Assembly: GCA_001244265.2 (NCBI GenBank)
Contig: CDLV01000008.1
Location: forward strand, 682,001-746,000
Direction: 5' to 3'
DNA from: Microbotryum violaceum
Lineage: Eukaryota
Length of the DNA stretch: 64,000 nucleotides
The notes beneath the pieces were generated by a model. That model was not told where the DNA came from and made no database searches. It saw nothing but the letters and a program-made list of their open reading frames with translations. Positions 1 through 64,000 of the stretch are shown here, piece after piece. The position numbers were made by a program, and so were the translations under genes. Each line of letters opens with the position of its first letter. Position 1 is the first letter of the stretch.

Positions 1-570
1 GGTGAGATGCGGAACGAGGCGGTGGACGGGTGAGAGCGAAAGGAGAAAGTGGTTCCTCGGCTCCGGAGACTCACGAGCGTCTGCTCGGCCTGTCGCTGGC
101 TGTCGCTGGGGAACGATCCGGCACGATCGTTGCCGGAGTCGAGCCCCCGTACGCCCAGGCCTCTCCAAAGCCGCGGCGGATGGGGAGTCCTCTGCGTGGT
201 CAAATGTACAAGCGCGGCAAAACTTCGGCCCCCGTCCCGGGAAACTGCCGGCGCGTTTGCTCAGGCTGCCCAGCGTCGACGGCCGCTCAGGCCATCCGAG
301 GCGCGGATGCTCCGTAGGCCGAGCGCTTCAACATACACTCCTGTCTTCTGGGCCTTGAAAGCCCGAGTTGGGGTCGAGGGGTATGAACAGTATCATAGCT
401 CAGTATTGAGTGAGGTTTCGCTGCATCGACTGCCTCGGACTGCAGTGATCTTGATGTGTGCGCACAAATTTTGCCCGGCGGCTGTGATGATGGGACACAA
501 AGCCAAGTCAAAACGTCGATCATGTTCTCGAGTTCATGAGTTCAGTTTTACAATGCAGGGTTTGTACACA

Positions 571-1626
571 TCAAGCGCTAGGCTTTCCAGTCGATACCAC
601 GGATTCTAGCATGAAACCCGGTGGTAGTTCAACCGCATCGTCGCCGTGCTCCTCATCTCCTCGCTCCAAGTCGAACAAGGTCGTCTGTGGGTTTCCTCGA
701 CTTCTGCTCTGTCTATCAACAGGGAGATACGCGTCGTTCCTTGACCTTCCGGCCAGGTCCGTGATGCGCCCCAAAAGGCCAGCTACCCCACTCAAGCCCC
801 CACTTGAAGGACCGGTCCCCGACCGCGGTGCAGCACCGCTCGCCGCCGTCGATCCCAGTCGGATGGTCCCTATCCGATCCTTCTTTGGTATCCCCCAGAA
901 TGCCCGAGCCATCCCATCTCGACCTTGGTTCGATCCGACGCCGGCGCCATCGCCCCATCCCAATGTGTTGAGGAAGGACCGACTTGAATCGACGGCCTTG
1001 TTCCACATGGGTCTCACCGAGGAGGATTGGTAGAGCGACGAAGTGGTGGAGAAGGGCAGTTCGTCCCCGTCGAGCTCGTCAAGATCGTCAAGATCGTCGT
1101 CTCCATCGTCGTTGTCAGGACTTAGCATGTGATTGGCGGTAGCGTTCTCGTCGTCTGATAGATCGGCTTGCAACGAGCTGGCCGCGGGTGAAGGTCGACT
1201 AGAACGACGATGCGGCCGAGAGGATGCACTCGTCCGATCCGATCTGCCGGGTAGTCGTATATGACTGGAGAATATCCATGGGTACTTTGTCCGTAGCCTA
1301 CAGGTGGGCCGATATGACAACATGAGCTCCCCATTTACGAGGGAGGGAGGCGGTGCCAGGAGCGTACGCTGACTGACCAATCCTGGGCGTCGGCGTAGAG
1401 CCTCAACGCATAAGCCCTCCGTAGAGAGATGAAGAGCAAGCAGGTGGTCAGGAGGAAAGTGAGTGGGAGCCACACGACGGGGGAGAAGGCGGCGTCGGAG
1501 CTGGGATCCGAGTAGGCCCAGACGGTCGGTACTGGTGTGGGTGTCGGGGCGTCGATCGAGACTATGAAAGAGGGAAGGTAAGATGGCTAGTCAAGTACGA
1601 GGTTGATGGTTGTACTGACGTGTCAT
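571..1626 (-). CDS. Hypothetical single-pass membrane protein (spliced, about 3 exons)
   Basis: ATG at 1626. Joining GT..AG introns gives ...SIDAPTPTPVPTVWAYSDPSSDAAFSPVVWLPLTFLLTTCLLFISLRRAYALRLYADAQDW|LRTKYPWIFSS... This is a hydrophobic helix followed by a long acidic, low-complexity tail (ORF 571..1473 frame). No family recognised. Confidence 0.55.
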
Positions 1627-2082
1627 TGCGGCTAGAACCGTGGCGATGAAGGTGAGCTGCACGTGACTTTGGGCCCGAAATTGTCAGAGGCCGACGTGCT
1701 GCGCCCACTTCTGAAAATTGGGGCGAGCGTGTTTGGTTGCCGGTTGTAGACGGTTGTGGTTATCCGGTCCGAAAGCGGGCACAGGGTGGTGCAACCCACA
1801 GAAAGCCGGTGGGTGGTCAAGCGGAGCTTTCTGCTTGCAGCCACGACCGCTGAGCCGCGGACACGAACTGGCGGTGACGACGCGGTGAACGCTTGCTCGC
1901 TCGGCCAGATCTCACGTTAATGCATTAGTCAGCAAGGTCTGGCGCTATGACCGCCTACAAGCTTCCTCGGCGTTCTGCCTCCTTCCATCCACGCTTGCGC
2001 TTTGATCAGACTCCACCGCTACCTTGCGATCTACCTAGTTAGAAATCCGTAACCCTTCACTCGGCGAAGTTCTTACTACATC

Positions 2083-3516
2083 ATGCCTCCAGCCCAAGAT
2101 CCGACCCAGTCATTGCTACGGTGGGGCATCGAGAACGCCGCTCCCAACTCGCTGCTGCCCCTCCACGAGGACATCCAAGCCGGACGTCGACCCGATCTCA
2201 ACACCGACATCCTCAAGGCCATCATGGGCACCACCGACGCCGACCGCATGCGCGAATGCCTCATGGTCATTGAGGGCAAGTGGGTCGACCGCGATGGGAC
2301 GGGGAAAGCTCAGGGCGTGGCGAAGGAGAATGCCGAAGTCACCGCAGAGGACAGGTACAGGGCTTGGGATGACTTGGAGATGGTCAGTTGTGCTTTAGTG
2401 TGTGATCCTACCTGAGCTGACACGAGTGGTCTCTCTCTCTCTCTCTTTTTCCTCATCCCATCTCTCTTGCCGAACTTCGCAATCGAAGCTCATCGAAGAT
2501 ATCGACAATGCCAACGGTTGGTTGCTTCGCACCAGTTTGGGCGGAGACCTCAACGACCTCAATATTCCGTACTGACTTGATACAAATGCCAACCGTATAC
2601 GCGCATCAGACATGCAAAACCTCGGTCTGTGGAAGCCCGTCGTCGCGCACCTCACCGATGACGACACCGACGTGGTCATGAGAGCATGCTGGGTCTGCGG
2701 CACCGCTGTTCAGGTCAGCAAAAGGCATTGCGCAAGCTGCTTTCATACATCACACTGATCAATACCAATCTGAACGCCTCTGCAGAACAACCCGAAAGCG
2801 CAACAAGCTGTACGTTAATCAGAGAAAGCTTTTCTCGTCCTTGGGTTGGTCACTGACCCATTCCGTGACATGTTGACCCCCAGTTCCTTGCACTGGACCC
2901 CTTACCGACCATCACATCGATCATCACGTCGGCATCGACTCCGATCGGGACGCGCAACAAGGCCATGTACTGCCTCTCGTCGACACTCAAGCACTCGGCA
3001 CCGGCCGTTGCGCGCTTCTCCGAGCTGCAAGGCTGGAACACATTGACACAATCTCTACAAGGTGTGTTTGGGTACTAGAGGAGCTTCAGGCATAATCTGT
3101 GCTGACTGTGTCTTTTGTTTCACTTGTTATCTGTAGATCCATCCCAAGTTTTGCGGACCAAGACCGCCTTCCTTCTGTCCCAACTCGTCTCGCAATCTTC
3201 TTCTCCTAAAGAGATGATTTCGTCACTACGCACCTCCAACACACTTTCGACCCTGCTTGCATCCTTGTTCAAGTCCTCGGCCACACCGACAGGGCCGGAT
3301 GGGGATTCTGCAGAGATCGACGCCGATTATCGCGACAAGGTGTTGCGATTCTTTGTCAACGCGATCGAGCGCGATGCCGATGCTTTACAAAACGAAGAAA
3401 AGGAACAGGTCCTCAAGGCTGTACGGGAAGCCGAGGCAGAAGGGTGGAAGGGTCAGGAGGATCTGGGCATGAGTGAACAGGAGTGGAATGCTTTTGTCGA
3501 GGCACTGAGTGAATGA
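2083..3516 (+). CDS. FES1: Hsp70 nucleotide exchange factor Fes1/HspBP1 (ARM repeats), multi-exon
   Basis: QSLLRWGIEN N-terminus; AWDDLEM|LIEDIDNAN|DMQNLGLWKP...CWVCGTAVQ|NNPKAQQA|FLALDP...RNKAMYCLSSTLKH motifs typical of Fes1. Confidence 0.92.
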
Positions 3517-3919
3517 ATGGACGAGGGTATGCACACAGTTCATAGTAATTGTTACACCAGCTCAAGATTGCGTACGACGAATAAGCACTGTGAATTTGCA
3601 AGAAGTGTTGCATCCTCAATGGCAATTTTATGGCTCCGCTCGGACCAGGTGGCGCAGGGTGGCGCCGAGCTGCACCGAGCACCTAATAATCGGGTTTCAC
3701 GGTGAACGGACCGCTCCCTCCTGTCCACTAACGGTAGCGTGCACTCGCAAGCAAGGCGACCGACGCAACAGCATCAAGATCCAGAACTACAACTGTCCCA
3801 TCGGCGTCTTTGCAGTGGCATCACTAGGCTCCCGCATCCCCCCACCCCACCTCTCGCTGCGCTCACTGATTCTCGGCCATCGCGGCGAGCTTGGACCCCC
3901 CCCCCACCCGCGGTCGAGG

Positions 3920-5400
3920 ATGACCATGCGGCCGGCACCACTCGCCATCGCCCCTGCACCATTCTCTCGTCAGCCGCTCAAGGCGATCTATCTCACATAT
4001 GTCCTTATCAGCATCTTGATTCGCCAACCGTATTGGATCCTGCGCTACTACTTGCGACTCAGGGTTCCGTACCCCCGGTCGTGGTCACTCATCGAAGCGC
4101 TAGGTGCACAATCAATGCGCCAGATGCCTCGACTCCTCACCCAGTGTGATCTCCGTTTCAACGTCTCCTCCAGGATCGAACTTCCTGCCAAGCCTTTCCG
4201 CCGATGTCGAGCGCTCTGGGTCCCCCCTGCTTCAGATGCTTGGATGAAGAAGGGTTCGATCGTCGATGACGAGATCGTCAAGGTTCGGAGATGCCCCGCC
4301 TACGTGTACGGTAAGGACCATCGAGGGTTGGGGCGGATGCAAGTGAAGAAGGGGGAACATGTTTTACTGTATTTCCATGGTGGGGCGAACCTCATCGGCA
4401 ATGCCTCTGAACTGGATGGCACTGCTCGTAAGTCGGCGCCCGTGAACGGAGCGAAAATCCTGACGGGATTACTCACCCGAATCTCCGAGTGCGGCCTCTT
4501 TCCATCCAGAGGCGGTGCTACAGCTCTTATCTAGGTGTTCCAAGACGCTACAACACGCCCTTTCGGTCGACTACACCAAAGCGGGCGACCTTCCCTTCCC
4601 AGCCCACCTCCAGGACGCGATCAGCGCCTACGCGTACCTCGTTTCAGACCTTGGGATCCCGCCATCAAGCATCCTCGTCGGAGGGGACTCGGCCGGCGGT
4701 GGCGTCGCCATGTGCCTGTTGAGGTACCTCAGAGATGTGATGAAGTTCGACGAGATGCCACGAGCCACGCTATTGCTCAGCCCCGCATGTGACCTCTCGG
4801 GCGATTTGGAAAGACTTCCCGAGATTGAACAGAGTGAGGTCGTCAAGTTGAGAGCGAGCCAGGACATGATGAATAGGGTGGTGGTCAGTCAGCTTCAACT
4901 CGAATCAAAATTGATGCCGGAGAGGACAAAAAAGCTGAATATTTGTTTTGCATGTTTTCCAAGTACAAAACCTACATGGTCAAACGACTCTTGCGCCACC
5001 ACCCACCTTCGTTGCTTCGGTCTCCGTATCTCTCTCCGGCATCCCCTCACTTCAAGCCGACCCCAAGCCTATTCAAGGGTTTTCCCCGGGTGTTCATCAC
5101 CTGTGGTGGTATCGAGACGTTCCGACATTCGATCGAAGAGTTGGCCTCGCGATTCCGACTAGGAGGCGTTGAAACGAGTTGAGTCGACCTCCGAGACGTC
5201 CTTCCACCGGCCAGTCCTCCCCTGAGCTGACGAGTAGTTGTCATTCAGCCTTTCATCTCGAGCCAGATGCCGTTCACGACTACGTTGTCATCCCTTTCTG
5301 GAACAAGGCGAGCAAGGCCAAGACGTTCGACTTGATCGCGAGCTGGGTCAATGACCAGATTTTCCCAGCGGCAACGAAGCACGTGGCAGCGCACATGTAG
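3920..5400 (+). CDS. Alpha/beta hydrolase (HSL-like lipase/esterase, Say1-like)
   Basis: YFHGG oxyanion motif, GDSAGG nucleophile elbow, LLLSP, C-terminal DAVHDY His; N-terminal hydrophobic segment; 3 introns. Confidence 0.88.
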
Positions 5401-6447
5401 GGCAGAGCTGATGAATGCGTGAACCGTGCTTTTCGTCTGTGTTATTTCTCGATTTTTGAACGGCTCGAAAGAGGCGGTGCGTTCTCTTGGCAGACGTCAA
5501 GAGCCAGGAGGACGAGGACTCGTGGGCAATGAGGATTCACTCGTGCACTGCAACGAGCGAGCAGAAGTTTTGCCACCGGTGACCCGACCCTTGGACCCTT
5601 CTAGACCGTAGGCAGAACCACTTTGCGATCGAAACAGCCGAGTGAAACATTCCAAGCTCTCGCAGCAACCCGCAAATGATAGGTACCTTGGCCCGCCAGA
5701 TCAAGAATCGCTGTTCTCCCTCGCCGACCCTGCCAAGCGTTCACCGAATCGAACGCGAGCTGCACAGCCGCAGAGCCAAGCACAGGCGGCGGTGTTCACA
5801 ACGTGAGCGCTGCGGGTGCAACTGCTACCCTCATCAGTTACCAAGTCTGACAGTAGTAGTGACCACCTCTTTCTAATTGGATCCCAAGACATGTTGGGCC
5901 TATCTTAGATCAGACGTGCCTCCGCCCACTTGGCGTCGGGCGACGGGCAGTCAGCCCAGTGAGCCAGCTTTGCGGGCAGGGATTCGGTAAATACATCTGA
6001 GTAGAGAAGGAGACCATTATTCTGCGTGGCGAGCAAAAAAGGAGCATTATCGACAACATTTGATGAGTGCGAGAGAGTGCGAGCGAGCGAAATCGGTCAA
6101 ACTACGTGTATCGGCCACCGGTGGGGCTCGGCCTGATCACACTACTGCCCTAGTGCAACTTGTGAATCTGAAATGGGTTTTGAGCCGCCGGGGTCCGCTT
6201 GGAGCAGCAAGCTCGGGCGGCTCGGCTGGCTTGGAGAGACTTTTTTGTGCGCGAGTTGGCCGCAAAGTGGCGCAAAAGTCTCGCAGGCACAGGTAGCCAA
6301 CGTTCTAAAACGTTCTGGCAAGTGGTGCGGTCAATCCGGCCTCCGATTGCTTCGCCTCCCTCTCTCCTTCCGCCCCCTCCCCTCACCCACAGCGCCCATA
6401 TCCAAACTCTCGCACCCTCCTACTTTAGATTCCCACTTCCAAACAAA

Positions 6448-8378
6448 ATGCGAATCTCTGTCTTCTCCGCTCTCTCGCTCGTCTCGGCTGCCCTTGCGCA
6501 ATGTGAGTACTCGCTATCTTTCTCTTGTGTGCTCATGGCGACGGTATCGGGGGCGGCACTGTTCAGTGATGATGCGCCGCCGGACGGACGGACGAAGAGC
6601 CCATGGGCCTGTGGCGCACGCCGATGCGCGCACGTCCACTTCACTTGACCCTGAACGACCACTAAGGTCAAAGGTGACCGTTGTAGGATACACGCAAACC
6701 CTTGCCACCATGTCTGCCCCACCAAACTTGGCCGATTCGTGGTGGCCGCGCTGATTCCGATCGCGCCAATCAGCCCTGGCGCCTGCGGATCATCCCGCCG
6801 CTGGGGGGTTGTTTGGAGCCCGAGAGCGAGGCGAGGAGGGCTCCCTCGTTCAACAAAAGCCAGTGCGCGCTACACACACCGACCGCTGGCCGTGGTCCAG
6901 CGAATTCGTGGCACCAGATTGTTACTTTTTATTTCAGACATCTGACTGACACTGTCCCGTTCTTCCCTTCCCTCTCCTCCGCCTTCGTTTCTTGCTCCCT
7001 CTCGGAACCCGCTCTCGGCTTCCCTCGCGCGCCGTTCGCGCTTTCCCATCCGTTCCTTTACAAACACCAGCCTTGCTCATCAACACCCCCACGTCGTTGA
7101 TCGAGTGCCAACCCTATGCCGTCACCTGGTCCGGCGGAATGGCGCCTTACTACGTCTCCGTTCTCCCCGGTGGTCAGCTCAGCGCGACGTAAGTGGAATT
7201 CTTGTAGCCCATCGCCTGCGACAGCGGAGTCCGCACCGATGCCGCTGGTTATATTTTCGATAACGATCGCCGATCCGCTTCGCACGCATCTCCGACTCCT
7301 CAGTCCCTTGATCTAACCATGTGCTAACCGCGTCCACGTTCTATTGTAGTGCCCTCACCACCCTTGACGAACAGCCTACCACCTCCACCACCTACACCTG
7401 GGTGAGTCAATCGAGTACCGTTGATACCCTCGGTCCCCACGTAGCTCCTGGTTCGCGTGCTGGCACCGACGATGCGAGTGATGCTCCGCATTGGTATGGG
7501 ACTGATGGCCTGATGCGTTTCTTTCCTCCAGATTGTCAACATCGCCTCGGGCACAACTGTTACCTTGAAGGTACTTGACTCGGCTGGGTGAGTGGTGGGC
7601 TCCGCAACCCCTTTGGTTCACTGGGCCGCGCGCTGACACTGGAAACCGGACCTCCCTGACGTCTGTGCAGTAACTCCGCCTTCACCGCTCAGGTCACGAT
7701 TCAAGCCGGGTCCTCTAACGCTTGCTTGACCGCTAGTAAGTTACGACGTTAAGGACGGGAGCTGTGCAGTTTCCGATTTCTGACCACCTCCCTCCGGTGT
7801 CTTTCTCCAGGCACCACTGCTGGTGCCGCCCCCACCTCCTCCTCGGGTGCCGCCGCCAGCAGCGCCGTTTCTAGCGGTGCTGCCAGGTGAGTTTTCGCTG
7901 CTATTGGGCGGGACTTGCTTGCGGCTCTCGGATTGACGCTGGCCACGCATTTCTCGCGCAGCTCCGCCGCTGTCTCGTCCGCTGCTGCCTCGTCTGCCGC
8001 GCCTGCGACCTCTGCGGCCGCCGCCACCTCTGCGTAAGTGCTTGGCTCTGCCAACTATGATTTTCATTTTGATCTCTGCATTCTAAATCGAGCTCTGGAA
8101 AATACAGCACCCCGGCCGCGACGACCACCCGTGAGGCCACCACCGCCGCCGCCGCTACCACCGCTTCGGCTGCCGCGTAAGCTTCGCTTCATTTCTTTGT
8201 GGGATTCGGTAATCTTGATCTGATGCTGATGTTTTCTCTCTCTCCTTCCTCGGGCACGGTTATGACTCCCAACAGTGCCGCTACTTCGAGCCGCGCTGCC
8301 TCCGGTGCCTCGCTCGTCGGCTTCTCCTCGACCCTCCTCGGTGTGGTCGGTGCCGCTTTCCTCGCCATCGGCGCCTAA
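6448..8378 (+). CDS. Secreted Ser/Thr/Ala-rich putative GPI-anchored cell-surface protein (copy 1)
   Basis: Signal peptide MRISVFSALSLVSAALAQ; domain SLLINTPTSLIECQPYAVTWSGGMAPYYVSVLPGG...LKVLDSAG|NSAFTAQVTIQAGSSNAC; S/T/A stalk; hydrophobic end LVGFSSTLLGVVGAAFLAIGA*. Nine exons with canonical GT-AG sites. Confidence 0.85.
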
Positions 8379-9043
8379 GTTCACACCAATGGACGGCCGC
8401 TAGCCAGCTGCCGCCTCTCTCCTTTCCAGCTTTCCCCTCCGTATACAAATGACGTACCTCCTGTCTTGGACGACCTAATTATCCCCCTCCGTTCGTTGTC
8501 TCTTGAAATTCTAATGCACTAGACCACCTCTTCTGGCTCCTATCGTCTCTGTTGTCTCTCCCGCCTTTCCCTTCGGGCTCGGGCACCCTTGAGCTCGCAT
8601 AGTCTGATCTTAGTCGCACCTGGCGCCACGTATACTGACTCCAGCGATACAAGTCCGCTTTCAGGCACGACATGAGCAGCAGACGGTCAAATCCGGCACG
8701 CACTGGGCGATCGCGGGAAGGTCGGCAAGTTTGTGGTTGCGTTAGATAATCTCCAACCTTTAGAGACTTGAAGACGGGAACTTTGGGACTGGAAACTTGG
8801 GGCGCTTGTCTGAGCGTGCGAGCGAGATCGCCAGCCTACCCCACGCGCTAGCGATGGAACATCGCGCCGTCCGTACACTGAGACAGGAAGACGGCGTGCC
8901 TTCCCATCTGCTGCCCGGCTGTCCGGTGAGTGCGCGCAGCGAAGGATCGGCGGACTTCACCCCTTCTTTTGCTCTTCGCCACTACATTTCATCGGCAAGC
9001 TATTCACTTTCTTGTTCATTTCCAGCTGTCCTTGGCCTTGACC

Positions 9044-10393
9044 ATGCAACCGATTCAATCGCTCGCTCTCTTGGTGCTCGCGCTCGCTCCTGGTCTCGCT
9101 TCGGCGCTTTCCATCGGTTAGTGGACGAGACTGCATGCACCGATCCGGTGGAAGAGCCTATCACGCGCACTAGCTTATCAAATCCTTTGGATTGCCTTCA
9201 TCCACACCTACTTTGGTCAAATCGCTGTCGCAGCTTCTCCGTCGCTTTACACTTGCCAGGTGAGGAACTTGTTCGCCGGACCGACGGTCTTTTTGGAGTC
9301 GGTCACCGGCCAGATACTGAGCCTCACATATAACCTACATCACTTTGATGCCTTGCTACACAGCTTACGGCCTACCAAACGACGTGCGTGAATGGACCTT
9401 GCAACATCCACAGTGCGTTGCACGGCCAGTGTCCTCATCCACAGTCCCCTATTCCGGCGCTGACGCGCCGAAATGCTCTTGAACGATCACAGTACGTGAC
9501 GCGTCGTCGCAGCAAGACCTCTGGACCAAGACGAACCTCTCTTCTGGAACGTACACCATCTCTTGGGAGCCGAATGTGGCCGCTGTTAGTCATATGGCTG
9601 CCAAGAGCTGGTTGATCTCCACGTCTTTTTCACTGACGAGAAACGAGCCCCGTACTTTTTCCTCGGGTGGGTTACTCCTGTTTCAGGGGACTAAAGTGAT
9701 CGCTTTCATCTAGTGCGTTCTCCGGATGGTCGCCTCGAGCGATGCCTAAAGTCTCTGTGGCTTACGCATTACCTATTCTACTCGACAGCGACTCGAGTGG
9801 TGTATCGGCGAACAATGCCGCAACAGTGGTGAACTCGGGCTCCTCAGACTGGTCAGTCAATCTATCGCCTATGTCATGCTATGACGTCGACCCTCAGCTG
9901 ACGTTTCCTACATCTGACTGTCTAGTAACATCAATGGTATGTATTTTGGTAGATACCCCATAGCACATGGAAGAAAAATTCGAATGGCCACTGACTCGAC
10001 TTGATGCACACCTTTTCACGTTTAGGCGGAGACGACTCGGACCACATGGGTGGCACCGGAGCTCCATTCACACTCCCCACCGGCAACAGCCAGGACAGCA
10101 AGGATTCATCAGAAGACTCGAGTGATTCGGAAGACGCACACGGAGATTCGAACATGAATGGTGGCCATTTCGGCAACGGCAACTTACAATCCTCGACGTC
10201 CTCGGACGGGTCCATCCGAGAGTCGTCGGCAACGTCGCTCAGTTCGAGCCCTTCGGCCGTGCTACTGGGATCGTGAGTCGCCAAAGTGACAGTTTGTATG
10301 ACTTTGTCTGTGGCTGACTATCGCCGATCCTGATCTAGACTGATCGTGGTGGTCGTGACCTCGATGTTCTTTGGTGCTGCTCTTTTGGCTTGA
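9044..10393 (+). CDS. Secreted putative GPI-anchored protein (copy 2)
   Basis: MQPIQSLALLVLALAPGLASALSI|ASPSLYTCQ|LTAYQTTCVNGPCNIH|IRDASSQQ...WEPNVAA|GTKVIAFIY|DSSGVSANNAATVVNSGSSDC|NING|GDDSD... ending LIVVVVTSMFFGAALLA*. Confidence 0.8.
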
Positions 10394-10636
10394 CGGTCGA
10401 ATCAAGATTGCTCCGCTCGCACCCCACTGGTCGATGGCGTGTGGACGAACCCAGAAGTCATCTTGTCCCCGGAGCGCAAACATCCTGACTCGTGGATCGA
10501 GTTTCAGTTACACTTTGATCACGAAGACTAGATACTTTCTGCAGCCTTGCTACTCTACATTCAACTTTCGCATCTAGAAAAGGACGGTTTGCCTTATCGC
10601 GCCGTCCTCCGCTTGTTTGTGAAATTCCTTCCCACT

Positions 10637-10658
10637 CCCCCCCCCCCCCCCCCCCCCC
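10637..10658. repeat. Poly-C homopolymer (C22), intergenic
   Basis: Directly visible run between GPI gene copies 2 and 3. Confidence 0.9.
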
Positions 10659-11070
10659 GACCCCGGGATTGCAATCTCATCCGTCTTCCCTTCATTCAGG
10701 TTTGGAAATCGGTGTGCAGAGACCTCTGATTCTTGGGAGTTTTAGCACCGTGCATATTCTCGGCTAATCAAGACGCAAGCTTTCCGAGCTGTCAGTGATC
10801 GAGCGGAAAGGAGGTGAGCGAGGTGGCGCGGCCCGGTCGGAGTGACCAAACTGCGGCGGCCCGGCCGGCGGGTGAGCTCGGTGAGATCTGATCGGCAGTG
10901 GTGCCGGAGGAGGTCACTCGGTGCTGGCCAACATGATTTTGTTCAGCTCGCTCACATCTTCTCACTTCGCTCCTCTTGCTTCTTCCTTCACTCACCTGGC
11001 CGTCGCATTCTCGAGTTCCCACAACGTCTCAAAACCCTTCAATATTGTCACATCCCAAACGTAGTTCCAG

Positions 11071-12798
11071 ATGCTCGTCGTCCATGTACTCCGTGCGCTT
11101 GGGCTGGCTGGGACTACGGCCGCTCAAGCACTGCAAATCGGTGAGCATCAACCCCAGCGCGGTTCAATATTTTAGATCCAACTGACGAGCCACGTGGCCC
11201 ATGTATCACTCCAAAGCAACACCCGTGCTATACACCTGTCAAGTGAGTGCCCCCCAAGCCCTGATCTCACGACCGGGACCAGGCGAGCTCCTGAAGCCTG
11301 GATAGCTGATTGAACACTGGTCGTGCGACGTGCTGCGCAATCACCACATCCAGGCCTCCGCCCTCGCGTACACCTGTGACAGCGGCCCATGTACCGTCTT
11401 CAGTGAGTTCCCATTCCACTATTACACCATAGGTTGTGTTCGCCGATTTGCAGTGCCCGAAGGAAGTACCGCCAACGCCCTGGCACCAGTTCGAGTCAGG
11501 GGTCTTTTCTCCTAGAGCCGTGACGTCATCTCAAGCCCTGTGCAGACAACGAACGCTAACGATGCTGTTCGTGACTCGCACAGTCCGTCCCTCCGATGAT
11601 CCTGCAACAATCTTGCAAAGCTTTGCTGGCCGAGAGACCGGTTCCGGTTCGGTGCGTGTCACACCCCGAGTCGTCTCGTCCTTAACACCATGCCGATCTG
11701 ATCTGATCTGGTCCATCATCCCTCTCAGGTCACGTATACTCCCGGGGCCATGGCGGTGAGTCATCAATTCTCCAATGCACACGTGATGATCTGAGCTTGT
11801 ATCCAGGTAACTTCTTCGACTTCACTGCGCAGGGTTCGTCGATCACAGCTTTCATCTAGTTCGTTCACTCCATGCATTCAGTCTTGTGATACGCTCGTCG
11901 CTGCCGGAGAATTTGACCGGTGGCTTTATCCACACCAGTGACTCGACAGGTAACGTTGCCAGCAATGCTCCCACCCAGGTCTTCTCTGGCTTGACAGGAT
12001 GGTAAGCTCAGTTTTTTCTCCCATCGCGGCCTCTGCTGACGAGCTACGCCACTCTACTCAAGCGGCAGTGGTAGCAGTGCCGGTGGCAGTCAAAGTGGTG
12101 GCAATGGCGGAACTGGAGGCAATGATAGTGGCGGAGTTCACGGCGGCGGTGAGAGTTGACCCTCCTCCTGAACAGCGTTGGATTTGAAAAAGCTCATCTC
12201 GCTCCGATGTGCGCTTCGACGTTTCTTCAGCAGCCCCGGCCAGTGCTTGGCCTTCTGCGGGGCCGAGTTCTACAACGAACAGTGGTCCCTCGCCCACGAG
12301 CAATGATTCCTCTTCTACGTCTGGTCAGTCTTGAATAACGCACTTGTTACCCACGTCCTCGCCCACTCACTGAGCCGTCTCCTCCCCCATGATCATCATC
12401 AGCAGTCAAGCCATCCACTTCCGACTCCGGATCCCCGGCTACCTCAACACCCACGACGTCTAGCACATCTCCAGCCGCAGTCACCACGACGAAGTGAGTA
12501 TATTGAGCTTAAAAATGCGCGACAATGTCTATCAGTCGCTGAAACCCTCCACGGTGCCTCTCTTCATCACTCCTTGCCACAATGCAGACCCATCGACTCC
12601 AACAACACGAGTCCGCCCATTCGGGCTTCGGCAGCCGGACCAAGCCTCAGCAGCACGTGGTGGGTCAGGCCCTCACGTAAGATATATCCTTTTATCGTAT
12701 TCTGAGAAGGATATGTACCTGATTGTAGGCACAGTACTCTCCTCGCCTCCGTCGTCATCATCACTACGCTGCTCCTCCGAGTCTTCGTCTCTTACTAA
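11071..12798 (+). CDS. Secreted putative GPI-anchored protein (copy 3)
   Basis: MLVVHVLRALGLAGTTAAQALQI|ATPVLYTCQ|ASALAYTCDSGPCTVF|IRPSDD...|GSSITAFIY|DSTGNVASNAPTQVFSGLTGC|G/S/T-rich stalk, ending HSTLLASVVIITTLLLRVFVSY*. Confidence 0.78.
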
Positions 12799-13382
12799 GT
12801 TTGGAAGATCCACCATGCGGTTGTACCCTGCCTCGTATATCGCGCTACACATCCAGTCTTCTGTCGCCTGCCTGATGAGACCATGTGACAACTCTGCTCC
12901 CCTCTCATACAGGCTCAGAGCCCACATGACCTCTGTACTCCCGTATCGCATCTTTGCTTTACGGAGCCCTCCCTTAGTGGTCCATGCGATCCTCTACTGT
13001 CCTGTTACTTGAATCGTCCTTGTCCTTTGCAATACACGAGACCAATCCTGTCATAAGTCGCCGCCGCTAGTAAGGATCTACGATCCATGAGCACTCGACC
13101 TGACCTTGGACACAACTCTTCGAGGACCTATCTCCTGTGGCGGCCCAGATCCGAATTGCGCTCCAGGTTACATAGGAACTCAGTGTCTATTTAGCAATGA
13201 TTCAAAAAAAAAAGGATAAGAATGAAAGGCGAGGGGATGATACTGACGGCATAATAGATACCACGATATAGGATGACAGGATAAATATGTTTATATAAAA
13301 AACGGGCGTTTCGAAGACTGCCTTTGGAACCGAGGAAACACAGGAGGGGGGAGCACTTTCTCCACGGAAGAGCACTATCGCA

Positions 13383-15519
13383 TCACATCATCAGAGGGCC
13401 CTCTACTTCACTCCGCTTAGCGCTCCCGGCGAGGATGTTGACGATCGTCAAAGCCCACTCGAGGGCGGTTCCAGGCCCACGAGAGGTGACGAGATTGCCT
13501 GAAACGACGACTCGATCTTCGACGTAGTCGTAGTCTTGACAATAGAACGAAGAAAACACGTTCGTCAGGTCCACTACAAGACGACTCATGTGTGTGGGAC
13601 CTCCACCGTGTACTCACGTTTCTCGAGATCACCTTTGACGCTCGGATGACTGGTGATCCGTTGACCACCGGCGATCCCGGACGTCTTGGCCGCGAGAGAT
13701 CCGGCGCAGATCATGCCGACGAGCTTGCCCTGGTCGTAAAAAGATCGAATCAAGGTCTGCACCTCACGAGAGGATGACAAGCGGTCCGCTCCCTTGGCAC
13801 CTCCGGGGATGATCTACCAGTGAGGTTCACAGGAGGAGGTAGTCAGCACCTAAATGAGGAGCTCGCCCTCACCACAGCAGATCTCGTCCTGCACTTACGA
13901 TGGCGTCAAAATCGTCCTTGTGCTCCTGCTTGAGAGTTTCGAACTTGGTATCGGCCAACATCCGTGCGCCTCGGGACAGGGTGATGTAGGGCAAAGACTG
14001 GGATGGCGAGAGTTGAGGCGATAGAGATACGATCGCAGGCCCCAACGAGGCTCGAACCAACACGTCAAAGATGGTCATGACCTCGATCTCTTCTGATCCG
14101 TCCGCAACGAGGATCATGACGCGCTTCTCGCCATCTTGTTTGGCAACGGGGGCAAAGACGGCCTTTTTGACCGCGCTCGCGACTCGCTTCACACTCGTCG
14201 ATCGAGTCAATGGCTGATCCTGCAAAGATACGCCTTTACGGTCGCCCTGGGGCAGAGGAGAGGGGTCGCGCTGGCGTCCTCCATTGTTCTCGGAGAACGG
14301 AGGTGGTGGTGGCATCGCGTTGGCCTGACTCGCCGATCCAGCTCGATGACGGTTCGAATCCGGGTTGTTGGTACCGCGGGGTGCTCGTTGCGATTGCGTT
14401 CGACGCGGCAGCGGGTTCCAGCCTGCGAGTTCCGAGTCGGGTCGAAGACGGCTCGCACCCGTCGTGGAGGGCGCGAAGGCAACGCCAGGTGCGGCCATAC
14501 CGTGAGTAACTTGTCCAATATCATTGGCTCTACAAGTTAAAGTAAAGCAACGACGTAACACTTTTGGTTTGAGTTGGCTCCAGTGAGAGTTTGCAATTCG
14601 TGGGGAAAATTCGGCTCGGAACTCACCGAGCCCCGCGAGAGTCGGGATGACGGGCTCGACCGTTCGCTTCGCTGTCGTGGATTGTCTGAGCAGGAGGTTG
14701 AGGGAAATAGGAATCTGCGAAGAGGTGAAGGACAGGCGAGAAGCCATCAGCGACGAAGCCTCGGAGCGCGGGGTGAACGCCTATGGCCCGGACGGTTGGA
14801 GCAGCACCGCGCCGACCAAGCCGAGCCGTTGATAGCAGCATGAACCTTCCCCCTCGAAGGAGCTACATCATAGGATCGCTCTGATCTCGCGCAAATCCTT
14901 CCCAGGACTCGTCCTCCGCGTTCGAATTCCGACTCTAGCTCCGAGGCTGGGCAGGTGCAGCGAGCGACACGCAGCATGTGAGCCATCTCCCCATCAATAC
15001 CTCGGCCGCCCTGCCCCGCCCGACGTCGAGGCCTTCGCGGCAGAAGGGCGATGTACGAGGTGCAAGCGATGCCGACGCAGCCTCGATGAGCTCGCGACGT
15101 GTCGTATCAAACAGAGATCTATTTGGCCTAGTCGAAGCGGGATGTTTGCGGGGCGATCTCTTGCTATCGACGCGTCGGCCGACTCGCAGCTAGCCGAGAT
15201 GCATGTATGCGGCGCGTCCGCCCATCCAAGACAAGGAGCGATCGCGCGACGGCCAGCCAACGCAGGGTGCCTAAGGTTAGCCGTACGTACCTGGTGCAGG
15301 ACTGGTACTGAGGTTGTTGAAGCCTGGTGATCGTGCTCCGCCGCCCGAAGGCTTGGCGTTGTGACGGGACGAGGTCCGTTCGGGTCGGTCGATCGAGGTG
15401 GACGGCATGGGAACCGAGCCAAGAGGAGGCGAAGGCGTCTTGTTGTGGTGGCGGTCATTGTCCTTGTTGCTGCGACTCAACGAGCGCACCAGTTTGCGGA
15501 AAGCACCTCCTTCACTCAT
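13383..15519 (-). CDS. DJ-1/ThiJ/PfpI family protein with long disordered N-terminal extension (5' structure uncertain)
   Basis: RVMILVADGSEEIEV (Glu), IIPGGAKGA, GMICAGS (nucleophile Cys), ITSHP, LVTSRGPGTALEWAL. The start is either ATG 15519 (MSEGGAFRKL..., needing a long intron) or an ATG in ORF 13869..14747. Confidence 0.85.
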
Positions 15520-16499
15520 GGTCGTTGGACAGTCGATGCGGGGTTGGGGATGGATTCGAGGTGAGGAGGAGCGTTGAGGGAGGAGCTTGAGAGCAGCGTT
15601 CGTTGGAGCCCAGACTCAGTGTGCCTCTCAGTCGTAGGGGCGCAGTAGGGGCGCTCACTGGCGCTCAGGCACTGCCTCGTCTCAAAAGAGGCCCGCGCGC
15701 AAGAGGCTGCAAATAGAGGAGACTCGCATTTCATTTGGACCGCGAACTCACCGCCGGCTTCTCGATGCGAGCGACCCCACCAAAAAAAGTGAAATGAAAC
15801 CATGGGACATAGTGCCCGCCACTCCCTCCCTTCTTCCCATCCCATTTCCATACATTCATTGTTGCAAACGAGTCCCTCTTGATGAGATTGGTCGGGGCTC
15901 GGGCGGGCAAGACACATCATGCGGTCAGCGCTGGACCGCTTCGCCATTGCCAACTTGGCGCGCGCTGGGCCAGCAAGAGAACTCACGAAGGAGAGCGTCA
16001 CACTCGCATCGATGGTTGTAGGAACCTTGAGGGTAGATGAATTGAGGTCGTGGTCGACCTGGTGAGCTGATTGACATTTCACAGTCCGCCGTTTGAGGAC
16101 CTGCGAGGAGGGAAGAGGGTCGAGATGATAATGTCGCACGCGCGGTCCGAGTCAGCTACCGATGCCGCGTGAATGCGGATGCGATGACGTAATGCGTCAC
16201 ACAGAGTACAGTCGGAGGGGTGGCAAGTGTACTTACTCGGCATCACCGCTCGCTTGGGATCTTGACGCAACCATCCGAGGAGCTTGATGGTCTTGTGGCG
16301 CCGGGATCTTCGACGGAGTTTGGTGAGGAAAGAGAGAGGCAGAGTGGTCGCGCCAGCGCTCGGGAGGTCATTCTTAAATGCTCCCGCGCGCGGACCCATT
16401 TCGAGCGCGATGACATCCTTCCAAGTTCCGAAGCATAGCAGACGGACATCACACCAAGCGACGGGTGATTCATTTTACCGTCGTTGAAAATCTTCTTCT

Positions 16500-17927
16500 T
16501 CGTGCCCAGTAGAGCTGATGTCCGGGTTTTCTAGGCTATACACCACTTCGGCGAGTCGGCTCAATTCTGCAGCCGGTTCGGCCATGATATGTTCGCACAA
16601 GCTGTCGGGACACTTCGATTCATTTCGCATCGATTCAGTCGGCTGAAAACGATGCTCATCGATTTATCAAGCAGATCTCTCCGCTTCCCATTCCGTCCGT
16701 TCGAATGACCCATCGGCCTCGGCGTGTTCAAGCGAAGTCCGAACAAAGAAAGTTCTCCTCTCCCATATTAGAAGTATAGAGGAATGGATCCCGACTCAAG
16801 GGGACGGCAGGAGAGGAACTTGGTAGAAAGCATCCGCAAAGTCGAAACCAAAACATTGCATTGACGGCGGTAAAGCACGAAACTGCCGGACAAGCTGGGC
16901 AAGCGTTGTCCATCTACACGGGAAAACGTTTGCAGTCAGCAAGTCGTTGCAGCTTTCGATCTCAGTGAGCTCATCGCACGCCCGCGGATACGACATATTC
17001 TCGATCACGCGGTGTTTCGGGGGTTGACCCGGTTCGCGTCGTTTTTCGATCACCGACAGCGGATTAGAGCGGAAAGAGCCGACTTGAAGGCGGAGCCAGT
17101 CGTAGTCAAAGGGCCCCGCGATGCGACCGTCGCATAAGAGACGGAGAAGTTCCTAGGCCGGTGCCTCACGAGATGCGTCATCATCGTTCGAAATGTGGCT
17201 GATCCGAGTAAACAGCTCCCTCGGAAGGTGACGGAGGCCAAAGTCGAAACCCTCGCGGATTTGGGTCGGGGTCGAATCGACTTGCTCAAAGGGAGTGTTG
17301 CCGCGGTGTTTTTGAAGATGTCAGCCATGAGGGCGGCGTACAGGAATGAAGCCGGCTGCCACTCGTCGAAGGTGAGCAAGTGATCGAGCTGGTGACCTAT
17401 GGTGACCTAGTTGGAGAGTCGCCGAGCGGTCCTTGGTCATGGCGAGAGAGATAGTCTGACCCAGCTTCACCTTGATGCTGGCTCCAGGCGTGAACAGACT
17501 CATCGGGATCGCTTCTGGTCTGGTCGCGTTGAACGTGATGTCAAACAACTCCGACGAGACGGCGGTTGGCGAGTCCGTGTAGGCCGAAACCAAACTGGCA
17601 CGAGAGTGGGACGTAGTGACATTGTAGGAACTGAAAGACCTCTTGTGGGAGTCCGAAGCGCCCGCCTGGAGACTCCTGTAGAGTTCGCGACCGAATGAGG
17701 CTACTAAGTCCTGCGGGGCCGCCCCACCACCAAGCGCGTTCGCACCCGCATCAGCGGCACCAAGACCGCTGTAACCAGCACCAGGACCGCCAGTGCCAGT
17801 AGCAACTGGACCGCCAGCACCCACCGCTCCGCAAGCACCACCAATCACCAACACCACCAGCACCACCAACACCTCCAGCACCACCAACACCTCCAGCACC
17901 ACCAGCACCACCGGGGGGTGCCGACAT
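16500..17927 (-). mobile_element. Degenerate, internally deleted tyrosine-recombinase (DIRS/Ngaro-type) retrotransposon: gag-like ORF plus RT fragment; boundaries approximate
   Basis: RT frame about 17290-16735 reads QIREGFDFGL...*ELLRLLCDGRIAGPFDYDWLRLQVGSFRSNPLSVIEKRREPGQPPKHRVIENMSYP...SCNDLLTANVFPCRWTTL...GFDFADAFYQVP. This fits the fungal DIRS/Ngaro RT N-terminal pattern (GFxxG; GRxxGPF; SPLxxVPK; KxRxIxxxSxP; DxxxAY). The upstream Gly-rich ORF carries LTFDEWQxA. There are in-frame stops and frameshifts, and no YxDD was found. Confidence 0.75.
17848..17912. repeat. 9/18-bp tandem repeat (ACCAGCACC / ACCAACACC / TCCAGCACC) encoding GGA/GGV at the start of the gag-like ORF
   Basis: Directly visible; on the minus strand from ATG 17927 it reads MSAPPGGAGGAGGVGGAGGVGGAGGVG. 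Confidence 0.85.
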
Positions 17928-18239
17928 CGTCGATCGTTGATCAGCGGTCGGTGGGCTCCAATCGCGATTTAAACATAGTGGTTTGATAAGAAAAGATTCG
18001 GCTGCTTGCCTCGACTACTCGCCTTCTTCTTGGGAATGGCATAAGCACTTCACCACTCGAAGCTCACATGTATCCGCCCCTCTCCATGCTCCACTGCACG
18101 CTCTCTCGGCCCGCACGAGTCTCGACTTTTCAGCTCAACCGACCGGTCAAAATCGAAGTCATCTTTGTTCAACTTTCGGCATTGCGATTCCATCACAGAT
18201 TTGCCGGCTGAATGAACAAGCTTCAAAACAGGTGTAGAT

Positions 18240-19256
18240 TCAAGCGGACTCGGAGTGCATTTGCAGAGCGGCCTATCCGGTATGGAAAGGAAGGGGCGTC
18301 CAAGAGGTCAGCAACTGAAATTGATGGGCGAAACAACGACTTCTGGGATTGGTACCTACGAAAAGCTTGTCCTTGGCCGCACCGACGACCGTGCCCTTCT
18401 TCTCGCCTTTCTGGAAGAACATGAACGTCGGCATCGCCTTAATCGCGCACTCGTGCGTAATTTCCTAAATGTCGATCAGAGCAGCAAAGTCAGTTCCGCT
18501 AATTTAGATCGATCATGCGTCAGTTAGCCCATCCAAATCACGCACCTCTTGGGCCTCTACATCGACCTTGTAGAACTCGAGGTTGGTGTGCTCCTCTTCG
18601 AGTTGCTCAAAGACGGGCGAGATGACCTTGCTGTTGGCACGCGAACGGGAAAGCAATGTGCGTCCGTTCAGGATCGCGAGATCAAGTGGACCTTCTCACT
18701 TCCCGATACTTACCAAGGTCTATAGTGTGAGATTGACGGGAGAGTTCAAAAGTAGAACCACGTTAGTAAAAGCGGACAATGCCAAAGTAAACCCACCCGT
18801 GCCCTGCTGGCATCTCGACACTCACCCGCACCCTGTGGGCGATGCACAAAGCAAGGGGTATGAAGTCAGCTACGACCCTATCGACGACGACATAATCACT
18901 CTTCGTGTGAAAACATACACGTGGCCCAAAAGTCGATGACGACGATCTTGTCCGTGTTGATAATCTTCTTGAATTCGGCGAGCGATTCGATTGCCTTGAC
19001 CACTGCGTTTGTGGTGGTCAGTGATCGGATGAGATATGCGCGTTTTTATCAGACTGAACAGTCATCGGACATCGTCTCCTCCTCCGTTCGAAACAGCTGA
19101 GATAAGCCTTCGTCTCGTGCATGGTGGCGCGGGTCGGAGCGCGTGGAAATCTGATCCGACCCGACGTGTATCGTCGCAGGCCCGGGCCACCTCGACGATT
19201 ACACCAGGATCATGCCACATCCACTGAGCTCCGAAGCACGGAAGGTAAGACTCACT
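18240..19256 (-). CDS. TRX: Thioredoxin (106 aa, WCGPC), 7 coding exons including two micro-exons
   Basis: Exons 19256 | 19002-18919 | 18832-18826 | 18719-18714 | 18630-18546 | 18464-18360 | 18272-18240 total 321 nt and translate to MVKAIESLAEFKKIINTDKIVVIDFWATWCGPCKVISPVFEQLEEEHTNLEFYKVDVEAQEEITHECAIKAMPTFMFFQKGEKKGTVVGAAKDKLFAALQMHSESA*. All introns are GT-AG. Confidence 0.93.
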
Positions 19257-19694
19257 GTTGATTATATTTACGAAGTAAAGAAGTGGGAGATGGAGATTGG
19301 AGAGATGTGATCAAAGCTCGGCAAAGATTGGAGGAGCAGTCGGCCCTCTGACGTCGAGTCGATTTTACCGGCAGCTGCAGACGAGCGAACACGCAATCGG
19401 GCGGCGTTTGCTGACAAATCCAGGTGAAGGGCCGGGGTCCGGATGACAAATCCGTAATTGGGTCCAACAAGATGCATCGGGAGGACGAGGTCGTTCTGGT
19501 ATCTTCCGTACTGAACGACCAATCCTTTCCAAAAGGACCACATCGATTAAAATCACATTTCATGACTTTGTGATACACGCTGCCCTGAAGACCCGCCTGC
19601 CTGCCCGCCTGCCTCGGCTTCAACCACTTCAATTTCTACCTGAGCAAGATATTGCAATCCCACCCCTTTTGAAACACATTCGTCCCGCCTTTCT

Positions 19695-21787
<2,093 letters not shown>

Positions 21788-22607
21788 GGTGGTGATGGTG
21801 TGCGGTGAGAGAGCGCAGTGCAGGTGTCGAGCACGGAAGCGGAGCGGTTGGTGCCGAGGCGCGTTCTGGCGCGTCGGGTGTAAATTTGTAAATTGCGCTC
21901 AACTGCGCCAATAGCTCATCACCAAACTGGCTAAACCAACGCGCGTTGGGTGCTGACGCGAAATGAAAGAGGCTCGTTCCTGGCCCACTCTTGGGGATTG
22001 GGTCGCTCTTGTGGGCTTGTGCTCCTGCTCGTGCTTGTTGCTGCTCATCACTCTCACCACCACCACCGCACACACTCGTTCCTCCGTAAGTTGATTCCCA
22101 TCCTCCCTGACTAGGTCAATCGGAATGGAGTGGCATGACCCTCCTTGAGCCCTCGACGACGACGGTGCGCTTGCTCCTTTTGTCCTGGGACAGCGGGTCG
22201 GCACCGATCATCTCCCACTTTGGGCACATCGGGGTCATCTTTCCCCTGTCCCCTTGCCCCACCTCATATCTCACACTTCACTCACACTCACACTGTCCCA
22301 CGTTCGCATATCTACCCTTGTTGTTCCTACCTCGTTGATCTCCCTCGTTCGTTGCTCGTCGCTCGTCGCTCGTCGCTCGTCGTGATCTCGTGCTCTCGTG
22401 CTCTCGTTTGTCCATCCACCCCACCCCGTAACACGTTCACGCACCAATCCCGCGCCATCCTACCTGCCTTGGCCTTGTAGTACGCCCATTCGAGCTCAAG
22501 GGCGGCACGCACTTTTTCCGACTTGGCTTATATCCTACAAGCCTCGTATACAACACACACACACACGCACACACGCATCAAGCTCGCCTGACCCGTCTCC
22601 ATCATCC

Positions 22608-24332
22608 ATGTCGGACCCAGCCGATCTCGCTCGCAAGCGAAGCCGCTCCACGTCGCAGGACGGCCACGACCCAGCCGAACCCCAAAACGGCACCGCCAAT
22701 CACAACGGTGGCGCCTCGACCTCGACCTCCTCCAACAAAAAGGCCAACAACAACACCAATGCACCGACCGAGTTGACCCGCGACGATGATGTCGAGCAAA
22801 TAGAGGGCAACGACGACGTCAAGCCCATGGTTGTCGATTCAGAGAACCCTTCCTCTACTTCGGCGGAGCCTTCGACTTCGAATCCGGCCAAGCCTGCCGC
22901 TGCCACTGCAGAGGGGGATGCAGAAGCCGTTTCGGCCGCGGTCATTCAGATGAGAGCTCTGATCGTCACCCAGGACGCGTCCATCATCATCGGCAAGGGC
23001 GGCAAGAACGTCAACGAGATCCGCGACAAATCAGGCAGCAAGATCACCATCACCGAGACCATCCCGGGCAACCCGGAGAGGATCATGGTCATTGCCGGAC
23101 CGTTGGATGCTGTTTCCAAGGTGCGTGGACACAATGCATGTTTCCGTCCGTATTGGGGTGCAATGGCTCATCACTTTGTACCCGGTGAGCAAAGGCATTT
23201 GGTTTGATCGTGCGTCGAATCAACGACGAGCCCTTCGAGACACCCTCCGTACCTGGATCTCGCGCAGTCACAATTCGGTAAGAGATTCATCACCAGGACA
23301 CTGTGGAGTCGGGCCACCGGGCTAATGTCGTTCGTGTCCAGTTTCATCATCCCGAACGCGCGAATGGGATCCGTCATCGGTAAGGGCGGCGCCAAGATCA
23401 AGGAAATTCAAGAGGCTTCCGGCGCCAGATTACAAGCGAGTGAGGCCATGCTGCCAGGCAGTACCGAGGTCAGTCAGCAAATCTCTCCGGGCCGAAGAGT
23501 CCCATGGCCTTCCTCCGAGTCCTCATCTGACTCGCCGATCTTTTCTCCCTTCTCCAGCGAGTGCTTTCGGTCTCGGGTGTCGCTGACGCGATCCACATCG
23601 CCGTCTACTACATTGGAACGATCCTGCAAGAACACGCGGGCAACGTGCTCGTTAACACGCCGTACCGACCGAGCGTCGCGCCGCCTCTAGACCCTTACGG
23701 AGCGCCGGTACCTCCCCCGGGCGCGTACGGTAGGGGACCGCCACCGCCGAGAGGGTACCATGGATTCGGAGGACCAGGGCCGCATGGTCATGGTGGACCG
23801 CCCGGCGGTGGGTACGGTGGAGGTGCGGCCGGTCCGGGTGCGCAGACGCAGCAGATCTTTATCCCGAATGAGCTGGTCGGTGAGTCCCGGTTCCCCGGCG
23901 GCGTATCGACGCAACTACGAAGGGTCGCTGATGATGAGTATTCGATGTCGGTGGTGGGCTTGCAGGCTCGATCATTGGGAAAGGAGGGGCCAAGATCAAC
24001 GAGGTGCGACAGGCGTCGCAGTGCCAGATCAAGATTGACGAACCGGGAGGAGCGGTCGCCGCGGGTGGATCCCCAGCAGAGAGGGTCAGTTTTTCAGGAG
24101 ATAAGTCATAGCCTTGGATTGGGCTGATCATTTGATGGACTTGTGTGTGCATCGTTCCCACAGCTGGTGACGATCACGGGTCAGCCGGCAGGGATCCAAG
24201 TCGCGGTGCGCTTGCTGTACGCTCGACTGGAGCAAGAAAAGGAGAAGCGTGAGTTCAGTTCAGCTCGTTTCGAAATCAACCTGCAAATATACTGATCTCG
24301 ACCATGCATCCGGTATAGAACTCGGCGCTTGA
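22608..24332 (+). CDS. Triple KH-domain RNA-binding protein (PCBP/hnRNP K; Rnc1/Pbp2-like)
   Basis: Three GxxG KH motifs: IIGKGGKNVNEIR, VIGKGGAKIKEIQEASGA, IIGKGGAKINEVR. Confidence 0.92.
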
Positions 24333-24907
24333 ACACGGGCCAACGCATCCATGGAGAACTTTGACAACCCAACACCAATCAACTGGGGAACTCCTGCTGT
24401 CTAGGTTCAGAGTTTTTGTGTAACATAGCTTTCTCGTCACCCTTTTTCTTGAAAAAGACGTTCTTCTACTCGACAAGTTGTCGCGTTCTCTGCGGGCCCG
24501 TCTGAAGAGATTAGGCACACCGAGCTCAGATCGAGGCGGCGAGATCGATCGACGGTCGGACGTCGAAAGCCTAATATTAGCCTCGCCGCTCAGATCGCTC
24601 AGACCGCGCGCCCGTCCGCGCCGGCCCGCGCGCGACTGTCCTTCGCAGCCGGCCGGGACTGGCCCAACCAGCAAGCAGCGCCCAAGTGCTGTCTCTGTGA
24701 TCGACCGTTCCTACTCGTTCCGGACTGCACCCTCCTTCTTTGCGTGATCCAATCAAGCTCAACCCTGGGCGCAGTCTTGACTCGGTTGGGTCAATCATCT
24801 CCTCGAGGGAGGCACTTGAACAGCTCTCGTGACGAACGGAATCGAAACGCTCGGTCGGTCGTCGCTCCGAACCCCGGGTCGATCGCAGTACTTGTCCTTC
24901 AACCAGA

Positions 24908-27900
24908 ATGGCACCACTCTCCCCGAATGGCCATGGCACTGGCAACGGTACAAAGCGCCCTTTCGAAGCGGTCTCCCCCTCCGATTCGTCGTCGATCGTC
25001 GGCAGCACCATCAGCGCCGGGCCTTCGGCTTCAGCCTCCGTCTCCAGTCCGTCCAACACCTCGTCCTCTCTACCCCTCACAGCCGATACCTCGGCCGTAC
25101 CGACGCCTTTACCTCTTGAATCTGGCCGGGTGGGGAGGGATTCGTTGGCGGAACAGCACCAGAAGATCGTCAAAAAGTTGAAGTTGAAGTTTGGGGCGAC
25201 CAAGCAGCAACAGGCGTCCGAGCACGAGCAGGCGACGAATGAGGACCGCGCCGAGTTGGAGAGGAGGAGCGATCAGTTCCTGTGAGCCGGCACGGAGGAG
25301 TCAGATCTGGAGGAACCTCAGCGTATCGCATTTCGCTGAGCAAACTTACCTGATCACACAGTCGAGCCCACGCCTCGGTCTACCAAGCCCTTTTGCCCGG
25401 GAAGAACCATGTCACCGCCCTGCTCGAACAATTCCCGCCGGGCACCGTCCACCGCGAGGCCGTCCCCTATCGCCAATTGAGCCAACCCGAGACCATCAAG
25501 GGCGGCACCATGAAGGCGTACCAATTGACCGGGCTCAGCTTCCTCGCGTACATGTTCGAAAATGGCCAGAATTGTATTCTTGCGGACGAGTGAGTTGATG
25601 TTGGAGGATTTCCACATCTTATTGGGAGTAGCTGACCATGGGGACGTCTTGCTCGGAACAGGATGGGTTTGGGTAAGACGTTGCAAACGCTTTCGTTGTT
25701 GGCGTACCTCCACGAAACACATGGTGTCAAGGGTCCGCATTTGCTCGTCTGCCCCTTGTCCGTGCTCGGTGCTTGGATGACGGTCGGTTCTTCCACTGAA
25801 CAGTCACGTCCTGCTGCGATACTAATGCCACGGCCGCATGTCCAAACCCCCATAGGAGATTGCGCGGTGGCTTCCGACCTTTGTGAGTGCTCATATTTTC
25901 TAATATAAAGATCACGAGTCTCTTCAGACTGACATTCTCGAATGAATACCCCATCAGAGATCGCTCCGCTTCCACGGCCCCATGTCGGAACGAGGTCGCC
26001 TCAAGCACGACGCCACAACGCTTCAACCCGACCTGATCGTTACGACCTACGAAGCCTACACCGCCGAAGCCGGCTGGTTCAAGCACCGTCGTTGGGGCGT
26101 CTGCGTCCTCGACGAAGGGCACAAGATCAAGAACCACGAATCCAACGCCGCGCAAGCCTTGTTCGGTATCGGCGCGCAGATGCGCCTCATCCTTTCCGGA
26201 ACGCCGTTGCAGAACAACTTGATCGAGTTGTGGTCGCTGTTGCACTTTTTGGCGCCGCAGGTGTTCACGTCGATGACGCTTAAACCGTTCAAGGAGGCGT
26301 TCAATCTGACCCAGGGCTTGTACGACCAGTCGTTTCTCAAAAAATCGCAAAAGTTGTTGGAACTTATCATGCTGCGACGGACCAAGGAGGGGGTGAGGGA
26401 TGAATTGAGCGTGCCGAGGAGGGAGGAGATGACGCTTTATGTACCGCTTTCGCCTGCGCAGAGGTTTTGGTACACGAGGTTGTTGACCAGGGCCGATACG
26501 ATCACGTTGAATGAGATCTTTGCGACTGATCTGAGGGAAGGGCAAGCGATTCGACGAGGACGAGGATGGGCCAAAAGGCCTTCTGCGGCAGCGTCGGTTG
26601 CGGAAGAGGAGCCTGAGGTCAAGGCTTCCGATCAGGAGGTTGCGGGGGAGGATGAGGGGGATGCGGGTGTGAGGGATAATATTGAGAGGGCCATGGCCGC
26701 TTCCAAGGCGGGGGAAGGGAATGCTTGGATGAAGATGATGAACTTGTAAGTCCGTAAGAGCGAAGCATTGATGCTCCTTCCTGTTGATGACCTTGGCGGA
26801 CCCTCCTCCAGGCTCATGCAACTGCGCAAGTGCTGCAACCACCCTTACCTCCTGCCCAACGCCGAAGCCGAGCCGTTCGAAGTTGCCGAACACCTCGTCG
26901 CCGCTTCGAGCAAACTTGTCCTCCTCGACAAGTTGCTCGCCGATATCTTGCCCAAGGGGGAGAAAGTGCTCATCTTTAGTGGCTTTACGCGCATGCTCGA
27001 TATCTTGGAGGACTTTATGCAATTGCGTGGCTTCAAGTGTGAGTTTCGCTTTCGCACCGAATACATGGCAAAGGTAACGTGGCTGATGATGTGCTCCGTT
27101 TTCTTTTCCATGTAGACGCTCGATTGGATGGAAGCACTTCGCGCCCCCGCCGAGCACTCGACATCAAACTGTTTCAACAGCAAAACTCGCCTTACCAAGT
27201 CTACCTCGTCTCGACGCGCGCCGGAGGCCTCGGCATCAACCTGACCGCCGCGACGACGGTCGTCCTCGTCGACCAAGACTGGAACCCGCAAGTCGACATC
27301 CAAGCCATCTCTCGAGCGCACCGGATCGGACAGACCAAGACCGTTCAAGTGTATCGATTGGTGTGCCAGGATTCGGTGGAGGAACAGGCGTTGACGAGGT
27401 TGAGGAAGAAGTTGTACCTCTCTGCCAAGGTGATGGGATCGATGAAGAACGCTGCCGATCGGGCGGCGGATGAGGAATTGGATGGGCCGATCAATGAGGT
27501 GGAGAAGACGGAGGATGATGCACCTAGGATGACGAGGGGGGAGCTGGCGCAGATTTTGAGAGGCGGGGCAGGGGCGTTGGCGAGGTGGGGTTCGGTGGAA
27601 GGCACGGATGCGTTCACCGAGTTCAAGTCTCTTTCGTTCGCGGAGTTGAGGGCACGTGGGAAGGCGCGTGATGAGAAGAAGGAGGTTGGGATCAAGGTCG
27701 AGATTGGGGAGACAATCACGCCTGAGCAGAAAGCGCAATTGGAGAAGGAGGAGGAAGAGGCCGAGCGCCTCTTGTTACAGGGGAAGGAAGCGGTGCAGGC
27801 GCGCAAGTTCGAAGGGTCCATGTACAAGGCCACCAACGCCGAGATCCGCAGAGAGTGGCAAGAGACGATGGCAAGGTCGAGGGACAGTCGGACGGTCGAG

Positions 27901-28610
27901 ATTGATGGGCAGATGGTGCTCAAGGAGACCATCGCGAATGGGCAATGGGAGGCCGTCAAGACCATCACCAGCGACCCCAAGGCCCTCAAGAAGTTGCAGA
28001 ACACTAAGCGCCAGCGCAAGAAGTTTGATCATGAGGATGTGAGCCACATAATGACGTAGTTGGTGAAGAGAAGGATGGTACTGATTCCTCACGAGTTCTC
28101 GTTCGGCAGTTCTGCATGGTGTGCAAGGACGGAGGAGAGGTTTACCAATGCGCATCCTGCCCTCGTTCTTGCCACGGACCCTGCACCGAAGTGAGTGCCT
28201 TAAAGTGACCTGTTGAAACAAGCTATCGGTACTGATCCATCTCTTCCCTGTTTGGTCTCTACCAGTACTCGGAAGCCGATCTCCACGCGATGATGAGCTG
28301 GTTCTGCCCCCAACACAACTGCACCGTCTGCCACCGTTCGACGCAAGAAGCCGGCGGGCTCCTCTTCCGTTGCCAACTGTGCCCCGTTTCGCTTTGCGAG
28401 GACTGTCTACCCCCCGACGAGATCGATGCAGTTGGCGACGTCTTGCCCGAATTTGCCCTTCTGGGATGCGGGAAGAGGTCGCAGGCGTTCTTTATTCGCT
28501 GTGCAGAATGCGTCGAGTACCTCCAGACGGAGCCGCAGGCGAAGGCGAACTTTGAAAGGGAACAGGCCGAGGTGTTGGAGAAGTGCAAGGCCGCGGGGAT
28601 CGAGCTGTGA
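24908..28610 (+). CDS. SNF2-family chromatin-remodelling ATPase (ISWI-like motor) with C-terminal PHD-like Cys/His fingers
   Basis: ILADE|MGLGKTLQ, LDEGHKIKN, SGTPLQNNLIELW, MQLRKCCNHPYL, STRAGGLGINL, DWNPQVDIQAISRAHRIGQ; C-terminal CMVCKDGG..CASCPRSCH..C and WFCPQHNCTVC...CQLCP..CEDC. Confidence 0.92.
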
Positions 28611-28921
28611 TTTGCTCACTTTGGTTTTCATCGTTATGGTGGTATTGCTTGCTCGTATTGCACCCCTTGGACCCTTGCTGTGGGATGCGCCCTGCCCCTA
28701 TTTTTTGGGCGTAGTCGTCCCTGCAGTGACTTCTTTTCTCACCATAGATTATCTCGCACTCGTCCTCCATGTTATATCACAGCAGACCCACGTTCTCGCT
28801 CTGTATCATCGTTGGTTTTATCGAACGCTTCTGAGGAAAGAGTGAAACACAGTTGCAAAAAGAAAAGCGAACGAAAGCTGCGGAAATGCGAAACAAAGCG
28901 AAAGTGACCTTCGTAAGCCTA

Positions 28922-31900
28922 TCAGACCCCTAACTTATCCCTCACGTCCTGTGGAATCGATTCAGCTTGCACCCTCGCTTCACTACCCTGTGGAAGCTTG
29001 GCGACGAAGTTCTTCAATTCGGTGCAGAGGGATTCCTCGAGGGTTGGGGGTAGGGTCTCTTGTTGGAGGGTTTGGACGAGGACGTTGAGGATGTGCGTTG
29101 CGACGGTGGGGGAGGTAGTGGAGGGGTGGTTGCTGATCCGGATAGGGAAGGGAAAGGAGTCAGTACAATGACGGCCAAAGATGGGAAGGGTTGTTGAAAC
29201 TTGCGTATGTAACAAGTCAATCAAGAGCGGGTAGACGTGCTCGAACTCATCTTCATCGACGAGGATCGGGAGAGCGAGCACCCATCGTTCAAGGATGGGT
29301 TCGATCGTCGCGGGTGGGGAACGGCGTATGATCTTGCTCACTGTGGTACGCACGCGGGTCCAGAATCAGCAAACGGTTCATCAGTATTCTTGCGCATCGA
29401 CGTGTACTCACAAGCGCTAACGGCGTTGTCCCGAGCGGCGAGAACGGCCGGATCCTGTTCGAGGTCCGATGGGTCGATCGCGGCGATCGCGGTGAACAAG
29501 GAATCGACGAGGTTGATGGCCCAGGGTTGGAGGGACGAGGGGGCACGTTCAACGGCGATGCCGACAGCATAGGCGGAGACGCGGCGGATGGTTGGGTCTA
29601 GGATATCGCACGGAGGAGATTGAGTGATCGTGGAAGTTTAGATGGTGAATGAGGAGGAAAAAACTTACTCTCATCATGTAATCGCGCAGCAAGAGCGTTC
29701 AAATACGGTTGAACAGTTTTTACGGCCCGCTCCCCCAATTGATCCAACATGTCGCACACCAATCTTAACCCAAACTGCGCCGCATTCAACCTCTGTCCTG
29801 AAGGCGTCGCAATGACCTTCAAAGCCGGTTCGAAAACCGCCAAAGGGAATGTCGTACTCGTCGTCGAAGTGCCGACGTCCAAAGACTGGACGTCATGTTG
29901 CTTCATCAATTCCTTGACGACGACGTTGATCCCGTAATACACCTGTTTCTCTCCTTCCTCGATCTCTAGCACTTCTTCATCGAGGTATTCCGCATCTTCC
30001 TCCTGCTCCCCTCCTCGTTCGTACTGTCGTTCTTGTTCCCTTCGAGCCAAATCGACGAATTGCCCTTCCATAGCCCGAATGCACAAGTTCCTCGAATCGA
30101 CCCTCAACGTTCCACGAGGGAAACTCGTATACACCGTCGCGATCGACGACAAAGCGGTCGCGAGGAATTCGGCGTCCGTATCGCTGCACAGATGAGGTGC
30201 CAACGCGTCCGAACAGTTTGAACAGATGAAGGTCCTTTCCTCCGCGTTCAAAGGGTGTAAAGCCAACGACTGTACGGTGACAGCGATCAAAGCTGCAGCC
30301 GCTTCCCTGATCCCGATATGCCAAACAAAATTGAGCAAAGGCAAGGTCGTTTGCACGACTTGTTGAAGTTCGGGTAAAGGTAAGGTCACGCCTAATGTGC
30401 TGACGAGCGAAATGAGATTTTGCACGGCTTCGAGTTTATCGTCCACTGCGGAGGTGCGGATCGAGACCGTTTTGCCATCGACGAGAACGGATTCCCAATC
30501 GTCTTCGCCTTCTTCGTTGTATTCGGATGGAAGAGGTTCGCCTAGTTCTCCGATCGTGACTTGGGCATCTTGAGCTGCCCGCTTCAATAGTTGGGGAAAG
30601 GTCTCGTTAATGTAAGGCGCGAAAGCCTCGGCCCCGACCGTAGCGGCGAGATGGCAGAACGCCGTAAGGAGATAAGGTCGGGTGACTTGATCGTCTTCGG
30701 GGAGTGACTTGGAAATGTTCTGCATCGCTTTGATCAGACGGGTTGCGTCGGGTTCGAAGACGGAAAGGTCTACAGCTGCGGCGATGTTGGATGCGCAGTC
30801 GAGGGCTTGGGCTCGTAAAGTCTCGATCTCGGGTGAGGCTTCGGTCTCGAGGAGGCGTAGGAGGTGGGGCATGATTTCCGTGTAGTACTTGGTTGTGAAG
30901 TATGCAATCAAGATTAGTGCGACTGTCTTGATGATCACCTCCGACAAGTGACTTACGGGAGCAAACTCCTCCTCCATGTAAGCCGCCACGACCGTCAACG
31001 CCTCCAGCGCATTGCCTTGAACGAACGTCGATCCCGTTTGAAGCAAATGCAACAAACCACGCATGACGTCGGGCAAGAAAGGTTTCAGGGGCTCGACAAC
31101 CTCTGTAGCTCGGAAAAAGTTGACGCAAGCCGCGGCGGCGAAGGCTTGTAATCTGCTTTCGGGGAGTACAATCGTCAGCGCAGAACGCTCTCGCGTTGTG
31201 GGCGCTCTACGAGAGCACGCACCGCGGTTCTTGACCGAGCATATTGCTGACAAATACACGCAATACCTGTTGCCCGAATTCAGCTTGAACTTGGTCTTCG
31301 AGATCCGTGCACAGTTGTCCGAGCGCGTAAATGATTGCGTAGTGAACTCGAGGATGATCATCACCTGTCAACGCCACGATCGCGCTAATGGATGACACTC
31401 ATCGTCAGTCTTTTTGCAGTGCAGTGCTTGGAAAGTCTGCTCGGTGAAACTCACTTGATGATCTGCTCCAAATTACCTTGCATCTGCACCCTACACCCTT
31501 CCGCAATCGCCGCAATAGCACTCAAACCGGCACTCTTGACTTGCCACGTCTTGTCCTTCCCGAGCAACTTCCCCAAGTTCTCTTGAACAGCACCGAAGAC
31601 GTCCTTCCCCAAGCGTTGGGCAAATCGATCGAGACTTTGTTCGGCGATCGTCGCGATCGTATCATCCTCTTCGATGTCTTTGATCACTTCCTTTCCAAGC
31701 CACTCGGGATCGTCCTCACGCTCCTTCATCAAGTCGAGACAAATCTCCACGATCATGGGAGTGAAATTACCTGCGGTTCGAATCAAAGTCGGTGCGGTCT
31801 CGGCGAGAGAAACGAGGAGTTCGAGAGCCGAGGCACGAATATTCTCGTCATAGGTTTCGGGGGATTGGATGATGGAGGTGCAAAAGTGGGTTAAAGCGGT

Positions 31901-32906
31901 GACGTGGGGTTTGAATACGCGCGAGGCGAGACGAGGGATTGAGGCGAGTTCGATCATTTCGAGTAAAGCGGTCGTGAGGGGTCGGTCGTCGCTTGCTGCT
32001 GAGACGGTCAATGCCGGTAGGATCTGGAACGAGAACATTCAGGTCAGGAGCGGGTTCGTGTGGGTGCGCATGGCCAAAACTGACCTCGAGCATGCCTGTA
32101 ATCAGCTCGGTATAGCTCTGCAACTTGCTCGGCGGTTCGAGTACTTGCAACAACTTGCTCGCCGCCTGCAACGCCGCCAACCGAGTATAGATCGCCGGAT
32201 CCTGCAACCCTCGGAGTAGACCCTGGCTTGCGGTGGTGGGGGGCTCTTGTTCGAGTAGGTCGATGCATTCGGCGTAGAGACGGAAGCAGGATTCTCGCAA
32301 TGAAGGGGAGGGGGAGGAGAAGAGTTGTGATAGTACCGAGGCGAACTGGGGCCAGGGTCCTGAAAGTAAGTGTGAGAATGCGATAAAATTAATACGCGAG
32401 TGATGATGTGTGTCAGAGATCTCACTACTTGCTGACCGACCTGGCTGATTGAGTTTATAAACTTCGGCGATCGTATCGCACAGAGCCTTGCGCTCGGCAC
32501 CAGGTCTCATATCGCTCTTGCCCAGAACGCCAAGGAGCCTATTCTCGATGAGATCCTTGGTGTGGAGAGGGAGCGTGGACCATCTCGGACCCAAGAGGGC
32601 TGGATGGGTCGGGGCTTGATCATGATCGTGGTCGTCGCGCTGTCGCCTTGCTTCGAGGTCGAGCACGGTTGGGCTCTGCAGCGCTGTCCTACGGAGGATG
32701 ATGAGCGCTTGTACGCGACGTGGTGAGGTACCCTGGAGAGAGGTGGCAATGTGCACCAGGGCCAGGAGCGTTTGCGCGGTGTTGGAGGGGCACAGGAGCT
32801 CAGAGTGGAGGTGCGCTTCGGCCGTCGTGCGCAACGAGCTCGTCGGGGAGGACAGCCGGTCCAAGGTCTCGGTGAGATCCGCGATCAGCGCTGGACTGGG
32901 TTCCAT
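28922..32906 (-). CDS. PSE1: Importin beta-3 / importin-5 (Kap121/Pse1) HEAT-repeat karyopherin
   Basis: AEQSLDRFA, WQVKSAGLSAIAAIAEGC, DDHPRVHYA...LGQLCTD, RLQAFAAAACVNF, WESVLVDGKTVSIRTSAVDDK motifs follow importin-5. Confidence 0.85.
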
Positions 32907-33700
32907 CCTGTCTGCGCCTTGATATTGCCGAGGTGGTTGCGTGGCGTGAATGGGGACGTGCTGGATCTGGCCTCTGACGGGGTCTCGAACGTGGCGGTCG
33001 TCGTGCGAAGGACGATCCTGAGCCTGAACACCGGGCTTCGGCGCGTCACTACTGCCACCAGCTGAGTTTGCTGAGCGTGCAGTGATTCCAAAGAATATCA
33101 GGATCATCGCTGTTGGAGAGGAGAACAAAAGGAACAGATTGATAGCACTAGTCCGAATACAAATGAAACTTTCTTCCAATCGAAACAAACCTGGCTCACA
33201 CCTTTACCATGGTCGACCTTTCAGTTTCAGGTCAAGATTTTGCTTCAACTTCTTGCGACGCGGTCCGGTCCAAGACTCGGAGTGCAGCTGCTCTGCCTTC
33301 CCACTGCTCTCGAATTATTACAGGCAACTCACACCCCGAGTCATTTCAGTGAACATCCCGTCTCTCCGGCTTTTGTTTTTCAAAGTCCGACCCTCTGCGT
33401 CGCGAGTCGACTACGCGAGTCACGTGCCTCAAGCCCGCGTCAACACGGTGAGGACGGCCATCTAACCCCCCTGTCGCCTGGTACCGCATACAACAAACCC
33501 AGAGTCTTCCGTGATCACACTTGGGATCGACAGTTGGACCCTCCCCGGTAGAAACGCACCATTTGCGACGCGTCAAGGCTCCTAGAAGCCGGCATTAGAT
33601 CATCACCTAACCTTGGCCCGGGGTCCAGTTCGACGCGCGTGCAGGCACAGCAGCGTTCCCCTCCGTTCACACTTGACTCGGCGTCCACCGTTCACCCACC

Positions 33701-36214
33701 ATGATCCGAAGAACGTACGCCACCTCAGCTGAATTGGAAGCCATCGCCGCCCCCACCCCTCCACCACAACAGCAGCAACAACAGCCTCCAGGAGCGCAGC
33801 CTCCCGCCTCGTCTTTGTCGTCGTCGGTGCATATCAACACCTTGCTCGAGGCGACGATCCCTGAACTGGAAGAGGAACCGACGATGGCTTATTTGCAGGA
33901 GGAGAAGACGTCTGTGCGGGTAGAGGAAGGGGAGATTGTTGAGATGGTTGGGGAAGGCGTCGATCAACAAATGGGTTCCTCGGGTCAGTAGCAGACTAGG
34001 TGCTCTGTTTGAACACCTCGATCCTAATACGAGACTTCAACCCCTAGAACCTATCAACAACTCACCTGCAGCAACCCTGCGCCTCCCAAGTCTCAGTTCC
34101 TCCCTCAATTCGCTGCCCAAACGACCCCTATCCTCCCAGATCCCGACCCCTCACTCCCGCCGCGCATCCCACTCTCCCGACCGCAAACACCGTCGCAGCA
34201 ACTCCCTCACCTCCGAAACTGGTTCGCTCCTTGCTCTTCCTGTGGCGGCTCAATTGCATGTTTTGAAAGCGAGGAATACGACCCTTGAAGCCACGGTCAC
34301 CAATCGGACGGCTCAGCATCAGTTGGCGATGTTTAAAGCAACTTCGAGGATCGCTTCGCTTGAGAAGGCGTTGGCCGAACAACAGGCCACAAAGAAGGTC
34401 GAAACAGACGGACAGGATCCTTCGACGACGATCTCCCAACAAGCCGCGGCTTTAGCTCAAGATGCCGAAGGATGGCAAGCCGAAGCCCAACGACTACAAC
34501 TCGAACTCGACTCCCTCTCGACCTCGCAAAAAACCGAACACGATCGTATCTCCTACGAGTTGGAACTTGAGAAGAGCAAGAAGAAAACCTATCGATTCTT
34601 GTGCACCAAGTTGAGATCGGAATTGCACAATAGGAAGGCCAAGGAGAAGTGGGACTTGGGCGTGATGGATGCGGCCGATCGGGCGAGGGATGTGAATGAG
34701 GTGCAGTTGGAGGCAACGATTGCGACGTTGAGGATGCAGGTGGGCATTGCAAAGGTGGATGCGGAGGAGTTGCAGGTACGACTGTGTCGACTTGTTTTTA
34801 TAACGTGGATCGGAGAGGCAGCGACTGATTTCTTGGGTCTGTTCGATCATAGGAAACGATCCACCGACAGAGAAAGAAGATCTCGGCACTGAGTGCCTCT
34901 CGTTCCATGTTGCTCAACAGCGTCAACGCGTGCGAAGCGACCATCTCGGCATTACGATCTGAAATGAACCTCGCTAAAACAGGGTTCACCAAGGAGAAGA
35001 AGGCGTTACAAATGGAAGTGAATGCCTTGAAATCCTCGTTGAAAGACGTGAAAGAAAGGGAGGTCGAGTTGGAGAACAGTGTGGAGGAGATGGCAGAGTT
35101 GAAGATGGAGATCAAGGCGTTAAAGGCCGAGGCGTTGAGGTTGGAGAAGGGGGAGAAGAGGAGCGAGTCGAAGGATGCCAAGGAGTTGGGAGAGGTGAGA
35201 AAGAGTTTGGAGAAGGAGAAGACGAAGAGGGAACAGATGGAGGTGGAGGTCAAGGAGGTGAAGGTTAGTTGCGACTCGGATCATGGGTTTTGCAGCATTA
35301 GCTGACCCTGTTTGGATGTGTCATCTCAGGCTTTGCTCAAGTCGACTCAGGTGGAGCTCAAAGATGCTCAAAGGAGCGCAGCATTGAAGAGCCAAGCCCC
35401 TGCACTATCCGCCACGTCAAATGTGGCTCGAAAGTCACGTGCAGTAGTCCAGGTCGCGTCCGACCCCGTGGTAGCGTCCGAACCCGAAGACAACGACGAC
35501 GACGAGGAGGAGGAGGAGCAGGAGAAGGAAGTGCCAGCCCCCGTCGTCAAAGCGAAGAAGACATCGACCAAACTCGCCCCCGTCGTCGATGAGCCAGTTT
35601 CCGACGACCAAGGTGGCGAAGTGTACAAGCCACAGAAATCGAGGTCTCGGTCGGTCGCTCTGCCTCAAAAGACCAAAGCCATCATCGCCGCTGCTACAGT
35701 GGACGTCGAGTCCGAACGTGAAGGCGTTGCTGCATCCAAGAAGCGTAAGATGTTGGGTGACAAGAGTGGGAACACGTCGACGAGTCCCAAGAGGGATGAG
35801 CTGACGGCTTTGCAGCCTGAGAAGATGAAAGTTGCCGTCAAGGCCAAGACGGCAAAGATGGGGTTAAAGGAGGTTTTGGTGGAACAGGCTGCGGAGGAGG
35901 AGGAGGAGGAGGAGTCGACGGCGCCAAAGAAGAAAAAGAAGAGGACGCTGTTTGGGGGAGGTGGCAAGTTCGCTTGGGATCTGATCGAGGTAAGTTGGGC
36001 TTTCTTGTCAGGACGGGCAAGTATGTATCGAAGCTGACAGCTACTGTGCTGGCTACTGTAACAGAACGCTGACGTTAATAGTCTTGGGTTGCCGAGTCAC
36101 CTATCACCTATCAAGGGTGGTGGGGGTTTGGGTCTGGGTGGTACTCGACCCGCCACGACGCTTGGGATCCTGGGCCGCGGTTTGACGGGTGGCCGCAAGT
36201 CGATTTTTTCATGA
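33701..36214 (+). CDS. Large coiled-coil protein with basic C-terminal motif; function unknown
   Basis: Spliced ORFs 33701, 33936, 34907 and 35312 are heptad-rich in E/K/L; the protein ends KKKKKRTLFGGGGKFAW...LPSHLSPIKGG...SIFS*. Confidence 0.75.
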
Positions 36215-36615
36215 GCGATGTCGGGGGCGTCTAAGCGGCGGCCTCGGCGTCCGGGCGGACTACTAAATAAACTAGTGCCTTTTTCGAGTTTCTTTTTTTG
36301 CCCATCGTCTTGCTTGGGTCTTTTTTCCATTAATACCCTTTTTGTGATCTCTTTTTTTGTCTCTTTGTTTTACGTTACATTACGTGTCATGTGTGCATGC
36401 GTATGTGCGCAGGTGAAATGTATTCCACTCGGTGGGTGAGGTGAGCTGCGGCGGCTATTCCGTCGGTGTGTGGGCGGCTATGTATTATGATTCACGTGCC
36501 CGCTCGCGCTCGTGCCCGGAACACGCCGCCCGCCGCCCGCCGATTTTGAATGCCGGAACTTGCTTCAGCCTTCTTCCCCGCTGAGCTGCGTTCCTGAGCT
36601 CCCTCGTCGCCATCG

Positions 36616-39078
36616 ATGTTGCGCCACTCGTCGTCCAGACTGTTGCGTCCCCGCGTCTTCCTCGCCCCTTCGTTGTCGTCTCTGTGCGGCGGCTTCTCCT
36701 CGTCAGCTCTCCCCCCCTCCTCCCCTTCCCGATCCCCCCGCTCGTCGTCTTCGCCGGTCGTTGCACTCCCCCGCGGGACACAGCGCCGCATGTTTGCGCT
36801 CTCCGCATACAACGCGAACCAAGCCCCGACCCTATCGCGCCAACACGAGCTGGCCCGTCTGCCGATCCCGACTCTTGAAGCCTCGACGCAAAGGTACCTC
36901 GAGAGCCTCAAGCCGTTCCTGCTCCAGCAGGCTCAAGAGGCTGGCCTGCGGGTGGAGCAGGCGCAGAGGCAGTTGGAGAAGAGGCATGAATGGGCCAACG
37001 ACTTTCTCAAGGAGGGTGGACTGGGAAGGCTGTTGCAGGAGAGGCTCAAGGGTGAGTACGAGTACGCGCTCGAGCTGTGAGACGTGTCGGCGGGTGTGGG
37101 GCCCGGTTTGATCCATTCTGAGCCCTGAGCTCACCATCCTTTCTCCGCCCACAGACGTCGATCGAAGCTCGCCCAACAACTGGCTAGACGACAACTATTG
37201 GCTCAGCGTATACCATGGCTGGCGCGCAGCCTTGCCCATCAACAGCAACTGGTTCATTCTCATGGCCGACGATCAGGCCATCCCCAAAGAGGTCAGAGCT
37301 TCGGCACCTCCCCAGGGCGAATACTCGAACTGGCAGATCAAACGAGGTGCCAAGCTGGTGGAGAGGCTGATTCAGTTCAAGCACAAGCTGGATAGGTTAG
37401 TGAGAAGCAGACGTGTGGCCACTTGCTCGAACATTCACTCACTTGGGCACTTCGAGCTTCGATCTGGCAGGGAAGAGATTGCGCCCGATGCTTCACGGGC
37501 CGGGCCTTTCTGCATGCACCAATATACGAGGTACGTCTAGCCAGCACTTTGAAAGGCCAATCATTAGCAGTAATCTCATGCTTATTTGGATTGGTCGCAC
37601 AGGGTATACGGTGTCACTCGTCTCCCCGGACTGCCTCTCGATAAATTCGTGCACGCCCCTCACCCCCATCCCTCGGCTGCGATCACCGTCATCGTCAACG
37701 ACCACTTTTACAACGTTCCCGTTACCACCGCGGACGGCCAAGCCGTCAATCTCGCCTCCCTCGAAGCGACACTCTGGGCCATCGTCGACGATGCCTCGGC
37801 ACGGCCTCGTGGACCCAGCGTCGGGGCCTGCTCAGGTGACGGTCGAGACGCCTGGACCGTCTCCCGTGAACACTTGCTCCAACTTGATCCCAAAAATCGA
37901 GCGACGATGACCGCAATAGAGAACTCGCTCTTTGTTCTCGCTCTCGATGGACACACTCTCAAATCGCCCTCGTATCAATCCTCGTCAACCGTTTCGCAAA
38001 CACCAGATCTCGATGCTCATATCGTCAATGGTTCGTCCGCAGGTGGTGAAGGTCGTAACCGTTGGTGGGACAAGGCCATCACCGTCGCAGTCGAGAGCAA
38101 TGGTCGAGCCATCATGAACGGTGAACATTCGCCCTGCGACGCCCTCATTCCTTCCATTATCGCCGAATACGTCTTAGCCGAAGGTGTCTCGGCCGACGAG
38201 ACCTCCCATAGAGGGCAAGGCTCCTTGAACGGCGTCCAGAAACTTAACTGGGTCCTCGACGCCCAAGCAGAGAAGAACATCGAAGGAGCGATCCAGACCA
38301 TCTCTGACCTAGCCGGGGACAGCGAAGGTAAGATGTTGTGGTACGACGAATACGGTACCGAATGGATCAAGAAGGTCGGCAAACAATCCCCCGATGCGTA
38401 TTGTCAAATGGCATTGCAACTCGCGTACCATAGGACCCATGGGAGGTGTGTGGGCACTTATGAGACCGCCTCGACGAGGTTGTTCTTGCATGGACGGACG
38501 GACGTCATTCGCACGTTCAGCGAGGATAGTCTTCTTTGGGTTCAAGCGATGCGCCAAAAGGATCAATACAGCCCGATAGAATTGTACGAACTCTTGACCG
38601 CCGCTACGAAGGCGCACAACTCGTACAAGCGCGATTCATCAACCGGCAAAGGCTTGGATCGTCACTTCCTTGGCCTGCAACAGAATCTGAGGGAGGGCGA
38701 ATCGCACCCTTTGTTTGAGGATCCGTTGTTCACCGAAAGTCAGTCGTGGGTCTTGAGTACGAGTGGGTTGTCAGCAGGAGACAGGTTCTATGGGACGGGC
38801 TTTGGTACGCCGTGGCCTAATGGATATGGAATTAACTGTGAGTTGTCTGTTCGTACTCTCGATAGTCTCCACGATAATGACTAATGTGTTTTGTCGTCGT
38901 ACCAGATCTCGCGGGAAGCAAGATCATCAAATTCGGTATCGAGTCGAAGCGATCCGATCCTCACACGTCCACGGAAGTTTTCCGTAACAACTTATCCGTG
39001 GCTTTGAGGGACATGAAGGAGGTGTGCGAAAAGGGGCAACCTGTGGCAGAATTTCCTGCCGCGCCGGCCAAGCTTTGA
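36616..39078 (+). CDS. CAT2: Carnitine O-acetyltransferase (mitochondrial/peroxisomal)
   Basis: LARLPIPTL, NWLDDNYW, NRWWDK, catalytic EHSPCDA, SPDAYCQMALQLAY, TYETASTRLFLHGRT, LSTS; Arg/Ser-rich presequence; C-terminal AKL*. Confidence 0.93.
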
Positions 39079-39201
39079 GGCGACAAGACACGGGGTTTGT
39101 ATGGTACAGGTTTTTGGGTTCCTCGCGGCGCAGTTACGTAAGTAAAATGAAACGAAATGAAACAATATAATACACAAGTCAAGAATGAAGCCCACGGTTC
39201 C

Positions 39202-42200
39202 TCAATCTCGGAAGCGAAAGAAATACTCGCGCTTATTCAACGTCGGTAACCACCTCGTTTCATCCTCGCTCAGATCTGAGATCTCGCCGTTTGGATCCAC
39301 TCTTCTCGGACGGATGACCATACCTAGCCCTAAGCGAGGACCATCGATCGAACTTCTCGGGGCCCCTGTACCTCCTTCCTGGGTTCGCGTGCTGCTGATA
39401 GGCGTCGAAGGTCTCGAGCGTTCAGATGAACGCCGGCGAGATCGACCCGTCGGACTCGTACCCCTGGTGATGTCGAAGGACGATCGCGTCGGTGTCTGAA
39501 TGGTGAACAATCCTCTTGCAGGTGTAGACCCAATACCAAACACCGCCTCGGCCTCTTCCGTAGATTCCTCCGTCACCGCCGGTGTCGGGCCCTTGGCCGC
39601 TTGAGCGCAAGGCAGGTTACGCAAGTTGAGTGGACAAGGGCTCTTCTTCAATTTGCGCAAACGGTCCCTCATTCGACTAAGGAGGTCTTCTTCCTCGAAT
39701 TTGTGTAAACCAGCCTTGGTTGAATTGCCAATCTGTGTCGCTTGTGATGGTGTCGCTTGGATCGCAGCAGCGAGGCTGCGCAAAGCGTAGTAAGAAGCCG
39801 AGGCGTCCTTGGCGGGTTGGGTCGAATGTGCGATATGAGCTAGATGACGAAGCATGAAGAGCGAGATCGAAAATTTCGACATGCGAGTGGGTAAGAGCTG
39901 AGGATCGGGGAGGAAGAAGCTCGTTGGTGCGACTTGACGAGTTTTGGATTTGGGTTGGGTTGGACGGGTCGAGTCGGGGTCGTAGGTTAGGTGAGTGACA
40001 ATGTTGAGTTCGTGGGCTTGGCCGAAAACGATTGAATGGTCGATCGAAATGAGCACGATGACGAGCCGGAGAATGAATTGCCCTGATTCCGTTGTCCAAA
40101 AAGTCAAGGTCACACCGCACTCGGCTGGATGATCATGAGCCATCTGATCGGCGGAGGTCGTCGATAATTTCACGTCACCTTGCCTAAAGGATGTAAGGGT
40201 GACATGTCTCAGTGGACGAACGGATTGGATTTGTAATGAGTACACTCACATCATCATGAACTTAAGTAGAGTTGACCACCTGCTCGTTTCGATCGCGAAG
40301 CTTCTCCGATTGGGCGTGATCGCCGACAGCTTGATTTCTTCCGGGAACGCGCCACTGGATTTATGGTGGAAAGGTGCATCCACGGTGACGGATTCGACCG
40401 CGAGAGAGCCCGGAGCGGAGGTGAGGTAACCAAAGCTGACCTCATCAGGACTGGGGTCCTCTGCTGCCCCTGTCGGGGTTGTACCAGGATCGGGATCGGT
40501 CGTGCGAGGCGGGGTGAATTGCTGTGACGAAACGATCGATGCGGCCAAAGCGGCGTAAGCAGTGAGCGATGAACCCACCAAGGCGGCGATGGTGGGCCGC
40601 TTGGGTTTGGATTTCGTAGCGGGAGCTTCCATGGACGCTTGAGCAGTCGAGCCTATCGATCGTGCGTCCTTGAACGAGACCGTCTTGCGGGGGGATGGCC
40701 GATCCTTACTCGGCGGTATACACGAGGAAGGGCTTCGAAGAGCAGGGTCTGGCTCAAGGGGTCTGACTGTTGGAGGTAGCGGCACGAGGCCCCTCAAGCT
40801 AAGGCGGGATTGTTCACCTGTGTCCTCACTCTCGGGCTCGGACTGCTCCGAGACGTGCGACAAAGGGCGCCCGTTGAACTGAGAGAGGGGATCCTCGAGA
40901 TCGGCCGCGTTGTCGGCTGACACGAGAGGCTGAGCAGCTTCCACCGTCAAAGCTTCCAGAGGATCAAATGGGATCTCTGATGCGGGTGAGAGGAATTCAA
41001 TGGAAGCGGAGTCGCTCGATAAACTTGGTGCGTCACATATCGTCGGCTGAAGAGCTACCGAAGCTTCGGCAGTACGAATTTGTCCGGCCGAAGGACAACC
41101 CATCACTCTCGAGGAAGGTCCGGCTTGGGGTGTCAAACGATCCGGAGTCGAAGCGGTAGGAGATGTAAAGACCGCCGGCTCGTGAGGGCTGTCGACGGAC
41201 AGGTAGGGTCGCCCAAGCTCGCCACTCATCCATGCTTGTTCGTCCAGCACCTCATACGAACGATCGACCTGCTTGCCTTTGTCGACTAGGATGGAAGGCG
41301 TGAATTGAATCAAGACGGGGGAGTCCCTAAGTCTGTCCGAAGTCGGAGAGTGCAGGTCTCGAGAAGGAGCAGCCGGTTCCGACGAGCTTCGCGTTCGGCG
41401 AAGCGGTACCAAGTCTTCGAGAAAAATTGAAGTCGGGACGGACTTTCTCCGGGGCTTGATGGCTTGGGTGTGCTCCTCGTGTGATCTGGCTTGAGGTTGA
41501 ACAATGGGATCTGAAGATGGTTCGAGACCAGCTGAGGTCCCACTAGCGGAGGTTGAAAGTGCTTGACGATCACGTTTGAGTTGGGCCGCTTCCTCGAGCG
41601 AGATCCGCATCGCAAGTTCGAGCATCTCTCTTTCATAGTCGTCGCCCATCTTGTTCGAGGTGGTTGTTTTGGTATCAGGTTGTTCAGGCGGTCCGCCTTC
41701 AAGCCAGAGTGCGACGTCTTTCCTCAGTCGAGCGTACGAAAGCCACTCCTCTGAAGGAGTCGGCTTTCGGATGACGGCCTCGTCTCCTCGCTGCCCCGTC
41801 GCCGCATGGGTGCCTTGCTCGTGGGGACTCGAAAGTACAGGCGATGGTGCCAAGACAGCCTGTGCGGTCAAAGACGAGTCTTGACCTGTGGAAAGCGGGT
41901 CGGCAGCTGATCGAGCGAGAACAGCGGATTCGAGAAGCGCTTGACAAAGCTCGGCCTCTTCTCGCTCGGCCTGATCCGAACGTCGGCCACGCAGCCGGTC
42001 AGCGTTCGTTGCAGCATTTGGGCACCGAGAGCTTGCAACCCTGACTCACACGTTTGCGCTGCATCTCAATCTCGGAAAGACTTGCTGCAATAGCCAGATC
42101 TACGGCCAAGCGGTCACGGCCCTGATCAGCTGACGCACATTTCTGCCGTGGTTGGAGCCTAGCGCCGGCAGCAGGACCAGGAGCTGAAGCACGAGGGCTG

Positions 42201-42397
42201 GAGGCCGATTTAATCGCGTATGTGTTTGGAAGGGCGGAGGTTCCAGGTTCAAAGTAGGACAAGTCGGATGAGTCGCGGGAGTGGGAAGGCTGTTGGGAGC
42301 TATGATTGAGCTTCGCGGGGGTGGTGAGCCGGATGCGATCAAGGAACTGCCTCGGAGCTTGCGCAGGTGCAGCCGATGTCGGGTCGTATTTAGACAT
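39202..42397 (-). CDS. Uncharacterised large protein with UIM-like motifs
   Basis: ORFs 41999..42403, 40246..41871 and 39202..40245 join via GT-AG introns. Motifs: VDLAIAASLSE, EEAELCQALLES, EREMLELAMRISLEE. Confidence 0.7.
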
Positions 42398-43088
42398 GGA
42401 CACGCACGAACGAGATACGTGGGGTGAAGAGGAAAGAAGGAGGAGAACCTGGGACTGGGATGATCACCGCACCAGAAAGGGAGCTCTCACCTGTCGTCGA
42501 AGGGTGAGTCAGCATGAATGCAGTAAGTCTCGAAGCGCCAGTGAGACAGGAGGCCATTCCCCACTTTACCCGTTCGTTCCACGTCGTACGATCATAGCGG
42601 TGAGCCTGCACTTCTCTGAACCCGATGACGCACCATGTTGCAGGGTGTAGCCCCTGACGTCGCTTCAAAAGCGAGATACATTCCGCAGTCACTAATTGGA
42701 GCGAGGTAGGAGGCGAAGCGAGGCGGGAATGATGATGCTGATCGTCTAATAGTCGGCGATCCGGTCTCTGCTCTGTGGACCGACTGACGCGCAGCGGGAA
42801 AAGGGGCCAGAGGAATATCTTGCGTCCGACCATGCATGCTCGATCATCGCGTAATTGTCGATTCGAATACCCCCCACAAAAGCCAAATGTAAGGGACCAC
42901 GATTCACAAGAAGTAAATGCAGTGGGTGAGGTTCTTGATTATTATAATTGAAACAAGAAACCAGTTTCTAATGACAAAGTGGTGAATATATGCGGTCGAC
43001 TCGGTCCCCCCTTGTGCACGGCGCGGGGGACGTTGATACTTACTTGCCCATCCGCCCCACAGCTTACAACAACCCCAACTACGCCATC

Positions 43089-44278
43089 ATGTCCTTCCGT
43101 GGATCTAGTCGAGGCGGCTCAGGCGACCGAGGTGGATTCCGAGGTGGTCGAGGTGGTGATCGAGGTGAGTCGAGCTGCTGAGCCGCTCAGGCTGGGCTTG
43201 GGTCCTCGGTGAGACAGGACGACGCTTCGCAAAAGCTCGAGTGAGCGCAGGCGCCAGGCCGTGCCGAGTGCGACATGAGGATATGGGGAGCACTTCAACG
43301 ATCGTGAAGGCTCCGACGAATAGTCGTCAGGATAAAAGGACGAATCAGACAACGGTACTGCTCCCTGTCATGACCTTGCTGGTGCAGACGCTCCTCCGCG
43401 ACCGGCCTGGCCCTTTCGCACCACCCGCGACAGCTTTGGCTCGCTTCCCCCACTTTATAGCCGGTATTGATGCACGTGTGTCTCGCATTTTCTTTCCCAT
43501 CCCAGGAGGACGAGGAGGCTTCTCTCGAGGTGGTGGACGCGGTGGAGGACGAGGTGGCTTCGGCGGTGGCTTCAATGACGGGCCGCCCGCAGAGGTGGTC
43601 GAGATCGGCACCTTCGTACACGCCGTCGAGGGCGAGATGTTGTGCTCTTCCACCATGCCTTCCAAGGTCCCTTACTTCAACGCACCCATCTACCTGCCGA
43701 CAAAAGCCGCAATCGGCAAAGTGGACGAGATCTTGGGTCCAATCAGTGAGTCGAGTGCAGAGCCCAGGAGCCAGGAGCCAAGCGACAATCGTTAGCTTCT
43801 CATCCTCTAACATATCGAAACATTACCCGACTACCCCCAGACGAGGTTTACTTCACCATCAAACCTTCAGCCGGCATCCAGGCGACTTCCTTCACCGCCG
43901 GCGACAAAGTTTGCATCGGTACCGACAAGCTCTTGCCGATTGAGCGTTTCCTGCCCCAACCCAAGGTTCCCGGAGTCGCCAAGCGAGGTGGACGAGGACG
44001 TGGTGCACCCGGAGGTGCTCGAGGTGGACGAGGCCGAGGCGCACCGGGAGGGAGAGGCGGAGGACGAGGAGCACCCCGAGGCGGGCCGCCACGAGGCGGA
44101 AGCCGGTCAGTTTTGCCTTTCGATTCTCTCGGACAAATTGATAAGCGGCGAAACGCTGACAAAGATTCTTCAATTGTACAGTGGTGGAGGACGTGGCTTC
44201 TCTTCCGGCGGACGTGGTGGCGGCGGATTCTCTTCTCGTGGCTCGGGAGGTTTCCGAGGGGGTCGTGGACGCGGTTAA
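43089..44278 (+). CDS. GAR1: H/ACA snoRNP subunit Gar1
   Basis: RGG-rich termini; [22 protein letters not shown]...[11 protein letters not shown]...[21 protein letters not shown]. Confidence 0.96.
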
Positions 44279-44465
44279 GCGCGGATATCTCTCTTCCTCT
44301 TTAGACTCTCGTTCGGTTGTTACTTGTGTTCGGATCGATGTCGCTGTCATTGGCGTTTGCTATTGTATTCATTTTACTTCCCTTGCCCTGCTCTTCCCTT
44401 GCTTAGGAGCTCGCGCGCCTACCTGGTCCTCCATTCGGCCCAGTCTACGCACCCTGCCGGACCTC

Positions 44466-45936
44466 TCAGTCCGTCGCGCTGTAGAGCAGCACATCCCGGT
44501 CGACAATGACCACAAAAATATCCACTGTTGGGCTCCAGCACATGTCCATCGCTTGCAGCGGTGGAGGGGCGATGTTGACTGGTCGAGGAGCTGTGAAAGC
44601 GGCATTGCGGATCAGCTTGGCTTCCCTCTTCGCTCTTGCTCTTGAAGGGCCCAGACTTTGAAAACTTACCTTGGGGGCACGACACGTTGTGCAAGGTCAG
44701 AGCAGGTGTGGCGGATGGGTGAGAACAAAGCACGGCAAATATTTTGGGGTCGTGGGGACTCCACCTGCAAAGTGTGCGGTACATTGTCAGTCCGAAACGA
44801 ATTTGGGGGGTCGTCTGATGATCGCCTTCGCCTTCCACCCAGGAAGCTCACCGAAAGACGGCTCGACCAACCAAGTGATCTGAGAAAGCACTCCCGAAAG
44901 CCGTCGGACCTCCCCCGCTACTCTCACTGAGGTCCCACAGCACCCACCGACCATCAATCACCGCGCCAATTTGAGTCGTCGGAACGCCAGCCGATGCGGC
45001 GGCAGTGTTCCAATCGAGGCAGACGAGATCACCTCGGATCGAACGGGCCAGGGAACGAGGTTCGAAGAGACACATGCGGATACTTGCGTCGTCGAGATTA
45101 ATCAGTCGGAGCATGCCTTTTGCATCGCCGGTGACGAGAAGGCTCGCGTTGGTCGGGTGGAAGCAAAGAGATCGGAGAGGGAAGGGGTGAGGGATCTAGT
45201 GCAGCAGAAGCTCAACTGGGCGCATCAACCCAGTGCTTAAGCTACCATATATCCTATATTTGACGTTTACTTACGAGTTTGAGCAAGCCTGGGGACTCAG
45301 CGGCGACGTCCCAGAGGAGCAAGGCACCTTGATCGCCGACACTTGCAACGGTTCTCGCCGCTTGTGTGCCACCCGCTCGTGCGTACTTGATCTCGTGGAT
45401 CGTGCTCGAGACCATCCCCTCCCCCATCGAAGTGGTCAGAGAGCCTTCGACTGCGCTCCATCGAAGTCGAGATAGATTAGGGGTCAAAGTGGCGACGGTG
45501 ACCCTGAACGGTGGAGCGGATCGACCCTTCATCGAATCAATTTCCGGCGTTATCCCTCATCCAGCACGACATGGCAATGACCCCGACTTACTCGAGATTG
45601 TCTGGACTCGACCAGGGTGCAATATCAATAGCCGTGACATGACCGCTGAGTGGCCATATTGCAAGTCGTCGCGCCGTGAGTTGTGATGGGCTGGCGGAGG
45701 TCTGGATCAACAGCGCTTCAACGTGACTTTCCGAACCTGTTTCACTCCCCGAACCATCACATCAGCAACTTCAAACATTCTCCTATCGACGGCTACAGAC
45801 TGTCCTAGTAAAGCGACTCACCGACAACCAGAATATCCCCCCGCAGAGGGTGAAAGATGACACGACTGAGCGACGCATCGTCAGAGTGATGCAAGCGCAG
45901 AAAGGGGTCGCCCCGATTCATCGATAGGTGAGACAT
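44466..45936 (-). CDS. WD40 repeat protein, Nup37-like
   Basis: MSHLSMNRGDPFLRL...FHPLRGDILVV; VASVGDQGALLLWD; LCFHPTNASLLVTGD; FEPRSLA; IGAVIDGRWVLWDL...GGGPTAFG; RWSPHDPKIFAV. This resembles basidiomycete Nup37-like proteins from memory and was not verified by a search. Confidence 0.65.
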
Positions 45937-46902
45937 GAGGCGGGCGCGTCAACGAGGTTCGACTCTGAGGTGAGCTGGAAGGGTGTTTCTCACACAACAC
46001 TAGGTGCGGGAGTCTGTGACAAAACGCCGTTGTTATGAGAGGAGGGGTGTATGCTTGGTTTGTTGGCTATCGATCAACATCAGGCCGAATAAGATAGGGG
46101 CTGATCAAAGTGTCAAAGGAGCTCGCGAGGCGCCTGCGCGCCGACTAGCCGGGCTTGAATTGGCCGGAGGTCACCGGGGACTTGGGGACCCTGTCGTTTT
46201 AAAGTTTAAAGCCATAAAGTCCAGCTAGTCTTATTCAAAGACAGAATCTAACAAACGCTAGATCCACTGGACCACCATAACATGTGTCATATATCATACA
46301 CCCATATTGCATACGGGCCATTGCCTTGCTGGGATTAGGACTGATGCCCCCATTTCTCAGGGCTTACAGCAGTTTTCCCTCCTCCCCCTCAGCTCCCGGC
46401 TCCTGAGGGTAGATGGGGCAAGGTTGCAACCATCGCCTCCACCAGTAAGGTATGCTACTCCATATTCTGTTTTAAGTTCGCGGGCACTTCCGTGACCCCT
46501 CTCCTATTGCTGGTCCTCAAGCTGTCCCACTGACACCGGGCTGGGAAGCTCTGGCTTACAAGAATCACTCGATCCAGAATAAGTCCTTCGAGGAGTCTGC
46601 CCGAATCAAAACAACTCGAAAGGGGTTCGTGCTGCGATAAGCTGCGTGTCACGTGCACGGCGCTCCTCCCTTTGTCGTCGCCTTCATGTCAAGGAAATGC
46701 GCTAGGCCGGCCCCGCCGCGACACGTTGTTCACCACCTTTGCGTCCAAGCACCTTCATTCTTTCCACAATCACCGCTTGTCTCTTGACCTACATCCCATT
46801 CCCTGCTCGCTTTCTCATTCTCGATATCTTTCTCCCCTTTCCTTCGCTCTTCTGCCGACCAGCTCAGCGCAGAGCCTCCCGCTAGGCGATCGGTCCCCAG
46901 CC

Positions 46903-47409
46903 ATGCGTCCCTTTAGTTCAATCATCCTGGCGACATGTGCCCTAGTGTATTTGACCGTCGCGAATCCCTCAACTACCGTCAAGGACCATGCGTTCTCGCT
47001 GAATTCCGTACAACTGCAAGGCTCGCTCGGTGAGAGGCTGCCGACCGGGTTCCTCCAGACCTCTGCCTAACGATCCAACGAGCTTTGTCCTTTCAATCTT
47101 CGCTTAGACCTTTATGTATCCCCGGACAGGTCACTCTCTCGGTCGCTTAGATCTGGTTCAAGAGTCTACATGCCATAAACGAACTCCGGATGTCTCGTGC
47201 ACCGAAACCACGGTCGAGGATGATGGGGATTCACCCACCCCACCCCTATGCGCGTCCATCGGAGCCGTAGACCTCCAAGAGCCGACTCGAAGGATCGTGC
47301 CGGTGAGGTTCAGAAAGTCGATCAAATCCAAACTAACGTCTCGGAATGTCTTTCCCAAACGTCTTGGCAGCAAGTCTCGACGAGCCCAAACCCTCTTGTC
47401 ACGGTCTGA
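46903..47409 (+). CDS. Putative small secreted protein (about 105-110 aa, exon structure tentative)
   Basis: Signal-peptide-like MRPFSSIILATCALVYLTVA; plausible introns give DLVQESTCHKRTPDVSCTETTVEDD...LCASIG...RIVP|QVSTSPNPLVTV*. Confidence 0.45.
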
Positions 47410-47994
47410 CGCCGCGATTTGCGTGAGATTTCTCGATTTGTTTCCCCCTTTCTCCGTGCCTCTCCATACCTCCCTCCCAACTGACACCCCTTTGATTCCT
47501 AACATCCGTCCAGATCACCAAGACCCCACCCCTCACTATCGCAAGGCTTCAATAAAAGCATAGGCCCAAGCAACCTTCGCCGAGCGTCGCACCAAGCTCG
47601 ACGACAGGATGAGAAGCTTCGGCTTCGGCGCAGTCGGAGGGAGACGAGGGAGGAGTTGTGTGAAGGTTGAATGAATCGTGCGAGCGGGCTACATACAGGG
47701 GCTACATGTATTATATTGATCTGCTAGTGAAATGTTGGTACAAAATGGTGTTGGTGTGAACTTGGACCTACGTCGGTTTGAAACCCCTCTCTGGCACACG
47801 GATGATGCCGCTCTCATGCAGGCAGTACTCTTCAAGTTGAACAGTCTCACTCTCCTTGAGAAAAGACGATCTCCATTAAGTCGCTTATTCAGACCCGTTA
47901 GTAAGAAGAAAAGAAAAGGTAGAATGAGATGCTAAGGATGAAACAGGAAACAGCGACAGGATGGGGGAAAAATAAAGGAAGAGTCACACGTACA

Positions 47995-48022
47995 CGCACA
48001 CACACACACAGACACACACACA
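47995..48022. repeat. (CA)n microsatellite in the permease 3' region
   Basis: Directly visible. Confidence 0.8.
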
Positions 48023-48050
48023 GAACACGAGGGACGAGCGTGACGGCAGC

Positions 48051-50307
48051 TTAGAAGATAGCATCCCACAGCTTGCCACCAAAGGTGGTGGGCTCCTTGA
48101 ACTTCGCGGCCTCGGATTCGGCGATGTCGTCGAGCTCACGACGACCGGTCTGGAAGTCCATGAGGTCGAGCGTGACAAAGTGGGTGCGGCGCCAGAACTT
48201 CCAGAACACAAACAACACCGCGAAGATGACGAGGGTGATGTACGAAATGACGAAGTTGGTCGTGTTCCAGTTGCCGTGCAAGAAGATGGTGTAGCCGTTG
48301 AAAATGATGACGAGCGTGACCAAGGTGATGCCGAAGTAACTCGAGTAAGGCTGGAACGGAGCGACGTAGGGGAACGTGTTGCGGTCGATGCCCTGGCGCT
48401 TGCACCCGTAGTAGAAGCGGAGGAAACTGAGGTGGATCGTGCCCCAAGTGAGCAGACCGGTGATGGACGAGATATTGGACAAGTAGCCGAAAGCGGTCGC
48501 GGACGAAGTGCCGACGTTCATGTAGGCCAAAAGACCAACAGCCGCGGTGACGATCAAGCACCAGATGGGAAGACCGTTCTTGGTGCACTTGCGGAAGAAG
48601 GCGGGGGCCTTGCCGTCGCAAGCGAGACCGTAGAGCGTACGCGAAGCAGCGTAGAGATCCGAGTTACCAGCCGAGAAGGCCGAGATGAGCACGACCGAAT
48701 TGACGATCGAAGGGAGGACGGGGATACCGGCGTTGCGGATGGCAATGACCCACGGTGAGGCGGCGGTACCGGTATTGTGCAAAAGTCCGGGGTCGTTGGG
48801 CGAGACGATCAAGCCCATGATGAAGACACCGATGACGTAGAAAAAGAGGATGCGGTAGAACACACGTCGGATCGCCTTGGGCATGTTGCGGCGCGGGTTC
48901 TCGGCCTCACCAGCGGTCAAGGCGACGATTTCGGTACCGAGGTAGGAGAAGGCGGCTTGCACGAAGACGGTCCAGAAGGCCAAAAACTGGCCCCACGATC
49001 CGGGGATACCGTTTTCTTGCTGGAAAGGTCCGGGATTTCTCCAGAATCTGTGGCGTGGAGGAGGAAGGAATTGTCAGTCTACTGCGCAAGGCGGAGACCC
49101 GTTCGGCTCTCTGGCTCGCACTCACTGGAAGCCGATGGCAGGGCTGCCGGCACCACCAGCGGTAATGATGATGCCCAACAAGATCAGACCGAGGATGGTG
49201 ATGATCTTGATGACGGTGAACCAGAACTCGGCCTCACCGTAGGCGCGCACGCCCAAAAAGTTGAACGACATGATGGTGACCAAAAAGACCGAGATCCACA
49301 CGGCGACGTTGATGTTCCTGCCGCCTTCCCAGAACTGGATGACCAAGGCCGCGGCGGTGATTTCGGTCGGGAGTGTGATGGCGTACGAGTACCAGTAGTT
49401 CCATCCGAGGGCGAAACCGAGGGCCGGGTCGACGAAACGGGCGGCGTAATGGGTGAAGGCACCGGAGACGGGGTAGAGCGTGCACATCTCGCCGAGCGCT
49501 GTCATCATCGAGTAAACGACGAGACCCATGATGGAGTAGCCGAGCCAGATACCCAACGGTCCACCAGTGGCGAGAGCACCTCCCGCACCGACGAAAAGAC
49601 CCGTACCGATGGCTGCGAGTAGGGGGACACGTTCAGAGGCGATAACAGCATCACGAAAGAGAAGGGCCGTCCAAGCGGAAGGCGAGAGAGAAGCAGAGAG
49701 GAGCGACGTCAGCCGAGTGCGTGGGCCAGGGCTAGACCGGGCCTTAGTGGGAAAAGCGATTTCAAGACTCACTGCCACCGAGAGCAATCATCTGCAGGTG
49801 CCTATCGGACCACAAAGAACACCAAGCCAGCAACACATCGTCAGTACACCACTTCTGAGCACCGCGCCGTCACACTTGTGTACAGCAATGAGGCCGTCCG
49901 CCCGCTGGATCCGCATGCGCCTGCGCGTCAGCCCAACGCTGATTGGCTTATCTTTCGGCCAGTCAGGACCCAGCAGTGGCGGCGCGCGCCGAACCGATGA
50001 CCCGACGCCGTTCGCAAAGCCAGATTGGCGTGGGGGCGAGGCGGAATTCTAGTCGGTTTCAGATCTCACCTTGCTTTCAGATCGCTGGTAGAGTGCACAG
50101 CAGAATGACATGATGGGCAGCAGTGGTCAGTCGACTGTGCTCCGAGCTGGAATGAGAGAGAGAGAGAACCTACCGATGAACGGTTCCATCGGGAGTGCCA
50201 CCAGCCAAACCGTGAAGCTCGACCTGGGTGTAGGCGGGGGTCTTTTCCGACTTCTCGACGTCTTCAGCGGCGATGGCCTTCTCGGCATCGACTTCCTTGG
50301 ACGACAT
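48051..50307 (-). CDS. Amino acid permease (APC superfamily, yeast amino acid transporter family)
   Basis: R|DLKAR|HLQMIALGG|TIGTGLFVG; MTALGEM; RFVDPALGFALGWNYW; YGEAEFWF; FSYLGTE...AGEAENP; multiple TM helices. Confidence 0.95.
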
Positions 50308-51448
50308 GGTTTTCGGATCAAAACAAATTCGGTGGTAAGATGAAAACGAAGGAGGGGTGGATGGAGCGGATTGTTCGAAAGGCCCGGACGATAGCGCGAG
50401 ACGAGGGAGAGGAAGGAAAAACGACCGTGAGCGCACTGAGCCGAGATTTGGCTGCGGCCGAGTGCGGGCGCGCCCTGGAGGAAAACGGAAATGAGGGGCA
50501 AATCAGCGATAGGCAGTGATATAAATAGCGGGCACCCTTGGCGAGAGTGTGGCGGGCGCGGGCGCATAGTGGCTGAAATCTGGTCAGAACAATCGCTGGC
50601 CCGTATAGGTGCTACAGGCGATGGGCCAACGGCTTCACCTGAGCTGTTTTGGACGGTCTCTAATCGAAAGGGCCTGGATGATATGCGGGGTAAGAAAACA
50701 CCTCCAGCGGCCGTCGCCGTCGCCCAAGCTCGTTTTTTTCTTCTCCGTCACCCCGTCTTCATGGTGCGATCTCAAAACCCCGCTCCTTTCTGGTTTCTGG
50801 ACCCCTTGATGACAGTGGAACCTATAGGAGCCACGATATCGATGTCTACCCCACAAGGTGCTTATCAGGCTACGAGAAGACTGATTGGTCTGCTCCGCCT
50901 AGACCGGGGCTCGCGTTTCGGCACTTCTACTTGTTGTAGACACTTATGAGTACTGCATCCTGCGTGACCGAGATCCCCAGAATCCAACACCAGAAGCTCG
51001 GACAAAATCGTATCGTAGGTATGTCCCAAACTTTAAATTGAGACTCGCGAGTCGCTTGATCAATGGGGAACTGTTGAGTCGTGTGACCGAAGTTTACCGG
51101 GGCGGTGGGCGAGAACTCGGCGATAAAGAGCGCACGCCAGCGGCAACTCGCGCCGGCTGCAGTGTGGGCTCCTTCAACGTCATGCCATTGCTCTCGCGGA
51201 CTAAGACCTGTTTCCCACCAGTTTCTTCTTTACAGCGGGTTAAAACCTTTTAGAAATCCTCATATACTGGCAGGATGAGCCGTTGAGTTCAAGCTCTTTG
51301 ACGCGTCTGGCGAAATTTGGCCGTCATTGCAAATGCCGAGCGGAAAAGCAGGCTAGTGACAGGTGGTCCGTGCAAGTAGAGGAGTCGATTCGCCGTCGGG
51401 CGAACCGCGCGGTGGGGGAGGAGGAGGCCCTTTACGATCCTTCCACGT

Positions 51449-52997
51449 ATGCTACCCGTTCTCTTTCTCCACACCAAGAGAGCCTTCAGTTCCACCTCCT
51501 GTCGATCCCTCTCCAACGCAGCAGCAGCGATGACTGCCTACCCTTCTATCCAAGCTTACAAGAGCGAGATGCTCGACGTTGATGACACCCACTCCATTTC
51601 GATTCGCCAATACGGTAATCCTCAAGGTGTTCCCGTTGTGTGAGTTCCTCTGCGTGGGGCAACCCGACGTCGTTTCGGCCTTCTGGCGAATGACCTCCGG
51701 CCCGAAGCGCTCTTCTCTTCTCCGCCGTCATACTCTTCCACCTCAAGTTACACCTAACTGTCCTCTCCTTCCTCTCCCCTCCAGCCACATCCACGGCGGT
51801 CCCGGAGGCGCCTGTTCGGACCGCGACGCCACACGTTTCAACCCCTCGACCTATCGTATCGTACTATTCGATCAACGTGGATGCGGTGAATCGACTCCCC
51901 CCAGTTGTTTGAAGGACAACACGACGCAACATTTGATTGAGGACATCGAGACGATTAGGAAACACTTGGGCGTAGGGGAGAGTTGGCATGTCTTTGGGGG
52001 CAGTTGGGGTGAGTGGATGAATTTGGAGAGGGTCGGGAGGGGTTAACTTGGGGTCTGATTGCAGTTGCGAGTGCGTTCGTTCAGGTTCGACGTTGAGTCT
52101 TGCGTACGCTCAAGCTCATCCCAAGAGCGTCAAGTCCCTCACTCTTCGAGGTATCTTCACCGTACGTCGAACCGTACACAACAGCTCCCAAAAATAAAAA
52201 GCCCCTTTCTAAACAGATTTTTTCGGATTTAGCTCCGCAAAGAAGAACTTGATTTCTTTTACCAAGGACCCGGCACCTCCTTCCTCTTCCCCGAATACTG
52301 GGATGAATACGTATCGGTCATCCCCGAAGCCGAACGAGGGGATATGGTCAAAGCGTACCATAATCGATTGACGGGGGACGATGAGGAGGAAAGGGCCAAG
52401 GCGGGTAAGGCTTGGTCCACGTGGGAGATGTCGACGAGTCGATTGAGGGTCGATCCGGACTATATCAAAAAGGCGGACGCACCAGGGTTTGCGGATGCGT
52501 TTGGTGAGTTTGGCGAGAAGGAAGGCGGGGTTTTTGTGTGCTGAGGAGAAGGGGCACTGATCGTGGGTTGGGTGCGCACGCAGCCCGAATTGAAAGCCAC
52601 TACTTTGTCAACGAAGGCTTCCTCCCTCAAGGCGAATTACTCAAGAAGGAGAACATTGACAAGATTCGCCACGTACGTATATCATTGATCCCTCTTCACG
52701 GCCACGACCCTGACAAAACGCGTTCGGCCTCTCCAGATCCCGACGGTCATCGTTCAAGGTCGCTACGACTGCGTGTGCCCGATAAAGACTTCTTGGGAGT
52801 GAGTACCTTTCCTTTCTGCTTAGCCCTCGCCTACTTCCTAAGCATTCTAACATCTTTTCCCTCCTTGAACTAGTCTACACAAAGCCTTCCCGGAAGCGGA
52901 GTACATCGTCGTTCCCGATGCGGGTCACTCGGCGATCGAGGAAGGAATCGAAAAGGCCTTGTTGGAAGCGACGGACAAGTTCTCCAAACTGCAATAG
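51449..52997 (+). CDS. Proline iminopeptidase (peptidase S33)
   Basis: YGNPQGVPVV|HIHGGPGG, IVLFDQRGCG, VFGGSW|GSTLSLAYAQAHP, ARIESHYFVN, IVQGRYDCVCP, DAGHSAIE; second in-frame ATG at 51530. Confidence 0.94.
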
Positions 52998-53056
52998 AAG
53001 GCTTTCATTCTTGCTGAATCGCAGAAAGAGCAATACAAATCATCGAATTATATTCC

Positions 53057-54256
53057 TCATTCTCCTACAAGATCCTCGGCTGCTGTCTCCTTCGTCGCCT
53101 CTTTTTTAGCTCGAGCCATCAAACCCAAGTACCCACGATTCTTCTCGGCGTCCGAATAGAACAAGAGGTCGGTCCTCTTGATGGGATCGGCTTTCCCGGG
53201 TAAGGGGAGCCCCTTTTTATGGAACGAGTCGGGATTGAGGAGAGCTCGCTGTGGGTGGGGCGTCAGACGGAAGGATGAGCCTTAATAGGTCATGGTGCGC
53301 GAGATCGAGGGTGCGCCCGTCTCACCAAAGTCAATCGATTCTCGTATCGCGCAACAAGGGTACCGTTGAGGCTCTCGATCGCCTTGATGGCGGATTGGGA
53401 AGCCCTCGAGACGACGATGTTGACATTGGGAGTGTTCCATTTGTCCGCGCCCTGCGAGCTCGGCTCGGTATACGGAGAGATGAGTCTTCTCGATCGCTTC
53501 TACTCCTGCTGCCGGAAGCTTCGAGCACGAAAACTCACGTCGCCCAATAGCTTGACCCCATGTTTGATCCCATGCACGCACTTGGACCTCTTCAACTCGC
53601 TCATCGTGATCGGTCGACTCGGGTCGATCAAGCCTCTATCGATCCAATGTTGCAACCGATCCAAGTTCAACGGGGTCCATTCCTGTCTCTCGCTGCAAGG
53701 CACGGTTCCTGATCAGTTTGTTTCCCCTCGGGATGTAGGCGGCAGTCGTTTTGTGCAACTTGCGTATTCGTAAAACCCCTCTTGGGGTAAGCCCTCGTCA
53801 AGGGCGTTTGCCCACCGGCGAAATGGAGAGCGGGTTTCCCGTTGCCGGAACGAGCTCCTTGGCCTTTGTGGCCTCGACCTGAAGTGCCTCCGCGTCCGGA
53901 ACCGATGCCTCGGCCGACTCGTTTGCGCTGGTGGGTTTTGGTTGGTCGGAGGTGAGATGGTGAGAGATGGAGCGGGCCAGAGTTGGAGATTTGAGTTGCG
54001 CATCCGACCGTGTGGGCAAGAGAGAGAAAGCGGTAAGGTCCAGTCATCATGCATGCCCTCCCGCCAGCCAACCCGACTCCCACTCGACCCCACTGACCTT
54101 GTGTGTACTGCCCGGCGCAGGGGACAAATTGCCCAAGTGGGAGGTCGACGCGGTCGCATACGATCGGGCGACCAAGGGCGAAGAGCACGACCCGATCAGA
54201 CGCGGTGATGGTGTCGAGAGGATCAAGCTGTTCAGCAGATGGTGGAGGGACGTCAT
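53057..54256 (-). CDS. MRPL10: Mitochondrial large ribosomal subunit protein uL15m
   Basis: [41 protein letters not shown]...GGQTPL...[26 protein letters not shown]-terminal presequence. Confidence 0.94.
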
Positions 54257-54509
54257 GGTGGGGTGCGGGTGAAGGTGAGAGTGGCAGCAGAGGAGGAGCA
54301 GCGCGGCAAAGGGCAAAGGGGGTTCCGTTCCAGAGCGAGCGCATAACTGGAGGAGGGGATTGTAATAAATTCACTCAGGGCGGCTAATCGGTGAAATTGT
54401 AATAATGCGCTCGCTCATCCCCGCGCGTTTCAAGCGCTTCTCCGCTGCTCCTCCGACTGGCCCCCACAACCACACACCACACAGCCACCGCCACCGCCAC
54501 CGCCACACC

Positions 54510-55361
54510 ATGGGAGCAGGTCAAAGCAAGACCGACTCTGGAGCACCCGAAGTGGACGTCTCGGATGATCGCTCCGAGCAGACCTTCTTCGCTCCGAGGG
54601 CTCAAGCCAACGTCCAGGTGCGCTGACCGGGCAGTGTTGTGCTTCGAGTAGTCGAGTGACCTACTCACTCCCTCCTCTTTTGCGTTCTTGCCAGCTGGAC
54701 GAGAACCTCATCAACCACCTGTCCTCTTCTTCCTCTTCCTCTTCCTCTTCCTCCTCCTCCTCCTCCTCCTCCTCCTCCACAAATCCCCCCCTCCCGCTCT
54801 CACGTCAACAACATCTCGACTCGCACATCCAGTCGCGCATCAGAGCCGAGATCGAACGTCTCCAATCCCAAGAACGCTCGATCCGTCAACAGATCGAAGC
54901 CGCTCTGGAAAAGGAGAACCTCGAAAAGGAACGATCGAGTTCGAGTTCGGACGAAGCGCGACCGACCAGTCATTCGGCGAGTCTGATGGACGACCTCGAC
55001 AGGTTGGAAAAGACGTCTCAGACGATCAAGGGGGGGAAAGACTTGGTCGCCAAGGACGAGTGGGATAAATTTGAGAAGAGAGAATCCGGCCTGTTGGAGT
55101 GTCTCAAGTCCGTTCATCCTTCAACCCGGCATGGAGGGCCACAGAACGAGGCACTGACTCTTCACCCTCACGCCGCCGTACAGAAACAACAAGCAAACAC
55201 CCCTCGACTGCGCCGACGAGGTCGACAAGTTCAGGCAGGCCGTACAAAACATCGAGACCGTCAGTCGCGCCTTTACCGTCTTTCGTTATCCGAGCCTGGC
55301 CTGGCTGACGGACTGACGCTTGGCTCTTCGTCCCCTTCAGGCTTTCGTGGCCGCGATCTAG
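54510..55361 (+). CDS. MIC19: MICOS subunit Mic19 (DUF1690 family)
   Basis: Myristoylation-type MGAGQSK; LDSHIQSRIRAEIERL...ALEKENL; C-terminal CLK|NNKQTPLDCADEVDKFR. Confidence 0.85.
54722..54778 (+). repeat. (TCT/TCC)n microsatellite encoding poly-Ser in Mic19
   Basis: Directly visible trinucleotide run. Confidence 0.85.
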
Positions 55362-55522
55362 GTCCCTTTAGATAGTATATCCGATCACGGTCTTTTGTGT
55401 GCGAATATTTACTTAAAATAAAACAGAGGCTACAGCAGCAGGCGGTGATAGTGATAGATGCCAAGTGACAAGCGGCAAGCGACACAAAGGATAAAGAAGC
55501 AACCAAGCCACCAAATACGGGT

Positions 55523-58436
55523 TCATAAAAACATGCCAGGATCCTCTGCGAGCCAACAATAACCTCACCAAATGTTCAGTCTCGCGTATTGACATTGGCC
55601 TAGTCGAGGACCACTCACCGCTAGAGAAGATCTTGTAGATCGTTTCCGACAACTTGGCCCCGATCGTTCGGTTCGTCGCCACACCCGTGACGTTGCTCCC
55701 GCGCTGTTTCAGAAACCCATCCGGTCAGCTTGATGCGAAGCTCAAGTAGGCAACAACGCAACACACGAACCCCGATCCCAACGAGCATATTCTTCCTCTC
55801 CCCCGACGGCAACTTGGCCCACCCGTCGTAGAGCTCCTTGATCGTCGGATAATGCCCCACGATTGCCTTAGCAACACTGAATCGACGATCATCAAATTCA
55901 GTACTCCGAAATCCACGCGTTTTCTCGGTTCCTCGAACTCACGGTTCCGTAACACTTTTCAACGTCGCCAACATCTTGACGTACGTGTCCTCCAAATTCG
56001 ACCCCGAAGCAAATTTCTCTTCCCCCGTCCCTAAGGCGGCAATGTGCATATTCTTCTGGCGTCTGCACGAGTTAGTGGCGAAACACGTCAGAAGTTCCTC
56101 CCGGGGTCCTAGACATATACGATAAAACGACATACTGATAAGGCTTCTGACTGATGTCGTACGTCAACTGCTCGATCCAATCGACGGCTTCTTCGACCGA
56201 GTTGACGGCGATCATAAAGCACCGACTCTGGGATTGAACCCTATGCTCCGCACGCCAAGACAAGACTCAGTCTCGCATTTCTCCATTCACCCAACCAGGA
56301 AAGCTCACCTCAACAACTCCATCTGAATCACCTCCTTTTCAGGCTGCTTCTCCCCAATCCCGACGCTCCTCGGCGCACTCGGTCCAGCCAAAGGGACGTT
56401 ATCCAACCTCAATCTCGTATCCTCCCTATACGCCGCTTGTTTCGCATTCTCCATCTCGCGATACAACGAGTTCAACCCGTAATGCATGAGTATGATTTGG
56501 GAATGGGCGCCGATGCGCTCTTGAATTTTTTGGAGGTTGCGCAGGAGGGTCTTGTCTGCGATTTGGATTGAGAGTTGCAGGGCCGAACTGGGAACACATT
56601 CGAACAACAAACATGAGCTTTGCCCTTCCTTCTTTTGATCAAAGAAGGAAATAACTCACATATAAATTAACCTCGAGTCCTCCTCGACCACAAGCTCATT
56701 CCCTTCCCCCAGCGGCTCAAATATATTCTTCTCCATGTTCCACCTGCGATCGCACCACCTCGTCCAACGAATCGTGCCTTCACATCCTATATCCCTCCTC
56801 GGCGTCTCGGGAGCTTCGACGACACATCCCTGCGGGTTCATGCGCGTTTGTAGAAGCTTGGTGATATTCATCCATTGAGGCTGCTTGCTCTTCTTTCCCT
56901 TCTTCGCCTTTTTCTTCTTCTTGCCCCCTTCACCTCCGTCTTCCTCCTCCTCATCTTCCGTATCAGAAAATTGATCAAAATCGGTCCCCGAAAGATGGAT
57001 CGTCAACTCCATCACGGTCGTCGCCTTATCACCCGCCCTCAAATTGTTGGCTTTGACGAGCACGGCCTTCTCCTTGGCCAAACGGGCTTTTTCAACCGCT
57101 TTGCGTTCCTTCTCGGCGGCTTTGTTTGCCTTGATCGTTTCCCTTTCGTCCAGCGAGAGCGTCGAAGCCTGGTGCAAGGCATTCACGGAATCGATACGTC
57201 AGGGAACATCCTCCAATAGCTTGAGGATATACCGTTTGAAAGTTTAAAGATCACTCACCTTGCGTTTCGCATTCCCCGCCACCGCCACCGCCACCGCCTT
57301 CTCCCTCTCCTTCGCTTGAGCCCTCTCCCTCTTCCCCTCTTCACTCTTTCTCCTCTCCCTCTCCTTTTTCCTCTTCTTCTTCCCCGCCATCTCCTCCCTC
57401 ATCTCCTTCTCCCAAACCCTCGTCTCTTCCCTCCAATCCAATTCCACAACAGGCCCGCCTTCACTGTTCATGATGAACTGACGAGGTGGGCCACGAAAAC
57501 TGGCGCAAGTTTCGTCAATTTCGGAGGAATCGGTCGTGGTCGCGCTTCCATCTTCATCGTCGTCATCGTCGTATATGCCGACTCGTTTGCCTTTGCGTTT
57601 GGTCGTCGTCGACGACTTGGCTTTGTGGTAGATCGGTAAGTGATCCAACATGGAGAGGATCGCCGATCCTGAACCGGACCTTCGAGCTGCGAGTGCGGGT
57701 GGTAATGGTGGTGCGTCTCGAAATGGGTTTGGAACAGGAGGTCGACGAGCCTTTTTTTTTTTTTTTTTTTTTTTTCGTTGGTGGAGATTATCAAGGTAAT
57801 TTGCATCAGTTGGATGCATGCCCAGCCTGGACCGTAGAATGAAGCCGGGACTAACACTGGAAGGGGAAGCGGCCGGACCCGCTCGACTGGGTCCGACTGT
57901 GGGTCCAAGATAGGTACTCCTCGAAGGTGCGAATCCTAGCGTAGCTGGATCAGGTAGTTCACCATCCTCGTCTGATGTGGGTGGTCGGACCGGAAGAGGT
58001 GCGGTCCTAATTCAAGTACAAAGGTGGGTCAATTCCTCGTCGCCCCTTGTGGGTGGCCTCCACGTGACTTTACGTGAACTGACTGACCTCTGCAGCGGTC
58101 GTCTAGACGATCCTTGAACGACGATAGCTACTCCATCGTCGCTACTTGATTCACTCGACAATACTTTCATAGCTCCCTGTGTGATCCCCTGATCCTCATC
58201 CGACGACTCGTCCAACAAGTCAATCTGCACTACCTCCTTGCCTTTGCCCTTCCCCTTGCCCTTGCCTCTATCCATCCCAACCCCCTCCCATGTCCCAAAC
58301 TGAACGGGCGAAGCAGCAGGAGAAGAAAGAAGGAACAAAGGAGTCCCCATCCCTATCCCTGACGTAGTTCGCGGTTGATGTCGTGGTGTGGAGTCGTGAT
58401 CGATCGTAGCCAGAGGGACGCGTGGCGACGCGTCGT

Positions 58437-58470
<34 letters not shown>

Positions 58471-58575
58471 ATCGTTGTCCTCGATGTCGACGTTGCGGTG
58501 CCAGGTTGCGGGTTTGGATGGCTGAGGTATTACGTGGACTTCGACGTCGGAGGAATAAGTATAGGAATCGTTCAT
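55523..58575 (-). CDS. EME1: Crossover-junction endonuclease subunit EME1/Mms4 (ERCC4-like domain)
   Basis: KANNLRAGDKATTVMELTI; DWIEQLTYDISQKPY; DTYVKMLATLKSVT; YPTIKELY; RTIGAKLSETIYKIF; long disordered N-terminus. Confidence 0.85.
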
Positions 58576-58877
58576 CGTGCACGGCCAACACCCCCACGCA
58601 CTACGGCACGGCGAAACCAAGACGAGCGCACAACGAGCGAGCACATGAGCGCTGAAAGAAATCAAAGTTGGCGCTCCGCTCGCAAGGTCAATTGGTCCGC
58701 AAGAGTCCGCGCGTCATTCGAGCACTCGGAGTCTCCTCTTCAACTCTTCAACTTCCACTGGGTCTCTCCCTCTCCGCGATCACTCAACTCCTTTCTCTCA
58801 AGGTGTAAGAAAGATAGATGATGATCCACAAGTTTTAGGAAACGTAAAGCAGAGAGATGATGAACATCCCCGCTCGA

Positions 58878-61176
58878 TCATCGCATCGCCAACCCAACGA
58901 TCGGTGTACCCCGCTCAGCGGTTTTGGCCCTTCGTGCTTGAATGAAATAAGGGACCGTACCTGCGAAACAAAACACTGCGCACGGACCGCACGAAGAACA
59001 CCCTATTCTTCAGTCCTTCCTCCCCCAAGATAATCTCGATCCGATCTATCTTGTACTCACTAAACGCAGCCAGCGATTCCCAAGGTTTGGAGAAACACGA
59101 CAACACGATCAGGAACAAACTCGTCGAAGCGAATAAGATCGGTGTCGAGAGCCACGTTCGATAAGGTCGTTTCAAAGTCGGTTCTTGCACGCGCAGGACA
59201 AGAAGCCCGACGACGACCCAAAAGTTGAAGAACCACGCGCAAACGCCGTAAAACAAGGTAAGGCTAGAAGGGTGGGAGGGGTGGGGAATGGTCAGGTTGA
59301 TGAACGGCAGTGGTATTGAGGGACGGATTTAAGACATACTGTGCGAAATCACCAAAGATGATGAAAATGATCGAGAGGACCGACGAGAGCATGATTCCAT
59401 TGAGTGGCGTTTCCCTGCGCTCGTTATATCTCGCAAACAACTTGGGGATGAAACCTTGCTCGCCGGCGGAGACGATCAATCGACTTGAAGTGTACAACGA
59501 GCCGTTCAATGCGCCGATACAGGAGATGGAAACGATCAGGGCAAAGAGCACGCCCCCGATAGGGCCAGCGAGACCTCGTCCAAAGTCGAGGCCGATGGTG
59601 GAGGAGGAGACCGCGGTGGTGAAAGGGAGAACGAGGAAGTAGGAAATGTTGGCGAGGACGAAGAGGAGCACAACGAGCGCCAGACTGATGTTGATGATGA
59701 GACTGCGAACAAATGGCCACGAAAGGGTTTAGTTTTGCAACATTTTCCTCTATATGTGGACCAATGTGAACCAAGATCGCTCACGGAAGGGTTCCTGGGG
59801 CGCAATCCTTGGCGACGTAGTTGCACTGATCCCACCCATCAAAAGTCTGCAGTCGCGAAGCGTCAGTTCACAACTCCCACTCTCGGTCCGTCCTCAGCGG
59901 GAACATACCCAAAGTGCACTGAAGAGTGCGAGCGCATACCCAGCCGGTTTGTCCGACGAGCCCTCAAAAGAGAACGAAGAAGCTGCTCTCCCTAAACCCA
60001 AGACGACGAGACCCCCAATAAAGACGAGCACGAGTGCAAGAACCTGAGAATATCCCGCGCGTCAGCGCGTAATCCGTGTAAGCTCTATCAGGGCCATCTG
60101 ATTTCAACGAACCTTGAACACCGTCAATACCAATTGGGCCCTTGTCCCCGCTCTTGTACTCCATGCTTGCATACACGACAGGAGGAAGAGAGCGAGGATA
60201 CCGACTAACTTGATTGCTATTGTCGGCACCCCTCTGACGATTGTGATCTCAAGCGGAAGTTCAGGTTTTGCGCACCGCCGATCCACGTTGAGACCCATCA
60301 CGGACTGACCGAGCAGCCACTGTAGGGTTCTTTGAGAATGCAGTGTGCCATATGATGCGACACATGTATTCGCCAAAGATAATGCTGATGATAGCTTGCG
60401 ACCCAGGTTTGAGCGCGGTAACGGCCGTGAAGGAGAAGCAGTACGCGGGTAGAGGTCCGAAAGCGGCGTCGAGGTACTGTACTCGAAGCAAGAGATTTGG
60501 TTTTTTGTTTGTTTTGTGAGTGAACCATCTCTAACGTTCCTTGGATCGCTCCAGCTGAACTGACCGCCTGTGCACCACCATTGATCGGCAGTGCCGTCCC
60601 GAGCTCGGCGAAACTCAATGCCCCAGCCCACGATAGCAACCCCGCGAATGTCCATAATAACAACGCGCTTCCTACAGCTCCTGTTTCCTTGGCCACGACA
60701 CCGGGTGACGAGAAAATACCGGAGCCAATTTGCATCCCCACGATGAGCGCGACACCAGCCATGACGGTGATGGGTTCCGAAACGGTGCCGTTCCTCCTCT
60801 TATTTGATTCGTCGCTCGTCGCCAAGGATAACAAGTGCGCGGAGGAAAAGTCGAACATGAGAGTTGAGGAAGGTCTTCGTGATCGTGTAAGTCCCTTTCC
60901 TTTCCCTCGTGGTTGTCCCTCGTTATCTTGGCTTGGACGACCGATATCATCGTCGTCGTCGTCGTCATTATTGAGCAAGGGTAGTGCACCGGTGCCATCG
61001 TGATCATGCCCCGTCTCGTCCTCGTCGGTATGGTAATCATCCTCCCTTACGGGGCGGGATACGGACGCCGTGACGGTCGTCGATGCCCCTGCTTCAGCCA
61101 TTTCGTATGCGGAAGTCGAAGTCGACGCGACGGGTCGCGCGGCGGTGGGCGTTGTGGACCCGCTACTTGACGCCAT
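58878..61176 (-). CDS. LAT-family (Mup1-like) amino acid transporter
   Basis: GVALIVGMQIGSGIFSSPG, SFAELGTALPINGGAQA|YL, KPGSQAIISIIFGEY, ISCIGALNG, EPTLKRPYRTW. Confidence 0.92.
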
Positions 61177-61881
61177 GACGACTCGAGGTCTGCTATTGGG
61201 ACAAGCGAAGGTCTTCTCGGATCCTGTTGGACCCAAGATCGAACGACGGGCCGTAGGTACGAGCCGGTGCGGTAGGAGGTGCGAAGCTGAGACTTGCGAC
61301 AGGGGCAACCAGCGATCAGTTAACGCGCTCACGTGTCTCGCCGGATGACGATCGCTCCTGGCAGCTCCGTGGCCAGCTTTTCGTTACCGTCCCAGAACGG
61401 CGTGATTTGAGTAAGTGATAGAGCCAACCAGGGAAAATTCGAAAAGCCCTCATTGTTCCATATGATACGTCGAAAGCAACCACTGCATCGCAAAGAGTTT
61501 TCGAGCGGGCAACTTGTCTACAGCGAACTCGAGTCGGGCTAGCAGTTTCACTGATTTGGCAACACCTCAGCCGTTCCTCAGCATACACCGTGGCTCGCTT
61601 GGCCATATTTTGTCACGTAAAGAACGGCAGGCGCTGGATCGATCTGAAGCGTCAAAGCCGGATCTGCCGACGGCAAGTGTGCTCGACGTGCCGGCCGCCC
61701 CGCTGTGAGGTTCCCGCGGGCTTTCGGCGTGTTGGCGCGAGGCAGACGGCAAGCGACGGCAAACCGGGAGACGGCCAGATGCTGCCAGACGCCAAAACGG
61801 CTAGGGTTGGCCATCTGAGCTGCCTGACGCTAGCTCCCTTCCCTCCCCCTCAACTCGTTCGAACTGCCCTAATCCGCAAAC

Positions 61882-64000
61882 ATGTTGGGAAAGCAAGGTC
61901 GCAACAGTCTTCGTCTATCCGCGGTCGTGCTCAAGTCCAACTCGGTCGCTACACCGGGAGTCGTCGTCGGCGCGGCGTCACGACGGGCTGCCCCACTCAG
62001 CACGCTCGTGCCGTCCTCATCGTCCCGGAAAGGATCAGTCGCAGCCACCTCCTTGGCTCGACCGAATCGTTGGCTGAAATCAAACTTTGCCAGTACGCTC
62101 CCGGGCGATTGTAACTTCGACTGTGGCGAAACTTTACTGACGCTGTAGCCCTCCAACCCACTCGCGGACAGCTACGACCCAAATGCCCGGCGGGACCCCC
62201 ACCACCATCACTCGCTCCGAGGCGGAAGCCGACAAGGGCAAACCCTTGTTTAACAAGATTCTCATTGCGAATCGGCAAGTCAGCGCGTGATTTTTGAAAT
62301 CAAGAGACGCTCGACTCACCTAATCCCTTTCGTATCGTTTCATGCAACAGCGGAGAAATCGCTTGCCGGGTCATGAGGACCGCCCAGGCGCTCGGCATCA
62401 AATGTGTCGCCGTCTTCAGTGAAGCCGATCGCTACAGCATGCACGTCAAAATGGTCAGCGGCATCATTCAAAAAGTTCACGTCGAAATGGGACACATCCG
62501 GTTGCTGACAATAATCGAGTTGCTTCGCTGTCGCCAGGCCGACGAGGCCTACTTGCTCGGACCGGCCCCGAGTGCCGAGAGCTACCTCAGGACCGACAAG
62601 ATCCTCGAGATTTGTCGCATCAGTGGCGCACAGGTGGGTTTCCACGTAATCTGACTTGGTGATCACCAACTGAATCCCAACTCGATTTCCTCTCTCTAGG
62701 CCGTGCACCCTGGTTATGGCTTTCTCTCCGAGAATGCTGGATTTGCCAAAGCCCTGCACGAGAACGGCATCGTTTTCATCGGACCCCCTTCTTCCGCGAT
62801 CGTCTCGATGGGATCCAAATCCGAATCCAAAGACATCATGCTCAAGGCCGGCGTCCCTTGTGTCCCCGGATGGCACCCTTCGACTTCCGCTTCGGCCGAT
62901 TCTCAACTGCCTGACTTTTTGCAAGCCGAGGCCGACAAGATTGGGTACCCCGTTTTGATCAAAGCTGTTTCGGGCGGAGGTGGGAAGGGCATGAAGATTG
63001 TTGATCGACAAGATGATTTCAAGGAACAGCTTGCTAGTGCGAAGCGAGAAGGGATGAAGAGTTTCGGCGATGATACTGTTTTACTCGAAAAGTACCTCTC
63101 GACCCCTCGCCGTAAGTGACACAAACCTCTCGACTTGGCCAGACACCATACTGATGATTATTGTGACCTCCGTATTCACAGACGTCGAGGTGCAAGTCTT
63201 TTCGGATGCTCATGGTAACCACGTCTCCCTCTTTGAGCGCGACTGCTCGGTCCAACGACGTCACCAAAAGATCATCGAGGAGGCCCCCGCACCAGGCCTC
63301 GACCCCGTATTGCGCGAACGCCTGTACGAGATGGCCCGCAAAGCCGCCGAAGCGGTCGAGTACCGAGGTGCGGGAACGGTCGAGTTCATCATGGACGCCC
63401 AAGACCCCAACAAGTTCTTCTTCATGGAGATGAACACGCGGCTCCAGGTTGAACATCCTGTTACGGAGGCGATTACGGGCGTCGATTTGGTGCAGTGGCA
63501 ATTGGAAGTCGCGGCGGGGAACCCGATTCCGCTTAAACAGAACGAGATCAAGCGTACGGGTCATGCGTTCGAGTGCCGTATTTATGCCGAGAACCCGAGG
63601 AACAACTTCTTGCCCGATACGGGCCTATTGAGGCATGTCAAGCCTCCTGCCACATCTTCCAACGTCCGAATGGAAACCGGCTTTGGTACCGGGGATGAGA
63701 TCAGCGTGAGTCGATTCTCCACCGGATCCATTGACAACGACGACTAGCTTATTCCCTCGCATCCTGCCTCCTATAGGTTTTTTACGACCCCCTAATCGCC
63801 AAACTGATCGTCCACGGCTCGGACCGAACAGAGGCCCTCCGCGTCCTGCGCAAAGCTTTGGCCGAATACCAAGTCGTCGGCCCTCAGACCAACATCGAGT
63901 TCCTAAAGCGATTGTCCGAGCATGAGTCATTCATTGCTGGAGACGTCGAGACTGGGTTCATTCCTGTCAGTATGCACCGCTCGGTTGAGTAATGATTGAT
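61882..64000 (+). CDS. MCCC1: 3-methylcrotonyl-CoA carboxylase alpha (biotin carboxylase) subunit, 3' truncated by the window
   Basis: Presequence; [91 protein letters not shown]. Confidence 0.9.

What the first reader, a model, noticed from the sequence alone, without database searches (positions are those of the whole stretch)
18714..18832. Thioredoxin WCGPC active site is assembled from two consecutive micro-exons (7 nt and 6 nt)
The gene is absent from the ORF track. On the minus strand the sequence reads ...TGG GCC ACG T|gtatgt...cag|GG TGC GG|gtgagt...tag|A CCT TG|gtaagt...cag|C AAG. Three introns cut the five-residue redox motif, splitting the Trp, Gly and second Cys codons. Skipping the 6-nt exon alone keeps the frame and gives WCGKV, with no resolving Cys (a possible monothiol or substrate-trapping isoform). 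Skipping the 7-nt exon frameshifts. The architecture could allow splicing control of catalysis (inference), and gene predictors would probably mis-annotate it.
Basis: partly seen in the sequence, partly recalled or inferred. Interest (0 to 1): 0.8.

Follow-up and report, generated by a model that had tools for sequence, protein, structure and literature searches.

The report
Thioredoxin active site from two micro-exons
An anther-smut fungus (Microbotryum) thioredoxin gene really does build its catalytic WCGPC motif from two tiny exons of 7 and 6 bases, which is a neat and annotation-breaking but otherwise ordinary case of fungal micro-exons, with no sign so far that it regulates the enzyme.

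Summary
On the minus strand, 19256-18240 holds a seven-exon gene for a 106-residue classical thioredoxin. Exons 3 (18832-18826, 7 nt) and 4 (18719-18714, 6 nt) supply 13 nt of the WCGPC codons. Spliced contigs in two public runs of one study join 18919 to 18630 through exactly those 13 letters. The 7+6 split is the only GT-AG solution, and 0 of 2000 shuffles give one.

The locus is Microbotryum. The public M. lychnidis-dioicae protein MVLG_02370 already contains WCGPC, so the exons are annotated but not discussed in print.

The predicted mis-annotation is real. 2 of 4 Microbotryum orthologue records and one Rhodotorula record lack the motif.

New here:
- The start codon is split A|TG by a 253-nt intron. 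All 4 Microbotryum records have wrong N-termini.
- A Sporobolomyces contig encodes the motif on one 12-nt micro-exon.

Splicing control of catalysis could not be tested and is unlikely. Micro-exons are common in basidiomycetes (PMC12230235). Interest is low to moderate.

The parts
19256..19291 (-). Exon 1: 5' UTR (at least 36 nt seen) ending in the A of the start codon at 19256
   Evidence: The X4 contig covers 19291-19256 and joins 19256 to 19002. Donor A|gtgagt.
19003..19255 (-). Intron 1 (253 nt, GT..AG) that splits the start codon A|TG
   Evidence: Joint 19002->19256, skipping 253 with ends CT..AC on the + strand, in X4.
18919..19002 (-). Exon 2 (84 nt): TG of the ATG, then residues 2-28 and the first base of Trp29
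   Evidence: It is identical to P0001 residues 19 onward.
18833..18918 (-). Intron 2 (86 nt, gtatgt..cacag), phase 1 inside the Trp codon
18826..18832 (-). Micro-exon 3 (7 nt, GGTGCGG): last two bases of Trp, the first Cys, and the first two bases of Gly
   Evidence: letters between the joint; unique GT-AG placement.
18720..18825 (-). Intron 3 (106 nt, gtgagt..tatag, with a TACTAAC box), phase 2 inside the Gly codon. It is absent from the Sporobolomyces locus L012.
18714..18719 (-). Micro-exon 4 (6 nt, ACCTTG): third base of Gly, Pro, and the first two bases of the second Cys
18631..18713 (-). Intron 4 (83 nt, gtaagt..aacag), phase 2 inside the second Cys codon (TG|C). L012 has an intron at the same position.
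18546..18630 (-). Exon 5 (85 nt)
   Evidence: Pfam PF00085 partial match.
18465..18545 (-). Intron 5 (81 nt, phase 0, between AQE and EIT). This position aligns with the DCQ|DVA intron of animal Trx-1 genes.
   Evidence: Joint in X2 and X4. Alignment to the mammalian-type chain 4puf_C. Table 1 of PMC4452251.
18360..18464 (-). Exon 6 (105 nt), holding the AMPTF cis-proline region
   Evidence: PF00085 24.4 bits on this exon alone.
18273..18359 (-). Intron 6 (87 nt, gtaggt..gatag, phase 0)
   Evidence: Joint in X2 and X4.
18143..18272 (-). Exon 7: last 10 codons plus the TGA stop (18272-18240), and a 3' UTR reaching at least 18143
   Evidence: The X2 contig reaches 18143.

Best explanation
This is the constitutively spliced housekeeping cytosolic thioredoxin gene (Trx1 type) of a Microbotryum anther-smut fungus. 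It has an unusually high intron density: six introns in a 321-nt coding sequence. Three of the introns fall within 13 nt of the WCGPC codons, leaving two internal micro-exons of 7 and 6 nt. A fourth splits the start codon A|TG.

Shown here:
- the exon-intron structure;
- the presence of both micro-exons and of the split ATG in spliced contigs;
- the thioredoxin identity of the product.

Inferred:
- The short introns (81-253 nt) are recognised one by one across the intron (intron definition), so exon length does not limit recognition.
- A 6-7-nt exon cannot hold an acceptor complex and a donor complex at once. The flanking introns must therefore come out one after another, each removal fusing a micro-exon to a normal-sized neighbour.
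- The arrangement is a neutral product of intron gain or shift in an intron-rich lineage, not a regulatory device. A Sporobolomyces relative has one 12-nt micro-exon, sharing the TG|C intron position.

Its practical effect is that gene predictors break the gene.
For: Gene model: seven exons, all introns GT..AG, 106 residues.

Transcripts:
- 2 of 2 transcript-like runs laid (X2 and X4, one study) carry contigs with joints at introns 5 and 6.
- The same contigs jump from 18631 to 18918 with 11 intervening letters, which equal the two micro-exons.
- X4 also shows the 19002->19256 joint.
- The DNA run X6 is unspliced.
- The 7+6 split is the unique GT-AG placement, and 0 of 2000 shuffles give any.

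Family:
- The public protein P0001 contains model residues 2-106 exactly.
- P0001 scores 98.9 bits on PF00085 against a cutoff of 23.5.
- It matches solved thioredoxins at 2.6e-33 (2j23_A) and 4.3e-29 (5jy5_A).

Start codon:
- 14 of 14 non-Microbotryum relatives in alignment A1 start within 1-3 residues of the model's M.
- Chain 5jy5_A starts MVKAIES at its residue 1.
- There is no ATG in the 36 nt of 5' UTR seen.

Relatives:
- L012 (96% identical to the Sporobolomyces roseus protein P0031) has ..TG|gtaagc..acag|12 nt|gtacgc..cacag|C...
- The in-frame loss of WCGP in P0087 is what skipping such a 12-nt exon would give.

Against a regulatory role:
- Only the included form is seen.
- P0001's cluster has one member, although that annotation incorporated alternatively spliced transcripts (PMC4469406 methods passage).

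Context: about 9% of Coprinopsis cinerea gene models have an internal exon of 15 nt or less (PMC12230235).
Against: - The transcript evidence is assembled contigs from one study. The RNA nature of those runs is the tool's guess. I infer it from the absence of all introns and from a total contig length of only 1-2 million letters.
- Contigs drop rare variants, so a minor or condition-specific skip isoform cannot be excluded.
- No raw reads were available, so inclusion levels, strand and order of intron removal are unknown.
- Sequential splicing and intron definition are inferred from general knowledge (recalled), not tested.
- The donor of intron 2 has a 1-nt placement ambiguity (T|GT..AG|GG or TG|TA..GG|G). 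I resolved it by the GT-AG rule only.
- 'Neutral origin' rests on one outgroup locus (L012) and one mis-annotated protein (P0087).
Confidence: 0.8

Rival explanations
1. Regulated skipping. Under some condition, such as oxidative stress or growth in planta, the 6-nt exon is skipped. This gives an in-frame WCGKV thioredoxin without the resolving cysteine, which would act as a monothiol or substrate-trapping form.
For: - Skipping the 6-nt exon alone preserves the frame.
- Loss of the resolving Cys is known to trap mixed disulfides (mechanism described in the introduction of bioRxiv 10.1101/2025.04.24.650474, passage read).
- A regulated micro-exon switch exists in a filamentous fungus (Trichoderma Xlr2, PMC11121469; abstract start seen in the listing).
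Against: - No skipped form appears in 2 of 2 contigs, though this is weak because contigs hide minor forms.
- No second isoform sits in P0001's 90% cluster.
- Intron 3 has a consensus donor and a TACTAAC box, and micro-exon 4 has a GTAAGT donor.
- The deletion removes Pro and Cys at the start of the active-site helix, which is likely to destabilise the fold (inference).
- In Sporobolomyces the motif sits on one 12-nt exon, so no equivalent WCGK option exists there.
Confidence: 0.05
2. Expression control by unproductive splicing. The dense introns, including the one in the start codon, set thioredoxin output through intron retention or nonsense-mediated decay, or through intron-mediated enhancement, rather than by changing the protein.
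For: - Retention of intron 2 runs into a stop after 7 codons (ORF ending ...WATCMFSHEE).
- Skipping the 7-nt exon or both micro-exons shifts the frame.
- Intron density is about 6 per 0.32 kb, against a genome mean of 5.6 exons per 1,614-nt coding sequence (PMC4469406).
Against: There are no data on retained-intron transcripts; contigs only were available. The Sporobolomyces orthologue manages with two coding-region introns.
Confidence: 0.1
3. Chance or artefact. The WCGPC reading is a coincidental string of GT/AG-flanked oligomers in a decayed or wrongly modelled gene.
For: None beyond the small size of the pieces.
Against: - Spliced contigs carry exactly the 13 nt.
- The placement is unique, and 0 of 2000 shuffles give one.
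- The product is a full-length thioredoxin that scores far above the Pfam cutoff.
- Read-through in the mis-annotated M. saponariae and M. silenes-dioicae proteins shows that the same 7-nt exon plus GTGAGT donor is conserved.
Confidence: 0.01

Closest known systems
MVLG_02370, hypothetical protein / thioredoxin of Microbotryum lychnidis-dioicae p1A1 Lamole (P0001)
   Same: It contains residues 2-106 of the model letter for letter, including WCGPC. Both micro-exons are therefore already in a public annotation. The genome paper says that genes with internal exons of 6 nt or less were flagged and manually reviewed (PMC4469406, methods passage).
   Different: It starts 17 residues earlier, at an ATG inside intron 1, and uses a weak gtccga donor. 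The X4 contig and 14 of 14 outgroup orthologues support the split A|TG start instead. That paper does not mention thioredoxin (0 occurrences).
Sporobolomyces-type thioredoxin gene (metagenome contig locus L012; protein 96% identical to the S. roseus protein P0031)
   Same: It is an orthologous Trx1-type gene with the active site on a micro-exon. Its intron sits at the identical TG|C position in the second Cys codon.
   Different: - It has one 12-nt micro-exon instead of 7+6 nt.
- The Trp codon is split TG|G, one base off the window's T|GG.
- It has no intron in the Gly codon, an unsplit ATG, and no further coding-region introns (2 against 6).
Micro-exons inside conserved motifs of fungal genes (P450 I-helix and PKG motifs; Coprinopsis cinerea census)
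   Same: These are very short internal exons embedded in catalytic or structural motifs. They are required for the frame and are routinely missed by predictors (PMC12940212, passages; PMC12230235, passages: 1,165 gene models, about 9%, with an internal exon of 15 nt or less).
   Different: The protein family is different. Here two micro-exons are consecutive, and together with a third intron they dissect a five-residue redox motif.
Regulated micro-exon switch of Trichoderma virens Xlr2
   Same: It is a fungal micro-exon whose inclusion changes the protein (PMC11121469; only the abstract start in the listing was seen).
   Different: No alternative inclusion has been shown here. Only the included form is seen.
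Solved cytosolic thioredoxins 2j23_A and 5jy5_A
   Same: These are the best sequence matches among solved structures, at E 2.6e-33 and 4.3e-29. They share WCGPC, AMPTF and the overall length. 5jy5_A begins MVKAIES, like the model.
   Different: They are proteins only and say nothing about gene structure. From recall, not from a call, 2j23 is from Malassezia and 5jy5 from Cryptococcus.

Membership tests
Thioredoxin (Pfam PF00085, classical Trx1 type) | Profile match above the curated cutoff | tested here: met
   P0001, which holds model residues 2-106 exactly, scores 98.9 bits against a cutoff of 23.5, E 1.9e-28. Exon 6 alone scores 24.4 bits.
Thioredoxin (Pfam PF00085, classical Trx1 type) | WCGPC dithiol active site | tested here: met
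   It is present in the spliced model and its 13 nt are present in the spliced contigs. 117 of the 120 best homologues have it.
Thioredoxin (Pfam PF00085, classical Trx1 type) | Conserved cis-proline loop (xMPTF) and single-domain length of about 105 residues | tested here: met
   AMPTF is invariant in alignments A1 and A2. The model is 106 residues. The structural role of the proline is recalled.
Thioredoxin (Pfam PF00085, classical Trx1 type) | NADPH/thioredoxin-reductase-dependent disulfide reductase activity | not testable with these tools
   This needs an insulin or DTNB reduction assay with recombinant protein.
Constitutive internal micro-exon (15 nt or less, as counted in PMC12230235) | Internal exon of 15 nt or less with canonical AG/GT borders | tested here: met
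   The exons are 7 nt and 6 nt, with borders cacag|..|gtgagt and tatag|..|gtaagt.
Constitutive internal micro-exon (15 nt or less, as counted in PMC12230235) | Its letters are present in mature transcripts at the junction | tested here: met
   The X2 and X4 contigs carry the 11 letters between 18631 and 18918, plus one absorbed base on each side. The placement is unique.
Regulated (alternative) micro-exon switch | Both included and skipped isoforms exist | tested here: inconclusive
   Only the included form is found in 2 of 2 contigs, and contigs cannot show minor forms. No second isoform is in P0001's cluster.
Regulated (alternative) micro-exon switch | Skipping preserves the reading frame | tested here: inconclusive
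   This holds for the 6-nt exon (giving WCGKV). It does not hold for the 7-nt exon or for both together, which shift the frame into an early stop.
Regulated (alternative) micro-exon switch | Inclusion changes with condition or cell type | not testable with these tools
   No raw reads were available. The single look-up of sequencing runs and read-laying runs were used.

The most novel reading that the evidence does not exclude
The 6-nt exon is skipped under particular conditions, such as oxidative stress or growth in the host anther. This would yield an in-frame WCGKV monothiol thioredoxin that traps or glutathionylates its targets, so splicing would tune catalysis. A weaker alternative is that the forced one-after-another removal of introns 2-4 acts as a kinetic gate on thioredoxin output. 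Separately, the T|GG versus TG|G difference from Sporobolomyces could be a genuine one-base intron slide, which is a rarely documented event.
Probability: 0.05. Interest if true: 0.65.

Novelty: new member of a known kind. Interest (0 to 1): 0.3.

Why it matters
Annotation. A housekeeping redox enzyme loses its catalytic motif in 2 of 4 public Microbotryum annotations and in one Rhodotorula annotation. It has a wrong N-terminus in 4 of 4 Microbotryum annotations. The cause is two micro-exons and a start codon split by an intron. Surveys that score the presence or loss of redox motifs from predicted proteomes would wrongly call these fungi thioredoxin-defective.

Evolution. The locus gives a compact series: a 12-nt micro-exon in Sporobolomyces against 7+6 nt in Microbotryum. 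Within 13 nt there is one shared intron position, one shifted by a single base and one extra. An apparently ancient phase-0 intron is shared with animal Trx-1 genes. The series could be used to study intron gain and sliding.

Mechanism. Two adjacent exons too short to hold two splice complexes at once make a natural substrate for studying the order of intron removal.

None of this changes what is known about thioredoxin function unless regulated skipping is found.

Tried and rejected
- No whole genome is held for this window, so paralogues and genome-wide micro-exon counts could not be examined.
- The look-up of sequencing runs: no RNA holder listed. X2-X5 are only guessed to be RNA.
- Parts of the stretch without cover in X2 and X4 are not used as evidence. 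These are the intron bins and 19022-19225, where the MVLG_02370-type first coding exon would lie.
- The search for homologous proteins:
  - A 63-residue stop-free window reference (exon 6 plus intron read-through) found nothing among near-length proteins.
  - The same reference found 3 Microbotryum proteins among longer ones.
- A pattern for 'Trp-codon intron plus 7-nt exon' hit the window once, with 0 expected. It found 0 stretches in metagenome contigs and 0 in prokaryote genome contigs. The exact Microbotryum architecture was therefore not found elsewhere in these collections, which hold few fungal genomes.
- The search for related loci with alignment A2 returned 80 loci. From the table, only L012 has a match span well beyond three times the residues matched (451 nt for 105 residues). 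I took the other 79, at 29-46% identity, to be intronless and mostly bacterial, and did not open them.
- The six introns were compared with the whole window by blastn-short. Only self-hits and chance 11-15-nt matches appeared, so there is no sign of a repeated introner-like element.
- Pfam found nothing for the + strand ORF 18574-18939 or for the low-complexity ORF 17321-17968.
- Literature:
  - 'thioredoxin'+'microexon': 23 papers, 15 listed.
  - 'thioredoxin'+'micro-exon': 17 papers, 12 listed.
  - 'Microbotryum'+'microexon': 1 unrelated paper.
  - 'WCGPC'+intron+exon+fungus: 5 papers.
  - 'thioredoxin'+'intron position'+'active site': 23 papers, 15 listed.
  - By title and abstract start, none of the listed papers describes micro-exons in a thioredoxin gene.
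  - 'start codon'+'split by an intron'+'fungi': 2 unrelated papers.
  - Sahrawy et al. 1996 on thioredoxin intron positions is cited in PMC4452251. It is not in the library and I did not read it.
Those of PMC12230235 and PMC4469406 might list this gene class or isoforms.
- No structure prediction or complex prediction was run. They would not bear on the question, and spliced sequences cannot be handed to those tools.

Full report
**1. The observation**

An exon ends ...TGG GCC ACG T. It is followed by gtatgt...cacag, the seven bases GGTGCGG (18832-18826), gtgagt...tatag, the six bases ACCTTG (18719-18714), gtaagt...aacag, and then CAAGGTC.

I extended the model in both directions and joined the pieces by coordinate. 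This gives seven exons, six GT..AG introns (253, 86, 106, 83, 81 and 87 nt), a 321-nt open frame and a 106-residue protein with WCGPC. Three codons of the motif are split: Trp as T|GG, Gly as GG|A and the second Cys as TG|C. No ORF listing shows the gene. The stop-to-stop pieces on this strand are 49, 60 and 63 residues.

**2. Transcript evidence**

One search for sequencing runs listed 11 holders, none on record as RNA. I laid four of them.

- X6 carries the whole stretch unspliced and identical. It may be the source DNA.
- X1 carries unspliced fragments with a few differences.
- X2 and X4 (one study, another organism code) each carry one contig of 417 or 429 nt with no mismatch in the aligned exons and without the introns.

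Those two contigs show joints that fit 18272/18360 and 18464/18546. They also jump from 18631 to 18918 with the 11 letters AAGGTCCGCAC in between (+ strand). The aligner absorbed one matching base on each side. With those two bases, this is the reverse complement of the 13 nt formed by the two micro-exons. X4 also shows a 19002/19256 joint.

These runs total only 1-2 million contig letters and lack every intron, so I take them to be transcript assemblies. The tool itself calls that a guess.

I then enumerated every way to place the 13-mer in the 288-nt interval as one to three ordered pieces with AG before and GT after. There is a single solution, the 7+6 split, and 0 of 2000 shuffles give any. 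Without the splice-site rule a 6+7 split also fits, but its borders are non-canonical.

**3. What the gene is**

No single exon is long enough for the protein search. A stop-free window frame running from exon 6 into the intron retrieved three Microbotryum proteins.

P0001 is MVLG_02370 of M. lychnidis-dioicae p1A1 Lamole. It contains residues 2-106 of the model exactly. It scores 98.9 bits on Pfam Thioredoxin against a cutoff of 23.5. Its best matches among solved structures are thioredoxins 2j23_A (2.6e-33) and 5jy5_A (4.3e-29).

The window therefore comes from M. lychnidis-dioicae or a very near relative. The M. silenes-dioicae protein P0002 is equally identical in its exon-derived parts. 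The product is an ordinary Trx1-type dithiol thioredoxin. Its reaction mechanism, with a nucleophilic first Cys and a resolving second Cys, is as summarised in the introduction of bioRxiv 10.1101/2025.04.24.650474 (passage read).

**4. Public annotations**

Because P0001 has WCGPC, both micro-exons are already in a public gene model. The genome paper states that genes with internal exons of 6 nt or less were flagged and manually reviewed. It never mentions thioredoxin (PMC4469406, methods passage and term count).

- P0002 (M. silenes-dioicae) and P0003 (M. saponariae) read ...WATCMFSHEEVRVSVEMPAGHGPCK... and ...WATCMVRVSVEMPAGNGPCK....
- Those strings are translated intron sequence that passes through the 7-nt exon and its GTGAGT donor in another frame. 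This also shows that the exon and its donor are conserved in those species.
- P0087 (Rhodotorula toruloides) reads DFWATCKVIS, an in-frame loss of four residues.

Of the 120 best homologues listed, 117 have WCGPC. The three without it are all among the 18 that I recognise, by recall of taxonomy, as Microbotryomycetes.

**5. A split start codon**

Exon 2 begins TG GTC AAG directly after an acceptor cag. The X4 contig joins it to an upstream exon ending ...ATCAACA. The start codon is therefore A|TG, interrupted by a 253-nt intron, in a good initiation context. No ATG lies in the 36 nt of leader seen.

All four Microbotryum records have different and longer N-termini, built from ATGs or read-through inside intron 1. 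All 14 non-Microbotryum relatives in alignment A1 begin within one to three residues of the model's Met. The solved chain 5jy5_A begins MVKAIES at residue 1.

The read-through in P0003 (...NAVVKAIES) and P0004 (...ESVVKAIES) implies that cag|TG GTC, without a contiguous ATG, is conserved across the genus. This is inferred.

**6. Relatives and evolution**

A pattern for the exact Microbotryum architecture found nothing in metagenome or prokaryote genome contigs. A profile-guided scan returned 80 loci. From the table, only L012 has introns.

L012 encodes a protein 96% identical to the Sporobolomyces roseus protein P0031. Its gene reads ...ACT TG|gtaagc..acag|GTGCGGTCCCTG|gtacgc..cacag|C AAA GTC. 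Compared with the window:

- it has one 12-nt micro-exon instead of two;
- its intron in the second Cys codon is at the same TG|C position;
- its Trp codon is split one base later (TG|G);
- it has no intron in the Gly codon, an unsplit ATG, and no further coding-region introns.

Skipping such a 12-nt exon gives exactly the P0087 reading. This suggests that Rhodotorula shares the Sporobolomyces form (inference).

The Microbotryum 7+6 state is thus most simply a 12/13-nt micro-exon cut by one more intron. With a single outgroup locus, I cannot polarise this, and I cannot tell whether the one-base difference is a slide or an independent gain.

Separately, intron 5 (phase 0, between AQE and EIT) aligns with DCQ|DVA of a mammalian-type thioredoxin chain. 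That is the position given for mouse intron III and cestode intron II in Table 1 of PMC4452251 (its text says the human gene shares it), so it is probably an old intron.

**7. How it most likely works**

The structure and the mature message are shown. The rest is inferred.

- All six introns are short, with GTRNGT-like donors. Intron 3 has a TACTAAC box, and introns 1, 2, 5 and 6 have CTGAC.
- In fungi with short introns, splice sites are paired across the intron (recalled general knowledge). Exon length therefore does not limit recognition.
- Six or seven bases cannot hold an acceptor-side and a donor-side complex at the same time. Introns 2-4 must leave one after another, and each step fuses a micro-exon to a neighbour of normal size.
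- The gene has about six introns per 0.32 kb, against a genome mean of 5.6 exons per 1,614-nt coding sequence (PMC4469406).

**8. The regulatory idea**

Dropping the 6-nt exon keeps the frame and gives WCGKV. Dropping the 7-nt exon or both gives a frameshift and an early stop. Nothing observed speaks for such isoforms.

- Both contigs include both exons.
- P0001's 90% cluster has a single member, although that annotation incorporated alternative transcripts.
- The splice signals around the 6-nt exon are strong.

Contigs hide minor forms, and I had no raw reads. The idea is therefore untested rather than refuted, and I put it at about 5%.

**9. Novelty**

Micro-exons are common in basidiomycetes. 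1,165 Coprinopsis gene models (about 9%) have an internal exon of 15 nt or less, and 835 would gain a premature stop without one (PMC12230235, passages). Micro-exons inside conserved motifs are described for fungal P450 genes, down to 1 nt (PMC12940212, passages).

My searches found no paper describing micro-exons in a thioredoxin gene or in Microbotryum (listings only). Sahrawy et al. 1996 on thioredoxin intron positions could not be read.

This is a new, tidy member of a known kind. It is already implicit in one public annotation, and three things are added here: the split start codon, the tally of mis-annotations, and the comparison with Sporobolomyces.

**10. Limits**

- The transcript evidence comes from one study and from contigs only.
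- There is one outgroup locus.
- No genome is held for the window.

Noticed in passing
window 19256 / 19002-19001 (minus strand), intron 19003-19255: The start codon is split A|TG by a 253-nt intron, as the X4 contig joint shows. All 4 public Microbotryum orthologue records (P0001-P0004) have different, longer N-termini invented from intron 1. 14 of 14 outgroup orthologues start where the split ATG puts the Met.
   Followed up: yes
window 18465-18545 (intron 5, minus strand): This phase-0 intron lies between AQE and EIT. That position aligns with DCQ|DVA of mammalian-type thioredoxin, where PMC4452251 Table 1 places mouse intron III and cestode intron II (its text says the human gene shares the position). 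It looks like an ancient shared intron position.
   Followed up: partly
L012 1584-1731 compared with window 18631-18918: The Trp-codon intron is at TG|G in the Sporobolomyces contig and at T|GG in the window. This is a one-base difference in position and phase. It could be a one-base intron slide or two independent gains.
   Followed up: partly
window 19073-19125 (minus strand, inside intron 1): The ATG used by MVLG_02370 opens a 17-residue arginine-rich extension (ending in five Arg). It is joined to exon 2 through a weak gtccga donor. It is either a misprediction or a minor alternative 5' exon. Whether it could be a targeting peptide is unknown.
   Followed up: no
window 19695-20259 (minus strand): The upstream neighbour on the same strand is a WD40-repeat gene (PF00400, 61.8 bits on 19695-20108). 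From recall, it looks like a histone-binding RbAp48/Msi1-type protein.
   Followed up: partly
window 17321-17968 (minus strand): This long stop-free frame is rich in Gly, Ala, Val and Leu repeats (runs such as VLVVLEVLVV). The opposite strand reads a Pro/Thr/His-rich frame. There is no Pfam match. It is a low-complexity region downstream of the thioredoxin 3' end.
   Followed up: no
protein P0089 (Rhodosporidiobolus nylandii), alignment A1 columns about 175-185: This record lacks the conserved VGADPNKLK stretch. It is probably another exon missed by a predictor in a Microbotryomycetes thioredoxin gene.
   Followed up: no
window 18361 (+ strand A>T in run X1): A low-depth DNA contig under another organism code differs at the second base of the last codon of exon 6 (Phe to Tyr on the minus strand). 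The depth is 2.9 in one contig, so it may be an error or a strain difference.
   Followed up: no
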